Shown piece by piece: positions 1-64,000 of a stretch of 64,000 nucleotides of DNA. The DNA lies in contig NC_086102.1 of the NCBI RefSeq assembly GCF_963921235.1, positions 54,312,001-54,376,000 of the forward strand, read 5' to 3'. The stretch is from Mobula hypostoma. Lineage: Eukaryota. How positions within the stretch are numbered: the first letter of the stretch is position 1; the number at the start of each line of letters is the position of its first letter. The notes below the pieces were generated by a model. It ran no database searches. It was not told the DNA's origin and saw nothing but the letters and a program-made list of their open reading frames with translations. Both the position numbers and the translations under genes were made by a program.

Positions 1-1379
1 AGGAATGCAAAACTTTATTATCTGTTGTTTCCTTGGTGGAAAAGGCAGAGAAAGTCTGAGGAGCAGAGTTGATGCAAAGAACAGAAACACTTTGGTGGAG
101 TGGAAGGGAGGGACCAGCAACTGGTAGTTGAGCAGTGACTGGAGAGGCTGCAAGATAAATGAGGAGGAGGGAAATGATTTATTTATTCTGCATGCTTCAG
201 GTCTCTGTACTTCACCACGAGACCAAAATTATTCACTGCATTATCATTATGGCTTCATTTAGTGCATGAAAACCCTGAGCAAACTTTCATGGTTCAGCAG
301 CCTTAACCATTTACTCTATGCAAAGCCATTTTATTTTTGTTGTCTTCCAGCTACCGAAAAAGGAATCAGAGTATTTCATAAAGCCTTTAAAAGTCATCTT
401 CAGAATAGTACTTCTATTATCTGAGCAGACATATCAGTTACCTATTTTGCAGGTTACTTTTCAACAGCTTCTGTAAATAAATGTCCAGTAGTCTCCCTTG
501 GACTCTTTCTTCCCTCACCTCCAATGGGCTAAGGAGTGTTTCTGGTGCCAAACTTCAGTCTGTTTGCAGATTTTACTGAGTGCGTGGCTTTGGTAGCAGG
601 CTGCTGTTTATGTACTGAGTGTTTCTGCCAGCTTCCTGTTGTTGCATGTTGCGCCTGGATAAGTTCAGTTGCATTTTTGCTAGCTGCTTGGACACTGAAT
701 GGTACACCAACTGCAGGATGGTTGGTTGGTTACTCTTCCTGATCTACATTAGCTCGGCTATTCTCTAGGTGAAATTAATGAACCATCATGGGAGCCAGCT
801 GTTGCATGTTTCAATTGTACACAATGTTTTGAACATATTATGACAAGTTTAATTAGATCTATTTAAAAATATATCTACAACAAACACTGCAAGAAATACC
901 CACCAAAATATTTAGGTATATTTACTTTTCCAAAGAGCCAAACACTTCCCCAGAAAAAAAATATTGTTAAAAGTTACAGATATATCACAGTAATTTGAGG
1001 AAATGCCCAATTTCTGGGAACTGCACATTGCATGTGGTTAGTATTAATAACCATCATTCAAAATAAAAGCAGAAAACATTGGAAATACTGAGCAGGTCCG
1101 ATCAAGTGAAAGAGAAACAGAGTTAACATTTCTGGTCGATGACCCTACATCAGAATTGGGAAGGAAAACAAAAGGAGCTGGTACAGTTGTAGGGAGTGTG
1201 GGGGAGTGGGATACCTAAAATAGGGGAAAACTGGGTTGACCATAGGGATAAGCTGCAAAAGGAGAATAAGTGGTTGATGAGGGAATAGGTGCAATTAGAG
1301 AGTGACAGCATAGATCAAAGAATGCAGGAGTTGTAAAATGAAGAGAACAAAGACATTCTAATACATTGAGAATGAATTT

Positions 1380-1700
1380 GAGGTCCTCTGTTGGTTCGGG
1401 TCAACCATGGATGTTGCACCCCAGCTGTCTGCATGATACGCAAGCCAGGGCAGTACAATATGGAGAGCAAGCTGTTGCTCCTGTAGCAAGCTCCCCCGCC
1501 TCCCCACACCCCCCGCCATGCAGCTGATGCATCCAAAGGGACAGCAGAGACCAATATAGTCCAGAGTCGCAGGAGTTAACACTTAACAGTCAGTGTTGAA
1601 CTCAACGTAGGGCTGCCTCAGGGATTCCAGCTCCGGATTTTTCTACAGGGTTTACTTCCAAAGCCTTCTCCATCAGTAGGTATATCTGCAAGGCAATGGA
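1380..1700 (+). repeat. Old interspersed repeat; related copies at about 6500-6965 (-) and 9985-10370 (+)
   Basis: Shared blocks: gtcaaccatggatgttgc, atatggagagcaagctgtt, gcagctgatg, gggattccagctc..atttt. Family not identified (possibly an RTE 5' region). Confidence 0.65.
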
Positions 1701-2822
1701 AGTAGAGAACTGATACAGTCAGAGAAACCTACTGTTGCAATGAAGCCCAACACCAAGCTTGAGAGATATCTTCTCATCTTCCACCTAGATATACTGCAGC
1801 CTTCTGGACTCAATATTAATTCTACAGCTTCAGGTAACTTGATATTTATATCCATGTCACTCATCCATCTGTGATAGTGGCTCAATCTGGTTATTTTTTT
1901 AATCTTTTATTTATTTTTTATCTTCTATTTGTGGAGGACATGCCCAGCCTGATCTGCTCTGCATTTTGAAACTTTCACAATCATTCATCTCTGTTCTCAC
2001 TTTCAACTGCTTATATTTACTCATTTTCTAGATCACCTAACTTTATAGTTTATCGCCATGGACACTATGGTTTTATTCCTTATCAACTCTTTCCCTCTTT
2101 CTCCCTGCTGCTTAATAAGTTTATTTTAACTTTTCCTCAGCTCTGATGAAGGTTCCTAACCTGAAACTCTTACATCAGGCGTGACCTGTTCTCCTGAGTA
2201 CTTCCAGCATTTGCTGTTTTATTTTATATTTCCAAAATTTACAGTTTTTCAAATTTTCATCCAAATCTCATTACAGTCTGATAACAGCAGATGCAATTCA
2301 GAAGAGAATGTGGCTCCAGAAACAAACAAAAAAAAAAAATCTGGTGCTGAAAAATACTTAAAACTATCTCCATAGAATCAATAGGACCACAACATATGTA
2401 GTCTCTCTCTGGGTTAGATAATAATCTGCTTTTCGATTCTTCCTACTGAAGTGCATGATCTCATGTTAAACTCCAAATAACTTTAACAATCAAAATAGGC
2501 TCCAGCCCCTAGATATTCCCCTTTCAGAGTTTCTCGAGTAATTTTACAGAATTCCCATCAATATATCTATCAACCCAAACTAGCTTCAGACAGGCAGGCA
2601 ATTGTGCATTCAATTTGTTGGGACATCTGTTCTGGGGCTTTCTAAAGAGGTGTGCACCCACTTTTCTCAAACTGTATACCAGTTAGATTTTCTCTCTAGA
2701 TGTTCCCTTCTGTTGTTTGTGTGAGTTTTAGACCAGTTAACAAAAAAAAATCGGTATCTGCTGAATAGAGTATTCATTTCCAACTATCCATATATATGAC
2801 TTGACTTGGTCCATCTAAGCAG

Positions 2823-3495
2823 AGTTCACTGCCAAGAAGGCCCACCAGCGCCTTTACTTCCTGAGAAAACTAAAGAAATTTGGCCTGTTCCCTAAAACCC
2901 CTCACTAATTTTTATAGATGCACCGTAGAATGCATTCTTCTAGGGTGCATCACAACCTGGGATGGAAGTTGTCCTGCCCAAGACCAAAAGAAGCTACAGA
3001 AGATCGTGAACACAGCGCAGCACATCACACAAACCAACCTTCTGTCCGTGGACTCAATTTACACCGCACGCTGTTGGAGCAGTGCTGCCAGGATAATCAA
3101 GGACACCACCCACCCAGCCAACACACTTTTTGTCCCTGTTCCCTCCGGGATAAGGCTCAGGAGCTTGAAGACTCGTATGGCCAGATTTGGGAACAGCTTC
3201 TTTCCAACTGTGATATTCTGCCGAACGGATCCTGACCCGAATCTGGGCCATACCCTCCAAATATCTGGACCTGCCTCTCGTTTTTTTTTTTTGCACTACC
3301 TTACTTCTAATTTTTCTATTTTCTATTTATGATATATAATTTAAATTTTTAATATTTACTAATTTTAACTATTTTTAATATTCTTAATATTTAATATTTG
3401 TAATCAAGGGAGTGGGAAGCGCAGAATCAAATATCGCTGTGATGATTGTACATTCTAGTACCAATTGTTTGGCAACAATAAAAGTATGAAGTATT
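2823..3495 (+). mobile_element. Rex1/Babar-type LINE 3' fragment
   Basis: KKAHQRLYFLRKLKKF...NFYRCTVECILLGCITTW; ends caataaaagtatgaagta. Confidence 0.8.
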
Positions 3496-4199
3496 TCCTT
3501 TTTCATTTCATGGCTCTAATATAATAGAGGTATCATGCTTGGCCACCAGGATTGTCCTTTTAAGTTAGGATAACTAATAGAAGTTAAACAGAATTCTACA
3601 AGAAATGCAATTGCAGTTAATTTGTTAGATCCAAATTTGTTTCTACTCCTTCTGCAATTTTTCACAGCACCAAAAAAAGCTGCTTTTTCAATGACTTCCA
3701 AGCGTGTTTATTCACAAGTCTGTTGGTTTTGCATGTTAGGTTATCATTATTAATTCCTTTGGAATATGCAAATTAATTCAAAGTAATTTAATTTTCACTT
3801 ATACTCACTTCCCCTAATCCAAGTTGTTAAAGCATCAAGAAAACCACCCAGAAGAATGTATTGGTTAAAAATTATGAAAACTTTGGGTGACTTCTGAAAC
3901 ATTTTCCCCAATCAATCATGGCAGTCTCTACGAGACGGAAAAGTGACAGAAAAAGACCATAACAATAGACAAAGTTGGAAGAGTCAGATTTCCATGTGAA
4001 GACTGATGATATGTTTTATCTTATATCAGATCTCAGTGAAAGTACACATTATTTCAGGGTAATGGCATTACTAGTGCCAGTCCCTCGTGTCTGATCTGCA
4101 GCCAGATATTAGCCACCATGCAATAAAACTCCAATAATTAACTCTCTGACTGGTCAGAAATCCAGATGGTTCAGCATCTAGCTCACAGGGTAATGCATA

Positions 4200-4960
4200 T
4201 CACACAAAAGAGATGTTTGTGGATTTTCGGAAGGTGCAGGCTGACCACTTCTCTGTGGAGAGAGTTAAGAGCATCAAGTTTCTTGGAGTGCACATAACTG
4301 ATGATCTTACCTGGTGCCTCAACCACCTCTTCAGAAAAGAAAGCACAGTAGTACCTTCACTTCCTGAGGAGACTGAGGTGAGCGAGACCACCCCCCCTAA
4401 TCAATTTTTACAGTAGCACCATTGAGAGTGGGCTGACCAGCTGCATCATCATCTGTTATGGTAACTGCAAGGCATCTCACTGCAAGAATCTACAAGGGAT
4501 TACAAGGACTGTTGAGAGGATCATTGGGATCTCTTTTCCACCCATCCGAGATATTTACCAGGAGTGCTGTGTACACTCCTTCTTACTGATCCCTCCCATC
4601 CATCTAACAATCTCTTTGACCCCCTACCATCAGGCGGGAGGTATCATAGCATTAGGACAAGCATTGTTAGGATGAGAAACAACAATTTCCCCCAAGGCGT
4701 GGGGCTACTAAACTCCCTGCCACCACCCAGGTCTCAGCGCGTACTGTATGAAGCACCACTAGTGTTATACTGTTTATCTTTTAACTTGTGTTGTAAATGC
4801 ACCTTATGATTTGTTAATTTATTTGTGGTAATACTACTTTATGTGTTGTGTGTGAGTTATATGTATTGTGTTGTGCACCTTGATCTAGAGGAACATTGTC
4901 TTGTTTGGCGGTATACATGTATATAGTTGATATGACAACTTGAACGGTAACCTGAACTTT
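4200..4960 (+). mobile_element. Rex1/Babar-type LINE 3' fragment
   Basis: VDFRK...VKSIKFLGVHITDDLTW; DPSHPSNNLFDPLPSG.RY. Confidence 0.75.
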
Positions 4961-5124
4961 CAACACACTACAGTCCCAGTTTCCACCTTCATTTAACACT
5001 TACAACTAGTCAGTCTACATTTCAACTGAAACACTGTGTCAGACAGTGATACAAGATTTGACCTAAAATGTCAACAATAGCATTCAAAGAAGCAGTACAC
5101 ATCAACATTTGTTGGTTAAAAAAA

Positions 5125-6375
5125 AATCAAATCATTAGAAAGAAGTGGCATAAGACCAGAGGATGTAGAATCCTTGTGGGAAGAGTTGCGAAACTGCAAG
5201 GGTAAAATTACCCTGACTGGAGTTATATACAGGCTTCCGAACAGCAGCCATGATGTACAAATTACAATGGGAGATAGAAATGTGACGTAAAAGCACAATG
5301 TTACAATGCTGCTGAACAAGTTAAGAACCCATGGTATTACAGGAAAGACACTAGCATGGATAGAATATTGGCTACCTTGCAGAAGGCAAAGAGTGAGAAT
5401 TAAGGGAGGGCATTTTCTGGTTGGCTGCCAGTTACTAGTGGTGTCCTGTAGGGTTCAGTGTTTGGTTTGCTACTCCTCACATTATATGTTAATGATCTAG
5501 ATGATGGAATTGTTGGTTTTGTGGCCAAGTTTGCAGATGATACAGAGATAGGGGTGTAGGCTGTGTTTTGGATGCAGGAGTATGCAATAGGTTTTGAACA
5601 GATTAGGAGATTGGGCAAAGAAGTGCCTGATAGAATATATTGTTGGAATATGTATGTCATGTGCTTTGGTAGAAGTAGTAAAGGCAGAGACTATTTTGAA
5701 CTGAGGAGTGAAATCAGAAATCAGAGGTGTGAAGGGTCTTGCGAGTCCTCATGCAAGATTACCTAAATTTTATCTTGCAGATTTAATTGGTAGTAAGAAA
5801 GGCAAATGCAATACAATTTTGAGAGGACTGGTATATAAAATCAAGGATATAATGCTGAGACTCTATAAGGCGTTGGCCAGACCACATCTGAAGTATTGTG
5901 AGCAGCTTTGGGCCCCCTATCTAAGAAAGTATGTGCTGGTACTGGAGAGAGTCCAGAGAAAGTTCAGAAGAATGATCTCTGGTGTGAAAAGGGTTAACAT
6001 AGAAGAAACATTTGAAGCCCTGTACTCAAAATAACTCAAAAGAACTGAGAAAAATGAAAGGGATCTCATTGAAACCCAAATATTGAAAGAAGTACTTAGA
6101 GTGGATGTCGAGATGATGTTCCAGTAGTGGGAGACCTTAGATTCAGAGGACACGGCCTTAGAATAGAAAGTTGTCCATTTGTATAGAGATAAGAAGGAAT
6201 TCCTTTAGCCAAAGGGTTCTGAATCTGTGGTACTTATTGCCACAGATGGCTGTGGAAGCAAAGTCATTGGGTATATTTAAAACAGAGGTTGATAGGTTCT
6301 TGATTAGTAAAGGAAGAAGACAGGAGAATGGAATTGAGAGTGAAAATAAATCAGTCATGATGGAGTGGCAAAGCA
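5125..6375 (+). mobile_element. CR1 fragments (endonuclease piece and RT 3' end)
   Basis: LLNKLRTHGITGK, LYKALARPHLKYCEQLWAPYLRK. Confidence 0.8.
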
Positions 6376-7244
6376 GACTCTCTTTGAGCCTGTCTTATTT
6401 TGCCTCACCTAATTCGACTTGAGGTTCCTTACGTTTGCTACAGCCAGGGAAAGATGTAGTGGCGATGAGCTCCCACTAACTATTAAAATAACCCAATGGT
6501 ATGCTTCTCAAATAGCCTCTGACAACCAAATCTATCTCCTGGCCTTCACATGTGGTTTAGCTTCAAAGGCCAGCAGAACTATTTCTACTGACAGGAGAAG
6601 AGGCAAAGGTGCCTTAAAACCAGTTACTCCGGGCAGATGGCTCTCATCAGCTAGGATTGGCAGCTTATCTAGTAGAAGGAAAACTCTGATCTCAAACCTC
6701 CACTGTCTTGTGCCTATAACCACTCATGAGGAAAGCGTCAGGAATAAACCCTGAGGAAAAATTCACAGCTGGAATCCCCAAGACAGCCCTACGTTGAGTT
6801 CAATGTTGACTGGCAACTCCTGTCAACACCACTGGAGCCAAACTGTATTGATCTCTGCTGTTCCTTTGGATTCATGGGCAACAGTTTACTCTCCATATCG
6901 TACTGCCCGGGCTTGTGTATTCAGCTAGGACACAACATCCATGGTTGACCCCAACCAACAGAAGACTTGAGTTTGACTTGATTTCACTCTTCTTCACTTC
7001 CTTGTATTGTTTCACTATCTGAATTTTCACTAGCTAAGAATATCACTGTTGGTCCAAATGTACCCCAAGGTCTCTCTTGGACCTTGCCACATCAATAATT
7101 TGACTTCCAATGAGTTGTTACACAAGCACTTTTCAACTGAAATATGATGGGAAAAGAACCTGTCAAAAACGTGCTAAAAATGTCTCCCTTTAGCAGTCGG
7201 CATCAAATTTGTGATTCTGTGAAAACAAAAAGGAATTTCCTTAC

Positions 7245-7365
7245 CTTTTATTAGCTTCTTGTGTTCTTATTCCAGTGGAAACACAACATTAAAAAACTAT
7301 AGAAATTGCCAGTGGTCCTAAAATAATCCAAAAATAACGTTCTGTTCTAAATTGTGATGCATGTG
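7245..7365 (-). CDS. Exon 4: stalk and hydrophobic (TM or GPI-signal) exon with in-frame TAA at 7291-7289
   Basis: Strong acceptor tacttctttttttgcttttcag|CA in phase 1. Reads AHASQFRTERYFWIILGPLAISIVF*CCVSTGIRTQEANKR. A possible donor AG|gtaagg lies at 7244 and AATAAA at 7252-7247. Confidence 0.75.
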
Positions 7366-10300
7366 CTGAAAAGCAAAAAAAGAAGTATTAAATAATTGAA
7401 AATAGCAGATTAACCTTTTCATTTTCAATTGCAGAACAAATTTAAGTCTGGAAGATTGTGAAATGTCATTCTTTTTCTGAAACATACAGAGCATATTTGT
7501 TTCCTCTGACTTATTTTCCTGGCATTTTGAAACGTCTCAAAGGAATTTCAAAGGAATTGCAGCCAGTTTTATGTTGAAATTTGCAGCTCTCTGTTGAAAT
7601 TGGAATGAATTAGTCTAATGGAGGGAAGGATGTTTAACTAGCACCATTAGGGAAAAAAGAGGACAAGTTCAGAAGGGATAATGTGAACAGCACAGAATAG
7701 AACTGGCAGGAGATATGGAATCAGAGGTAAGTGAAGAGGGGAGAAAGATGTAGAGGGATTTGGAAATTCAAGAGTTGAGTTTCAAAACTAGAGGCAGTTG
7801 AAATTAATGGGTCAGGTCATCTATCCATCTGTGATATTGAATCAGTTTTTCTCTCTCAGTACAATCTGATCTGTTGAGTATATTCTGCAGCCCTTCAGTT
7901 TTTGACATTTACATTCCGTTGTCTGTGATTCGCTCTCTTTACTGCCGTCATTTCATGATTTTTATGAGAAAAGGACCATGTTATTTCTCTCCCTAAAGTT
8001 TCCATTAACTCATCAACTTGATTATGTTGTTTCCAGTTGATCAATAGGGCAACTTTGGCATCATCCTTTCAGAGATATAATCTTTGTCAGAATCAGAATC
8101 AGATTTATTGTCAGTGACACAAGTTGTAAAATTAGTTGTCCTATCCAATAAGCCCTCCCCTACCCCATCCCATAATTTAATATATATATTTTCTCTCCCT
8201 TGCAGTTCTGACTTTAAGGTCTGTGACCTGAAACACTAAATATGTTTCTTTTTCTCCCCCTCAAATACTGTGTGGCCTTCTGATTCCAATGGCTGCTTGG
8301 CCATCGAATAAGCTACCTCCTGCTCCAACTGTCAGAGTTGCTGGTTCCCACACTGGCCTCATTTGTCACCCTGGAATCCATAAAGGTGAAGCAGAAGCCA
8401 GTTGTCCTTGATTCTGAGGTGTGACCAAAGAAGAACATGAATATTGGAAAAAAAAGAGGGAAAACATGAACCTGCAGACAACTTAGCCTAACATTAGTCA
8501 TGAAGAAAATGATAGATACTATTAAAAAGAAATGGATATCATTATACTTCGAAAATATCAATGGGATTACACACAGTCAACACAGATTTTTGGAAGGGAA
8601 GTTATGTTTGACAAACCCGCTGGAGGTTTTGAGGATGTAGCTGTTAAGATTGATAAGGGGAAAATCAGTGGGTGTGATTCACCTGGTCCTTAGAAAGCCT
8701 TTAATAAGTACTGGGAACAATGTATTGGCACAAATTAGTAAACAGAAAATAGAACAGGAATAAATAGATGGACAGCAAATAAAATGGTGAATGCTGTAAT
8801 CTGAAACAAAAATAGAAATGCTGGAAGTACGCAGCCAGTCAAACAAAATCTGTAGAAAGAAACGCCAGTTAACGTTTCAAATCAAGGACCCTTCCTCATA
8901 ATAAGTGGGACTTCTGAGTGCCAGGTGCCATGTATATTCACATATTGGGTGAGGAACCAAACATAATATTTCAACGTATGCTGGTGACACTGAACCACAT
9001 TGATGGGAGGATGCAAAGAGGCTTCAAGGCAGCTGAAGTTGATGGAGTGAGTGGACAGTATCTTACTAGGTGTGGTATAATATGGATAAATGTTTTCCAT
9101 TCAGCAAGAAAACAGAAAGACATGTTAAATGGTTTTAGATTGGGAAGTGTCGAGGTAGAAAGAAACTTGGGTATCCATGTACACCAATTACAGAAGGTAT
9201 CAGCTAAATGCAGCAAGTATTTAAGAATGCAAAGTATTTTAGCCTTGAAAGCAAGAGGATAGAGTACAGGAACAAGGATGCCCTGATACAATTCTACAAG
9301 ACCTTGGTGAAACTGCATTTAGGACCTTGTCTACAGTTTTGGGTCTCCTTAACTAAGAAACAATACACTTGCCATAGAGGGAGTGCAGTGAAGGTTAACG
9401 TAGGGACTGCTGTAATGAAGAGATATTAGGTTAACTATGTTTGTATCCATGGTAGTACAGAAGAATAAGAAGAAACCTAATTGAAATGCTGACAAGGCAA
9501 GATAGATGGCAAGCAAGAATGTGTTCCTTGGATGTGGGCTGTAAGGAGTTCCAGTCTCAGGATAAGGGCTGAGGCACTTGAAACTGAGATGAGGAAAAAT
9601 TTCTTCACTCAGAAGATGATGAACCTGTGGAATTCACCAGCATGAAGGGCTATACAGGAAAGGTCATAAATATATTTTAGAAGTAGTGAAAGAAAATTCT
9701 TAATGCTAAAGGCATTAAAGGTATTGGGAGAGAGCAGGAATCTGATATTAAGATAATGATTAGCTGTGTTTGTATGGAATGGTGGAGAAGGCACAGAAAG
9801 GCTGAATGATCTACTACTCTTAATTTACTGGACCCTGTGCATTTGTCATAATTGAGATGCCTGAAATATAACTTTTCTGCAAGATCTTTCAAAGATTATA
9901 GAGGCTGATGCCTAAAGTTTGCAAATGCCCAGGGCAGCTGGGTTATTCTTCAAGATGAATTTCGATTTCCTTTACTGATGTGAGGGCCTCCGCTGGTTGG
10001 AAATGACTATGGATGTTGCATCCTAGCTATCAACATAGTTGATATGCAAGCCAGGATAGCACGATATGGAGAACAAGCTGTTGTTCATGCTGCAGGCCCC
10101 CTCTCTCCATGCAGCTGATGAACTTACAGGAATGGCAGAGACTAATACGGCTTGATAACAGGAACAGCATTGCAGGAGTTGCCAGTCGACATTGAACACA
10201 GCACAGGGTTGCATTAGAGATTCCAGCTCCAGAATTTTTCTTGGAGCTTATTCCCGAAGGCTTCCCCAATAGTGGTTATAGCTGGAAGGCAGCAGAGGTT

Positions 10301-13300
10301 TGAGATCAGAGTTTCCCTTCTCCCAGATAAGCTGTCATGCACAGCTGAAAAGTCCCATCGGCCCTGGTACTGATGAAAGTGATACAAAGTGTTGCCTTTA
10401 TTGGATACAGCTTCCAAAGCCTCAGGCAGCAACAGTGACATTTTGATAGTCAAGGAAGCTTCTTGGAGACAAAACATAATAACGACCATGTAGTTAGTTG
10501 AGATTAATTTTTGTGTCTACTGTTAAATAACAAAATGACACTTCCACCTACAACCTCTAAGAAAATTGCTGCTTGACACATCTGCTCTTCATGGAATACT
10601 TTTAAAACCAATAATTCAGTCGAAGAACATGTTACACTTTTCAGATTGCTCAGGGAAACAAGCTCTATGATTCCCATATGATTTTGGGGTTCCAAGCAGC
10701 AGAAACAAGATACTGCAGATGCTCTGAATCTAAAATGAGGTTAAATGTTGATGCAGATCCTCAGCAGGTCAGGTAGCAAAGACAAAATCAGAGTTTCAGT
10801 TTTAGTCTAAGGAGCTTACACTAGAATAAGACAAAAAATGACTTTTCCATTTCTTCAGTTGATTCTGTCTTTCATCCCTTCTTCAGATCTTCAGCTTCTC
10901 CTTTGAGACCTTGAATAGTCCATCCTCAACAAAGGTCTCAGCTTCAACCACACATTTCTATATTGCAATCATTTCAAGCTCAAAATGATACCAAGAACTT
11001 CTTCCACTGCCTACACTTCCAGGTGAAGGTCCCTTTATTCAGGAGACTTCAACCAGAGCATGGAACTATGGGAACATGGGAAGATCAGTAGCCTCCCAAG
11101 CTTTTCTGGCAATTAAAGGGATAGCCATGCTTATCCATTGACCGATAACTTCAGATAAACTTGGTTACCAAAAATCTACCAAACTCAGGTTTAAAAATAA
11201 CAAAATACCAAAGAACACGCGATTTTTATAAAATGATATCGCAAGCTTCTTCAACTCTGCCTATGTACGCATTTCCTAACTTCACTTCTGACAGGACCCC
11301 TAATTGTTTAGACCATGCCACATGTCCAAGACTTCCCATTTAGTCAAAAAGCTGCACTCCATTTTCCCCATTATTAACTTGGATTGATCAAATCATAGCT
11401 TAACTTTCTAAGTTTCACAAACGATAGATACAACATAATTGTGTAATTTCTGGTGAATTTCTTGTTCATGTATGATTTTGGTAAAGTTATAGTGCATTCT
11501 ACCAAAGGTCAATACCTTTCAATATTTTCAAGGTGTGGCACCCAGAATTGCTCACACTACCTCTGTACTAATCCAATTAGGGATTTCCATAGCTTAGTCA
11601 TAGAGTCACAGAGCACTAAAGCACAGAAACAGACCATTTGGCCCATCAACCCTGTGCCAAACTGTCATTCTGCCTAGTTCCAATGACCTGCACCTGAACC
11701 ATAGACCTCCATACCCCTCCCATTCATATGCTTATCCAAACTACTTTTAAATGTTGAAATCCACTACTTCAGCTGGAAATTTCACACACACACACTCTCT
11801 CTCTACACCCTCTGAGTGAAGAATTTTTCCCTCATGGCTCCTTAAATATTTCACCTTTCACCCTTAACATATAACCTACTTCCAGGCTTGCTTATCTTCA
11901 GTGGAAAAAAAGCCTGCTTGCAGTTACCATATCTATAAATCTCATAATTTTGTATATTCTTTCAAATCTTCCTTCATTGTCCTACAGTCCCGGGAATAAA
12001 GTACAGTACCAAACTATTCAACCTCTACAGGTAACTCAAATCAGTAAGTCGCAGTAGCATCCTCGTAATATGTTTTTTCGTACTCTTTCAATCTTATTGA
12101 TATCTTTCCTGTAGGTAGGTGACCTAAACTTCACACAGTACTCCAAATTTGGCCTCACCAACATCTCATGCAACTTCAACATAACATACCAACTCCTGTA
12201 TTCAGTACTTTCATTTATTAAAGCCAACATGCCAGAAGCTCTCTTTACGACCCTATTTACATGTGACACTACTTAATGCATTAATTTCATCTGCCATTTT
12301 TAGCCCATTTTTTTCCAGCTTTTATACATCCCACTGCAGGCTTTGATAACCTTCTTTGCTGTCTGCTATGCTCACATTCTTAATGTTATCCACAAATTTG
12401 CTGATCCAGTTTGCCACTTTATCATCCAGATCACTTAGTTGACAAAGAACAATGGACCCAGCATTAATCTCTGGCACACGACCAGTAACAGAAAGGCTAC
12501 CATCTACCCTGGCGTCTTCTGCAAAGTCAATCTTGAATCCAATTTACTACTTCATCCTGAAAGGAGGGATTTTTTCAGCCAGAGTGGTGAGTCTGTAGGT
12601 TGAGGTCAACTCATGGGTATATTTAAAGCAGAAGTTAATAGATTCCTGACTGGTCAGGGCATCAAGGGATATGGTGAGAGGGCAGGTTTATGGGGTTGAA
12701 TGGGATCTGGGATCAGCCATGCTGAAATGCCGGAGTAGACTCGATGGGCTGAATGGCATAATTCTACTCTCATGTCTAATGGTCTTATGGTCTAATGCCA
12801 AGCAACTGATACTTCTGGACCAGCCTTCTGTGCCAGACTTTGTCAAAGGCCCTGGCTATCCAAATACTTACACATATATCCATTCCCTTACAATACCTTC
12901 CTATAATTCACCCACTATTCAGGTCAGGCTCATTAGCCTATAATTTCCAGGCTTATTCCAAGAGCCTTTCTTGAACAATGAAACAACATTAGCTATCCTC
13001 CAGCCCTCCAGCCCCTCACCTGTGGCTAAGGATGCTTTAACTATCTCTGGCTGGGCCTCTGCAATTTCTGCACTGGCCTCCCATATAGACCAAGAGGACA
13101 CCTTATCAGGCCCTGGGAATTACCTACCATAATTTTCCCTCAAGACAGCAAGTACGTCCTTCTCTGTAATTCAGATACAGTCTATGAATTCAGTAATGTT
13201 TTGCCTCAGTTCTATAGTCTCTGCATCCATCTCCCAAGAAAATAAATAATCAAAAACTCTATTTAAAATCTAACACACCCACCATCTCTTTTGTATAAAT

Positions 13301-16300
13301 TACCACACTGATTTCATGTGGACTAATTTGGTCCATTGCTATCCTTTTGATCTTAATATAATCTGTAGAAGCCCTTGGGATTCTCCTTCACATTGTTTGC
13401 CAGAGCAAGCTAATGCCTTCTTTTAGCCCTCCTGATTTTCCTTTTAAGTGTTCTCTTGCATTCATTATACTCTTCAAGCATCTCATTTGTTCCTTGCTGC
13501 CTATACTTGCTGTGCAAAAACTCTTCTTCTTCTTAACCAGGGCCTCAATATTCTTTGAAACCAAGGTTCCCTAAACCCGTTAGACTTGCCTTTCATTCTT
13601 ACAAGGAACATACAAACTCTGCGCTCTCAGTATTTCACTTTTGAAGGTCCCCCATTTACCAAAGATCCCTTTGCCAGAAAACAACCTAACCCAATCCACA
13701 CTTGCCAGGTCCTTTCTGATGGCATCAAAATTGGCTTTTCTCCATTTAAAATCTCAAACCAAGGGCTAGTCCTATCCTTCTATGTGATTATCTTCAAACT
13801 AATGTAATTATGATCACCAGATCCAAAGTGTTTGCCGATACATATTTCAGTCACCTGCCCTGACTCATTCTCTAATAAGAGATCCAGTACCACACTCTCT
13901 CCAATTGGAATCTCTATAGATTGATTAAGACCATAAAGCCATGAAAGATAGGAACAGAATTAGGCTATTCGGTCCATTGGGTCTGCTCCACCATTCCATC
14001 ATTGCTGATTTATTATCCTTCCCAATCTTGTCCTCCTGCCTTCTACCTGTAAACTTTGACGACCTTACTACTCAAGAACCTATCAATCTCCACTTTAAAT
14101 ATATCAAACGACTTGGCCTCCACAGCCGTCTGTAGCAATGAATTCCACAGATTCACCACCTTCTGGCAAAAGCATTTCCTCCTCATAGTTGTTGTAAAGG
14201 GACATCCCTCTATTTTGAGGCTGTGCCCTCTGGGCCTAGACTCCCGCACAACGGAACATCCACTCGTTCAAAGACTTAAAATATTCAATAGGTTTCAATG
14301 AGGAAGCCCCTCATTCTTCTGAACTCCAGTGAATACTGGCCTAGAGTCATCAAACTCTGCTCATATATTAATTCTTTCATTCCTGGGATCATTTTTGTGA
14401 ATATTTTCTGGACCCTCTCCAATGCCAGCACATCTTTTCTTAGATAAGGGGCCCAAAACTGCACACAATGCTCCAAGTGCAGTCTGACCAATGCCTTATA
14501 AAGCCTTAGCATTACATCCTTGCGTTTATATTGCAGTCCTCCGGAAATGAATACTGACAATGCATTTGCCTTCCTTACCACCGACTCAACTTGCAAGTTA
14601 ATCTTTAGGGAACACTGCATGAGTTCTCCCAAGTCCCTTTGAACCTCTGAATTCTGAATTTGCTCCCCATTTGGAAAATAGTCCACACTTCTATTCCTTC
14701 TACCAAAGTGCACGACTATATTCTTTCCTACACTGTATCAATCCTCCACTTCCTTGCCAATTCTCCTAATCCATCCAAGTCCTTCTGCTGACTCACTGCT
14801 TCCTCAGCAGTACCTATCCCTCCACCTATTTTTGTATCGTCTGCAAACTTAGCCAGCAAAACATCAATTTCAATCTCCAAATCATTGACATATCAAGTGA
14901 AAAGCTATCCCAACACAGACCCCTGTGGAACACTGCTAGTCCCAGGCAGTCAGCACATATAGGCACCCTTTATTCTGACTCTGCCTTCAATCAGTCTTCT
15001 ACCTTTCCTACAATGCCATGGGCTCCTATCTTGTTTAGCAGCCTTGTCAAAGGCCTCCTGAAAATCCAAGTAAACAACATCCACTGACTCTCCTTCGCCT
15101 ATCCTGGCTGTTATTTCCTCAAAGAATCCCAGCAGGTTTGTCAGGGAAGATTTTCCCTTAAGGAAACCATGCTGACATTCACTTATTTTACCATATTCCT
15201 CCAAGTACTCCAGGTAACTCCTTAATAATGGATTCCAACATATTTACAACCACTAATGTGGTGTTAACTGGTCTATAATTTCCTTTTTTATGCCCTCCTC
15301 CCTTCTTAAAGAGTAGAGAGACACTTGTGATTTTCTAGTCCTCTGGAAACATTCTAGAATCTAACCATTCTTGAAAGGTCATTAAAAATGCCACCACAAT
15401 CTCTTCAGGTACCATTTTCAGAACCCTGGGGTGTAGTCTGTCTGGTCAGGCTGTCTTACCTAATTTCAAACGTTTCAGCTTCTCCTCAGTAAGAGCAACC
15501 ATACTGACATCTGCCCTCTGATGCTCTCAAATTGTTGGCGTACTGCTGGTGTTTTCCACAGTGAACAAAATACTTTTTAAGTTCATCTGCAATTTTTTCT
15601 CCCCCATGACTACATCTCAGGAATCTTTTTCCAGCAGTCTGATATTCATTCTTGCCTCTCTTTTACTCTTTACATATGTGAAAAAAATCTTTTGGTATCC
15701 TTTTTTATATTTTTTGGGCAGCTTACCTTAATATATTAACTTTTCTCTCCTTATAGTTGCCTTCAGTTGGTGTTTAAAACCTTCCCAATTCTCTAACTTC
15801 CCACTAAGCTTTGCTGTATTATACACCCTCTCTTTTGCTCTTATACTGTCATCCACTTCCCTTGACAGCCACAGTTGCCTCATCCTCCCTTTAGAATACT
15901 TCTTCTTCTTTGAGATGTATTGATTCTGTGACTTCTGAATTGCTTCCAGAAACTCCACCCATTGCTGTTCTGCTGTCATCTCTGCTAGTGGCACTTTCCA
16001 ATCTGCTTTGGCAAGCTCCTCTCTCATGCCTCTGTAATCCTCTTTACTCCACTGTAATACTGATACATCTGATTTTAACTTCTCACTCTCAAACTGGTAG
16101 TACAGGATTTTTATCTGAGATATGGAGGATTCAAATGTGAGATGTATTTGCTGCAGTTTTGGTAAATTTTCAAATTGTAAATACCATTTTTGTAATTTTA
16201 TGGTTCCATATACACATATCTGCATTTTTAAATTGTATATGTGGCATTTTAATCCCATAATCTTCATTATTAATAAACCACAGTGAATACTTTGTGGGTC

Positions 16301-19300
16301 ATTATTAACCATCATCTGCCTTTAGACAACCTGTCTACCAGAGTCATTGTCAGAGTTGTACAGAATAGAAACAGGCCCTTCAGTCTACCACATGTATTCT
16401 CACCATCATGTCTATTTATAGTCATTCCATTTGCCTGCATGAATTCCATATCTCTCTCTCCCTGGCTCATTTAAGTACCTGTCAAGATGCCTCATATATA
16501 TATATTTCATCACCTCCTCTGACAGCTTATTCCATTTACCAACTATTCTGGGTGTGAAAAATGTGCTCCTCAGATCCCTTTTAAACCTTCTCTTGGTCAC
16601 CTTAAATCTACGCTTCTGATTTTAGTCATTTCCACCACAGGAAACAGACATTGCTATCTATGCTATTTATGCCTCTCATAATTCTACATACCTCTAATCA
16701 TGTCTCCTCCCAGCTTGCTACAGTCTAGGGGAAACAGACCCAGTGTATCCAATTCCTTCTGCTAACTCAAGTTCTCCACTCCAGGCAACATAATTGTGAA
16801 TCTTTTCTGCAGCCTCTGTTTTAATCGTATCTTTCCTGTAGCACGCTGACCAGAACCGCACATAATATTCCAAGTGCAGACTAAGCAAACTTTTGTACAA
16901 CTGACACCTGAAGTGCCAACATCCCTACTCAGTGCCTCAGCCAATGAATCTAAGCATGCCATATGCCTTCTTCACTACCCTGTCTACTTGTATTCTCATC
17001 TTCAGGGAACTATTTCCACCATCTGCACAATCTCTGTGTCCAAGTTAAATTCCATCTGCCATTCCCTTTCTCAGTTGATCTCTATCCTGTTGTCGTTTCA
17101 CCTTCTTCAGTATCAATGACTCCACCATTTTTTTACGCCATCTACAAACTTACTCAATCACGCTACCTACATTCGCATCCAAATCATTATGTTACAAACA
17201 ACAGAGGATCCAGCAATGATCCCTGCAGCACACTACAGATCACAGGCCTCCCATCTGGAAAAGCAACCCTACACTATCACTCTCTGCTTCCTCATCTATT
17301 GAACCTTCTCACTCTGAATCCATGTGTTCTAACCTTCTGTCACAGTCTACCATGTGGAAGACTTTACTATAATGTCCATGCAGAAAACATCTACTGCTGT
17401 GCTCACGTGTCTCTTGGTTACATCTTCAATAAAAAACTATTTAATTTGTGAGATGTGATTCTGCTAATCAGTCATCATCTTTCCAAATGCTAATAAACTC
17501 TTCCTCTGAAAATCCCTTCCAATAACTTTCCCACCACTTATGCAAGACTCACTTGCCTGCAGTTTTCTGAAGTAACCCTGCTGCTCTTCTTAAATAAAGG
17601 CACAATATTAACTATCCTCCCGTGCCACACCTATGGCTGACAAAGATACCAAGATCAGGGTCCTGGTGAGTGGGAAGGAAGCGGGAAACTCAAAGTCTTT
17701 GCAGGTGGGGTTGGAAGATGGAATTGTAGGGAGCTTGGCAAGTATTAACTGATGAGCTAGAGACTAAACCTGTGTGATTTCAGAATTGTCAAATTGTTGA
17801 CTTTTGGAGCACTTCTCTAGGCACGTAATTCTCCCTTGGGTAAATTTCCTTCCATTAACTTCAGTGAAATGAATTTTAGAAACTTTAAAGTATTTTAGAA
17901 GTTTTAAAGTATAACTCCAATAATCCTCAGTTTTGTTTGTTTAAATGATACAGACTGGGATGAATTACTACCTCTGACCTTTTTGCAAATTTACTACAGG
18001 TAATTAATTTGCCCAGGCCTTTGACTGAAATGAAAACTCATTTTCTCCCTCCATATTTATTACCCCATCTGCTAAGTGTTTTCAGTATTGTTCAAAAATC
18101 TAATAATTCATTGATAGAAATGTTGTCCATGTCTTTGTTTCATTTTTCTGCTCATTAATGTATTATACTTACCAGTTACAGTGAGGCAGGTCTTGCCAGA
18201 GCTTGAATCAATATCAGATGTATTAAAGAGACATTGATAACATCCTTCATCTTCAAGCTTTATTCCAGATAGTTCTATTGTGTACACTGACTCATTTGTT
18301 GATATAAAAGAAACTCTTTTATCACGTTTCTCAAATGTATTGAGTTTTACATTAAATTTGATGATATTTTCCTCAGATTCACCTCTTAGCTTTTTCCAGA
18401 TAACCTGTTGAATATTTTCTAATTGTGTTGTACAGCTGAAGTTAACGTTTGCACTTATTACTGCTGTCTTATTCTCTTGAGTCTCTTCATGTGGACTTTT
18501 TGCTGTGAAATGGAAACAGAATATAGTTAAAATTTCCCGTCAAGACCTTGAAGTTTTCAAATTGGTATGAATGATTTTACCACAGTTTGGTAAAATGATT
18601 CTCATCAGCTTTGTTCCACTCCAAAGCCCAAAGCACAAACCCTGGACTTGTACTTCCGTGCTGATTTGAAGGAGCAGCACTGTATTGGAAGTGTACTTTT
18701 CAACTGAATGGGTAAATTGAGACCCTGACTGCTCCTCTGATACAAAGCTCTTTACAATGGACAGGGCAAGTTTTCTCCTGACCCTGGCCAATAGTGATTG
18801 CAAATCATTTATTATTAATAACATTATTAAACATCAATCCTTAAATAGTTGACACCTCAATCTGTAATAAGTTTTCATAGGCAACAACACTTGAACTGGA
18901 AAACTAGAAGAATCTGTTGCAGGACAGCAGCAAAAATACTTTTTTATTTACCTGAATATCATGTCAGAAGATGCAAGACAGCTGATCTTTATCTCAGTTA
19001 TCATATTGGTTTCTATAGCACTGCAAATACCACACCCATTATTTCCTGATTACATGCAAGGGTCAAATATGTACAGTAAAGTCCTTTTGGTACTGCACTT
19101 TACTTTTCCTGCAGGGCTCACACCTGACATTTCTTCTGGATGAAAAAGCACATAACTATGTATTTGGTTCCCAGTCACTGCCCCATTATCTATCTCTGGT
19201 GCTTTTAATAGCAATGCCTTATTTCTGGAGCATCATGAATACAACCTTTTCATGTTTCATAACAAAAGTGCCAGAAATTACTCATCTGAACTCTTGAACT

Positions 19301-22300
19301 CCCATTGTTACTCATTATTTTAAGTCTAAAAGGTAAAGAGCAAAATCTGTGATATTCTTTGTGGGGATAAAACAGCTACAGTTTGGGAAGACATTGTTAG
19401 TGAGCTACCAGGAAACTACATGCATAAAAGTTTATCCCCAGTTGCTACAGGTCATTCATGTTTTTACAGATGTCCGTAAGTTGATTTTGTCCATGATGGA
19501 AAATGAACAACAAAATAAAACTCACTTGGTATCATAACCAATGGTAACCATACCTCCACAGTACTACAAGGAGTGGCATCAAAAGCACACATGACTGATA
19601 AAGAAAGAACAATTTTAAAAAGTGGAGTGAGAAGAAACTAATTCTGCTGTTTGTAAGTATGTATATTGAATTTTTGAATTTGAATTTTGTGAGCATGCCT
19701 GTATGTAGGGGTGTTCATAAGTTGAAAGTTCTTAACCCAGGAATATCCTACACTACTAAATACATTATTACATTAACTATGTGATAGTCTGCCTTGAAAT
19801 CCATTCCAATGATATCAATGGATTACAGCACAGAAACAAGCTTTCCACCCCACCAAGTTTCACTAAGCAGCAAGCATCCATTCACAGTAGTCCCATTTTG
19901 TTCTCCCCTCAACATTCCTGTCATTCATGCAATTTACTGCGGCCAATCTATCAACCTGCACATCTTTGATGTGTGAGTGGAAACCACTGCAGCCAAAGGA
20001 AATCCGTGTGGTCATGGAGAGAATGTCCAAATAACTGAGGTCAGGATTGAAGCCGGGCACTGGAGCTCTGGGGCAACAGCTTTATTAGCGCATATTGTGG
20101 ACAGCACTATTCTGAATCTAGATTATTTAACCCACTGTTTACCTCAGGTCCTCAAATGAAATTTGAATTAACTTCTATTTCATCTTACTAATCCTGCAAT
20201 TTAACAACTGACCACATGATTTCCTTAGCAATACACAAAGTACTCTCATAACTACTGATCCAGGCAGAATACCTGTCAGTGCAACAAGGAAAATAAAATG
20301 GTTTAAGAACATACGATGCTAAGCACATAACTGAGCAACATCCCATTCATGATCCAGTTAAACCCGTGGACTGTAGACTGCTAAATTGCCTGATTGCTTC
20401 TCAGCTGCAAGGTCAGCCTCATGGGAAATAAAACATCTTAATTAATCAACACACCATGAGATATGTGTTTCAAAATGATCCAAATTGAATTTTCAGTAGT
20501 AATAGACAATACCTATTATCGATTAGACATAACTTATTGCTTATTCTTACTAATTAACATCAACTTCAGGTAAGTAAATATCAGTTGTATTTTTAAGTAA
20601 AAAGTAAATATTTTAGTCACTTTTACATGAGATAATGAAATTACAGAACAGACTATCATAGATGATTTTAATTCAATCAATTCTATTTCAAGATAACAAT
20701 TAACAAAAAAAGATTGAGAGTTTTGTTTGAATAGGTTAGTTTGAATGATGCAAGAATTTAAAAAATTCTGGAATCTTGCACGAGTTTGCATTCATGATTA
20801 AATAGTCACATAGGGAATGTGGAAGGAGATAATTTAATGAGCGAAGTGGACTTCGGTGGTTGAAGACATACTTTATTTTTATTTGTACAAGTCTTACCAA
20901 GTACATTCAGGCAGGTCTTCCCAATATTTGATCCAGCTGGGAATGTCGTGAAGAGACACTGATAACATCCTTTATCTTCATATCTCACTCCAGAAAGTAC
21001 AAGGGTGGATTCTTGCAGCTTTGATGTCAAAATAGACACCCTATCCATAAATGGTCCAAATACTTTGGGTCCAATTTTTTCATTGTAGATGGCGATGTTT
21101 TCCTCTGTTTGACCATTTAACTTTTGCCAGGTCACCTGTAGAATATCATTTAAATTTGTTGTACAAGTGAAGGAAAGTCTTTCTCCGAAAACTGCTGTTA
21201 TTTTTTCCTTTGTCTTCACAATCGGACTTTGAGCTGTGAAACAGAAATAAAATAGAATATTGTAAAGAAAACTAATCAACCATTTCACAAATATTTATTC
21301 CCAAAACACTCAAAGGTATGCTAATTATACTGGATATACATATGTCTTGGATGAGAATGCATGTGTCTGATAGCATATTTACAGAAGAGGTAAAAATTTG
21401 TGCCTGCTGAAGGGTCTCGGCCCGAAATGTAAACTGCACTTTTTTCCATTGATGCTGCCTGACCTGTTGAGCTCCTCCAGCATTTTGTGTGTGTTGCAAA
21501 AAATTGTGGAGGTTGTAGATAGCAAAAAAGGTAGCCTATGTGTACAGCGGGACACAGATCAGTCAGAAAGTTAAGCAGAGAAATGGTAAATGGAATGAGC
21601 TAATGCACCTTGGAAAGCAAATCCTTGCAGGATATGTACAGTAAATGGTAAGAACTTTAGGAGTATTGATGCATAGAGGGACCTTTGGGTGCAAGTCTAT
21701 AGCTCACTGAAAATGGTAATCTAGCTGCATAGGAAAACAAGGAAGACATTTTGTCTGCTTGGTTTCATAGGCAGAGATATTGAGTATAAGAGTTATGGTG
21801 TCATGTTATAGCTGTATGAAACATTGGTTAGACCACACTGGAGTGTTGGGTACAGCTCCATTTGCCACACTGGAGGGAGGGTGCTGTAACAATAGAAAGA
21901 GTGCAGAAGAGATTCACCAGATAGTTGCCTGGAATGGTGGGCTACACAGAAATTGAATAGCTGGGTTTATTCTTACTGGAACATACAGTGTGCTAGAAAG
22001 TTTGTGAACCCTGTAGAATTTTCTGTATTTTGGCATAAATATGACCTAAAATGTGATCAGATCTTCACATTAAGTCCTAAAATGAGATAAAGAGAACCCA
22101 ATTAAATAAATGACACAAAATATTATACTTGTTCATTTACTTATTGAGAAAAATGATCTCTACAATTCTTCTTCTAAGGTCCTCTGAAAGTTGTTTTGAT
22201 CACGGCATGGTGCACACAAACAGATCTTTCTTGAGAAGAGCAGACTCTGTCAGTAACCTGACTTGGTGAGCCTTTTTTATAAGGCAGGGCACGTCCACAA

Positions 22301-25300
22301 CCCACACCTCCAATCTCACCACATTGATTGGAACACCTGACTCCAAATAGCTTTTGTAGAAGGCATTACCCAAGAGGTTCACATACTTTCACCAACAGAT
22401 ATATGTAATACTGTAATTTTGTAATAATGTAATATATGCAAATTTGCCTCCAACTTCCACCCTGCTCTCAAATTTACCCGGTTCATTTCTGACACCTCCC
22501 TCCCCCTCCTCAATCTCTCTGTCTCTATCTCTGGAGACAGCTTATCTACCGATGTCCACTATAAACCCATGGACTCTCACAGCTACCTGGACAATACCTC
22601 TTCCCACTATGGTACGTATAAAAACGCAATCCCCTTCTCATAATGCCTCTTCCCCTCTCTTTTACCTTGCCCCTGTACGTTTCGAAACATTTAAACCTTG
22701 GAACAGCCAACAGCCATTCTGTTAGCCAAGTCTCTATAATATCACAACATCGTAGTTCCATGTGCTGATCTATATTATAAGTGCATCACCCATGTTTCTG
22801 ATACTCTTTGCATTAAAATAGACTCACTTCAACACATCCTACTGACTGCAATTATACCCCATCCAGTACCTATTCTTCCTCACAGTCTGTCCGCATACTG
22901 AATCTACCATTACACCTGCTGCCTATTTTCTGACCTTCCCACCCCCTGCCAAACTAGTTGAAATCCTTCCCAATAGCTCAAGCAAATCTGCCCACAAGGA
23001 TATTGGTCTCCCTTGAATTAAGGTATAACCTGTCCCTTTTGTACAGGATATACCTTCTCTGGAAGAGTTTTCAATGATTCACAAATCTGAAACCAGCTCT
23101 TCAGCCACACGTACACTTGCTAAATTATCCTATTATTATCCATACCAGTGCATGGCACAGGCTGCAATCCAGAGATTATTGCCCATGAGGTGCTGCTTTA
23201 GGATTCCTACCTAACTCCTTCTATTTGCTCTTCAGGACTTCACGTCCCTTTTCCTACCTATGTCAATTGTATCAATATATACGACTTGCGGTTGTCCACC
23301 CTCTCCCTTAAGAATGCTATGGACGCGATCTGAGATGTCTTTGATCCTGGAACCTTGGAGGTAACAAAACATCTGGGAGTCTCTTTCATATCCAGGAAAT
23401 CTCCTCTCTGTTGCCTTAAGTACCGAATCCTCTATCATCACCCCTCTTTCCTTCTTCCTCTTCCCTTCTGATCCACGGTGACTGTGATCCTCAGTGACTC
23501 GTAAGGGTACAAAGATTATGGGATGAAGGCAGGTGAATGGGGCTGAGGGGGAATAATAAATCAGCCATGACCGAATGGCAGAGCAGACTCAAAAGGCGTA
23601 ATGGCCTAATTTTGCTCCTATATCTTATGGTCTTCCATGCAGAGGGTGGTCGTTACCTGGAGGAGGTAGTGTGGCAGATACAATTACAACATTTTAAAGG
23701 CTAAATGACAGATAATTAGATCAGAAAGGCATAGGAGGATATGGGCCAAATGCAAACAAATGGGATTAGTGTAATTAGACATCATGGGCCAAAAAGGACC
23801 TGTTTCTATGCTGACAATTCAATGATTGTATGAGATGGGAAATAAACTTCATTATTTCATCCAACAAAATAGTAAATAGCTGTTTTTTAATATAGCTAAT
23901 CCAATTGTGTTTGGAATGCTGTTTATTATTAATAAAGAACTTACTCATTCTTGTAATAAACTTTGCACAGAGTTTTGCCAATAATATTTTTTTCCTACTG
24001 TGAGAACAGGAGCATAAATGTCAACCGAACAGCTACACTTCATTAGGAGTTTGAAGGGATTTGGCACGTCACTGAATACACTCAGAAACTTCTATAGTTG
24101 TACTGTGGAGAGCATTCTGACAGGCTGCATCACTGTCTGGTATGGAGGGGCTACTGCACAGGACCGAAAGAAGCTGCAGAATCTAGTCAGCTCCACCTTG
24201 GGTACTAGCCTACAAAGTACCCAGGACATCTTCAGGGAGCCGTGTCTCAGAAAGGTCCATTACTAAGGTCCTCCAGCACCCAGGACATGCCCTTTTCTCA
24301 CTGTTACCATCAGGTAGGAGATACAAAAGCCTGAAGGCACACACTCAGCGATTCAGGAACAGCTTCTTCTCCTTTGCCATCCGATTCCTAAATGAACATT
24401 GAATCTTTGGACACTATCTCACCTTTTTTAATATACAGTATTTATGTTTTTGTATGTTTTTAAAAATCTATTCAATGTACACAATTGATTCACTGGTATA
24501 GTTATTATTAGTTTTTTCTCTCTGCTACATTATGTATTGCATTGAACTGCTGCTGCTAAGTTAACAAATTTCATGTCACATGCTGGTGATAATAAACCTG
24601 ATTCTGATTCTGAAGTAGCTTCCACAGGCCTAGACAGTGACTCAAGACCACAAGTTTGAGCTCCAACACAGCAGCTGGGAAGTTAAATGTAATTTAATAA
24701 ATCTATAATTACTAATGGTTAGCATGAAGTTACTAATGTACTTAAGGGAAAGAACCCTTGCCTACTTATTACTGATCAGCACGTGTGATTTCAGTCTGAC
24801 TAACTTTCTCCTATGTTGACATCAATAGGGATGGAGACTGAATGCTAGCTTTACAAGTTTCTTTACATCTCATGAACAAATAAGTAGAACAAAAGACCTG
24901 TTCCTGCAGTAGAGGCACCAGGTCATGAGGTCAGTCAGTATAGCAAGCAACTTCTTTTCTGTATGGGATTCCACACAATTTTGATGATCACTTCGAAGAG
25001 CATGGGGATATTACGAATATCTCTGCTGGGACATAAGATGGAGATCTATAGAACTGGCAGCTGACCCAAATTTATCCCTTACCCATTCAGTTAATGGTGC
25101 TTTGGTATTTTGAATTTTGTGGGAAATTTTGAATTTGTATTTAGATTCTTACAATAAGATCCATTTACATGGACCATAATATACTCCACTTCCACCAAAA
25201 TAGAGTAGATTTAGATGAAGCATCCGAAGAAAGACTGCTTTTCACACAAATATTTAGAAAATGGAAGCTTTATGGATATTTCAATGTAATTCTAAACTAG

Positions 25301-28300
25301 GAAGTTGGAGCACATACAAAATTGCTGAAGGAACCACGGTGCCACGGTGGCGTAGCAGTTAGTGTGATGCTATTACAGCTCTGGGGATCGGAATTAGAGT
25401 TCAATCCTGGCATCCTCTGTAAGGAGTCTGTACGTCTTCCCTATGGAATGCATGGGTTTTCTCCGGTGCTCCCATTTCCTCCCACAGTCCAAACATGCAC
25501 TGGTTAGTTGGTTAAGTGGTCATTGTAAATTGTCCCGTGATTAGGTTAGGATTAATTCTGGTTGTCAGGGGTTGCTAGGCAGCGCAGCTAGAAACATAGA
25601 AACATAGAAAATAGGTGCAGGAGTAGATCATTCGGGGGCCAGAAAGGCCTATTTCACTCTGTATCTGTAAATAAATAAATAAACAAATGAATTCCGCAGG
25701 TCAGGCAGCATCTATGGAGGGCAGTAACAATCAACATTTTGGGCTGATAACCTTCTTCATGATTGGAAAGGAAGGGGTCAGAAGCCAGAATAAGAAAGTG
25801 GAGGTGCGGTGGTGGGGGGGGGGGGGTAGGAGAATACAAGCTGGCAGGTGGTAGGTAAGACCAGGTGAGGGGGAAGGTGGATGAAGTAAGAAGCAGGGAG
25901 GGGATAGGTGGAACGGGCAAAGGGCTGAAGAAGAAGGAATGTGATAGGAGAGAACAGCAGATAATGGAGGAAAAGAAAGGAGGAGGGGAACTAGAGGGAG
26001 GTGATGGGCAGGTGAGAGGGTAGCCAAAGTGGGGAATAGAGAAAGAGAGGAGGGAGGGGGGAGAGATTACCAGAAATTGAAGAAATCAATGTTTATGCCA
26101 TCAAGTTGGAGGTTACTTGCTCCTCCAATCTGAGTGCGGCCCTTTTGTGGCAGCAGAGGAGGCCATGAACAGAGAAGTCCGAATGGGAATGGAAGTTGAA
26201 TTGAAATGGATGGCCACCTGGAAATCCTGCCTTTTGTGGCTAACAGAGTAAAGATGCTTGACAAAGCAGTCCCCAAATCTGTGTCAGGTCAGGTCCCACT
26301 GATGTAAAGGAGGCCACGCTGGGAGCAATGGATACAATAGATGACCCCGACAGACTTGCAGATGATGTATTGCCACACCTGGACGGACCATTTGGATCCT
26401 GAATGGTGGTGAGGGAGGAGGTGTAGGAGCAGGTGTAGCCCTGAGTGATGAGGCCAAACTCAGTTTTTAGTAATCTCTGCCCCATCCAACCTTCTATTCC
26501 CCACTCTGGCTACACTCTCACCCCTTCCCTTCTTCTCAGTTGCCCATCACCTCCCTTTGGTTCCCTTCCTCCTTCCCTTTCTTCCATGATCTACTGTCCT
26601 TTCATATCAGATTCCTTCTATCGCCTTTTACCTCTTCCACCTATCCTCTCCCAGCTTCTTACATCATCCCCCTCTCCCACCAATCTACTTTCCCTCTCCC
26701 TCCTATCACCTGTTAGCTTGCACTCCTACCTCCCCCCCACCATCTTCTTATTCTGGCTTCTGACCCCCTCCCTTTCCAATTATGCTGAAGGGTTTCAGAC
26801 AAAAACCATCAACAGTTTACTCCCCTTTATAGATGCTGCCTGTCTTGCTGAGTTCATCCAGCATTTTGTGTGTGTTGCTTACTATTATTAACATCTGCAG
26901 AAACTTGCGTTCAGGAAACTAGAAATTGTTTTGTTTCTGTAAACCTGAAAAGGTCATAAGTAAATACAATAATAGGTTTCTGATTTATTGGAAGTCTTGA
27001 TTGTACAACCAATGCACATAAATAACATGACAAGAGGCTCACTGTGCTATCGGCTCCTAGCATACCCCCATCATCATTCTTGAATATAGAACATTAGCTA
27101 CCATTCTCAACTTTTCATTCTCTCCTCCATGCTTAACACTAGTACAAAGTATCCATTCAGGACACCACACATATCCGCTGGCCCTTCACAAGGACTTCCC
27201 TTTAGTTCCCAAGGTAACTTCCTCTTTTCCTAGCTATCCCCTTGCTTCTAAAATACTATGGAAGTTTATGGAACTCTCTTTGATTCTGTTTATCTCAGAA
27301 GTGAATTCACTGGCTTCCCATCCGAGAGGCAGGAATTATCCCCCCCAAAAGCGGCTTTCTACTTTTCTAATTTAGATTGTTGTTCTGTTCTCAATCCTTT
27401 CTGTCTGAAAGTACCACAATTTCTTGGTACTTTCAAATCTTCTCATTTAGAGAATACTGGAGGATAGCCAGCAGTTTAAACTAACAAACACTTGTATTTT
27501 ATTTATAGAAAGAAAATGACAATGTTTCTTGACATAAACACTCAGTCTTTCTGGCAGCTTCCTGAATGAAACATGCAGCATTCAGTTAGTCACACTTAAA
27601 TTCCTTAACGTCTCATAATATTCCACATGTTACACCCCTGCTTGAGAGTGAAAAACAAAAAGTAAAGAGCCAAGTCTAAAACATTTGTCTACCTCAGGCT
27701 TTATCATAGCACAAGGTCCTCTAGATAAATTGGGTTGTTGGCTCCATACTTGTTCCACTGATAAAGGAATACCATCTTCATTGCGAATTAGTTTGATGCG
27801 TGATGAGGTGTGTGGAATCACTGCTGATCTCTGCCATATCCAGCATCATTCTGATGGTTGGCCTCACCTCATTGGGTCTCCACATTTAGTGGCATCATAT
27901 TTGTTGCAACTCTGTGCCTGTCCTGCCCCCCAGTTGCCTATTTACACTTCCTTGGGGTTCTGACTTTACTGCTCTAATCACCCGTTAATTGCATCAACAC
28001 TATCTTCCCACTTTTGGCTTGCTATATCTTGGTCAGTCACATCTCTGTATTGTAAAACTTTCAAATAAGCTTTCTGATATGCCGCAATAAAATTCACAGC
28101 AATGCTCAGCAACACAAGACATTCTTGCAGATGCTGGAAATCTTGAGAAACACGCACAAAATGCTGGAGGAACTCAGCAAGTTAGGCAGCATCTGTGGAG
28201 GAGAGTAAACAGTCAATGTTTCAGGCCACTGTGCCTTGGTTTCACCTTCTCCTAACCAGCTTTCACATAGCTTTGATGTACATTGAAGTCATAGTGGTAC

Positions 28301-31300
28301 AGCACGCAAACGGAACCCTCAGCCTAAATGGTCATGCTAACCCCAGCGTCCTCCTGTCTAGTCCCATTACCTGCATTTGGTAAGAATCAATGACAAAGGT
28401 TGGTTTCAACTGCATTGTCTCAAGGTTGATAGCTTGCTTCAGGGCAACATTAACTGAGCAGAATTTTCAAGTTGATGTATCACTGGGTTGCCCTTGGACC
28501 AATATTTTGACGCGGTATATCTAATGTGTGTTCATTCAGCATATACACTAATTTTCTTCAGTGAGCAACTGCTGCCCTACCCATCCTATTTTCTTATGGT
28601 CTTTCCTAGGATGGCTCAATTGTGAATCTAATCTTGTGCTGAACTGGGAGCCTGAATGTGACCTACAGCAAACTATAGTGTTTATTGTTCATTTAATTCA
28701 TTGCAGCTGCTTTATATTTTACTACACTGTAAGTTTTAAAACTGATTTCAAATGGATTGACCCTATTGCCGTTGCTGTAATTTTTGATGAACTTTGTATA
28801 ACATCAGAGTATTACAACAGAGTAAGTTTCAACAATCCATTGCTTGCCATATGTACTGGTTTAAACTAATATGGCAGGGGGATGTGAATCAGGAGTATAG
28901 AGCTGACGAGGAGCCTGCAGGTTTACAAGTAGATGACGGATGTAACATGAATGTAAGGAAGGACAAGCCAATGAATGGGGTAAATGCAGACAGAGCAGAG
29001 AGTTAAATTGGACCACAGAGGCAAAATTCAAAAGGCCAAAGAATGCAGGACTGAAGGTGCTATATTTAAATGCGCTTAGCATTTGGAGTAAGGTGGAAGA
29101 ACTTGTGGAGCAATTAGAGATTGGTCAGTATGACGTTGTAGGCATCAATCGTGGCTGACAGAAGGCCATAGTTGGGAGCCTAACATCAATGGATATACTT
29201 TGTAACAAAAGGACAGGCAGGAAGGCAAAGGTGATGGTGTGGTTCTGTTCATAAGAGATGGAATTATATCTTTAGAAAGAGGTGACATCGGGTCAGAGAA
29301 TGTCAAATCTTTGTGGGTGGAATTAAGGAACTGCAAGGGTGAAAAAACCATTATGGGAATCATATATAGGCCTCCAAATAGTAACCAAGATGTGGGGTTG
29401 AGACTGCAGTGGGAGCTGGAAAAGGCATGTAATAAGGGTAATGACACAATTGTAATGGGGGACTTCAATAAGCAAGGGGATTGGGAAAATCAGATTGGTA
29501 TCGGATCACAAGAGAGGGAATTTGTTGAATGCCTACAAGATAGCATTCTAGAGCAGCTTGTGCTTGAGCCTACTCAGGGAAAGGCTTAGATTGGGTGTAG
29601 TATAATAACACCAATCTTATTAGGAAGCTCAATGTAAAGGAACACTTAAGAGCAGTGATAATAATATGATTGAATTCATACTGCAATTTGAGAGGGAGTA
29701 GCATAAGTCACATGTATCAGTATCGCAATGGAATAAGGGGAATTACAGAGGCATGAGTGAGGAGCTTTCCCAGGTGGATGGGAGAAGGATAGGGGTGGGG
29801 ATGATGGTAGAGCAGAGATGGCTGAAGTTTCTGGGAATAGTTCATAAGGCACAGGAGAGATATGTGTCACAGAAGAAGAAAATCTCGAATGGCGGGGGTA
29901 GGCAACCATGGCTGACAAGGGGAATTAAGGACTACATAAAAGCCAAAGAAAGGGCATATAAGGTAGCAAAAGTGAATGGAAAGTTGGATGATTGGGAAGC
30001 TTTTACAATCCACCAAAAGGCAAATAAAGGCTATAAGAAGGGAAAAGATGAAATATGAGGGTAAACTAGACAATAACATACAGCAGGATACCAAAAGTTT
30101 TTTCAGTTATATAAAGAGAAAAAGGAAGATGAATCTTGATATTGGACCACTGGAAAGTGATGCTGATGAGGTAGTAATGGGAGGACAAAGAAATGGCAGA
30201 CGAATTTAATGGGTGCTTTGCACCTGGCTTCACTGTGGAAGACACTAACAGTGTGCCAGAGGTGTGAGAGTGTCAGGGAGCGGGAGTGAGTGCCATTGCT
30301 ATTACAAATGGAAAAGGGCTAGACAAACCCAAAGGTCTTAAGGTGGATAAGTCACCCGGACCAGATGAACTACATCTCAGACTCCTGAGAGAGTCCTGAG
30401 GAGATCATGGGTGTAATGGTTATGATCTTTCAAGAATCAGTTGACTCTAGCATGGTCCCAGAGGACTGGAAGATTGCAAATGTCACTCCACTCTTTGAGA
30501 AGGAAGGAAAGCAAAGGAAAGGAAATTATAGGCCGGTTTGCCTAACCTCATTTCTTGTGAAAGTGTTGGAGTCTATTATTAAGGATGAGGCTTCGGGATA
30601 CTTGGAGACTAATGATAAAATAAGCCAAAGTCAGCAAAGTTTCTGTACAGGGAAATCTTGCCTGACAAATTTGTTAGATTTCTTCGAGGAAGCAGGGTGA
30701 ACAGAGGAGAGGCAGTGGATGTCACTTACTTGGATTTTCAGAAGGCATTTGGTAAAGTGCTACACATGAGGCTACTTAACAAGATAAAATCCTACGATGT
30801 TACAGGAAAGATACTGGCATGGATAGAGGAATGGCTGATAGGCAGGAGGCAGTGAATGGGAATATAGGGGGCTTTTTCTGGTTGGCTGCCAGTGACTAGT
30901 GGTGTTCCTCAGGAGTCAGTATTGCGACCGATACTTTTCACTTTGTTTATCAAGGATTTGGATAACGGAATTGATAGCTTTGTGGCAAAGTTTGAGGATG
31001 ATACAAAGATAGGTGGAGGGGGAGGTAGTTCTGAGGAAACAATGCAATTGCAGAAAGACTTACGACAAATTGGAAGAATGGGCAAAAAAGTGGCAGATGG
31101 ATGACAGTGTTGGGAAATGTACGATAATGCATTTTGGTGAAAGGAACAATAGTGCAGACTAATATCCAAATGGGGAGAAAGTTCAAACTCAAAGGTGCAG
31201 AGGAGTCCTCGTGCAAGACTTCCAGAAGATTAATTTACAGCTTGGGCCTGTGGTAAAGAAGGCAAATGCAATGTTGACATTTATTTCAAGGGGAATAGAA

Positions 31301-34300
31301 TATAAAATCAAGGAGATAATGCTGAGGCTTTATAAGACACTAGTCAGGGCTGCACTTCGAATATTGTCAACAGTTTTGGGCCCCATATCTCAGAAAAAAT
31401 ATGTTGACATAGGAGAGAATCTAGAGGAGATTCATGAGGATGATTCCAGGAATAAAGGGGTTAATATATAAGGAGCGCTTGGCAGCTTTGGGCCTGTACT
31501 CACTGGAATTTAGATGAATGCAGGGGAATCTCATTGAAACTGACTGAATGTTGAAAAGACTAGATAGGGTGGATGTGGAGAGGATGTTTCCTATGGTGGG
31601 AGTATCCAGGACTAGAGGGCACAGCCTCAGAATTGAAGGGTGACCTTTGAGGACAGAGGTAAAGAGGAAATTTGTTAGCCAGAGAGCAGTGAATCTGTAA
31701 AATGCTCTGCCACCGACTACAATGGAGGCCAAGTCCATGGGTATATTTAAGGCAGAAGTTGATAGTTTCTTGACTGGTCAAGGCATCAAAGGATATGATG
31801 AGAAGGCAGGTGTATGAGATTGAGTGGGATCTGGGATCAGCCATGGTGGAATGGCAGAGTAGACTCAACGGGCTGAATGGCCTAATTCTGCTATGTCTGC
31901 TATTGCTTTACTAATGTTTTACATCTAAATACATTGATTTTTCCTATATTCTTTGTTGCAAGGTGAAGTTATCAGTATCTCTCCTCTTTACCTACTGTAA
32001 TATAAAAGAGAAAGAAAAATAGTCTTTCACTATTAAATTTATTCTTGCACTCCACATCTCATCTACCCCATGAATTTACAATGTCTACCTAGTTGTGTAC
32101 TTTTTGTGGAAATGAATTTACAGTTCACATCAACCCACTTTTTCCTTTACAGAAGACATTACTTTTTTAGCCATTAATATTCTTGTCCATTATGCTTATA
32201 GGTGATCTTGGGCAAATTTCCCCTTAGCTTTTATCATGCGCTAGTTCTCTCTAGTGATTAGAAAATAAAATAAGTGCTACATAAATTGATAATTCATTCA
32301 TAGTTAGTTTTACAGTTGGCTGAAGATGACTTTCCACCCCCTCTTTTCACCCGTGAAGAAGCTTGATCTGCTAAAAGCCATGTAACACTGCTAATTTCAT
32401 CCCAGATAATGATGTTTCCTGACAGAACTGGTACAAAAATGCAGTCTGAAATCCCTCAGATAATTAAAATTGACTTATTTCTCAGATTTTAGAAGTGATT
32501 GATTTTTAAAATCGTACACTTAATTGTGTAACTTTCAGCTTTCTAGATCAATATGGAATTAACCCAAACTATTTGCAACAACTACTTCCCATTTACATTT
32601 CATATTTTAGTTTCTTCAAAATCTGTTAATTTACTAGTATTTTGATCCCATATAAGAAAGATAATGCTTTTGGAGCAAAGTACCTGGCTGAATTCAGTTT
32701 AGAAATAAAAAAATTACAAGAAGCTAATGTTAAATGTTAAGAAAAATAATCGCTTTGTTGCGCAGTTGGTCTCAAGCATCTCTCTTCCTATAGAATCTCT
32801 GCTTTAATTGGTACAAAGTCTTAAAATCAGTTGTTAAAATAAAATAATTTTTAGGTGTTCTACCCTTGTGTCTACCATAATTTTTATGTGTATGTGAGAT
32901 ATCATTGACTTTGCTTATTGTTCCATCCTCATTTCCAAGAAAATAAAAGCCCGTTGTGGTTCCTTAATGTTCTGTTCCAGAAATTAGTGTCTCATTATTT
33001 CAGTAAATTCTCCCTCAGATGCAACAATTGCGCACTCACATTTTGCATTTTGATCCCCTTGAGGAAGACTGAAATCCCCTAGTACAATAGTTTCCAATTT
33101 GGGAGTCTGCTAAATATCGCTAAGGTTCCAAAAAACTTTATTATTATTGAAGTAATTTAGTTAGTTAGAAAGTTCACTAAGTATGAAATAATTAAAAATG
33201 AACTTGTTACAACATCTGCCCTACCCACTGCCAACAGTTGCTGTAATTCTCTGGGACAGTCCAAATTCTTATCAGGAGTGACCCATGACTACATCAGGTG
33301 TCTATGTGGGTGGGGGGCAGACACAAATTTTACAGAGAGTGTGGAAGTAGTACTTTCCTTCAAGAAAAGTGAAAACTAATGACTGAGAATGGGTCCTGAT
33401 GACTTGCCACACTTTTACCTTAATGTTTCCATGAAGTAAGTTCAGTTCTTCACTTTAAATGCCATCAGCTGAAGTAGTACCATTTTCATCATTCAATTCC
33501 ATTCTAATTCGACTGTCTCAGATGAATATTGATTCCCATCTCCTGCTTTATTTCCCTGATGCTTCTTAACAAGCACTGAATATTGAAAATGTATTTCTTA
33601 ATCATCAACCATTATTTTCTTCCAAACAGGTTGTTATTTCTACAACATTTTTTACTTTTCTAAGCATCAGTGATTCTAGCTTTAATTCTTTACACTCTTT
33701 ACATTAATGAAAGTTCACTTCAGGTCCCAGCACTAACCCTGTGGTATACCATTGATTCGTGACTTTCAGTCAGTAAATCAACGCACCTTGTGGTACACCA
33801 CTGTTTACAGACTTGCAGTCAGTAAAATATCATCTGTCCAACATCACCAGACTAATTCTGGATCCCATGTGGCCTAACTTTCTGGACCAGCCATTCATGC
33901 AGGGCCTTGTCAAAAGTCTGTGTATACAACATTTACTGCCTTAAATTCACCAGTCTCAAAAAATCTGATTTGTGAGGCAGGATTTCTCATACACAAAACC
34001 ATTCAGATCCCGCCTAAATATTCTCTGTCTTTCCAAGTGATTGAAAGTCCTATTCGCAAAATATGGATACTCGTTTGTTTTGGCTACAAATAAATTATGA
34101 ATGTATTTGAGTATATCATCTTTAAATCTATTAAGAAGCTAATCACAGATTCCTAATACACTGTTCTGTTTCTTATTGTTATCTCATTTTCACATACTTA
34201 AAATTAGAGGTAGTTTGACACTGCACTGTCCATGACCGCAAGAAACTGCAGAGAGCTGTGCATTTATCTCAGCACATCACAGAAACCAGCTTCCCCTCGA

Positions 34301-36794
34301 TGGACTCTGCCTACACTTCTCACTGCCTCAGTATAGAAGCCAGTATAAAGAACAACCCACCAACCTCAGACATTCTCTCTTTTCATTACTCCTATCAGGT
34401 AGAAGATACAAAAGCCTTAAAGCATACACCACTAAGCTCAAGGAAAGCTTCCATCCCACTGTTGGAAAACTATTGAACAGTTCCCTACTATTATAAGAAA
34501 GGCCTTTGACCTCACAATCTACCTTACAACCTTGCATTTTATTATCCAATTGCACATGACTTTCTCTGTAATTGTTACACTTTATTCTGCAATCTGCTGT
34601 GGCGGTATCTCAATGCACTGTTGTCATAAATTGATCCATATGAATGGTGTACAAGACAAGCTTTTCTTTGTACCTTGGTACATTCACCTATTTCATTTTT
34701 GTGATAAGCCTGGTTTCATCTATAAGCTGCAGTTTAAAACTTAAAGATAACAAATGAACATGTAGAACGAGCTGCCAGTGCAAGTGGTGCACGTGAGCTC
34801 GATTTTATTGTTTAAGAGAAGCTTGGATAGGTACATGGATAGTAGGGCTAGCGAGGGCTATGGTCCCAGTGCAGGTTGATGGGAGTAGGAAGCTTAAATG
34901 GTTTCAGCTTGGACAAGATGGGCCAAAGGTCCTCTTTCCGTGTTGTATTTTTCTATGACTCTGTGACTCTACCAAGGATAGCTTTGAAAAATAACACAAA
35001 ACCTAGTCAGGTAGTGTAGGCTTGCGGTTATATTGTTGTTGAATGAGTCATTTGAATGTGAGATTGCAAAGATAACAAAATTTTAGGCAACATTTGCAGT
35101 CAGACCATTGTTTACTCCCAATAGCAGACAAAAAAAAAGTATTTTCAAACATTTCCCATCTGTGAAAATTCTAGTGCTTCCCCATTAAGCCAGTAAGCTT
35201 CTAACTCCTGGACAGGCATTGCAGTTTTGAGGATGGACGACACTTAGTTTTCATTCAGGGTGGGAACACAAAATCTTACTAAGCTTGGCATTTCTCTTCT
35301 AGGCAGTCCTTCAGGGTGCGGGTGGCTTGTTTCTACTCAAATTCTGAGGGTTATGTGGTCTGAGGTGTAATATGGCTTAAGAGGCCATTGTGGGACCTAC
35401 TGATTCTGCTGGAAGGGCTTACTGGGATGGGCGGGTGGGTAGTTTGATATCGATGCTCTCCTTCTGTTATTTTTTACCAGGTTATTGGCTGCTCCTGTCA
35501 AATAACCCTGCTTTCTGAATGGTCCTTCTCAACTAGAAGTGGCCATTGGCCAGAGGTTCCTATAAGTCGTGAATTGTTGCATTTCTTCAAGGAGATGTCC
35601 TTGAGAACACGATTGAATTCCCTCCACTGTGCACCCAGCACTTTCTCCCCATGATAGGTTGGGGTGTCTGTTTCAGGAAGAATGTAGTCATCATGCCAAT
35701 CAGGTAGCCTGTCCAACAGAACTGATGGAATGCATTAGAAATATTTTGCAAAAGTAGTTACTGGTGTTATTCCACCCCTCCCCTTGCTTTGAAGTGGCTG
35801 TTGTAAGCTGTCTTTAGCTTAGAGCGACGCTGGATGGCAGGGCTCGCTGCTGCTTAGTGGAACCTAGCACCAGGTTCGATTTCCTGATCCTCATGGGCTC
35901 TTTCCCTCAGCAAGGCGGCACTGGTTCACTGAAAGCAATGCCCGTCTTCAGAACGTTATAACTCTCGATTTACTGTAAGTATTACACATTTCCCAGGACT
36001 TCACTATCGGAGCGCAGTGTTGGCAGTGGAGCGTTGCAGTTGTTAGTATACGGCTCGTTCACTCACTTTCTTCAGTGAACAACTTAGCAATAATTTGGAA
36101 ATCACAAGTATTACCTGCACATTACAACTTGACTGAAACGGTGGCAACCTTGATTCTGGGACAGAACTTTCCCTATTTGCTCTGTACATTATTCGATTCC
36201 AACAGTAAGCTTGTCTGAGTAGCAGGCAACAAGAAGCTACATATCCAATCTCCCATCTGAACACCGACAATCGGCAAACTAAGAGAAATGCTTATCATAA
36301 TACGTTGCAGAAATGCATATCATTCAGGGTCTTGACCCTAGCCTCTGCAAATGCTTTTCCCTTTCAAATACGCACCTCCCCACAACGAAATTGAGCACCA
36401 GGTATAGAGGGCAGAACAGACTATATTGGCGTACTCCTCTTTAAAGAAACAAATCGGCAAGCCGATGTCGAATACATCAGTTTCAGACATTATTTTCAAT
36501 GCACTTACTATGGTATTTCAGCTCTTTACACTGTTGCATTCTTTTTTAATTAAACTGGTTGCAAAATACAACTCAAACGTGTTGTTTTTTGCATGCCTTT
36601 GTGAGGCTGTATATTACTCTACTACTCTCTTTCCTTTAACATTCCTCCTCCTTTCTACTCACCCTCAGCTGACCCCGATTTCCCAGTTCACTATCCTGTT
36701 AAGCCATTCGGCAGAACATACTGAGCTAAAGAAAACGTTAACGATTCTCACCGTCGGCCAGAGAGACCAGCAGAGCGAGCCCAAAGAGTTTCAT
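7289..36794 (-). CDS. CD200/OX-2-like Ig-superfamily gene, spliced model join(36794-36752, 21233-20898, 18502-18173, 7365-7289); 261 aa: leader-IgV-IgV-hydrophobic C-terminus
   Basis: Four exons of 43+336+330+74 coding nt (783 nt = 261 codons, then TAA) join in frame through GT-AG phase-1 introns: MKLFGLALLVSLAD|AQSPIVK...GKTCLNVL|AKSPHEE...GKTCLTVT|AHASQFRTERYFWIILGPLAISIVF*. Both V domains carry VxWxK, ExGCYxCLF and GKTCL, including the extra Cys pair typical of CD200 V domains. Orthology to CD200 was not tested. Confidence 0.8.
8555..9830 (+). mobile_element. Degenerate CR1 fragments with a PLE-end remnant at about 8790-8900
   Basis: FYKTLVKLHLGPCLQFW and the CR1 3' UTR. Confidence 0.65.
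11530..13900 (-). mobile_element. Cluster of CR1 fragments (mostly minus; a plus 3' end at about 12560-12800)
   Basis: LVRPNLEYCVKFRSP and WRIANVVSLFKKG motifs. Confidence 0.75.
13945..16110 (-). mobile_element. CR1 LINE ORF2 remnant
   Basis: YLDFQEAFDK, RLYKALVRLHLEHCVQFWAPYLRKD, RGHSLKIEG. Confidence 0.88.
16330..17640 (-). mobile_element. Degenerate CR1 fragment
   Basis: LEYYVRFWSACYRKD and KGDLRSTFFT-type motifs. Confidence 0.7.
18173..18502 (-). CDS. Exon 3: CD200-like IgV domain 2 (110 codons), absent from ORF track
   Basis: Acceptor ttctgtttccatttcacag|CA and donor ACTG|gtaagt; no stop codons. AKSPHEETQENKTAVISANVNFSCTTQLENIQQVIWKKLRGESEENIIKFNVKLNTFEKRDKRVSFISTNESVYTIELSGIKLEDEGCYQCLFNTSDIDSSSGKTCLTVT. 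Confidence 0.9.
19890..20100 (-). mobile_element. Degenerate HE1/V-SINE
   Basis: Reverse complement of the same V-SINE core (gtggaaaccactgcagccaaaggaaatccgtgtggtcatggagagaatg). Confidence 0.55.
20898..21233 (-). CDS. Exon 2: CD200-like IgV domain 1 (112 codons)
   Basis: Acceptor tatttctgtttcacag|CT and donor CTTG|gtaaga. Translation includes FTCTT...QVTWQK...DRVSI...LSGVRYEDKGCYQCLFTTFPAGSNIGKTCLNVL. The track ORF 20806..21288 reads through intron at both ends. Confidence 0.92.
21986..22398 (+). mobile_element. Tc1/mariner remnant with a nested Rex-like fragment (about 22200-22365, minus)
   Basis: TA|cagtgtgctagaaagtttgtgaaccc TIR and a degenerate partner ggttcacatactttc. Confidence 0.6.
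22670..23480 (-). mobile_element. CR1 5' region (ORF1 esterase-like segment)
   Basis: CYLQGSRIKDISDRVHSILKGEGGQPQVVYIDTIDIGRKR resembles the CR1 ORF1 SGNH esterase domain. Confidence 0.7.
24005..24613 (+). mobile_element. Rex1/Babar-type LINE 3' fragment
   Basis: NFYSCTVESILTGCITVWYG; tail aataaacctgattctgattctga. Confidence 0.8.
25343..25585 (+). mobile_element. HE1/V-SINE-type tRNA SINE
   Basis: ccacggtggcgtagcagttag...gagttcaatcc...gggttttctccggtgctcccatttcctcccacagtccaaa core, typical of V-SINEs. Confidence 0.75.
25685..26880. mobile_element. Older Penelope-like 3' fragments in inverted arrangement (minus about 25685-26440, plus about 26470-26880)
   Basis: GIY-YIG tail (LQLDGINIDFFNF) and pyrimidine-rich 3' region similar to 58612-61566. 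Confidence 0.7.
28855..31895 (+). mobile_element. Long CR1 LINE (ORF2 endonuclease and RT, multiply frameshifted)
   Basis: WVELRN..IYRPPNS, MGDFN, WKIANVTPLF.K, YLDFQKAF, TSGVPQ.SVL.P, CR1-type 3' end. Confidence 0.9.
34225..34745 (+). mobile_element. Degenerate Rex1/Babar-type 3' fragment
   Basis: HLSQHITETSFPSMDS.YTSHC, similar to the copy at 2823-3495. Confidence 0.6.
35290..35730 (-). mobile_element. RTE LINE 3' fragment
   Basis: GAQWREFNRVLKDISLKKCN resembles the RTE C-terminal GGQ..RFKD.LK.SLKKCN motif. Confidence 0.55.
36752..36794 (-). CDS. Exon 1: signal peptide MKLFGLALLVSLAD
   Basis: ATG at 36794-36792 is the first in-frame ATG after an upstream TAG. Hydrophobic leader, then donor G|GTGAGA in phase 1. 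Splicing to exon 2 gives an A-D-A|Q signal-peptidase site. Lies in a CpG-enriched region. Confidence 0.8.
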
Positions 36795-36988
36795 CTGGAG
36801 ATTGTCAAGCGGTTCGAAGATCCGGTTCCAATTCGCCGCAGAAGGTAAACTATTTTTCCGGGTAAGATCCACTGAGCGCAGCCGGCTGGATGCCTGCACT
36901 TTATTGGGAAGCTATTTCGATAGTGAATTTGGCCCAGAACCAATTTACGCACACTCTGTTAAAATTACCGACATCCACATGCCTTTTA

Positions 36989-36998
36989 TTTCAGTTCC
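36989..36998 (-). promoter_or_regulatory. Candidate Ets-IRF composite element (GGAACTGAAA)
   Basis: Exact match to the EICE consensus GGAAnnGAAA, about 195 bp upstream of the ATG. A short motif, so it could occur by chance. Confidence 0.35.
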
Positions 36999-37264
36999 CG
37001 AAATGAATACTAAATTGCTTGAAGGAAGTAACGTGCACGCCCATTTCTCAATTTACATCAATAGAGGAATGTGAGTACGTGTGCGTGTGTCCGCAAACCC
37101 GATTACTTTAAAAACTTCCTTACTTCTGAGCGAGTATTCAATAGTAGTTTCATTATCATTATTAGTTCACAACTCTAAACTATAGAATAATTATTTTACG
37201 TCTATACCGCGGGAAGCAAAAGGCTTGGGGTTACAAGGGTCGCTAATCTTTGTACCATTGATTA

Positions 37265-38040
37265 CGCTGGACAACAAAGATTTTTATTCCTGAATACTTT
37301 TGAATGGCTCTTATGGATTTTGGGCAGCAATGGATTTCACCATGAAACATCCCTCTCAAGCACCATTTTAAAAATTCGCCTATATGTTATTTCAATTCAT
37401 AATTCAACTGATGCCAAGATTAAGGAGGTACTTTTGTTGGTACGCAAATCAAAAGGTCATCAAGGACAGGTTATTCGAAGAATTTCTAGTGGGACCTGAG
37501 AAACTTGCATGGAAGGCATCCAAATATGTTGCTGAAAAATTTCTTTGCCAGTACAGAGCACCGAACATGCTTCAAGCCATACAGAATCACGAAGTGTAAC
37601 ATGTCACTAAAGATTCATTTTCTGCATTCCCATTTAGACTTCTTCCCTACAAATCTGGGCGCTGTCAGTGATGAGCATGGTGAATGGTTTCACTGGGACA
37701 TTGTGGTCATGGAGAAATGCTATCAGGGTAACCGGAATCCATCAACAACAGCAGATTATGGATGAACACGGACGCAAGAAGCCTCAGACACTGAGTAAAA
37801 ACAGAAATCATCAATAAAACATTTTAGCTTAGTCGAACTATTGCAAAGTGTCAGGACCATTGTGCAATTAAATGCATTTTTTCAATAAAAGTTAATTTCT
37901 TGTTTCTCCAAATTCCTACCCGATAGACTCCAAATTTCCACCTGATAGTTTGAAATATTTGTGTTCAGCCTCATGAGGTCTATAATAAACAAAAAAAAAT
38001 TCTGAGGAAGCAATACTTACAAAAAAAATGTTGTCCAGTG
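37265..38040 (+). mobile_element. Internally deleted DNA transposon, probably Chapaev3-like (CMC superfamily)
   Basis: Terminal inverted repeats cgctggacaaca (37265) and tgttgtccagtg (38040). Transposase C-terminal remnant MSLKIHFLHSHLDFFPTNLGAVSDEHGEWFHWDIVVMEKCYQG. Family assignment is from recalled motif similarity. Confidence 0.6.
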
Positions 38041-39009
38041 TTTTTGCTAAGCCAAAACATGAGATGGGAGAAAGTTTTCCACACACGCTATTACTACTAC
38101 TTGAAGGTTATAGCAAATGCCCTGGCTTCAAGGACCCTAGGACCAACTGAGACACTTTGGATTATTGTTCAGTTTGTTCTGGAGCCCTGGTTTGTTAGGT
38201 TGCTTCTGTGCTTCTGAGTAACTTGTATACTCCTGCCACCAGCAGGTTTCCACTGAGACAGCCTGCAGAGTGGCCATTCATTCTGAATGGGGTAACAGAA
38301 TCCAAAAAAAAATTAATCCCCAGCTCTAACATAAATCGCTCCAGATCAGTACAGAGCCGTAGAGTTATACAACACAAAAAAGGCTCTTTGACCCAACTTA
38401 TCCCTGACCAAGGGCTGAACTAGAACCATTTGGCTGCTGCATTTGGCCCCTACCCCTCAGAAGTTTTACATAAACCTGTCTACTGCTTCTTTTGGCAGCT
38501 CCTTCTATACACTCATCACCCAATGTAATGAAAAATGTGCTTCTCACATCCCCTTTAAACCTCCCTTCTTCTTGTTAATCTACGTCCTCTAATTTTAGAA
38601 TCTTCGAACCGGGGAAAGGACTGTGACCATTCGCTTTACCTATGCCCTCAATATAAAATGTTGTGCTTATTACAATGGATCTTATTGGTTTGCCTATGGA
38701 GTTGATAACTGATAACAGAAAGGGGTTGAGAGAGATGCGGTGGAATGGCAGAGCAGACCTGATGGGCTGAATAATCTAATTCTGCTCCTTTGTCTTGTAG
38801 TCTGTTTACAAAGTTGTCAAAAGTTGAGAGTTTAGACTATATATAAATTAGCATATACTCTTTGAGTTTATTTTCTTGCAAGCATTTACAGGGAAAAATG
38901 AGATACAATAGAATTTTACAAAAAAACTACATAAACAGACAAACAACACACACAAAAAATGCTGGTGAATGCAGCAGGCCAGGCAGCATCTATAGGAAGA
39001 GATACAGTG

Positions 39010-39037
39010 GACGTTTCGGGCCAGGACCCTTCGTCAG
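39010..39037 (-). ncRNA. Minimal type-I hammerhead ribozyme motif in a PLE end
   Basis: CTGACGA-AGGG tcctgg CCC-GAAA-CGTC: intact CUGAnGA and GAAA cores, stem II and palindromic ACGT stem III. Confidence 0.6.
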
Positions 39038-39759
39038 GACTAACTGAAAGAAGAGATAGTAAGAGATTTGAAAGTGGGAAGCGAAGGGGGAGATCTGAAA
39101 TGATAGGAGAGGAGATAAAGACTGATTAACACCAATATGCAAATCAAAATATACTGAGAACACGAGTTGTAAAGAGTCCTTGAGAGTGAATCTATAGGTC
39201 GTTAAATCTGCTCAGAATAGTAGTGAATGAAGTTATCCACACCAGTTCAGGAGCCTGATGGTTGTAAGCTAATAACTGTTCCTGGATCTGCTGATGTGGG
39301 ACCTAAGGCTTCTGTATCTCCTGCTCGACGGTAGTAACAAGAAGAAGGCATGCCCTGGATGGTGGAGGACTTTGACGATGGTTTAAAGATAGAGTTGAAA
39401 ATAACATCTACACATCAACTTGACAAATATAGATCATTTTGGATATTCACCAGATGGAGCAGCAAAGTTAGCCAGGATAGGAACACTGTCAATCACCCAC
39501 TCTAATGTTTTCCATATGCATTCTCTTTATCACCAACTGAAAGTATCAGCTTAGGCCTTGGGGAAATCATATAACTCTACAAAAATTCAGTTGAAGTTAT
39601 TGTGGAGAGGGTGATGAATTCCTGTGGAATATCAAACCTCCTCCAAAATTGAACTGCTAGAAGCAGCAAAAACTGCTGATTCAGACAAATATTTGTGTTG
39701 TGTACAAGGACACATTCACACAGGAGGTTCTGCAACTTCAGACAATATAAGACCTTAAG

Positions 39760-42340
39760 TCTATAAGACCATAAGATACAGGAGCAGAATTAGGCCATTT
39801 GGCCCATTGAGTCCACCCTTCTATCCCATCATGGCTGACGCATTCCTCCTCTCAGCCCCATTCTTCTTTCTTCTGGATGCATCCTTCATGCTCTAAGCTA
39901 TCAAGAATCTATCAACCTCTGTCTTAAATATAGACATTTAAGACTTGACCTCTACAGCTGCCCACGGCAATAAATTCCACAGATTCACCACTATTTTGCT
40001 AAATAATTTCCTATTCATCTCTGTTCTAAAAGGACACTCCTCTATTCTGAGGCTGTGTCCTTTGGTCCTAGACTCTCCTACCATAGTAAACATCCTCTCC
40101 ACATCCACTCTATCAAGGCCTTTCACCATTCAAAAGGTTTCAATTAGGTCACCCCTAATTCTTCTGAATTCTAGTGAATACAGGCCCAAAACTACCAAAC
40201 ACTCTTCATAAGACACAGCATACCATTTCTAAGATAAGGGGACTAAAACTGCTCACAATACTCCAAGTGAGGCCTCACCAGTACTTTATAAACCCTGAAC
40301 ATTACATTCCTGCTTTTATATTCTAGTCCTCTTCAAATGAAATCTAACTCCTTCCTCACCACAGACTCACCCAGCAAATTAACCTTTAGGGAATCCTGCA
40401 CAAAGACTCCAAAGTCCCCTTGCACCTCAGAGTTTTGAATTTTCTCTCCAATTAGAAAATAGTCTACCCTTTTATTTCTTCTACCAAAGTGCATGACTGT
40501 GCACTTCCTGACACTGTATTTCATTGCCCCTTCTCCTAATCTGTCTAAATCCTTCTGTAGCCTCTTTACTTCTTCAAAACTACCTACTCCACCACGTATC
40601 TTCATATTGTCTGCAAACTTTGCAACAAAGTCATCAATTCCATCATCCAAGTCATTGATATATAACATAAAAAGAAACAGTCCCAACACAGACCCCTCTG
40701 GAACACCACTAGTCACAAGCAGCCAACCAGAAGAGGCTCCCTTTATTCCCACTCTTTGTTTCCAGCCAATCAACCACTGCTTTAGCCATGCTGATATCTT
40801 TCCTGTAATGCCATTGGCTCTTAACTTGTGAAGCAGCCTCATGTATGACAGCTTGTCAAAAGCCTTCAGAAAATCGAAGTACACAACATGAACTGATTCT
40901 CCTTTGTCTATTCTGCTTGTTATTTCTTTAAATAATTCTAACATATTTGTCAGGCAAGGTTTTCCCTTTTGGAAATCATCCCGACTATGGCCTATTTTAT
41001 CATGTGCTACCAAGTACCCCAAAACCACATTCTTAACAATTGACTCCAACATCTTCCCAATCACTGAGGTCAGACCAATTGGCCTATAATGTCTTTTCTT
41101 CTGCCCCTCTCTCTTGTTGAAGAGTGGAATGACATTACAATTTTTCAGTCTTCTGGAACCATTCCAGAATCTAGTGATTCCTGAAAGATTATTACTAACG
41201 CCTCCACAATTTCTTCAGCCACCTCTTCCTGAACATTGGGGTGTACACCATCTGGTCCAAGTGACTTATCTCCTTCAGACTTTTCAGTTTCCCAAGAACT
41301 TTCTCCCTAGTAATGGCAACTTCACACACTTCCGACTCCTGACACTCTTGAACTTCCACCATACTGCTAGTGTCTTCCAAAGTGAAGACTGATACCCCGC
41401 TGAGGGTAGCAGACACTAACAGAATCAAGAAACTCATTCGTAAGGCCAGTGATGTTGTGGGGATGGAACTGGACTCTCTCACGGTGGTGTCTGAAAAGAG
41501 GATGCTGTCTAAGTTGCATGCCATCTTGGACAATGTCTCCCATCCACTACATAATGTACTGGGTGGGCACAGGAGTACATTCAGCCAGAGACTCATTCCA
41601 CCGAGATGCAACACAGAGTGTCATAGGAAGTCATTCCTGCCTGTGGCTATCAAACTTTACAACTGCTCCCTTGGAGGGTCAGACACCCTGAGCCAATAGG
41701 CTGGTCCTGGATTTATTTCATAATTTACTGGCATAATTTACATATTACTATTTAACTATTTATGGTTTTATTACTATTTATTATTTATGGTGCAACTGTA
41801 ACGAAAACCAATTTCCCCCGGGATCAATAAAGTATGACTATGACTAAATACTTATTCAGTTCATCAGCCATTTCCTTGTCCCCCATTATTACCTCTCCAG
41901 CATTGTTTTTCAGTGCCTGATGTCCACTCTTGCCCCTCTTTTACACTTAATGTATCTGAAGATATTTTTGGTATCCTCTTTAATATTACTGGCTAGATTT
42001 CTTTCATATTCCATCTTTTCCTTCTTAATGACTTTCAATAGTTACTTTCTGTTGGTTGTTAAAAACTTCCTAATCCTCTTCCCACTAATTTTTGCTCTTT
42101 TACATGCCTTCTCTTTGGCTCTTATGTTGGCTTTGACATCTTTTGTTAGCCATAGTCATGTCATCTTGCCTTTAGATTACTTCTTCCTCTTTGGAATGTA
42201 TATATCCTGTACCTTACAAATTGCTTTCAGAAATTCCAGCCATTGTTGCTCTGCTGTCATCCCTGCCACTGTTCTTTTCCAATCAATTTTGGACAACTCC
42301 TCTCTCATGCCTCTGTAATTCCCTTTACTCCTTTGCAATA
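39760..42340 (-). mobile_element. CR1 LINE (RT region), interrupted by a Rex/Babar insertion
   Basis: ORF 40333..41064: YFDFLKAFDK, VTSGVPEGSVLG, KFADNMK; tail (taagaccataaga) at the low-coordinate end. Confidence 0.9.
41395..41846 (+). mobile_element. Rex1/Babar-type 3' fragment nested in CR1
   Basis: LHAILDNVSHPLHN...RKSFLPVAIKLYN; (tatgac)n tail. CR1 resumes on both sides. Confidence 0.8.
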
Positions 42341-42609
42341 TGTTCAGCTTCAGTGGAGGGCATGTAACACTATCCCGTTAATGGGGATGGCATGGAACAA
42401 TTGTCAAATGTTATCCATGCCAAAGCTGTTTTTCAAATAGAACAAACGTACATCAATGCACATTATAATCCAACTATGAAGCAAAAATTAAACAAACTGA
42501 CCTTTTAAAACAAAGCTAATGTAAAGACTACTCATACAATAAGGTCTAGAATACACAGTTGCACAGTTGTTTTGAAAGTGTGGACACAATGTTGAAAAGG
42601 CATATGACG

Positions 42610-43665
42610 AGATGGGCCAAAGTCAGCATGGTTCCTGAAAGGAAAATCCTGACTGACTAACCTACTGCAATTTTTTTGAGGAAATTACAAGCAGGGTAGA
42701 CAAAGGTGTAGGTGTGACGTACTTAGATTTTCAGAAGGCCTTTGACAAGTGCCGCACATGAGGCTGCTTAGCAAGATAAGATTCCATGGAATTACAGGGA
42801 GTTACTAGCATGGGTGGAACATTTCCTGATCAGCAGAAAACAGAATGGGAATAAAGGGATCCTATTCTGGCTGGCTGCCAGTTACCAGTGGATTTCCACA
42901 GAGGTCGGTGTTGGGACCGCTGCTTTTTACGATGTATGTCAATGATTTGGACTATGGGATGAATGGATTTGTGGCTAAGTTTGCTGATGATATAAAGATA
43001 GGTGGAAGAGTGAGTAGTGTTGAGGAAACAGAGAGCCTGCAGAGGACTTAGATAGTTTAGGGGAATGAGAAAAGAAGTGGCAAAGGAAATACAATGTTGG
43101 AAAGTGTATGGTCATGCACTTTGGTAGAAGAAATAAATGGGCAGACTACTATTTAGATGGAGAGAGAATTCAAAATGCAGAGATGCAAAGGGACTTGGGA
43201 GTCTTTGTGCAAGATACCCTAAAGTTGAGTCGGTGGTGAAGAAGGCAAATGCAATGATGGCATTCATTTCTAGAGGTATAGAATATAGGAGCGGGGGTGT
43301 GATGTTGAGGCTCTACAAGGCACTCGAGAGACCACATTTGGAGTATTGTGTGTGGTTTTGGTCTCCTTATTTTAGAAAGGATGTACTGACGTTGGATAGG
43401 GTTCAGAGAAGATTCACGAGAATGATTCCAGGAATGAGAGGGTTACCGTATGAGGAACGTCTGGCAGCTCTTGGGCCGTATTCCCTGGAGTTCAGGAGAA
43501 TGAGGAGGGATCTCATAGGAACATCCCAAATGTTAAAAGGCCTGAACAGATAAGATATTTCCTATGTAGGGAAGTCCAGGACAGGAGGGCACGACTTTAG
43601 GATTGAAGGATGTCCATTTAGAACCGAGATGCAAAGAAATTACTTTAGTCAGAAGGTGGTAAATC
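42610..43665 (+). mobile_element. CR1 RT 3' portion
   Basis: VTSGFPQRSVLGP, KFADDIK, LYKALERPHLEYCVWFWSPYFRKD. Confidence 0.85.
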
Positions 43666-43670
43666 TAGAG

Positions 43671-43904
43671 CAGGGGTCCCCTATCTTTTTTGCACCGCGG
43701 ACTGGTTTAATATTGACAATATTCTTGCAGAATGGCTGACGGGGGAGGGGGGTGTTCCAGTTCAACAGTGCGTGACAGGGAATGAGGAAAGTTGCAGCTG
43801 ACTCATATCGTTTCATATTCCCAAATCATATTGTTTCCTTGCGGCCCAGTAGCACATCTTTGTGGCCCAGTACCGGTCTGCGGCCTGGTGGTTGGGGATC
43901 ACTG
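43671..43904 (-). mobile_element. 234-bp hAT MITE of the same family as 46301-47500
   Basis: Both halves match the reverse complement of the ends of 46301-47500. Inserted at a TCTAGA-type site (aatctagag / attctagag). Confidence 0.85.
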
Positions 43905-44206
43905 ATTCTAGAGCACAGTACCATTAAAGAGGACTACAAAGAACTGGCTGGGAGAGGTGAGGGAGCAAATTTGGGATTGCTTTGAGTCAGTGGACTAGAC
44001 CACTTTCAAGGGTTTATCAATGGACCTAAATTAACATGTAACAATCAACACTAATTTCATAAGAATGTGTATGGGTAAGTGTATAACCACAAAAATATTC
44101 TGAGTCTTTCTCAATGAGTAGTCCTGGATGAACCAGGAGATTCAGGACCTGCTGAGGACTAGAACTGAAGTGTTTAGGGCTGGTGATCCAGAGTCATATA
44201 AAGAAG

Positions 44207-44418
44207 AAGAAGAAGAAAGCCCTTAACTCTGAGTGGAGTCATTGGGACGCCATCATGACGGCGTTTTTTTAGCAGGCTTTCTTATTTTTACGAGACCGAG
44301 TTGCTAGCTCGACGCTCAACCCAGCACGGATGGAAAGCGGGCAAGGGAGCCGGCTGGATTCGAACTTGGGAGCATTCACTCCGAAGTCCGGCGCTGATGC
44401 CACTACGGCATCAGCTGG
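44207..44418 (-). mobile_element. Young tRNA-derived SINE with (TTC)n tail
   Basis: Box A-like TAGTGGCATCAG and box B GTTCGAATCC; CpG-rich; imperfect TSD cagagtcatataaagaag / cagagtcatgtaagaag. Confidence 0.7.
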
Positions 44419-46039
44419 CAGAGTCATGTAAGAAGTCCATATATGATTGGAAGGCCATTACAAGCTCAAAGAGACAACTTCAGACTAAATTGGAATCACA
44501 GACACTGTAGATGCTTGACAGCATTGGTAGAGATTGGACAATATTACTTTCTACAAGGTGAGATTAGTTAGCAAAAGTGGCAAAAACCCATCACTCCCAT
44601 CTGTTCAATGCCTTTTATGCACACCTTGACAAGGAGAAGTATGGCACACATACAAATCCATACATCTCCAGATTACTCCATAATCTTAGTCTCTGAGGTT
44701 GATATTTGTGCTTCCTTCAAGACGGTGAACCCAAAAGATAGTGTACATACTGAGTACTCAAGATCTGTACATAACAAGTGGCAGGAATGTGTATTGGTAT
44801 ATTCAGCCCCTTACTTCAGCGGTCTAAGGTTCCCATCTGCTTCAGAAAGGCATCTATTGTACCGGTTCCCAAGAAGATCTTGGTGATGTGCCTCAAATAC
44901 TATTGTCCTGTTGCACATACGTCAACCATAACGTGACAGAAATTCAGTAAAGGCTATAGTGTAGAGGGAGGGAAACAGAAGTGTAATGAACAGTTGACTA
45001 AGTTTTTAAGAACTGTACAGAACAAAGAAAAATAATAAATACTAGGACAAAAGGGCTGCTAGCTAAGACTCACCGAAATAAAAACTAATGCGGTCACTGT
45101 GGCTTAGAGCAGTAACTCAACATTAAATTAATAACCATGAGAAATTCTACAAAAGTGGAAATGGAAAGCAATGCACACAAAATGCAGGAAGAACTAAGCA
45201 GATCAGGCAGCATCTAAGGAAGTGAATAAGCAGTCAACATTTTGGGCTGAGACCTGCATGACCTGCTGAGTTCTTCAGCATTTTATGTGTGGTGTGCTAA
45301 ATCAATACTGCTTCTTTACAGAGTCCATCTAAATTATTAATCTCCTTTCCCTCAATGTGGACGTAGTAAGCAGGTTGCATTGCTATTGCCGTGCTTCAGT
45401 CAAGACCTGACAAGACTGAAACGAAAAGAAGGGAGTTAATACAATTACGAAGAAACCCATAATTAACTGGAATATTCATTCTCATGTGAGTGATTACTGA
45501 TCTCTTCTAGTTGCCCACCTACGAGAGCACCTAGACTTTTCTCCATAGTCTCTTACTGACCCTTGTCCTTGGCACAGGTCCAGGACCTCCTGACCTTGTA
45601 CTAGAAGGTCAAAAGCTCTTTTGAATACAACTACAAATTGCTGGAAAGACTGGGCTGCAGGACAACCTTGCTCTCATAGAGTGTTGAACAGGCTGTGTTG
45701 AGGTCCTTCTCAAAGGTTCACCATGGATCATCACTGAACCCACCTGGATGGGCTTGGAAAGTCGGCTCACACTGGGTAATAAAGTTTCTACAGCCTTCGG
45801 AGTCACTGGAGTTTCTGCCTGGTGGAGGAATGCTTGGTTCGGTCAGGATGCAGCAAGGGAATCAGGGCGTTAGTGGCTGAGGCTGATGCGAGTGCAATAG
45901 AGGAGATGGGGGAGGTGCTGGTACCAGAAGTGGGACTGTCCCGGCAGAGAGCTGCTGAATAGAGACAGTGAGAGCAGTTATAGCTGCCAACTGACTCTGT
46001 CTGTTTGCTGAACCATCGTTGCAAGTGCTGATGTATATT

Positions 46040-46200
46040 CTCGCAAACACGAGGAAATCTGCAGATGCTGGAATTTCAAGCAACACACATAAAAGTTGCT
46101 GGTTAACACAGCAGGCCAGGCAGCATCTCTAGGAAGAAGTACAATCGATGTCTCGGCCCGAAACATCGACTGTACCTCTTCCTAGAGATGCTGACTGGCA
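46040..46200. mobile_element. Short palindromic PLE-derived element
   Basis: gcagcatctctaggaagaagtacaatcgatgt...acatcgactgtacctcttcctagagatgctg inverted arms; same family as 54899-55164. Confidence 0.7.
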
Positions 46201-46300
46201 TGTGCTATGATTGCTGTACTTGACTTCGGCAAAGGGAGGCCCAAGGTGAATTATCCATCAAATATGTTAAGGGTCATGCACTTGATTTTTTGCTTTAAAT

Positions 46301-47500
46301 CAGCGATCCCCAACCACCGGGCCGCGTACCGGTACCGGGCTGCGAGGAAACGATATGATTTGGCGATATGAGTCAGCTGCACCTTTCCTCATTCCCTGTC
46401 ACGCACTGTTGAGCTTGAACACATGCGAGGTCATTAACAGCGCGTCTTCCATGTCAGGCGGGAAGGAGATCAACTCTTTGAGCTTGCAAATGACGGCGGG
46501 CTGAAAAGTATGTTTGACATAACATCTCTGCCGGCATTCCGGATCAAAGTCACGACTAAATATCCTGAGATAGCCACGAAAGCACTGAAAACGTTACTTC
46601 CATTTCCAACATATCTCTGCAACGAATGCAATGAAAACTAAATTGCGGAATAGACTGGACATAAGAGACCCCCTTCGAGTATCGCTGTCTCCCATCACCC
46701 CTCGATAGGACCGTCTTGTTGCAGGAAAACAAGCCCAGGGCTCCCACTGATTCAGCGATATTGGTGCGTTGCAATGATTTTATATGTTCATACGAGGAAA
46801 ATATGTGCTGTGTGTTTAATATCCAAACGTTACTTAAAATGTTATGATGCTATTGACTTATAAGTGACTTATATAACCATATACCAATTACAGCATGGAA
46901 ACAGGCGATCTCGGCCCTTCTAGTCCGTGCCGAACGCTACTCTCCCTAATCCCACCGACCTGCACTCAGCCCATAACCCTCCATTCCTTTCCAGTCCATA
47001 TACCCATCCAATTTTTCTTTAAATGATAATATCGAACCTGCCTCTACCACTTCTACTGGAAGTTCGTTCAACACTTCAAGCTCCCCTGTCCTCCCCTGAT
47101 AATTGACCTATCACTATTTTCATGCGAGGAAAATATGCGCTGTGTGTTTAATATTAAATTCGTTAGATAAATCCTTTTAGAAACGAAATTGAGTGTATTA
47201 GCCACTTATCACCCATATTCCGGTCGTGATTCACACCCCGGAACAGAATCGCCAAAAACAATTTGTAGGAAAAAAAACGGCACGTACACACATGCGCAAG
47301 TCACGCATGTGCGCTGGTGCCCGCGCAAGGCCTCATGGTCATTGTAGTCTTTCAAGGGGTAAACAAGGTATTTGGCTGCTACTCTTGTCCACTGGCAACC
47401 CTACCCACATCACCGCGCCCCCCCCCCCAGGTCGGCCGGTCTGCAAGAATATTGTCAATATTAAACCGGTCCGCAATGCGAAAAAGGTTGGGGACCCCTG
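46301..47500 (+). mobile_element. hAT (Charlie/Buster-type) non-autonomous element, 1200 bp
   Basis: TIRs cagcgatccccaacc and ggttggggacccctg; perfect 8-bp TSD ctttaaat (46293-46300 and 47501-47508). Dimerisation-domain remnant (WIKV..KYPEIATKALKTLLPFPTYLC). A CR1 3' end is nested at about 46893-47065. Confidence 0.88.
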
Positions 47501-49399
47501 CTTTAAATGCATATAATTTTTGCAACTGATTTACAAGCAAATCACTATTAATATATTAATTCACATGAACACTCATAGAGTCCTCATCCAATTACATTAA
47601 GGGATTTTCCCTCCACAAATATCCATCCATATTTTCACTCCACTGAAACTCTCACTTGGTGTGCTTGGTTCATATAACAATGATCATCCACAATCTGCCA
47701 CCAGCATTTCAATAATCTTTTGGAAATTAGACCGAGTTTTCACAATTCTAAAGACACAAATCACTGTAAGTGCTGGAATCTGAAGCAAAGAACATGGGGC
47801 TGAAGAACTGATTGGGTCAGGCAGCACCTGTGGAGTAAAATGAACAATTGACATTTATCTGGACCAGTAGAAGGGTATCAACCCTGAGACATCCACTATT
47901 TATTTCCATCCACAGAGGCTGCCTGACCCATTCAGTTCCTGCAGCAGGGTGGAGACAAAAGAGACTTCAGATGCTGGAATATAGAGCAGCAATCTGCTGG
48001 TTTTGACCAGAAATTTTCCTTTCCTCACACAAATGTTGTTTGGCCCAGAGTTCCTCTAACAGTTTCTTCATTGTTTCACAATTCTATATTATTTTTGTGT
48101 GGTCAGCCCATAGCAGCAGACAGACTAATAACAAATAAGCTGCAAGTACAGTTATAATTTTTGACTTGTTCTAAGGTAGTATTTCTGAGCATGGAAGTCA
48201 TGAGGGAGACTTTTGTGAACAACCTTCTCATGTTCTTTTAACCCAATAACTGTCTGGTTTCTTCCTCTTTTGAGTGGGAAATATAAAGTTCAGTCATCAG
48301 ATAGAAAATTCTTATAAGTTATTCATTTACAGAACGTAGGTGTGACTGACAAGATCAGTATTTATTGCTTATTCTTGACTGCCTGTCAGAAGTTAATGCT
48401 GAGCCGCCTTCTGAATCATGTGCTTCTTCTGGTGGAAATACCTGTATTGCTTTGAGGGTGGGGAGTTCCATGATTTAGGTTCCCCCAAATGGCCACAAAT
48501 ATCACCATCAACCCATTGCAGATAGGAAAACATATTTGTGCTAATTATGATTTCAGTGCCAATGCAGGACTAACAGCACCCCAGCGCCAAATTCTGATTT
48601 CACAAGTGGTTAACAGTAGGAGTCTGAAGTTATTATGACTGACATTTTGCAAATGACTCAAGGCATAACACAGTTTTTAGATGTTCTTCTGAAGCGTTGA
48701 TGTAAAAAGTGAGGAGGAGGAGATATATCTTTTTAATAGAGTAGGAGGTGATGGAATTTGGCCTCCAAGTGAGCATATACAGTAACCATTTCTGCATACT
48801 GCGTCTTGTTAACGCTACCTATAGTAAACTTGGTTTTGGAGTGGAGATGGTGTGGTTTGGACTATGTACCCATTTGCTCTGCTCATTAGCCCTACTTCAG
48901 CAGGAAACTTGTCAAATGTGAGAACAATTGAGTTAAGTGTTGGGATAATTGTGTGGCTTTGCTTGTCACCACTCTGCACTGGGAATGAGCTGGAAGCTTT
49001 CTTCATGTCTTATAATGAGAAAAGCTTGTGAAACTCATGATCAATGTTAAGCAAGGTAATGCACTTGCGCAACATTCCGTAACTAGGCCATGTAGATCAG
49101 AGTGAGCCTGTGGTGCAACGATAGTTTAATAGCAATAAACGATAAATGTAATACTTCCTTCAAAATATATCTCAAAAATGTTTACTAATGTCAAGAAAGC
49201 ATAAGACTTACTGATATTGCTGATCAAGGGCAAGTGAAGAGCGGCTGGAGATGGATATCTTTCTACACCACGTGCTTCAAGTCAATGTCAGAATTAACCC
49301 ACGCAAAATATAATGTTAAAAAACAGATTACCTACAGTAAGTGATGATCATACAAAATGAACAGTGCTTCTAGAGGCCAAATAAACACTCCACCCAGAC

Positions 49400-50100
49400 A
49401 TCCATGGGATGTCAGGCTAACTACTGAAACTAAAAGGCAGATGGTTACTTCATTATGTCTTTGGCAAAAGAAGGACAGTCTCCAAGACTGGACTTGAAAA
49501 TAGTCTTACCACACAGTCTTTAACCATTCTTGCTTCGAAAATATCACCTTTGTTGACATACTTGCTCGTGGTAGTATCTGATGAGCAGACCGGTGACACA
49601 GTGCTCACCCAGAATGACGCTTGGGTGAGGTAACTCTGAAGTAAATTGTGCTCTTTTAATACATCCTCCAACTCATAGTAATTCTTCGGAGTCAACAGGG
49701 TTCACTAAGGTATCTTTGGATTGGAAGAAGTTCCCATTTTGTGATGCACTGTACTTCCTCTGCATAAATTTGTCTTTGAACATCAAGCAGGATTCTAACC
49801 TTTTCCCAATTCCATTGCTCAACACTGAGATGTTGATTACAAATTTGCCAACCACTTCAAAGGCTGTCTTTGGCTACTTCTACAATATTCACTGTCATAC
49901 AGAAACTACTCCCATAGGGTATGAAGTGACATTGGCACCCATTGTCTGGGACGTTAGTCTTAAATACGCTGACAGTAGGCTGATGAGCATCACAAGGCAG
50001 AATTCGTCCACTATGACCCAACCTGGTCCAATATTTGTGCATAAGGTGCATACTGAACTGATGCACTGTCCACATACCTTATATGTATGGATGGTGTCTT
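49400..50100 (-). mobile_element. Bel/Pao LTR retrotransposon pol remnant (copy A)
   Basis: VQRQIYAEEVQCI and ELL*VGGCIKRAQ...HPSVILGEHCVTGLLIRYYHEQVC resemble the Bel/Pao VGGR...HPIIL..HH.T.LIIRHYH segment before the integrase Zn finger. Confidence 0.65.
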
Positions 50101-50104
50101 GGTC

Positions 50105-50620
50105 AAGCAACAGAGTCCATTTGTCACTGGAATATCTGTGCTGTACTTTTCAGCTCAAACAACATGCACAGAAACTCAGATAGGCCAAACAGGGTGCTAG
50201 CAGCAGTTTTGAGAATATCCCCTGTGCACAAAGGCACTTGATGGTAGCTCCTGACTAAGACCACTTTAGAAAAAATTATCTTTCTGGCTAAAGGTGCTGG
50301 TGGGACTGGGTAATGACTGGGGGTGGTGGTTTCATTAAGGTGGTGGTGATTTCTACATGGACTGAAACCAAGAATGGGCTTAGAGACCATGTGGTTAGGT
50401 GATGACTAAGGGCTTTCCAACCTGCGTAAAATGCCAAACATTTTCATGTTAGCAAACTCAGCCTTCGTGCTGGCCAGCTTTTCTGAGTCCAGCCTACGCA
50501 CAAAGGGATGGACCAGTAGGCCAGTTGTGGAAATGTGATGCTCACTGTCAGGCTTTGTTACTGTAGTGGAAAATGGGGACCTGGTGAGGTTTGGGAATTT
50601 TCCCAGCAGGTGTGACAACT
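50105..50620 (-). mobile_element. Degenerate Gypsy (CsRn1-like) RT fragment (copy A)
   Basis: RRLDSEKLASTKAEF, FSKVVLVRSYHQVP, FGLSEFLCMLFELKSTAQIFQ. Confidence 0.75.
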
Positions 50621-51299
50621 TGAGATGTAATGTCTCATGTCTCTAAAATGGTCACAAATACAAAACCTCTGTGGTGTTCTGGGAGGACTTTCTCTTTGGA
50701 CAGTTGATAGGGGAGTTCAGGTCTGCTGAAGTCTAGATCTTCAGTAGGAATTCCAGAGTACTCAGGTCAAGGCTTCAGTCAGTGTTGAGTATTTTGAAGA
50801 GTTCCTTCTAGTTGATGATGTACATTGATTATTCAGTCTGTGGTTTCCCATCTACAAAGTTTGCATTTTCTGTTAGGATCAGCGAAAAAGTTTTATGGGA
50901 ACAAAATGTAGGAGTTGTTGGAAGTAATAGATTTTGCAAAAGAGGTTTAATGTGAGAACACACCAATAAAGAGACAGCAAAGAAGTGAAAAGTGTGAGCA
51001 TTGGAGATTGAAGAGTACAGCACAATACTGCCATTCAGCCCACAATATTGTGCCATTCTTTTAAATTACTCCTTGATCAATCAAGCCCTTCCATTTTCTA
51101 CATCCAAAAACCCTTCATTTTTTCTTTTATCCATCTGCCTATCTAGCAGTCGTATAAATGTCCCTAATGTATCTGTCTTTTCCATCACCCCCTGCATTGC
51201 ATTGCAAGCACTTACTGCTCCCTGTGTAAAAAAACCTACCTCTGATAGTGTGGTAAGTGTATTGTTTAAAAAAAAGATTCTAAAATGTATGTGTCATGT

Positions 51300-51385
51300 G
51301 CTTGTGTGTGTGTGTGTGCGCCCTCAATGTGCATGTGTGTGAATGTGATTTGTGTGTGTGAATGTGATCTGTGTGTGTGTGTGAA
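51300..51385. repeat. Imperfect (TG)n microsatellite
   Basis: tgtgtgtgtgtgtgtg...gaatgtgatttgtgtgtgtggaatgtgatctgtgtgtgtgtg. Confidence 0.85.
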
Positions 51386-51562
51386 TGTTAGCATCAGTTG
51401 CCTGTACCAGACCTCTGAAGGACTCCAGTCTTGGGCATGATTGTAAATTATGGATGAGAGATCAATAAGCATATTAATAATTATATTATATGGTGGAATA
51501 GACTGTGTGAGTGTCTGAAAATGTGTATTAGAGAACAGAAACTGTGAGAAGACTGGAGGGTG

Positions 51563-53208
51563 TGTTACGTACCCTGTAATGGGTTTAAGAACCAGCAGAA
51601 ATGGAACACACCTGGAGTCTGGTTTTGCTTTTAACTAATGCTATTTTTATTAGTAACTACACGATACAGTAATATAAAACCAGATAAATCAAACAGGTTG
51701 GCAAAAATTATGCATATATAGGTGTGTAAATATAAAACCCAAACTTCTTCAAGCTTAGGTGGTAAGGGATACAGTCTTATGATAGAATGAAAACAAGGTC
51801 AGTTCTGTTCGTGTTATTGAGTTGAGTAGAATTGAGGAGAGAGAGAGAGATGTTTTGTTGTTCACGTAAGCTGATGCCGTCGATTCTTCCCATTGTCTTC
51901 CGGAACTGGCAAGTTAGCCAAATTTTACCAACTTAAGAGCGCAGTCTTCAAGTGATAATCTACCAACCCAGGCAAGGGTTAGACACACTGGTAGACTCTA
52001 TGTGGTCACTCTTTCATGCAGTAATAATCAAAGATCGATTCCTCATAATCGATCCTCAGTCCCACACTCATGGGCAAAGTGTAGTGGTAACTTCACAACA
52101 CCTTAGTGCATCTGCGTGTCCTTTTCTTCGGTGTCCTCCAAAATCCTTTAAAGTCACCGAATGTGACAACAAGAAGGACTGTCTTCTGTGGTAACGCTAT
52201 CGACCTAGGCAAGGGTTGGACACACTGATAACTTCCCACCGGTCACCCCTTTTCCACACTGCGAGAGCCACTGATTGATTCCCCCAATCGATCCTCCAAA
52301 ACCCACCCTTCTGTGTGCACACAAAGCTCATGCAGTGTCCGAATTCATGGGTGTCTCACTCCACACACGAAGCATCACAACGGTGATCTTCAACAAATAT
52401 CCTTTCAACACAAGTGGTACCACACCTGAATTCAGCTACGGGTCATCCCAAAGTGGTGGCCATAGGATACTCAAACAGAATCCACGTATGGATTATCACC
52501 AACAGTAGCCTATCACAAAGGGGACCCTCTTCAAGGGAATCACCAAACACACAACTGTGATAGTCACTTATCCAGTTCCACGACATACGAAATAACTCCA
52601 ACAGTGATTTGCCACAGGGGTGCCTTTCTTCAGTGAACTACCACACCCAAACAAGGGTAACACACACGTGGTATTCACAAAGGTCTTTCCCTCACCGGAG
52701 AACCCACTCCTGCGGATTAACGAAGTGACAATCACACATTTGTGTTCGAATGGAACTCAAACTCACCCTTTTCAGCTACTTAGGAGAGAGTCCAAACAGT
52801 CACCTCTTTGTCACTAGATTTCTTCTATTTCAAACCTTCCTCTCCCCTCTCCTCTTCCTGCAAACTTGTTCTAGTTGCAGAAAACTTGTGAGTGTCATTT
52901 ATCAATACTCAGGATCGATCTAAACTCACCCCTTCTGGGCTACTGGAAGTTTACACCAGGACCTCATTCACTGGTGTCTTTCATTGATTGAATCCATCTT
53001 GACTCTGAGCATGTGTTTTTCTGTGTCTGTAACTGTCCTTGTAAAAAGTAAACTCGCTGCAGAGAAGCCATAACATCGATTGTCCATCAAATACCTTCAC
53101 CTCTCTCTCTCTGTAGGAACTCACAAGCAGTGTCCAAAAGTCAGTCTCATTCTCCCGATGTTTAAAGTGACAGTCCACAGAAAATATGAACCCTAGGGGT
53201 ACATAACA
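51563..53208 (-). repeat. 3' LTR (1646 bp)
   Basis: tgttacgtaccc...gggtacataaca; direct repeat of 55288-56914. Confidence 0.9.
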
Positions 53209-53219
53209 TCTACCCCCAA
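53209..53219 (-). other. Polypurine-tract-like sequence
   Basis: TTGGGGGTAGA on the minus strand immediately precedes the 3' LTR. Confidence 0.65.
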
Positions 53220-53339
53220 GAAATCAAAATTTTGATCAAAGAACCAAACTTTTTTAACTGTACATTACAGAATATAAAGCAATACAAACGTGATTATCAT
53301 GTAGCACATTACAAAAGCACATACAAATACTAGTTTCTA

Positions 53340-54150
53340 TTTCACTTTTAAACTTAACATTCAGACAGTCAATCTACCATGATATTGTCTTTATTTTTCA
53401 CATGCTTTAGTACAAAAAAGTCAAATTCCTGCAAAATCATATCGTGTTATATTCAAAATGGCATTTGATCACCCATCGTCCCTTTTCCACTTAGAAACAG
53501 AACAATTAGTCATCAGGTGACCAGATTGCTTATCAGCTCAGATAACTGCCTGAACTTTACTCTGCACCGGTGCCAACTCATCAACGTTTTCCAAACCAAG
53601 CACATTTGCTGAACTTACTGAAAACCGCACTTATAAAAAGTTCCAAATAAATCATTAATTCTATCTCTGAGACCTTCAGTTCCACAGGTTTCCATAATAA
53701 CACCCACAGATGGTCCCTCCTGATCAAAACAACACTTCAGGTTTTGTCTCTCCACACCATAAACTTGGTTGTTTATTCCTAAATTCTAAAACAAACATAC
53801 TAGCACACAACTTGTTACCAAACCACTGTCCCTTCAGCAAGGTCAATGGTCCTGAAACCAATCCAGCCTTTAAATTTACCTTATTCAAAGGTTCAGAAAC
53901 AACACTTTTCTCAATATCTTCAATAACATTTACCTCACCAATTTTCATCTCATCACCAACTAACACAAGTGACTTAGAATCCTCAATTTCCACTGGTACC
54001 AAGGTTAACCCCTTATTCACTGAACCAAGTCCATCTGACACAAAAGGACTGCATTCCTTTTCAACTGAGTCAGACATCTCAGATCTAAACCGAGTTTCAA
54101 CACAAGGTTCAGTACCCTGTGGACCCACAGGTACTTCAACAACCTGAACA
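53340..54150 (-). pseudogene. Deleted pol remnant: protease-region fragment joined to the RNase H C-terminus
   Basis: PFVSDGL..VPV..PLNKVNLKAGLVSGP, then LQEFD..KHVKNKDNIMVD*LSEC* just upstream of the 3' LTR. RNase H last fits the Gmr1 order PR-INT-RT-RH. Confidence 0.6.
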
Positions 54151-54289
54151 CAGGCGATCGGAACAGGTCTCTTCTAGGCCTTCACCACTAGTCGCAGTTT
54201 CAAATTCCAGGTTACCCTGATCCTCCCAGCTGCTCTCTGGGAAACTCTCATCTGGAGTAAACTCAACGTTGTGGGTTAAAACAACCTCG

Positions 54290-54808
54290 TCCGCTAGTCT
54301 AGCAAGGTAGCAGCATCCTTTTCATCTGAGTATGCCTTTACATCATCTGGAACACACTTCTTAAATTCTTCAATCAAAACCAGCTCTATCAAGCTGTAAA
54401 AATCATCAGGGTCCAACACTGGACCTCCCAGCTGCTGACATCTCCCTCTCGAACTCTCTGTTTTTCTGCCTCTTCAGCCTCGAGCTGTTTTACTCATAAC
54501 TCAAACTCGAGCTGTTGCTGTCTCCGCTTCTCCTCAGCCTCAATTTCTACCTTAAGTCTATCTGACTTAATTTGTTCCAGTTGTATCTGGATCTCCTCTT
54601 CACCTCCAGGAAACCCCTTTAACACCTCCTCATCAAATTGCTCCACAGAGGTATAGTGTTCAGCTATCTTCCTTTGAATTTCCGTCTTTCTCATACCCTT
54701 CTTGACTTCCGTAAGTTTCAGTTCCTCAGCAATTTCCTGCAACTCATCCTTTCTAGCTTTCTTCAAAGCCACAGGGTCTGGTGAGGCCAGAATTTTCCTA
54801 ACATCCAT
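54290..54808 (-). pseudogene. Gypsy (Gmr1-type) gag remnant including a SCAN-like segment
   Basis: MDVRKILASPDPVALKKARKDELQEIAEELKL... at the N-terminus and DDFYSLIELVLIEEFKKCVPDDVKAYSDEKD...ADEVVLTH further on; internal deletion and frameshift. Confidence 0.75.
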
Positions 54809-54898
54809 TTCTGCTGTTTTTCCATACAAGCAAACCAAAAGGAATTTTCCCCACTCAGATCGATTAAGCCCCCAACAATTTTAAAATGGCTCCAAACA

Positions 54899-55164
54899 CA
54901 AACACGAGGAATTCTGCAGATGCTGGAAATTCAAGCAACACACATCAAAGTTGCTGGTGAACGCAGCAGTTCAGGCAGCATCTCTAGGAGGAGGTACAGT
55001 TGATGTTTCAGGCCGAGACCCTTCGTCAGGACTGAGGGACAGTCGACGTTTCAGGCCGAGACCCTTTGTCAGGACAGGTGAAGGGTCTCGGCCTGAAACG
55101 TCGACTGTACCTCTTCCCAGAGATGCTGCCTGGCCTGCTGGGTTCACCAGCAACTCCGATGTGT
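54899..55164. mobile_element. 266-bp palindromic Penelope-derived mini-element inside the Gypsy internal region
   Basis: 13-bp TSD atggctccaaaca (54886-54898 and 55165-55177). Inverted arms match the ends of the PLE at 58612-61566. Contains three hammerhead-type motifs. Confidence 0.85.
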
Positions 55165-55220
55165 ATGGCTCCAAACAATTTGTTCATATCCCGGATGCAG
55201 GCCTCAATTTTGTTAGGGAC

Positions 55221-55283
55221 CTGGTTAAAGGAACCTGTTTGGTAAATAGGAGATCCTGAGTTTGAATCTCAGCGGTGCCTCCA
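55221..55283 (+). other. Primer-binding site extended to a 63-nt copy of tRNA-Thr (D-loop to CCA)
   Basis: ctggttaaaggaacctgtttggtaaataggagatcctgagtttgaatctcagcggtgcctcca aligns to the recalled vertebrate tRNA-Thr(AGT) 3' part plus CCA, and ends 4 nt from the LTR. Confidence 0.8.
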
Positions 55284-55287
55284 ATTT

Positions 55288-56914
55288 TGTTATGTACCCC
55301 ATAATGGGTTGAAGAACCAGCAGAAATGGAACACACCTGGTGTCTGGTTTTGCTTTTAACTAATGCTATTTTTATTAGTAACTACACAATACAGTAATAT
55401 AAAAACCAGATAAATCAAACAGGTTAGCAAAGTTAATGCATATATGGGTGTGTAAATATAAAACCCAAACTTCTTCAAGCTTAGGTGGTAAGGGATGCAG
55501 TGTTACGATGGAATGTAAATTAAGTCAGTTTATTTTGTGTTATTGAGTTGAGTAGAATTGAGGAGAGAGAGAGAGAGAGAGAGAGAGGGGTGTTTTGCTG
55601 TCCACATAAGCCATGCAATCAATTCTCCCATTGTCCTCCGAAACTTCCAAGTTAGCCAAACTTGACCAACTTAAGATCGCCGTCTTCAAGTGATAGTCTA
55701 CCAACCCAGGCACACTGGTAGACTCCACAGGGTTGCTCTTTCACGCACCAATAATCACAGATCGATCCCTCGTAATCGATCCTCAGTCCCACAGTCATGG
55801 GCACCTGAAAGCGTAGTGGTAACTTCACAACACCTTAGTGCGTCTGCATGTCCTTTTCTTCGGTGTCCTCCGAAATCCTTTAAAGTCACTGAATGTGACA
55901 ACAAATAGGAGACCGTCTTCTGTGGTAAAGCTATCGACACAGGCAAGGGTTGGACACACTGAGAACTTGCGAGAGCCACTGATTGATTAGCCCGATCGAT
56001 CTTCCAAAACCCATCTTTTGTGGGCACACAAAGCTCATGCAGTGTCCGAATTCATGTGTGTCTCACTCCACACATGAAGTATCACTGACAGTGATCTTCG
56101 ACGAATATCCTTTCAACACAAGTGGTGCCACACCCGAATTCAGCTACGGGACATCCCAAAGTGGTGGCCACAGGATACTCAAACAGAATCCACGTATGGA
56201 TTATCACCAACAGTAGCCTATCACAAAGGGACCCTCTTCAAGGGAATCACCAAACACACAACTGTGATAGCCTCTTATCCAGTTCCACGACATACGAAAT
56301 AACTCCAACAGTGATTTGCCACAGGGGTGCCTTTCTTCAGTGAACTACCACACCCAAACAAGGGTAACACACACGTGGTATTCACAAAGGTCTTTCCCTC
56401 ACCGGAGAACCCACTCCTGCAGATTAACGAAGTGCAATCACACATTTGTGTTCGAATGGAACTCAAACGCACCCTTTTCAGCTACTTAGGAGAGAGTCCA
56501 AACAGTCACCTTTTTGTCACTAGGTTTCTTCTGTTTCAAACCTTCCTCTCCCCTCTACTCTTCCTGCAAACTTGTTCTAGTTGCAGAAAACTTGTGAGAA
56601 TCATTTATCAATACTCAGGATCGATCTAAACTCACTCCTTCTGGGCTACTAAAAGTTTACACCAGGACCTCATTCACTGGTGTCTTTCATTGATTGAATC
56701 CATCTTGACTCTGAGCATGTGTTTCTCTGTGTCTGTAACTGTCCTTGTAAAAAGTAAACTCGCTGCAGAGAAGCCATAACATCGATTGTCCATCAAATAC
56801 CTTCACCTCTCTCTCTCTGTAGGAACTCACAAGCAGTGTCCAAAAGTCAGTCTCATTCTCCCGATGTTTAAAGTGACAGTCCACAGAAAATATGAACCCT
56901 AGGGGTACATAACA
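55288..56914 (-). repeat. 5' LTR (1627 bp)
   Basis: tgttatgtaccc...gggtacataaca; the PBS follows it on the minus strand after a 4-nt spacer. Confidence 0.9.
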
Positions 56915-58709
56915 GGTGGTCTGTGTTTACGTTAAATGCAAAAACAGTCAGGTAGATCCTGTAAAAAGCAGAGAAAATGAGCAAAAGTAAAAGAAGAGAA
57001 AAACACGGAAAGAACAGGCAAAGCATCAAACATCTCAGTGATTGAAAAGGAACAATAAGCACCATAGTCTGAGGATGAACTAGATGCTGTATCCCTGACT
57101 TTCCCAGGCCCTGTTTGAACAAGGCTCATGCCAAGCGAGCTTCTTGAGTATTCGGTGAGGTTGGCTTCAGCTGAAGCCCTGCCACAGGTGGTAGTTCCCA
57201 ATACCACTACTGAAGCTGGAGGGGGGCAGAGGGAATGAATGAAATATTGATCTAAGTGTACCTCGAACTGATCCAGTGGGAGCTCGAAGAAATTGTTTCC
57301 CTTGGACTGTAGACTGGCATACAGAATCAGTGTTGGACAGGAGACAATGATGTTAGTGAATATTGTGAACGCATGCATAAATGTTTTCAAAAGCATCCAG
57401 ATTAACTCTACAAGTGGATGCCCATCCTAATAAATGTTAGGATAAATAAGTTGCAGCCTAGATTATAGGAAAACATGTACTGTTACTTGTGTGTTACGAG
57501 AAAGTTAAGTAAAATTCCCAGTGCTTTACAATATTGCCAAAAACAAATACAACATCAAGGGATTAAAGCTGTTAAGGGGAATGGGGCCAATACTTGTGTG
57601 AAACATCCCGAGCTGCTCCACTAAAAACTCTGGGCAATATTGTACTCAACTGCCCTTGCAGTTCATTTGTACCAAGCTCAGCAGGCAGTTAAACACGTTC
57701 TCAAAAACCACCCGAGCTAGAAGCTTTCTACAGTTCTTTTAATCTGAAAAACATCTGACGCTGCATAAAGTTAAGTAAAATACATATTAGATTCAACATA
57801 GTATCATCTAATACCTGAATATACCAATACTATCAATTATTTTCACGATCAATTTTAAACAAGTGAATACACTCATGCTACATTCCATACTATGCTGGGT
57901 AGATCAGAGTGAGCCTGTGGCACAACAATAGCTTCATAGCAATAAATGATAAATGTAATACTTCTTTCAAAATATGTCTTCTAAATGTTTACCAATGTTA
58001 AGAAAGCTTATGACTCACAGATATTGATGTTTCAAGGGCAAATGATGAGCGGGTGGAGATGGCTATCTTTCTGCACCACGTTCTTCAAGCCAATAACTGA
58101 ATTAACCTTTGCAAAAAATAATAAAGTAAAAAAAAAATTGGATTAGATTAGAATATGAGGATACAGTCTTCTTTTATTGTCATTTAGTAATGCATGCATT
58201 AAGAAATGATACAATGTTTCTCCAGAATGATATCACAGAAACACAAGACAAACCAGAAATGATGTTCATACAAAATGAACAATGCTTCTAGAAACCAAAA
58301 CACACCGTCCTGGCATCCATGGGATGTCAGGTTAACTACTGAAACTAAAAGGCAGATAGTCATTTCATTAAGTCTTTGGCAAAAGAAGGATTTGAAAACA
58401 GTCTTACCACACAGTCCTTAACCATTCTTGCTTCGAAAATGTCGCCCTTGATGACACACTTGCTTGTGGCAGTGTCTGATGAGCAGACCGGTGACACAGT
58501 GCTCACCCAGAAGGACACTTGGTGAGGTAACTCTGAAGTGAATTGAGCTCTCCTAATACATCCTCCAACTCATAGTAATTCTTCAGAGTCAACAGGGTTC
58601 ATTAAGGTAATCATGAGGAATTCTGCAGATGCTGGAAATTCAAGCAACACACATCAAAGTTGCTGGTGAACGCAGCAGGCCAGGCAGCATCTCTAGGAAG
58701 AGGTACAGT

Positions 58710-58738
58710 TGACGTTTCAGGCCGCGACCCTTCGTCAG
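58710..58738 (-). ncRNA. Minimal hammerhead ribozyme motif at the PLE terminus
   Basis: agtc-CTGACGA-AGG gtcgcgg CCT-GAAA-CGTC-aactg. Confidence 0.6.
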
Positions 58739-59822
58739 GACTAACTGAAAGAAGAGCTACTAAGAGATTTGAAAGTGGGAGGGGGAGGGGGAGATCCAAA
58801 ATGATAGGAGAAGACAGGAGGGGGATGGATGGAGCCAAGAGCTGGACAGTTGATTGGCAAAGGGGATATGAGAGGATCATGGGACAGGAGGCCCAGGGAG
58901 AAGGAAAAGGGGGAGGGGGGAAAAACCCAGAGGATGGGTAAGGGGTATAGTCAGAGGGACAGAGGGAGAAAAAAGAGAGTGAGGGAAAGAATGTGTGTAT
59001 AAAAATAAATAACGGATGGGGTACGAGGGGGAGGTGGGGTATTAGTGGAAGTTAGAGAAGTCAATGTTCATGCCATCAGGTTGGAGACAACCCAGACGGA
59101 ATATAAGGTGTTGTTCCTCCAACCTGAGTGTGGCTTCATCTTTACAGTAGAGGAGGCCGTGGATAGACATGTCAGAATGGGAATGGGATGTGGAATTAAA
59201 ATGTGTGGCCACTGGGAGATCCTGCTTTCTCTGGCAGACAGAGCGTAGGTGTTCAGCAAAACAATCTCCCAGTCTGCGTCGGGTCTCGCCAATATATAAA
59301 AGGCCACATCAGGAGCACCGGACGCAGTATATCACCCCAGTCGACTCACAGGTGAAGTGTCGCTTCACCTGGAAGGACTGTCTGGGGCCCTGAATGGTGG
59401 TAAGGGAGGAAGTGTAGCACTTGTTCCGCTTACAAGGATAAGTGCCAGGAGGGAGATCAGTGGGGAGGGATTGGGGGGACGAATGGACAAGGGAATCGCG
59501 TAGGGAGCGATCCCTGTGGAAAGCTGGGGAGGGGGGGAGGGAAAGATGTGCTTAGTGGTGGGATCCCGTTGGAGGTGGCGGAAGTTACGGGATTTAATAT
59601 GTTGGACCTGGAGGCTGGTGGGGTGGTAGGTGAGGACCTGGGAACCCTATTCCTAGTGGGGTGGCTGGAATGAATAGCCTCATCCTGACAGCAGATGTGG
59701 CGGAGATGGAGGAATTGCGAGAAGGGGATGGCATTTTTGCAAGAGACAGGGTGAGAAGAGGAATAGTCCAGATAGCTGTGAAAGTCAGTAGGCTTATAGT
59801 AGACATCAGTAGATAAGCTGTC

Positions 59823-60410
59823 TCAAGAGATAGAGACAGAAAGATCTAGAAAGGGGAGGGAGGTGTCAGAAATGGACCAGGTAAACTTGAGGGCAGGGTG
59901 AAAGTTGGAGGCAAAGTTAATAAAGTCAACGAGTTCTGCATGCGTGCAGGAAGCAGCGCCAATGCAGTCGTCGATGTAGCGAAGGAAAAGTGGGGGACAG
60001 ATACCAGAATAGGCACGGAACATAGATTGTTCCACAAAACCAACAAAAAGACAGGCATAGCTAGGACCCATATGGGTGCCCATAGCTACACCTTTAGTTT
60101 GGAGGAAGTGGGAAGAACCAAAGGAGAAATTATTAAGAGTAAGGACTAATTCCGCTAGACGGAGCAGAGTGGTGGTAGAGGGGAACTGATTAGGTCTGGA
60201 ATCCAAAAAGCAGCGGAGAGCTTTGAAACCTTCCTGATGGGGGATGGAAGTATATAGGGACTGGACATCCATGGTGAAAATAAAGCGGTGGGGGCCAGGG
60301 AACTTAAAATCATCGAAAAGTTTAAGAGTGTGAGAAGTGTCACGAACATAGGCAGGAAGGGATTGAACAAGGGGTGATAAAACCGTGTTGAGGTATGCAG
60401 AAACGAGCTG
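59823..60410 (-). pseudogene. PLE reverse transcriptase fragment
   Basis: FIFTMDVQSLYTSIP...FLQTKGVAMGTHMGPSYACLF...FLRYIDDCIG...LPFLDL; 5'-truncated and frameshifted downstream. Confidence 0.85.
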
Positions 60411-60699
60411 CATCTGCTCTCAGGATGAGGCTTTTCATTCCAGGACGAGGGAGATGTCCTCCTTTTTTAAAGAAAGGGGCTTCCCTTCCTCCACCATCAA
60501 CTCTGCTCTCAAATACATCTCCCCCATTTCATACACATCTGCTCTCACTGCATCCTCCCGCCACCCCACTAGGAATAGGGTTCCCCTGGTCCTCACCTAC
60601 CACCCCACCAGCCTCTGGGTCCAACATATTGTTCTCCGTAACTGCCGCCACCTCCAATGGAATCCCACCACTAAGCACATCTTTCCCTCCCCCCCTCTC

Positions 60700-61180
60700 T
60701 TTCTGCAGGGATCACTCCCTACGCGACTCCCTTGTCCATTCGTCCCCCCCATCCCTCCCCACTGATCTCCCTCCTGGCACTTATCCTTGTAAGCGGAACA
60801 AGTGCTACACTTCCTCCCTTACCACCATTCAGGGCCCCAAACAGTCCTTCCAGGTGAGGCGACACTTCACCTGTGAGTCGGCTGGGGTGATATACTGTGT
60901 CCGGTGCTCCCGATGTGGCCTTCTATATATTGGCGAGACCCGACGCAGACTGGGAGATCGTTTTGCTGAACACCTACGCTCTGTCCGCCAGAGAAAGCAG
61001 GATCTCCCAGTGGCCACACATTTTAATTCCACATCCCATTCCCATTCTGACATGTCTATCCACGGCCTCCTCTACTGTAAAGATGAAGCCACACTCAGGT
61101 TGGAGGAACTACACCTTATATTCCGTCTGGGTAGCCTCCAACCTGATGGCATGAACATTGACTTCTCTAACTTCCGCTAA
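60700..61180 (+). pseudogene. PLE GIY-YIG endonuclease fragment
   Basis: VIYCVRCSRCGLLYIGETRRRLGDRFAEHLRSVR...PVATHFN...LEELHLIFRLGSLQPDGMN*. Confidence 0.85.
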
Positions 61181-61959
61181 TGCCCCACCTCCCCCTCTAT
61201 TTGTCTATTTATATACACACATTCTTTCTCTCACTCACCTTTTTCTCCCTCTGTCCCTCTGGCTGTACCCCTTACCCATCCTCTGAGTTTCCCCCCCCCC
61301 ACTTTTCCTTCTCTCTGGGCCTCCTGTCCCATGATCCTCTCAATTCCCTTTTGCCAATCACCTGTCCAGCTCTTGGCGCCACCCGTCCCCCTCCTGTCTT
61401 CTCCTATCATTTTGGATCTCCCCCTCCCCCTCCCACTTTCAAATCTCTTACATAGCTCTTCCTTCAGTTAGTCCTGACGAAGGGTCTCGGTCTGGAACGT
61501 TGACTGTACCTCTTCCTAGAGATGCTGCCTGGCCTGCTGCGTTCACCAGCCACTTTGATGTGTGTTGTTCATTAAGGTAATGTTAGATTGGGAGAAGTTC
61601 CCGTTTTGTGATGCACTGTACTTCCTCTGCATAAACTTGTCTATTGAACAGCAAACAGGATTGTAACCTTTTCCCGATTCAGTTTCTCTGTGCTGAGAGG
61701 TTGCTTACAAATGTGCCAACCATCCAAAGGCTGACTTTGGCTAATCCTACAATATTCACTGTCGTATAGAAACTACTCCCATAGGGTCCGAAGTGACTTT
61801 TGCACCCATTCTCCAGGACACTAGTCTTAAATACGCTGACAGTACGCTGATGAGCACAATCAAGGGAGACCGCATTCTCTATGACCCAACCAGGTCCAAT
61901 ATTTGTGCGTAAGGTGCATAGTGAACTAATGCACTGTCCATGTACCTTATGTCCCTCCC

Positions 61960-63540
61960 AAGCAACAGAGTCTTTAGTCGCTGGAATGTCTGTGCTGAAT
62001 TTTTCAGCTCAAGTAGCATGCACAGAAACTCAAGTAGGCCAAACAGGGTTCTAACAGCAATTTTGAGAATACGTATCCTCAGTGCCCACAGGCACTTGAT
62101 GGTAGCTCCTGACTAAGACCACTTTAGAAAAAAATACCTTTCTGGCGAAGCGTGCTGAAAAGTGTTGGTGGGACTGGGTAATGACTGGGGGTGGCAGCAA
62201 CCAAGATTGGGCTTCGGGACCATGTGAAGGGGTGAAGCCCAAGGGCTTTTCATCCTGCGTATAATGCCAAGCATTTCCATGTTAACAAACTCAGCCTTCA
62301 TGCTGGCCGGCTTTTCTGAGTCCAGCCTATGCACATGGACCAGTGAGTCAGCTGTGGAAATGTAGTGCTCAACCCCAGGCTATGTAACTCTGGTACAAAA
62401 TGGGGACTTGCTGAGGTTTGAGAATATGCCCAGCGGGTGGGTAGTCACTTATGGTGGTGCATGCACTAGACAGAATTGTTGTGAGAAACTTACTGGGTCT
62501 ATAGGGTAATGACCCAGAGCTCGTTGTGTCCACAATTTGGCAGTTCCTAAGATCTACTCACCGTGTTTTGGTGCACAGGAAATATGCATACAGCAGAGAT
62601 CCAGCAACTTTAGCAAGATAAAGTTCATATGCAGCATTGACCACTGAAGCAAAGCATCACGCGTTATGTCCCATAAGTCCGGATCCAGCTGCCGTTAGCA
62701 GCCTCCAGTGAGGGTCCTTTGTTCTCTACCTTTTAATCAATTGTCAATACTGGCAGCAAAGTTACTTGAGTGCATGTGTCACACAGGAAGCCTCACCTGA
62801 AAGGGTGTCCTTAATGAACAGCAGACTATCCTGGCAGCTATCCATGGAGTTCTCAGACCTCTGATGTCCCAATGCGCCTAGCACTGTCAAAGCTGTCACT
62901 TACTGGCATTCATGCTGAAGTGAGCATGTTAAAAACATAGACCTGGTATTGTCTGGTTCGGAGCCGTGGGCATGAGTCTGCTGGAAGGTCTGCTGACAGG
63001 GCTTATTGAGACAGGTAAAGAAGGAGGGACAATGCACTTCTGTCTGCCTAAGAAAGTCCATTAGAGCAAGTTCCCCATCATCCTTCAGGACTATTCAAAT
63101 TTGATCAGGCAAAAAAGCTCTTTAAAAATAAAATATGGATGGTGATTGCCTAGTAGAAGTAGCACATAGTCTGTTAGTTCTGAAGGTCTAACATCATCCA
63201 GGCTGGGCAAATTGATCCACTGTTTGCTGTGCTCGGACTTAGACAGTTCAAAAGTCTGTAATGGGTGAGTTTTCAGAGTGACTTATTTATCAGTTGCAGG
63301 TGGGTCTTCTAGTAGACTCACCACTCTGGCTGCAGAGGAACTACTCAGCAATGCAATGGCATGGTAAGATCTGGTATGTCTGTGGGGATTTCTCACAGTG
63401 CAAACTGGGCTTCTGTCTGTGCAAACATGTGGATGCATGCTGCTCCCAAAATTCCAGCAGCTTCAAACTGACTGCATTGGTTGACATATCATTGAGTAAC
63501 TCCGGAATTATCCAAGTGTCAGGGTCACCAATGTAGGATT
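61960..63540 (-). mobile_element. Degenerate Gypsy (CsRn1-like) gag-protease-RT remnant (copy B)
   Basis: AVSLKLLEFWEQ (gag), FLCDT and LEAANGSWIRTYG (protease), SPWASPLHMVPK (RT). Confidence 0.75.
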
Positions 63541-64000
63541 TTGTGAATAAAACGCGAATAATGAAGGCCCACTTACCATATGCCTTCTTAATCACCTTAT
63601 CAACTTGTGCGACAACTTTATGGGATCTATGGGCATGGAATCCAAGGTCCTTCTCTTGTGTCACACTGCTAAGGATCCTGCCATTAACCATGTACTCTAC
63701 CTTCAGGTTTGACCTTCCAAAGTGTATCACTTCATACAACAAGCAACAGAACTCCCCAACTTCCAGAGGGCCAAATTACGCACAGCTCTTCCATACGAAT
63801 GAGCATTTGGCAGAATCAGAATCAGTGGCATATGTTGTGAAATTTGTTGGTTTGCAGCAGTAATACAATACATAATAATAAAAAACTATAAATTACAACA
63901 AGATATATATATATAAATTTATTTTAAACAAGTAGTGCAAAAAGAGAGCAAAAAAACCGAGGTAGTCTGTGTGGTTTATTCTTCATTCTGAAATCTGATG

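Follow-up and report, generated by a model that had tools for sequence, protein, structure and literature searches.

Two questions are raised by a 64,000-nucleotide stretch of the genome of the ray Mobula hypostoma (the window), in which the membrane-anchor exon of a CD200-like gene is cut by an in-frame stop codon: whether this stop is a genuine feature of the gene, and how a protein truncated in this way would be held at the cell surface.

The gene and its anchor exon

The 261-residue gene model of a preliminary description of this DNA is the same as a public annotation, RefSeq XP_062905965.1 (P0124, named nectin-1-like isoform X1 of Mobula hypostoma). This protein maps to the window with no mismatches over four exons of the minus strand. 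The features of the gene are listed here together with the evidence for them.

36753..36794, minus strand: exon 1, signal peptide MKLFGLALLVSLAD... (P0124 mapping; signal peptide recognised by inspection)
20899..21234, minus strand: first V-set Ig exon, residues 15-126 (P0124 mapping, V-set match)
18174..18503, minus strand: second V-set Ig exon, residues 127-236 (P0124 mapping, V-set match)
7245..7365, minus strand: anchor exon, 121 nt, internal to the transcript (acceptor AG at 7367-7366, donor GT at 7244-7243)
7292..7365, minus strand: coding part of the anchor exon, with the candidate omega region A237-H-A239, the spacer SQFRTER and the tail YFWIILGPLAISIVF (residues 247-261)
7289..7291, minus strand: TAA stop, abutting the T6 run at 7291-7296, whose last T is the first base of the stop
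7245..7288, minus strand: rest of the exon behind the stop, now 3'UTR, a relic of the second half of the ancestral transmembrane (TM) segment and of the basic tail

The ER signal peptide, likewise judged by inspection, reads MKLFGLALLVSLADA|QSP; it contains a hydrophobic core, and A-x-A precedes the mature end. Residues 237-261 of P0124 map exactly to the anchor exon (7366-7292), which starts at its 5' end at 7365 with CACATGCA... and is translated as (A)HASQFRTERYFWIILGPLAISIVF, followed by TAA. The minus-strand reading agrees with the preliminary description in that 15 hydrophobic residues run into the stop without a cytoplasmic tail, that the TAA (7291-7289) stands directly behind six T (7296-7291), and that a seventh T would restore a longer frame: one base back, which is equivalent to T7, the exon reads L-MLCFHWNKNTRS and then two successive stops. 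The frame had also been described as open after the stop. It is indeed open, as CCVSTGIRTQEANK, over the 44 nt from the stop to the donor (AAAAG|GTAAGG), but this has no coding meaning, and the post-stop length varies between species.

Genomic DNA of Pristis (L001), Rhinoraja (L002) and Leucoraja (L003) was aligned with the window. In addition, two Leucoraja mRNA contigs (L004 and L005) join the orthologous anchor exon to the second V exon (V2) upstream and to a 3' exon downstream, and the splice uses the same conserved donor, AAAAG|GTAAGGAAA; it is in skate that use of this donor and of the 3' exon is shown. The skate 3' exon (L004 1206-1691) was not found in the window or its 6-kb flanks, and its counterpart probably lies beyond the window start.

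Pfam V-set matched two stretches of the protein (E 8.5e-25), so that both domains are of the V-set. Among sequences in the PDB, the V domains matched nectin-1 (2e-16), CD226 (4e-12) and mouse CD200 (4bfi_B, 2.6e-11). The RefSeq names for the orthologues are inconsistent (nectin-1-like, CD226-like, OX-2-like), and the C-terminal 37 residues retrieved generic Ig clusters only in the ESM Atlas, with scores below 0.7. The V-V layout was seen in all batoids and galeomorph sharks, and V-C2 products in the squalomorph sharks Pristiophorus (P0006) and Heptranchias (P0013) and in Callorhinchus (P0020). With V-C2 isoforms of squalomorph sharks as queries, the proteins retrieved were almost exclusively tetrapod OX-2/CD200, at 35-44% identity; for the Pristiophorus product, nearly all matches were OX-2 or OX-2-like proteins of birds, turtles and marsupials (E about 1e-37). 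A C2 exon was not found when the shark and chimaera C2 regions were searched by tblastn against the window and the three other batoid genomic sequences, including the interval between V2 and the anchor exon. Like tetrapod CD200 (OX-2), the window gene has an N-terminal V-set domain of the nectin/CD200 type, and the short basic tail of its shark orthologues resembles that of CD200. It differs from CD200 in having a V-V instead of a V-C2 ectodomain and in V domains that score better with nectin-1 than with mouse CD200. The single-pass TM segment and short tail of CD200 are present in the shark orthologues and absent in batoids. On these comparisons, the label CD200-like used in the preliminary description is fair, but the gene departs from the CD200 family in its V-V layout and, in rays, also in the TM segment and tail.

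Several variant models exist. Hemitrygon akajei isoform X2 (P0127, 241 aa, predicted) lacks the anchor exon, with V2 joined directly to the 3' exon (...CLTVI-GLQII-stop); in the same phase, the skate 3' exon begins GLDII (L004:1206-1230). P0127 may be regarded as a candidate soluble form. Amblyraja isoform X1 (P0129, 328 aa) uses an alternative donor downstream of the V2 exon (L003:24265-24303), by which 12 residues, GKPKPSISRNQK, are inserted between V2 and the anchor exon, giving a longer stalk before the candidate omega site. Skate models and transcripts of 316 aa begin 56 residues upstream of the MKLF... signal peptide, at MTVIPAEWAEISS... (L004:1-431, L003:5789-6218). Their upstream ATG may be an artefact of a 5'UTR open reading frame; if it is truly used, the signal peptide would be internal. 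A second Mobula hypostoma model, named OX-2-like (P0007, XP_062906908-11, 140 aa), was not found within the window. It shares 89% identity with residues 108-240 of P0124, ends ...CLTVTADCSILYVGKLM without the anchor exon, and probably represents a partial paralogue from another part of the genome. Long open reverse-transcriptase/LINE-like stretches (for example 14288-14737, 15731-16321 and 40336-41214 on the minus strand, 29206-30697 on the plus strand) fill the gene's introns and flanks; they are ordinary retroelement debris.

The stop codon in batoids and its origin

Batoid orthologues were gathered by a protein search with the first V exon and subsequent cluster look-ups. The sample comprises Myliobatiformes (Mobula hypostoma, M. 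birostris, Hemitrygon akajei and Hypanus sabinus), Rhinopristiformes (Pristis pectinata), Torpediniformes (Narcine bancroftii) and Rajiformes (Rhinoraja longicauda, Leucoraja erinacea and Amblyraja radiata). The protein models of all nine species, from four orders, terminate at the same Phe; their C-termini read ...FWIILGPLAISI[IV]F, ...GLLAILIVF, ...GLLAITIFF or ...GLLAIPTVF. At the DNA level, TAA occupies the identical alignment column in all four batoid genomes (Mobula, Pristis, Rhinoraja and Leucoraja). A stop column common to four genomes and to the models of nine species is a feature far beyond chance. The codons at the site in Pristis are GTA TTT TAA. The T-run is interrupted there, and a homopolymer miscount therefore cannot have made the stop in this species. 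The Leucoraja RNA-seq contigs (Logan; L004 and L005 from runs SRR13269331 and SRR13269330) read GTT TTT TAA, so that the T count in these transcripts is six, as in the Mobula window. Both contigs continue for 39 nt past the stop and then leave the genome sequence exactly at the conserved donor. The same protein cluster holds seven distinct transcript-derived 316-aa proteins.

Selection on the gene was estimated by the Nei-Gojobori method (NG86) among the four batoids with DNA, with counts that are small but consistent. The first V domain gave dN/dS values of 0.14-0.60 and the second 0.29-0.52; in the anchor exon, the values were 0.23-0.41 over the coding part and 0.16-0.46 over the hydrophobic tail. 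These ratios indicate that the truncated gene is functional and that the remnant of the anchor is under purifying selection.

The position of the stop behind T6, where one extra T gives a normal TM segment with a tail, is what would be expected of an artefact or a defect, and the preliminary description had named a frameshifted allele and an assembly error as alternatives. Both are refuted by the data. An assembly homopolymer error is excluded by the independent assemblies of nine species, by Pristis with no homopolymer at the site and by the skate RNA-seq contigs, and a private frameshift allele by the same stop in nine batoid species. A pseudogene is excluded by a dN/dS that stays under 1 in the tail as well as in both V domains, and by transcription in skate. 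We regard the chance that the stop reflects any such fault as negligible. The truncation is also not a variant peculiar to one genome but is fixed across batoids after the shark-batoid split. That the anchor exon of batoids carries a conserved truncation is almost certain, and the RefSeq models ending ...ISIVF are correct and not cut by a sequencing error.

The orthologous exon was then compared with its counterpart in sharks (Heterodontus, Carcharodon, Cetorhinus, two Scyliorhinus species, Stegostoma, Mustelus and Chiloscyllium). All eight shark orthologues, which are of the V-V layout, keep a full TM segment of 18-22 uncharged residues and a basic tail of 10-17 residues, as in the C-terminus of Heterodontus (AHTSPFRLQQYAWIIIVLVAILIVIFIFSFNWYKKRRYQLRAYSFGN), whereas all nine batoids are truncated at the same Phe. 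Ray and shark sequences match in the 0 frame up to ...IV, and from there onward in the -1 frame. In this frame, Pristis reads L-IFCFNWNKKRRCKK, in which IFCFNWNKKRR stands against IFSFNWYKKRR of Heterodontus; Mobula has L-MLCFHWNKNTRS and the skates have L-RF[HY][SF]HWNKRK. When the Heterodontus C-terminus was searched by tblastn against Pristis, two HSPs in different frames and with a 1-base overlap were obtained, the first covering AHASRF...ILIV and the second ILIFCFNWNKKRRCKKR. The switch to the -1 frame was seen in all four batoid DNAs. The lengths agree with it: the Mobula exon of 121 nt is 1 nt under 2 + 3x40, and Heterodontus has 40 residues after the split Ala and before ...AYSFGN. Read in phase 0, the skate 3' exon yields GWTLFGA-stop, which resembles the ...AYSFGN end of Heterodontus. 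When seven C-termini of sharks and chimaera were used as tblastn queries against the window and the three other batoid genomic sequences, no second, intact TM exon was found.

The shark-like sequence in the -1 frame behind the stop of the rays implies that a net loss of 1 nt in the batoid stem truncated the TM segment. On the simplest history, with protein sequences on the shark side of the comparison, this net loss of a single nucleotide would have occurred in the batoid stem lineage, after the shark-batoid split and before the skates diverged from the other batoids. Estimates for the shark-batoid split are 306 or 261 Ma, according to which constraint set is used (PMC3692497).

Anchoring of the truncated protein

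A GPI signal begins with a small omega residue (A/C/D/G/N/S) and a small residue at omega+2, which are followed by a hydrophilic spacer and, at the C-terminus, by a hydrophobic tail; in PredGPI and big-PI, the spacer covers omega+3 to omega+9 and the tail starts at omega+10 (PMC2571997, PMC9098846). The C-termini were matched to these published rules by eye. The preliminary description had proposed that A-H-A, SQFRTER and the 15 hydrophobic residues fit such a signal, and they do so position by position, with A237 as omega, H238, A239 as omega+2, the spacer SQFRTER at 240-246 and the tail at 247-261. The residues at omega to omega+2 are A-[HR]-A in eight batoid species and D-G-S in Narcine. 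The spacers are polar throughout, with SRFRSQN in Pristis, HLRSQHN in Narcine and SQFTTPY in the skates Leucoraja and Amblyraja. Ala counts among the accepted omega residues, yet it is outside the most frequent experimentally verified residues of PredGPI. The hydrophobic tails of batoids measure 13-15 residues and run to the C-terminus; compared with the quoted 15-20, they fall at the lower limit or under it.

The same positions differ between rays and sharks. At omega+2, rays have Ala or Ser, whereas all eight sharks have Thr, Lys or Ile. Every ray tail contains Gly where sharks have Val, and several also carry Pro; the eight shark TM segments contain neither Gly nor Pro. In a rough estimate, the summed hydrophobicity of the equivalent 14-15 residues was far weaker in most rays than in sharks. 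In the genome allele of Leucoraja, an Arg stands three residues from the end (...AVPRVF). GPI signals perform best at marginal hydrophobicity. The Thr-to-Ala change at omega+2, the Val-to-Gly changes and the weaker hydrophobicity in rays point the same way, toward a GPI signal.

The preliminary claim that a TM exon was truncated into a GPI-type signal is thus borne out at the sequence level by the full TM segment of sharks, by the homologous -1 frame of rays and by the fit of the remaining tail to the published features. We consider it probable that the loss of 1 nt in batoids turned the TM exon into a GPI signal and that the protein is GPI-anchored. The following course of events is proposed, of which the steps up to the truncation are shown by the sequences. 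In sharks, the last-but-one exon specifies a juxtamembrane stretch, a TM helix of 18-22 residues and the first part of a short basic tail. The batoid ancestor lost a net 1 nt near the middle of the TM segment, which led into a new frame that hits TAA, and the protein stops after about 15 hydrophobic residues with no cytoplasmic residues. After translocation into the ER, the GPI transamidase would cut behind Ala237 and add the GPI lipid. By this lipid, and with no protein anchor, the two-domain ectodomain would be held on the outer leaflet, from which phospholipases could release it. The mRNA is expected to escape nonsense-mediated decay because the stop lies 38-44 nt upstream of the last junction, within the usual limit of 50-55 nt; the assembled skate transcripts are consistent with this.

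Alternatively, the 15-residue hydrophobic end could remain uncleaved and hold a type I protein in the bilayer as a short, tail-less membrane anchor. The purifying selection by which the hydrophobic tail is kept would suit such an anchor, and in Pristis the tail matches the first 15 residues of a shark TM segment in hydrophobicity. However, a short helix without a basic border on the cytosolic side is a poor stop-transfer anchor, and with 14-15 residues, Gly and Pro among them and no cytosolic basic flank, the ray tails would be poor stop-transfer anchors at the plasma membrane. A short anchor would also leave the conserved small residues at omega and omega+2 and the correctly spaced polar spacer unexplained. 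The CEACAM literature bears on both sides: horse CEACAMs with stop-containing TM exons are predicted to be transmembrane and not GPI-linked, whereas the shortened helices of primate CEACAMs are improperly fixed in the membrane and act as GPI signals (PMC5856374). On balance, we consider a short membrane anchor unlikely.

Rather less likely still is that the tail fails as an anchor altogether and that most of the ectodomain is secreted, to act as a decoy or soluble ligand. Soluble forms are plausible for this gene, since the predicted Hemitrygon isoform P0127 skips the anchor exon. Secretion needs no hydrophobic tail, yet the tail has been kept at the low dN/dS given above since the batoid radiation, and uncleaved hydrophobic C-termini are usually retained and degraded, not secreted.

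The probable GPI anchoring of the batoid protein has a precedent in primates. The GPI-signal exons of primate CEACAM5-8 derive from a CEACAM1-like TM exon (Naghibalhossaini and Stanners 2004, as summarised in PMC2832619 and PMC5856374), and a shortened CEACAM helix without a charged cytoplasmic border serves as the GPI signal (PMC5856374). Features of such a conversion were found here as well: in relatives, the homologous exon encodes a full TM segment and a tail, and a truncating mutation lies inside the TM exon, behind whose stop the former coding sequence can still be read. In both systems, the TM exon of an IgSF surface protein was shortened by a small mutation, the hydrophobic remnant lacks a charged cytoplasmic border, and one or more old tail exons lie untranslated downstream. 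By this analogy, the batoid truncation would parallel the primate CEACAM conversions. The ray event is much older than those of the CEACAMs, falling before the crown batoids and after the shark-batoid split at 261-306 Ma (PMC3692497). It concerns a gene of another family (CD200/nectin-like V-V) in another clade, and seems to have happened once, in a single-copy gene, unlike the repeated events in the expanding CEACAM family. Furthermore, GPI anchoring is proven for the CEACAMs and read from sequence in the ray case.

In CD58/LFA-3, NCAM-120 and Fc-gamma-RIIIB versus IIIA, one Ig ectodomain is likewise carried on a lipid or a peptide anchor, and small C-terminal differences decide which. These cases involve alternative splicing or paralogues within one species, in contrast to the ray switch, which is a fixed lineage difference with TM forms in sharks and truncated forms in batoids. 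If the reading as a GPI signal is true, all living rays and skates carry a GPI-anchored CD200/nectin-like V-V ligand, convergent with the primate CEACAMs. This would be an apparently clean, old and clade-wide case in which one lost nucleotide switches an immune-type Ig ligand from a peptide anchor to a probable lipid anchor, with sharks preserving the state before the switch and the lost coding sequence still readable past the stop. The CEACAM paradigm, so far documented in primates and possibly swine, would then also apply to cartilaginous fish and to a further family, the CD200/nectin-like proteins. The pair of shark and ray proteins would provide a natural test of the effects of GPI anchoring on raft location, on shedding and on the loss of any function of the tail. 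In the literature searched, nothing relevant was found on GPI-linked CD200 or on CD200 of cartilaginous fish, nor any description of the batoid truncation. The truncated form is already present in RefSeq models; as far as the searches reach, the probable conversion is apparently undescribed.

The sequence behind the stop

The 41-47 nt from the stop to the end of the exon are 71-83% conserved among the four batoids, compared with 75-82% for the coding part, and the block CACTGGAATAAGA is invariant in all four. Within the ancestral frame of this stretch, the differences between rays are almost all nonsynonymous, with pN > pS, and its lengths including the stop (47, 46, 41 and 42 nt) differ by non-multiples of three. 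The stretch behind the stop has ceased to be translated and is retained as 3'UTR and splice context. A product of 0-frame read-through (CCVSTGIRTQEANK...) was rejected, as the post-stop lengths are out of register and the sequence is not protein-like.

A further possibility is recoding, in which a -1 ribosomal or transcriptional slip on the U6 run before UAA restores the old frame. One mRNA would then give both a GPI form and a TM form, and peptides of the -1 frame such as ...IVFLMLCFHWNK would be produced. The sequence GUU UUU UAA of Mobula and the skates lets tRNA-Phe re-pair one base back with the stop in the A site; the invariant block behind the stop, and the fact that only the exon and its near flanks can be aligned with skates, would also agree with a retained coding function. 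However, the excess of nonsynonymous differences and the unequal lengths of the stretch argue against it. Pristis, with GTA TTT TAA, has a poor slip site, the restored TM segment of skates would have an Arg in its middle (LRF[HY]...), and all assembled skate transcripts have six T. Much of the retention is explained by slow neutral decay, as Mobula and Pristis introns are alike over kilobases. We therefore regard recoding as very improbable.

For the pair Mobula and Pristis, whole introns can be aligned over kilobases with an identity of 73-79%, and this likeness means that slow neutral decay explains the retention of the post-stop stretch between these two. Slow rates reported for chondrichthyans are in agreement with slow decay (PMC3692497). 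Versus the skates, the alignable sequence consists of the exons and near flanks only, and some constraint on the post-stop stretch is therefore likely. As the preferred cause, we suggest a purine-rich splicing enhancer together with the donor context, because the exon must still be spliced. A spacing constraint on the distance of 38-44 nt between the stop and the junction would also be plausible.

A canonical AATAAA hexamer was observed at 7247-7252 on the minus strand, at the extreme end of the Mobula anchor exon and directly before the donor. It is missing in Pristis, and the skates carry AGTAAA at this place. In Mobula, the hexamer could permit polyadenylation without the last splice.

Follow-up and report, generated by a model that had tools for sequence, protein, structure and literature searches.

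An over-copied tRNA-Thr at the primer-binding site of a Gypsy element in Mobula hypostoma: a probable record of tRNA modification and of a primer switch

The 5′ LTR of a Gypsy retrotransposon in Mobula hypostoma adjoins 50 nt of tRNA-Thr(AGT) text, and this copy was probably written by a reverse transcriptase (RT) that ran past m1A58 on a mature, modified primer. Judged from sequence comparisons, the structure appears to be the product of a genuine and repeated accident of reverse transcription, one in which tRNA chemistry is recorded. The element lies in a 64,000-nucleotide stretch of contig NC_086102.1 (positions 54,312,001 to 54,376,000), here called the window. It is a pol-less, Gmr1-like copy on the minus strand and belongs to a family whose usual primer site is of the tRNA-Pro type. 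A second U5 end and an old Pro-type site stand behind the Thr copy. Therefore, the locus records a primer switch. An initial annotation of this DNA, made from the letters alone, had overlooked the duplicated U5 end and the older site, and hence the switch.

The features of the element are given in Table 1. Its LTRs are 90.4% identical by blastn, and 94.0% identical across 1604 ungapped columns. Only 2.1 kb of interior is present; no integrase or RT frame of at least 80 aa was recognised in the window copy, and two frames scanned against Pfam gave 0 matches. The domain order is supplied by longer family copies (loci are designated by L numbers). In L185 the order is SCAN, integrase, RT/RNase H. 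The SCAN domain of L185 is a Pfam match (E 1e-10); none was found in the broken window copy itself, which gag similarity ties to the SCAN-bearing L185. Integrase is likewise upstream of RT/RNase H in L189 and L184. Gmr1-like elements, as described in the available part of one report, have a SCAN-type capsid and an integrase placed before RT/RNase H (10.1101/2025.03.03.638093). The longer family copies share both traits with these elements, whereas the window copy has lost integrase and RT. Taken together, the domain order in the longer relatives, the LTRs and the short duplication appear to identify the element as Gmr1-like. The family is large, with 434 candidates for the gag start, 40 of which were scored.

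Table 1. Features of the Gypsy element and its primer-site region in the window
Feature	Position	Strand	Basis
5′ LTR, TG...CA with inverted ends	55288..56914	-	blastn pair with 51563-53208
4-nt spacer, LTR to primer site	55284..55287	-	sequence; identical spacer in family copies
18-nt primer-binding site, tRNA-Thr(AGT) positions 59-76 with CCA	55266..55283	-	18/18 identical to host gene plus CCA
Over-copied tRNA-Thr, positions 27-58	55234..55265	-	alignment to host gene
Duplicated U5 end, subfamily differs from outer LTR	55211..55235	-	alignment to family U5 ends
Older Pro-type primer site, variant form, over-extended to G53	55182..55206	-	family comparison; T at position-58 equivalent (55187)
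Later leader insertion, inverted pair of a common short repeat	54899..55164	.	13-nt duplication 54886-54898 / 55165-55177
gag start, broken	54494..54808	-	53% identity to gag start of L185
Remaining internal region, broken and internally deleted	53209..54493	-	frame list
3′ LTR	51563..53208	-	blastn pair
4-nt target-site duplication	left 51559..51562, right 56915-56918	.	sequence

The leader insertion is 266 nt long. A microRNA identity of 54943-55161 (Rfam) was rejected, as the score is below the cut-off and the sequence is that of the fold-back insertion. Elsewhere in the window, 58645-61567 is an inverted repeat of ~1 kb with an RT-like frame (Pfam RVT_1, E 2e-6, below cut-off), which looks like a Penelope-type element. 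Its end resembles the leader insertion. An older duplication, 79-85% alike (49035-50612 versus 57843-58609 and 61567-62439), flanks the element on both sides.

Positions 55234-55283 correspond to positions 27-76 of tRNA-Thr(AGT), CCA included, and are identical to the host gene L002 plus CCA at 46/50 positions; host tRNA genes are matched by the copy at E 3e-11. The tRNA 3′ part ends in CCA, is antisense to the element and lies 4 nt inside the 5′ LTR. Host tRNA genes do not encode CCA. ARAGORN finds no tRNA gene in the window, positions 1-26 are absent, and the Rfam tRNA score of the copy, 21.5 bits, is below the cut-off of 29. In half-tRNA priming, as in copia and Ty5, the primer site matches the anticodon arm rather than the 3′ end. 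The site adjoining the LTR here is the CCA end, which sets the locus apart from that type.

Two host isodecoders differ in the T-stem: CTGAG/CTCAG, found in L002-L005, and CTGGG/CCCAG, found in L090. The copy has A52 of the former and is identical to the latter at 44/50 positions. That is, the CTGAG/CTCAG stem, earlier read as a compensatory change, is simply that of a host isodecoder. Four differences separate the copy from the L002-type gene: C32T (55239), A34G (55241), C40T (55247) and C56T (55263). A58 is unchanged (55265). The GGT anticodon and T32 had been named at the outset and are present; C40T and C56T had been overlooked. The latter two are ordinary decay and, being C>T changes at unmodified sites, they count against a modification reading, as does the unchanged A58.

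The match to tRNA-Thr had initially been put at 63 nt. Fifty of these are real tRNA text, and the other 13 (55221-55233) are LTR. If copying by RT had run through all 63 nt as far as the D-loop, with GAA as a misreading of m2,2G26, an 8-letter D-arm word would be expected about where one is found, at the right distance, and no 5-nt deletion in the inner U5 would be needed. However, the D-arm word and the GAACC that follows it are native to the family U5. Positions 55205-55235 align with the U5 end of L017/L182 at 31/31 letters, allowing for a 5-nt deletion and a 1-nt insertion, and GGAACC also stands in the duplicated U5 of the Thr copy L009, where tRNA text stops at 34/35. Because of this alignment and the L009 letters, 55221-55233 is assigned to the LTR, with an 8-letter word in common with the tRNA D-arm. 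Under the 63-nt reading, two substitutions and an insertion must rebuild LTR text by chance, and 55221 corresponds to T rather than C in the source gene. This reading appears largely refuted and is very improbable; the supposed m2,2G26 misreading at 25-26 consists of letters from the duplicated LTR end. With the boundary placed at 55234, CC at 55234-55235 is common to the U5 end and tRNA positions 27-28, and forms a 2-nt microhomology.

Along the element there follow, in turn, the LTR, the Thr site, the over-copied tRNA, a second U5 end, the old Pro-type site and the leader. The same extension was sought in other copies of the LTR family, and eight more Thr-type copies with the same build were found. 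Among 59 copies with LTR and leader, 50 are Pro-type, 8 have the Thr build and 1 is a Pro over-copy with the same duplication; L169 is counted as Pro in this set, and the addition of L010 gives nine Thr-type copies. A pattern search gave 5 Thr sites, all extended, among the first 100 of 246 matches listed (control 18). tRNA text stops at 27 in the window copy and L078, at 32/33 in L006, L010, L048, L050 and L056, and at 34/35 in L009 and L045. Each Thr-type copy joins U5 through a 1-2 nt match.

The inner U5 differs in type from the outer U5 in 6/6 copies that keep an inner U5, and its type is carried by 12/50 ordinary copies. The differing types would fit a jump from the product of one RNA to that of another, or the descent of most copies from a single founder. 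Masking of its own primer site by the inner U5 type was considered and was not supported (9.4 vs 6.7 paired letters, p = 0.07; energy, p = 0.43). The U5 tree rejects a single Thr clade (p-AU 3e-58; at least 4-5 changes), although this tree is no event counter, since U5 and leader may derive from different RNAs through recombination. A gag-side tree was set aside, as deletions make its rows non-homologous and its U5 types were mislabelled.

The tRNA parts themselves also vary. The window copy has A52/T62, and L006, L009, L010 and L045 have G52; L006, with G52 and T62, is a hybrid of the two isodecoders. TGT at 29-31 after AACC occurs in 1/66 of the U5-type ends scored, i.e., in the window itself (L078 falls outside that pattern). 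A52/T62 and the TGT point to fresh tRNA copying in the window lineage. T-arm skips or repeats are found in L048, L050, L056 and L078. These skips span the stretch from one ATC word to another (46-48 and 59-61), and in some cases a repeat follows, as a stall at position 58 with re-annealing would produce. The L006 hybrid, the A52 of the window copy, the T-arm skips and the TGT are signs of later rewriting. The window copy may be a founder, or it may have rewritten an older leader of the 33 type; in both cases the tRNA itself must have been read to 27.

The Pro-type site has a history of its own. Most family copies, exemplified by L094-L110 and by 55182-55206 of the window, have the variant Pro-type site (one insertion, one substitution), in which position 58 still varies. 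A host tRNA behind the variant was sought and rejected: 17/17 exact matches are element copies. In L190 (G000:C2:145399848), the family LTR is followed by a different CCA-ending site, matched to no tRNA.

Position 34 is G in 7/7 Thr copies in which positions 33 and 35 match the tRNA. Across the genome, the anticodon pattern has 41 matches, with 30 A, 10 G and 1 C at this position. Nineteen of the 30 A34 matches were opened, and all are gene-like, without CCA or LTR. The 10 G34 matches comprise six family copies, L074 (another LTR family), L075 (decayed, gene-like) and two short matches. In a second set of 17 matches, all 6 CCA-ending ones are LTR-linked. Searches with host tRNA-Pro, Leu and Ser genes gave further over-copies beside other LTR ends, and G34 was found in 6 unrelated copies (Pro L249, L256 and L261; Leu L334; Ser L466 and L468). 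The Pro copies spanning the anticodon have 3 G, 4 T, 2 C and no clean A, L251 being ambiguous (readable as A34 with G37 deleted). Nine A/G matches to the Pro anticodon pattern include 8 A34 genes; the ninth is the LTR-linked L261. Leu copies have G (L334) or T (L332), and the two Ser(AGA) copies, L466 and L468, both have G.

No clean A34 was found among the over-copies examined (Thr, Pro, Leu, Ser). The local aligner ran into flanks in L006, L009, L013, L252, L266, L425, L463, L464 and L467, and its "A34 kept" for L013 and L467 lies past their true ends (41 and about 47). The background mismatch at other A sites is 8/322, rates from this aligner being upper bounds. There are counter-cases: L075 and L360 are decayed gene-like loci with G34 but without CCA. 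Further, L468 has no visible LTR end, and the LTR end of L249 is only a stub. RT reads inosine 34 as G, according to the available portions of two tRNA studies (PMC5066629; PMC11417395). The modification map used here is taken from human, yeast and zebrafish papers, not from this animal's tRNAs. The G34 pattern is best read as an inosine record; that such a record exists in the window copy, as first suggested from the letters, is now supported by its relatives, namely the Thr copies and six other loci.

A GGT anticodon might also have been acquired at the DNA level, if a GGT-bearing tRNA gene, pseudogene or SINE head was captured and then decayed at random. One decayed tRNA-Thr(GGT)-like locus, L075, is indeed present, and the element is aged, its LTRs being 94% alike. 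Yet the acceptor stem of L075 differs, and the search for a host tRNA-Thr(GGT) gene found no intact one with the acceptor stem of the copy, as the initial annotation had anticipated. Moreover, the non-encoded CCA end falls precisely where a primer would sit, other families have G34 in their Pro, Leu and Ser copies, and no more than 1.6% of A>G decay is seen per LTR site. Capture is hardly credible, and we retain inosine as the source of G34.

C32 is changed in 3/4 of the Thr/Ser copies that pass 32 (T in the window, T in L466, A in L468, C in L078), against a background at non-CpG C of 21/498 (at most 4.2%). Without the window, 2/3 are changed (p = 0.005), or 2/4 (p = 0.01) when L473, which lacks CCA and keeps C32, is included. 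The Ser copy L466 repeats the triple signature of the window (end at 27, T32, G34) in another tRNA and another family; the Ser searches were run after the C32/G34 idea was formed. Thr and Ser tRNAs carry m3C32 in human cells, and m1G, m2,2G and m3C give RT stops, as stated in the available part of PMC5066629. The C32 changes likely reflect m3C32. This earlier proposal is favored by the excess of changed copies, whereas the single C>T of the window is inseparable from decay.

A58, unchanged in the window copy, has been replaced in 8/50 over-copies, five times by G and three times by T (p = 3e-4). The leaders of the 50 ordinary copies follow the Pro T-loop as far as G53; at position 58, T is found in 30 of them, A in 15 and G in 5. 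In contrast, positions 53-57 and 59-61 are constant in 47-50 of the 50. Position 58 of the ordinary copies, which are not a random sample, has undergone at least 10 changes on the U5 tree. Read-through past position 58 on a mature primer, also part of the first interpretation, finds support in these related copies.

End points of over-copies were taken with one row per lineage, from copies reaching position 42 or further, and were curated by eye; L251, L266, L342, L345 and L425 were judgement calls. Left out were intron-bearing tRNA-Pro genes, decayed gene-like loci without CCA, duplicates and shorter copies (L209, L210, L331, L361, L449, L464, L465, L467, L476). Seven identical Pro-extended copies on small contigs make one count; two pairs of them, when compared, were 99.8% and 94.6% alike over kilobases. 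On this basis, 16/31 Pro/Leu lineages end at 37-39, 11 of them exactly at 38 (p = 2e-5 versus a constant stop rate), and Leu alone gives 8/11. Both of these tRNAs have G37. No Thr lineage ends there (0/8 versus 16/31, p = 0.012, rising to p = 0.23 when the Thr family is counted as a single event). Ends at 26-27 are found in 4/7 G26-type copies passing 32, as against 2/8 tRNA-Pro copies with T26 (p = 0.31). A stop at 37/38, ascribed to m1G37, appears well supported in Pro and Leu. The stop at 27 in the window may record position 26 as the place where copying halted. The placements assumed here include m2,2G26 on tRNA-Thr(AGT) and m1G37 on tRNA-Pro. One study gives no G37 signal for human Pro(AGG) in its available part (PMC8062790).

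Such ends need not mark modified bases. The primer could have been a cut 3′ fragment of a mature tRNA, or RT could have paused at structure, so that the end lies at a break or a stem. The tRNA-Pro copies L249 and L254 end at 26-27 without G26, and the anticodon loop is a common tRNA cleavage site. In addition, the 3′ exon of intron-bearing tRNA-Pro starts at 38, and the Pro peak could stem from exons left unligated. No intron is present in the Leu genes seen, yet Leu lineages end at 37-39 in the proportion given above. Thr copies read on beyond 37-38 to end points at 32/33 or 27, and position 27, being in a stem, is an unusual cut site. We consider cutting or pausing an unlikely account of the ends. 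Were it true, the inosine record would stand, and the end points would be no modification map.

The searches also brought up several unusual loci. In L074 989-1045 (G000:C1:36200747), in another LTR family that uses a tRNA-Leu primer, the Leu 3′ end is fused via the shared T-arm to tRNA-Thr 30-60, and this two-tRNA chimera then folds back into inverted pol sequence. A third LTR family has a Thr primer (L013/L156, G000:C1:209574884); one copy is over-copied to 41 and joined to apparent inverted coding sequence, and L132 is an ordinary copy. At L226 and six more small-contig places, a Pro over-copy to 42, with T58 and a duplicated old site, was multiplied in a repeated block. The Pro over-copies L211 and L257 are flanked by an inverted copy of the LTR end. 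L473 is a tRNA-Ser(GCT) fragment from 27 with T58, without CCA or LTR end, and is perhaps a retrocopy by another route. Many host tRNA-Pro genes, such as L216-L229, L262, L271 and L370, have an intron after position 37; ARAGORN without intron mode miscalls these genes.

We suggest the following course of events. tRNA-Thr would have primed an RNA of a family built for tRNA-Pro, its predicted duplex on the Pro-type site being -17 to -23 kcal/mol versus -30 to -42 for Pro. The plus-strand copy would then misfit the Pro site, or would simply over-run, and RT would continue into the tRNA. There, it would read inosine 34 as G, likely misread m3C32 as T, and stall after C27, beside G26. Through the 2-nt CC match, the enzyme would then jump to minus-strand DNA copied from another RNA, itself unprimed, and land on the U5 end. 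This jump would duplicate that U5 end along with its old primer site. RTs extend 2-nt C/G matches in vitro, in an assay with a different strand layout (PMC3035444, available part). The product would integrate with a 4-nt duplication, and the Thr-primed form likely replicated further, its tRNA part being partly rewritten in later rounds.

A more general proposal has two parts: that read-through plus a microhomology jump is a working route of primer change that founds new lineages, and that over-copies amount to germ-line, single-molecule tRNA-seq, in which I34, m3C32, m1G37, m1A58 and m2,2G26 could be mapped for each tRNA and dated by LTR age with nothing more than an assembly. We lean slightly towards this proposal. 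Retroviral over-copying has been held to be a dead end; here, several LTR families contain integrated products of this kind, and the Thr form appears to have gone on replicating after over-copying. Assemblies of unprofiled animals hold a datable germ-line record, provided that both the end points and the misread letters track the modification map. Such a record would, if true, reveal the tRNA isoacceptors packaged and their modifications, and also the way in which elements switch primers. No host function is changed; the value lies in the record and the mechanism. The locus itself adds a primer switch with the old site retained, and an m3C32 signal repeated in tRNA-Ser. A literature search, thin in its coverage of subscription and older work, found no paper on genomic over-copies as modification records. 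Cloned retroviral DNAs of the 1980s reportedly carried extra tRNA text.

The nearest known case is HIV-1. According to the available parts of two papers, HIV-1 RT makes minor products that end at 55, 54, 37 or the tRNA 5′ end, and only products ending at 58, 55 or 54 are held to be productive (PMC13191261; PMC8599865). The over-extended plus-strand strong-stop DNAs (P1, P3-P5) resemble the Mobula over-copies in that RT passes m1A58 and stops at later modified bases, including 37. As far as those accounts go, the HIV-1 products come from in vitro work or mutant cells, and those past 54 are unable to finish or integrate. In contrast, the Mobula over-copies are integrated and inherited, belong to a Gypsy-type RT, and reach positions 27 and 7. 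Unlike the HIV-1 products, they would have been rescued by a microhomology jump. The lentiviral primer over-extension sequence, as presented in the available part of PMC13191261, has a counterpart in the Mobula family leader, which matches the T-loop to G53 beyond the 18-nt site. The Mobula sequence differs in that position 58 is hypervariable, as if misread, and the Thr copy is 26 nt longer.

Ty1 and Ty3 strictly inherit their own primer site, not primer text, and mouse ERV primer sites were seen to bear no modification signature, so far as the available text of one source extends (PMC7472051). The same text describes primer switching in ETn, MLV and HIV, where, as in Mobula, primer text is copied into DNA and a lineage changes its tRNA. 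The Mobula Gypsy family differs from Ty1, Ty3 and the ERVs so described in that it inherits tRNA text, retains the old site behind the new one, and carries signatures. Finally, the available portions of tRNA-seq maps show the same kinds of marks, i.e., I34 as G, errors at 32 and 58, and stops at 37 and 26 (PMC5066629, PMC8062790, PMC11417395, PMC4787781). As against those maps, the Mobula records would be the work of the element's own RT in the germ line, fixed in chromosomes and derived from one molecule per locus.
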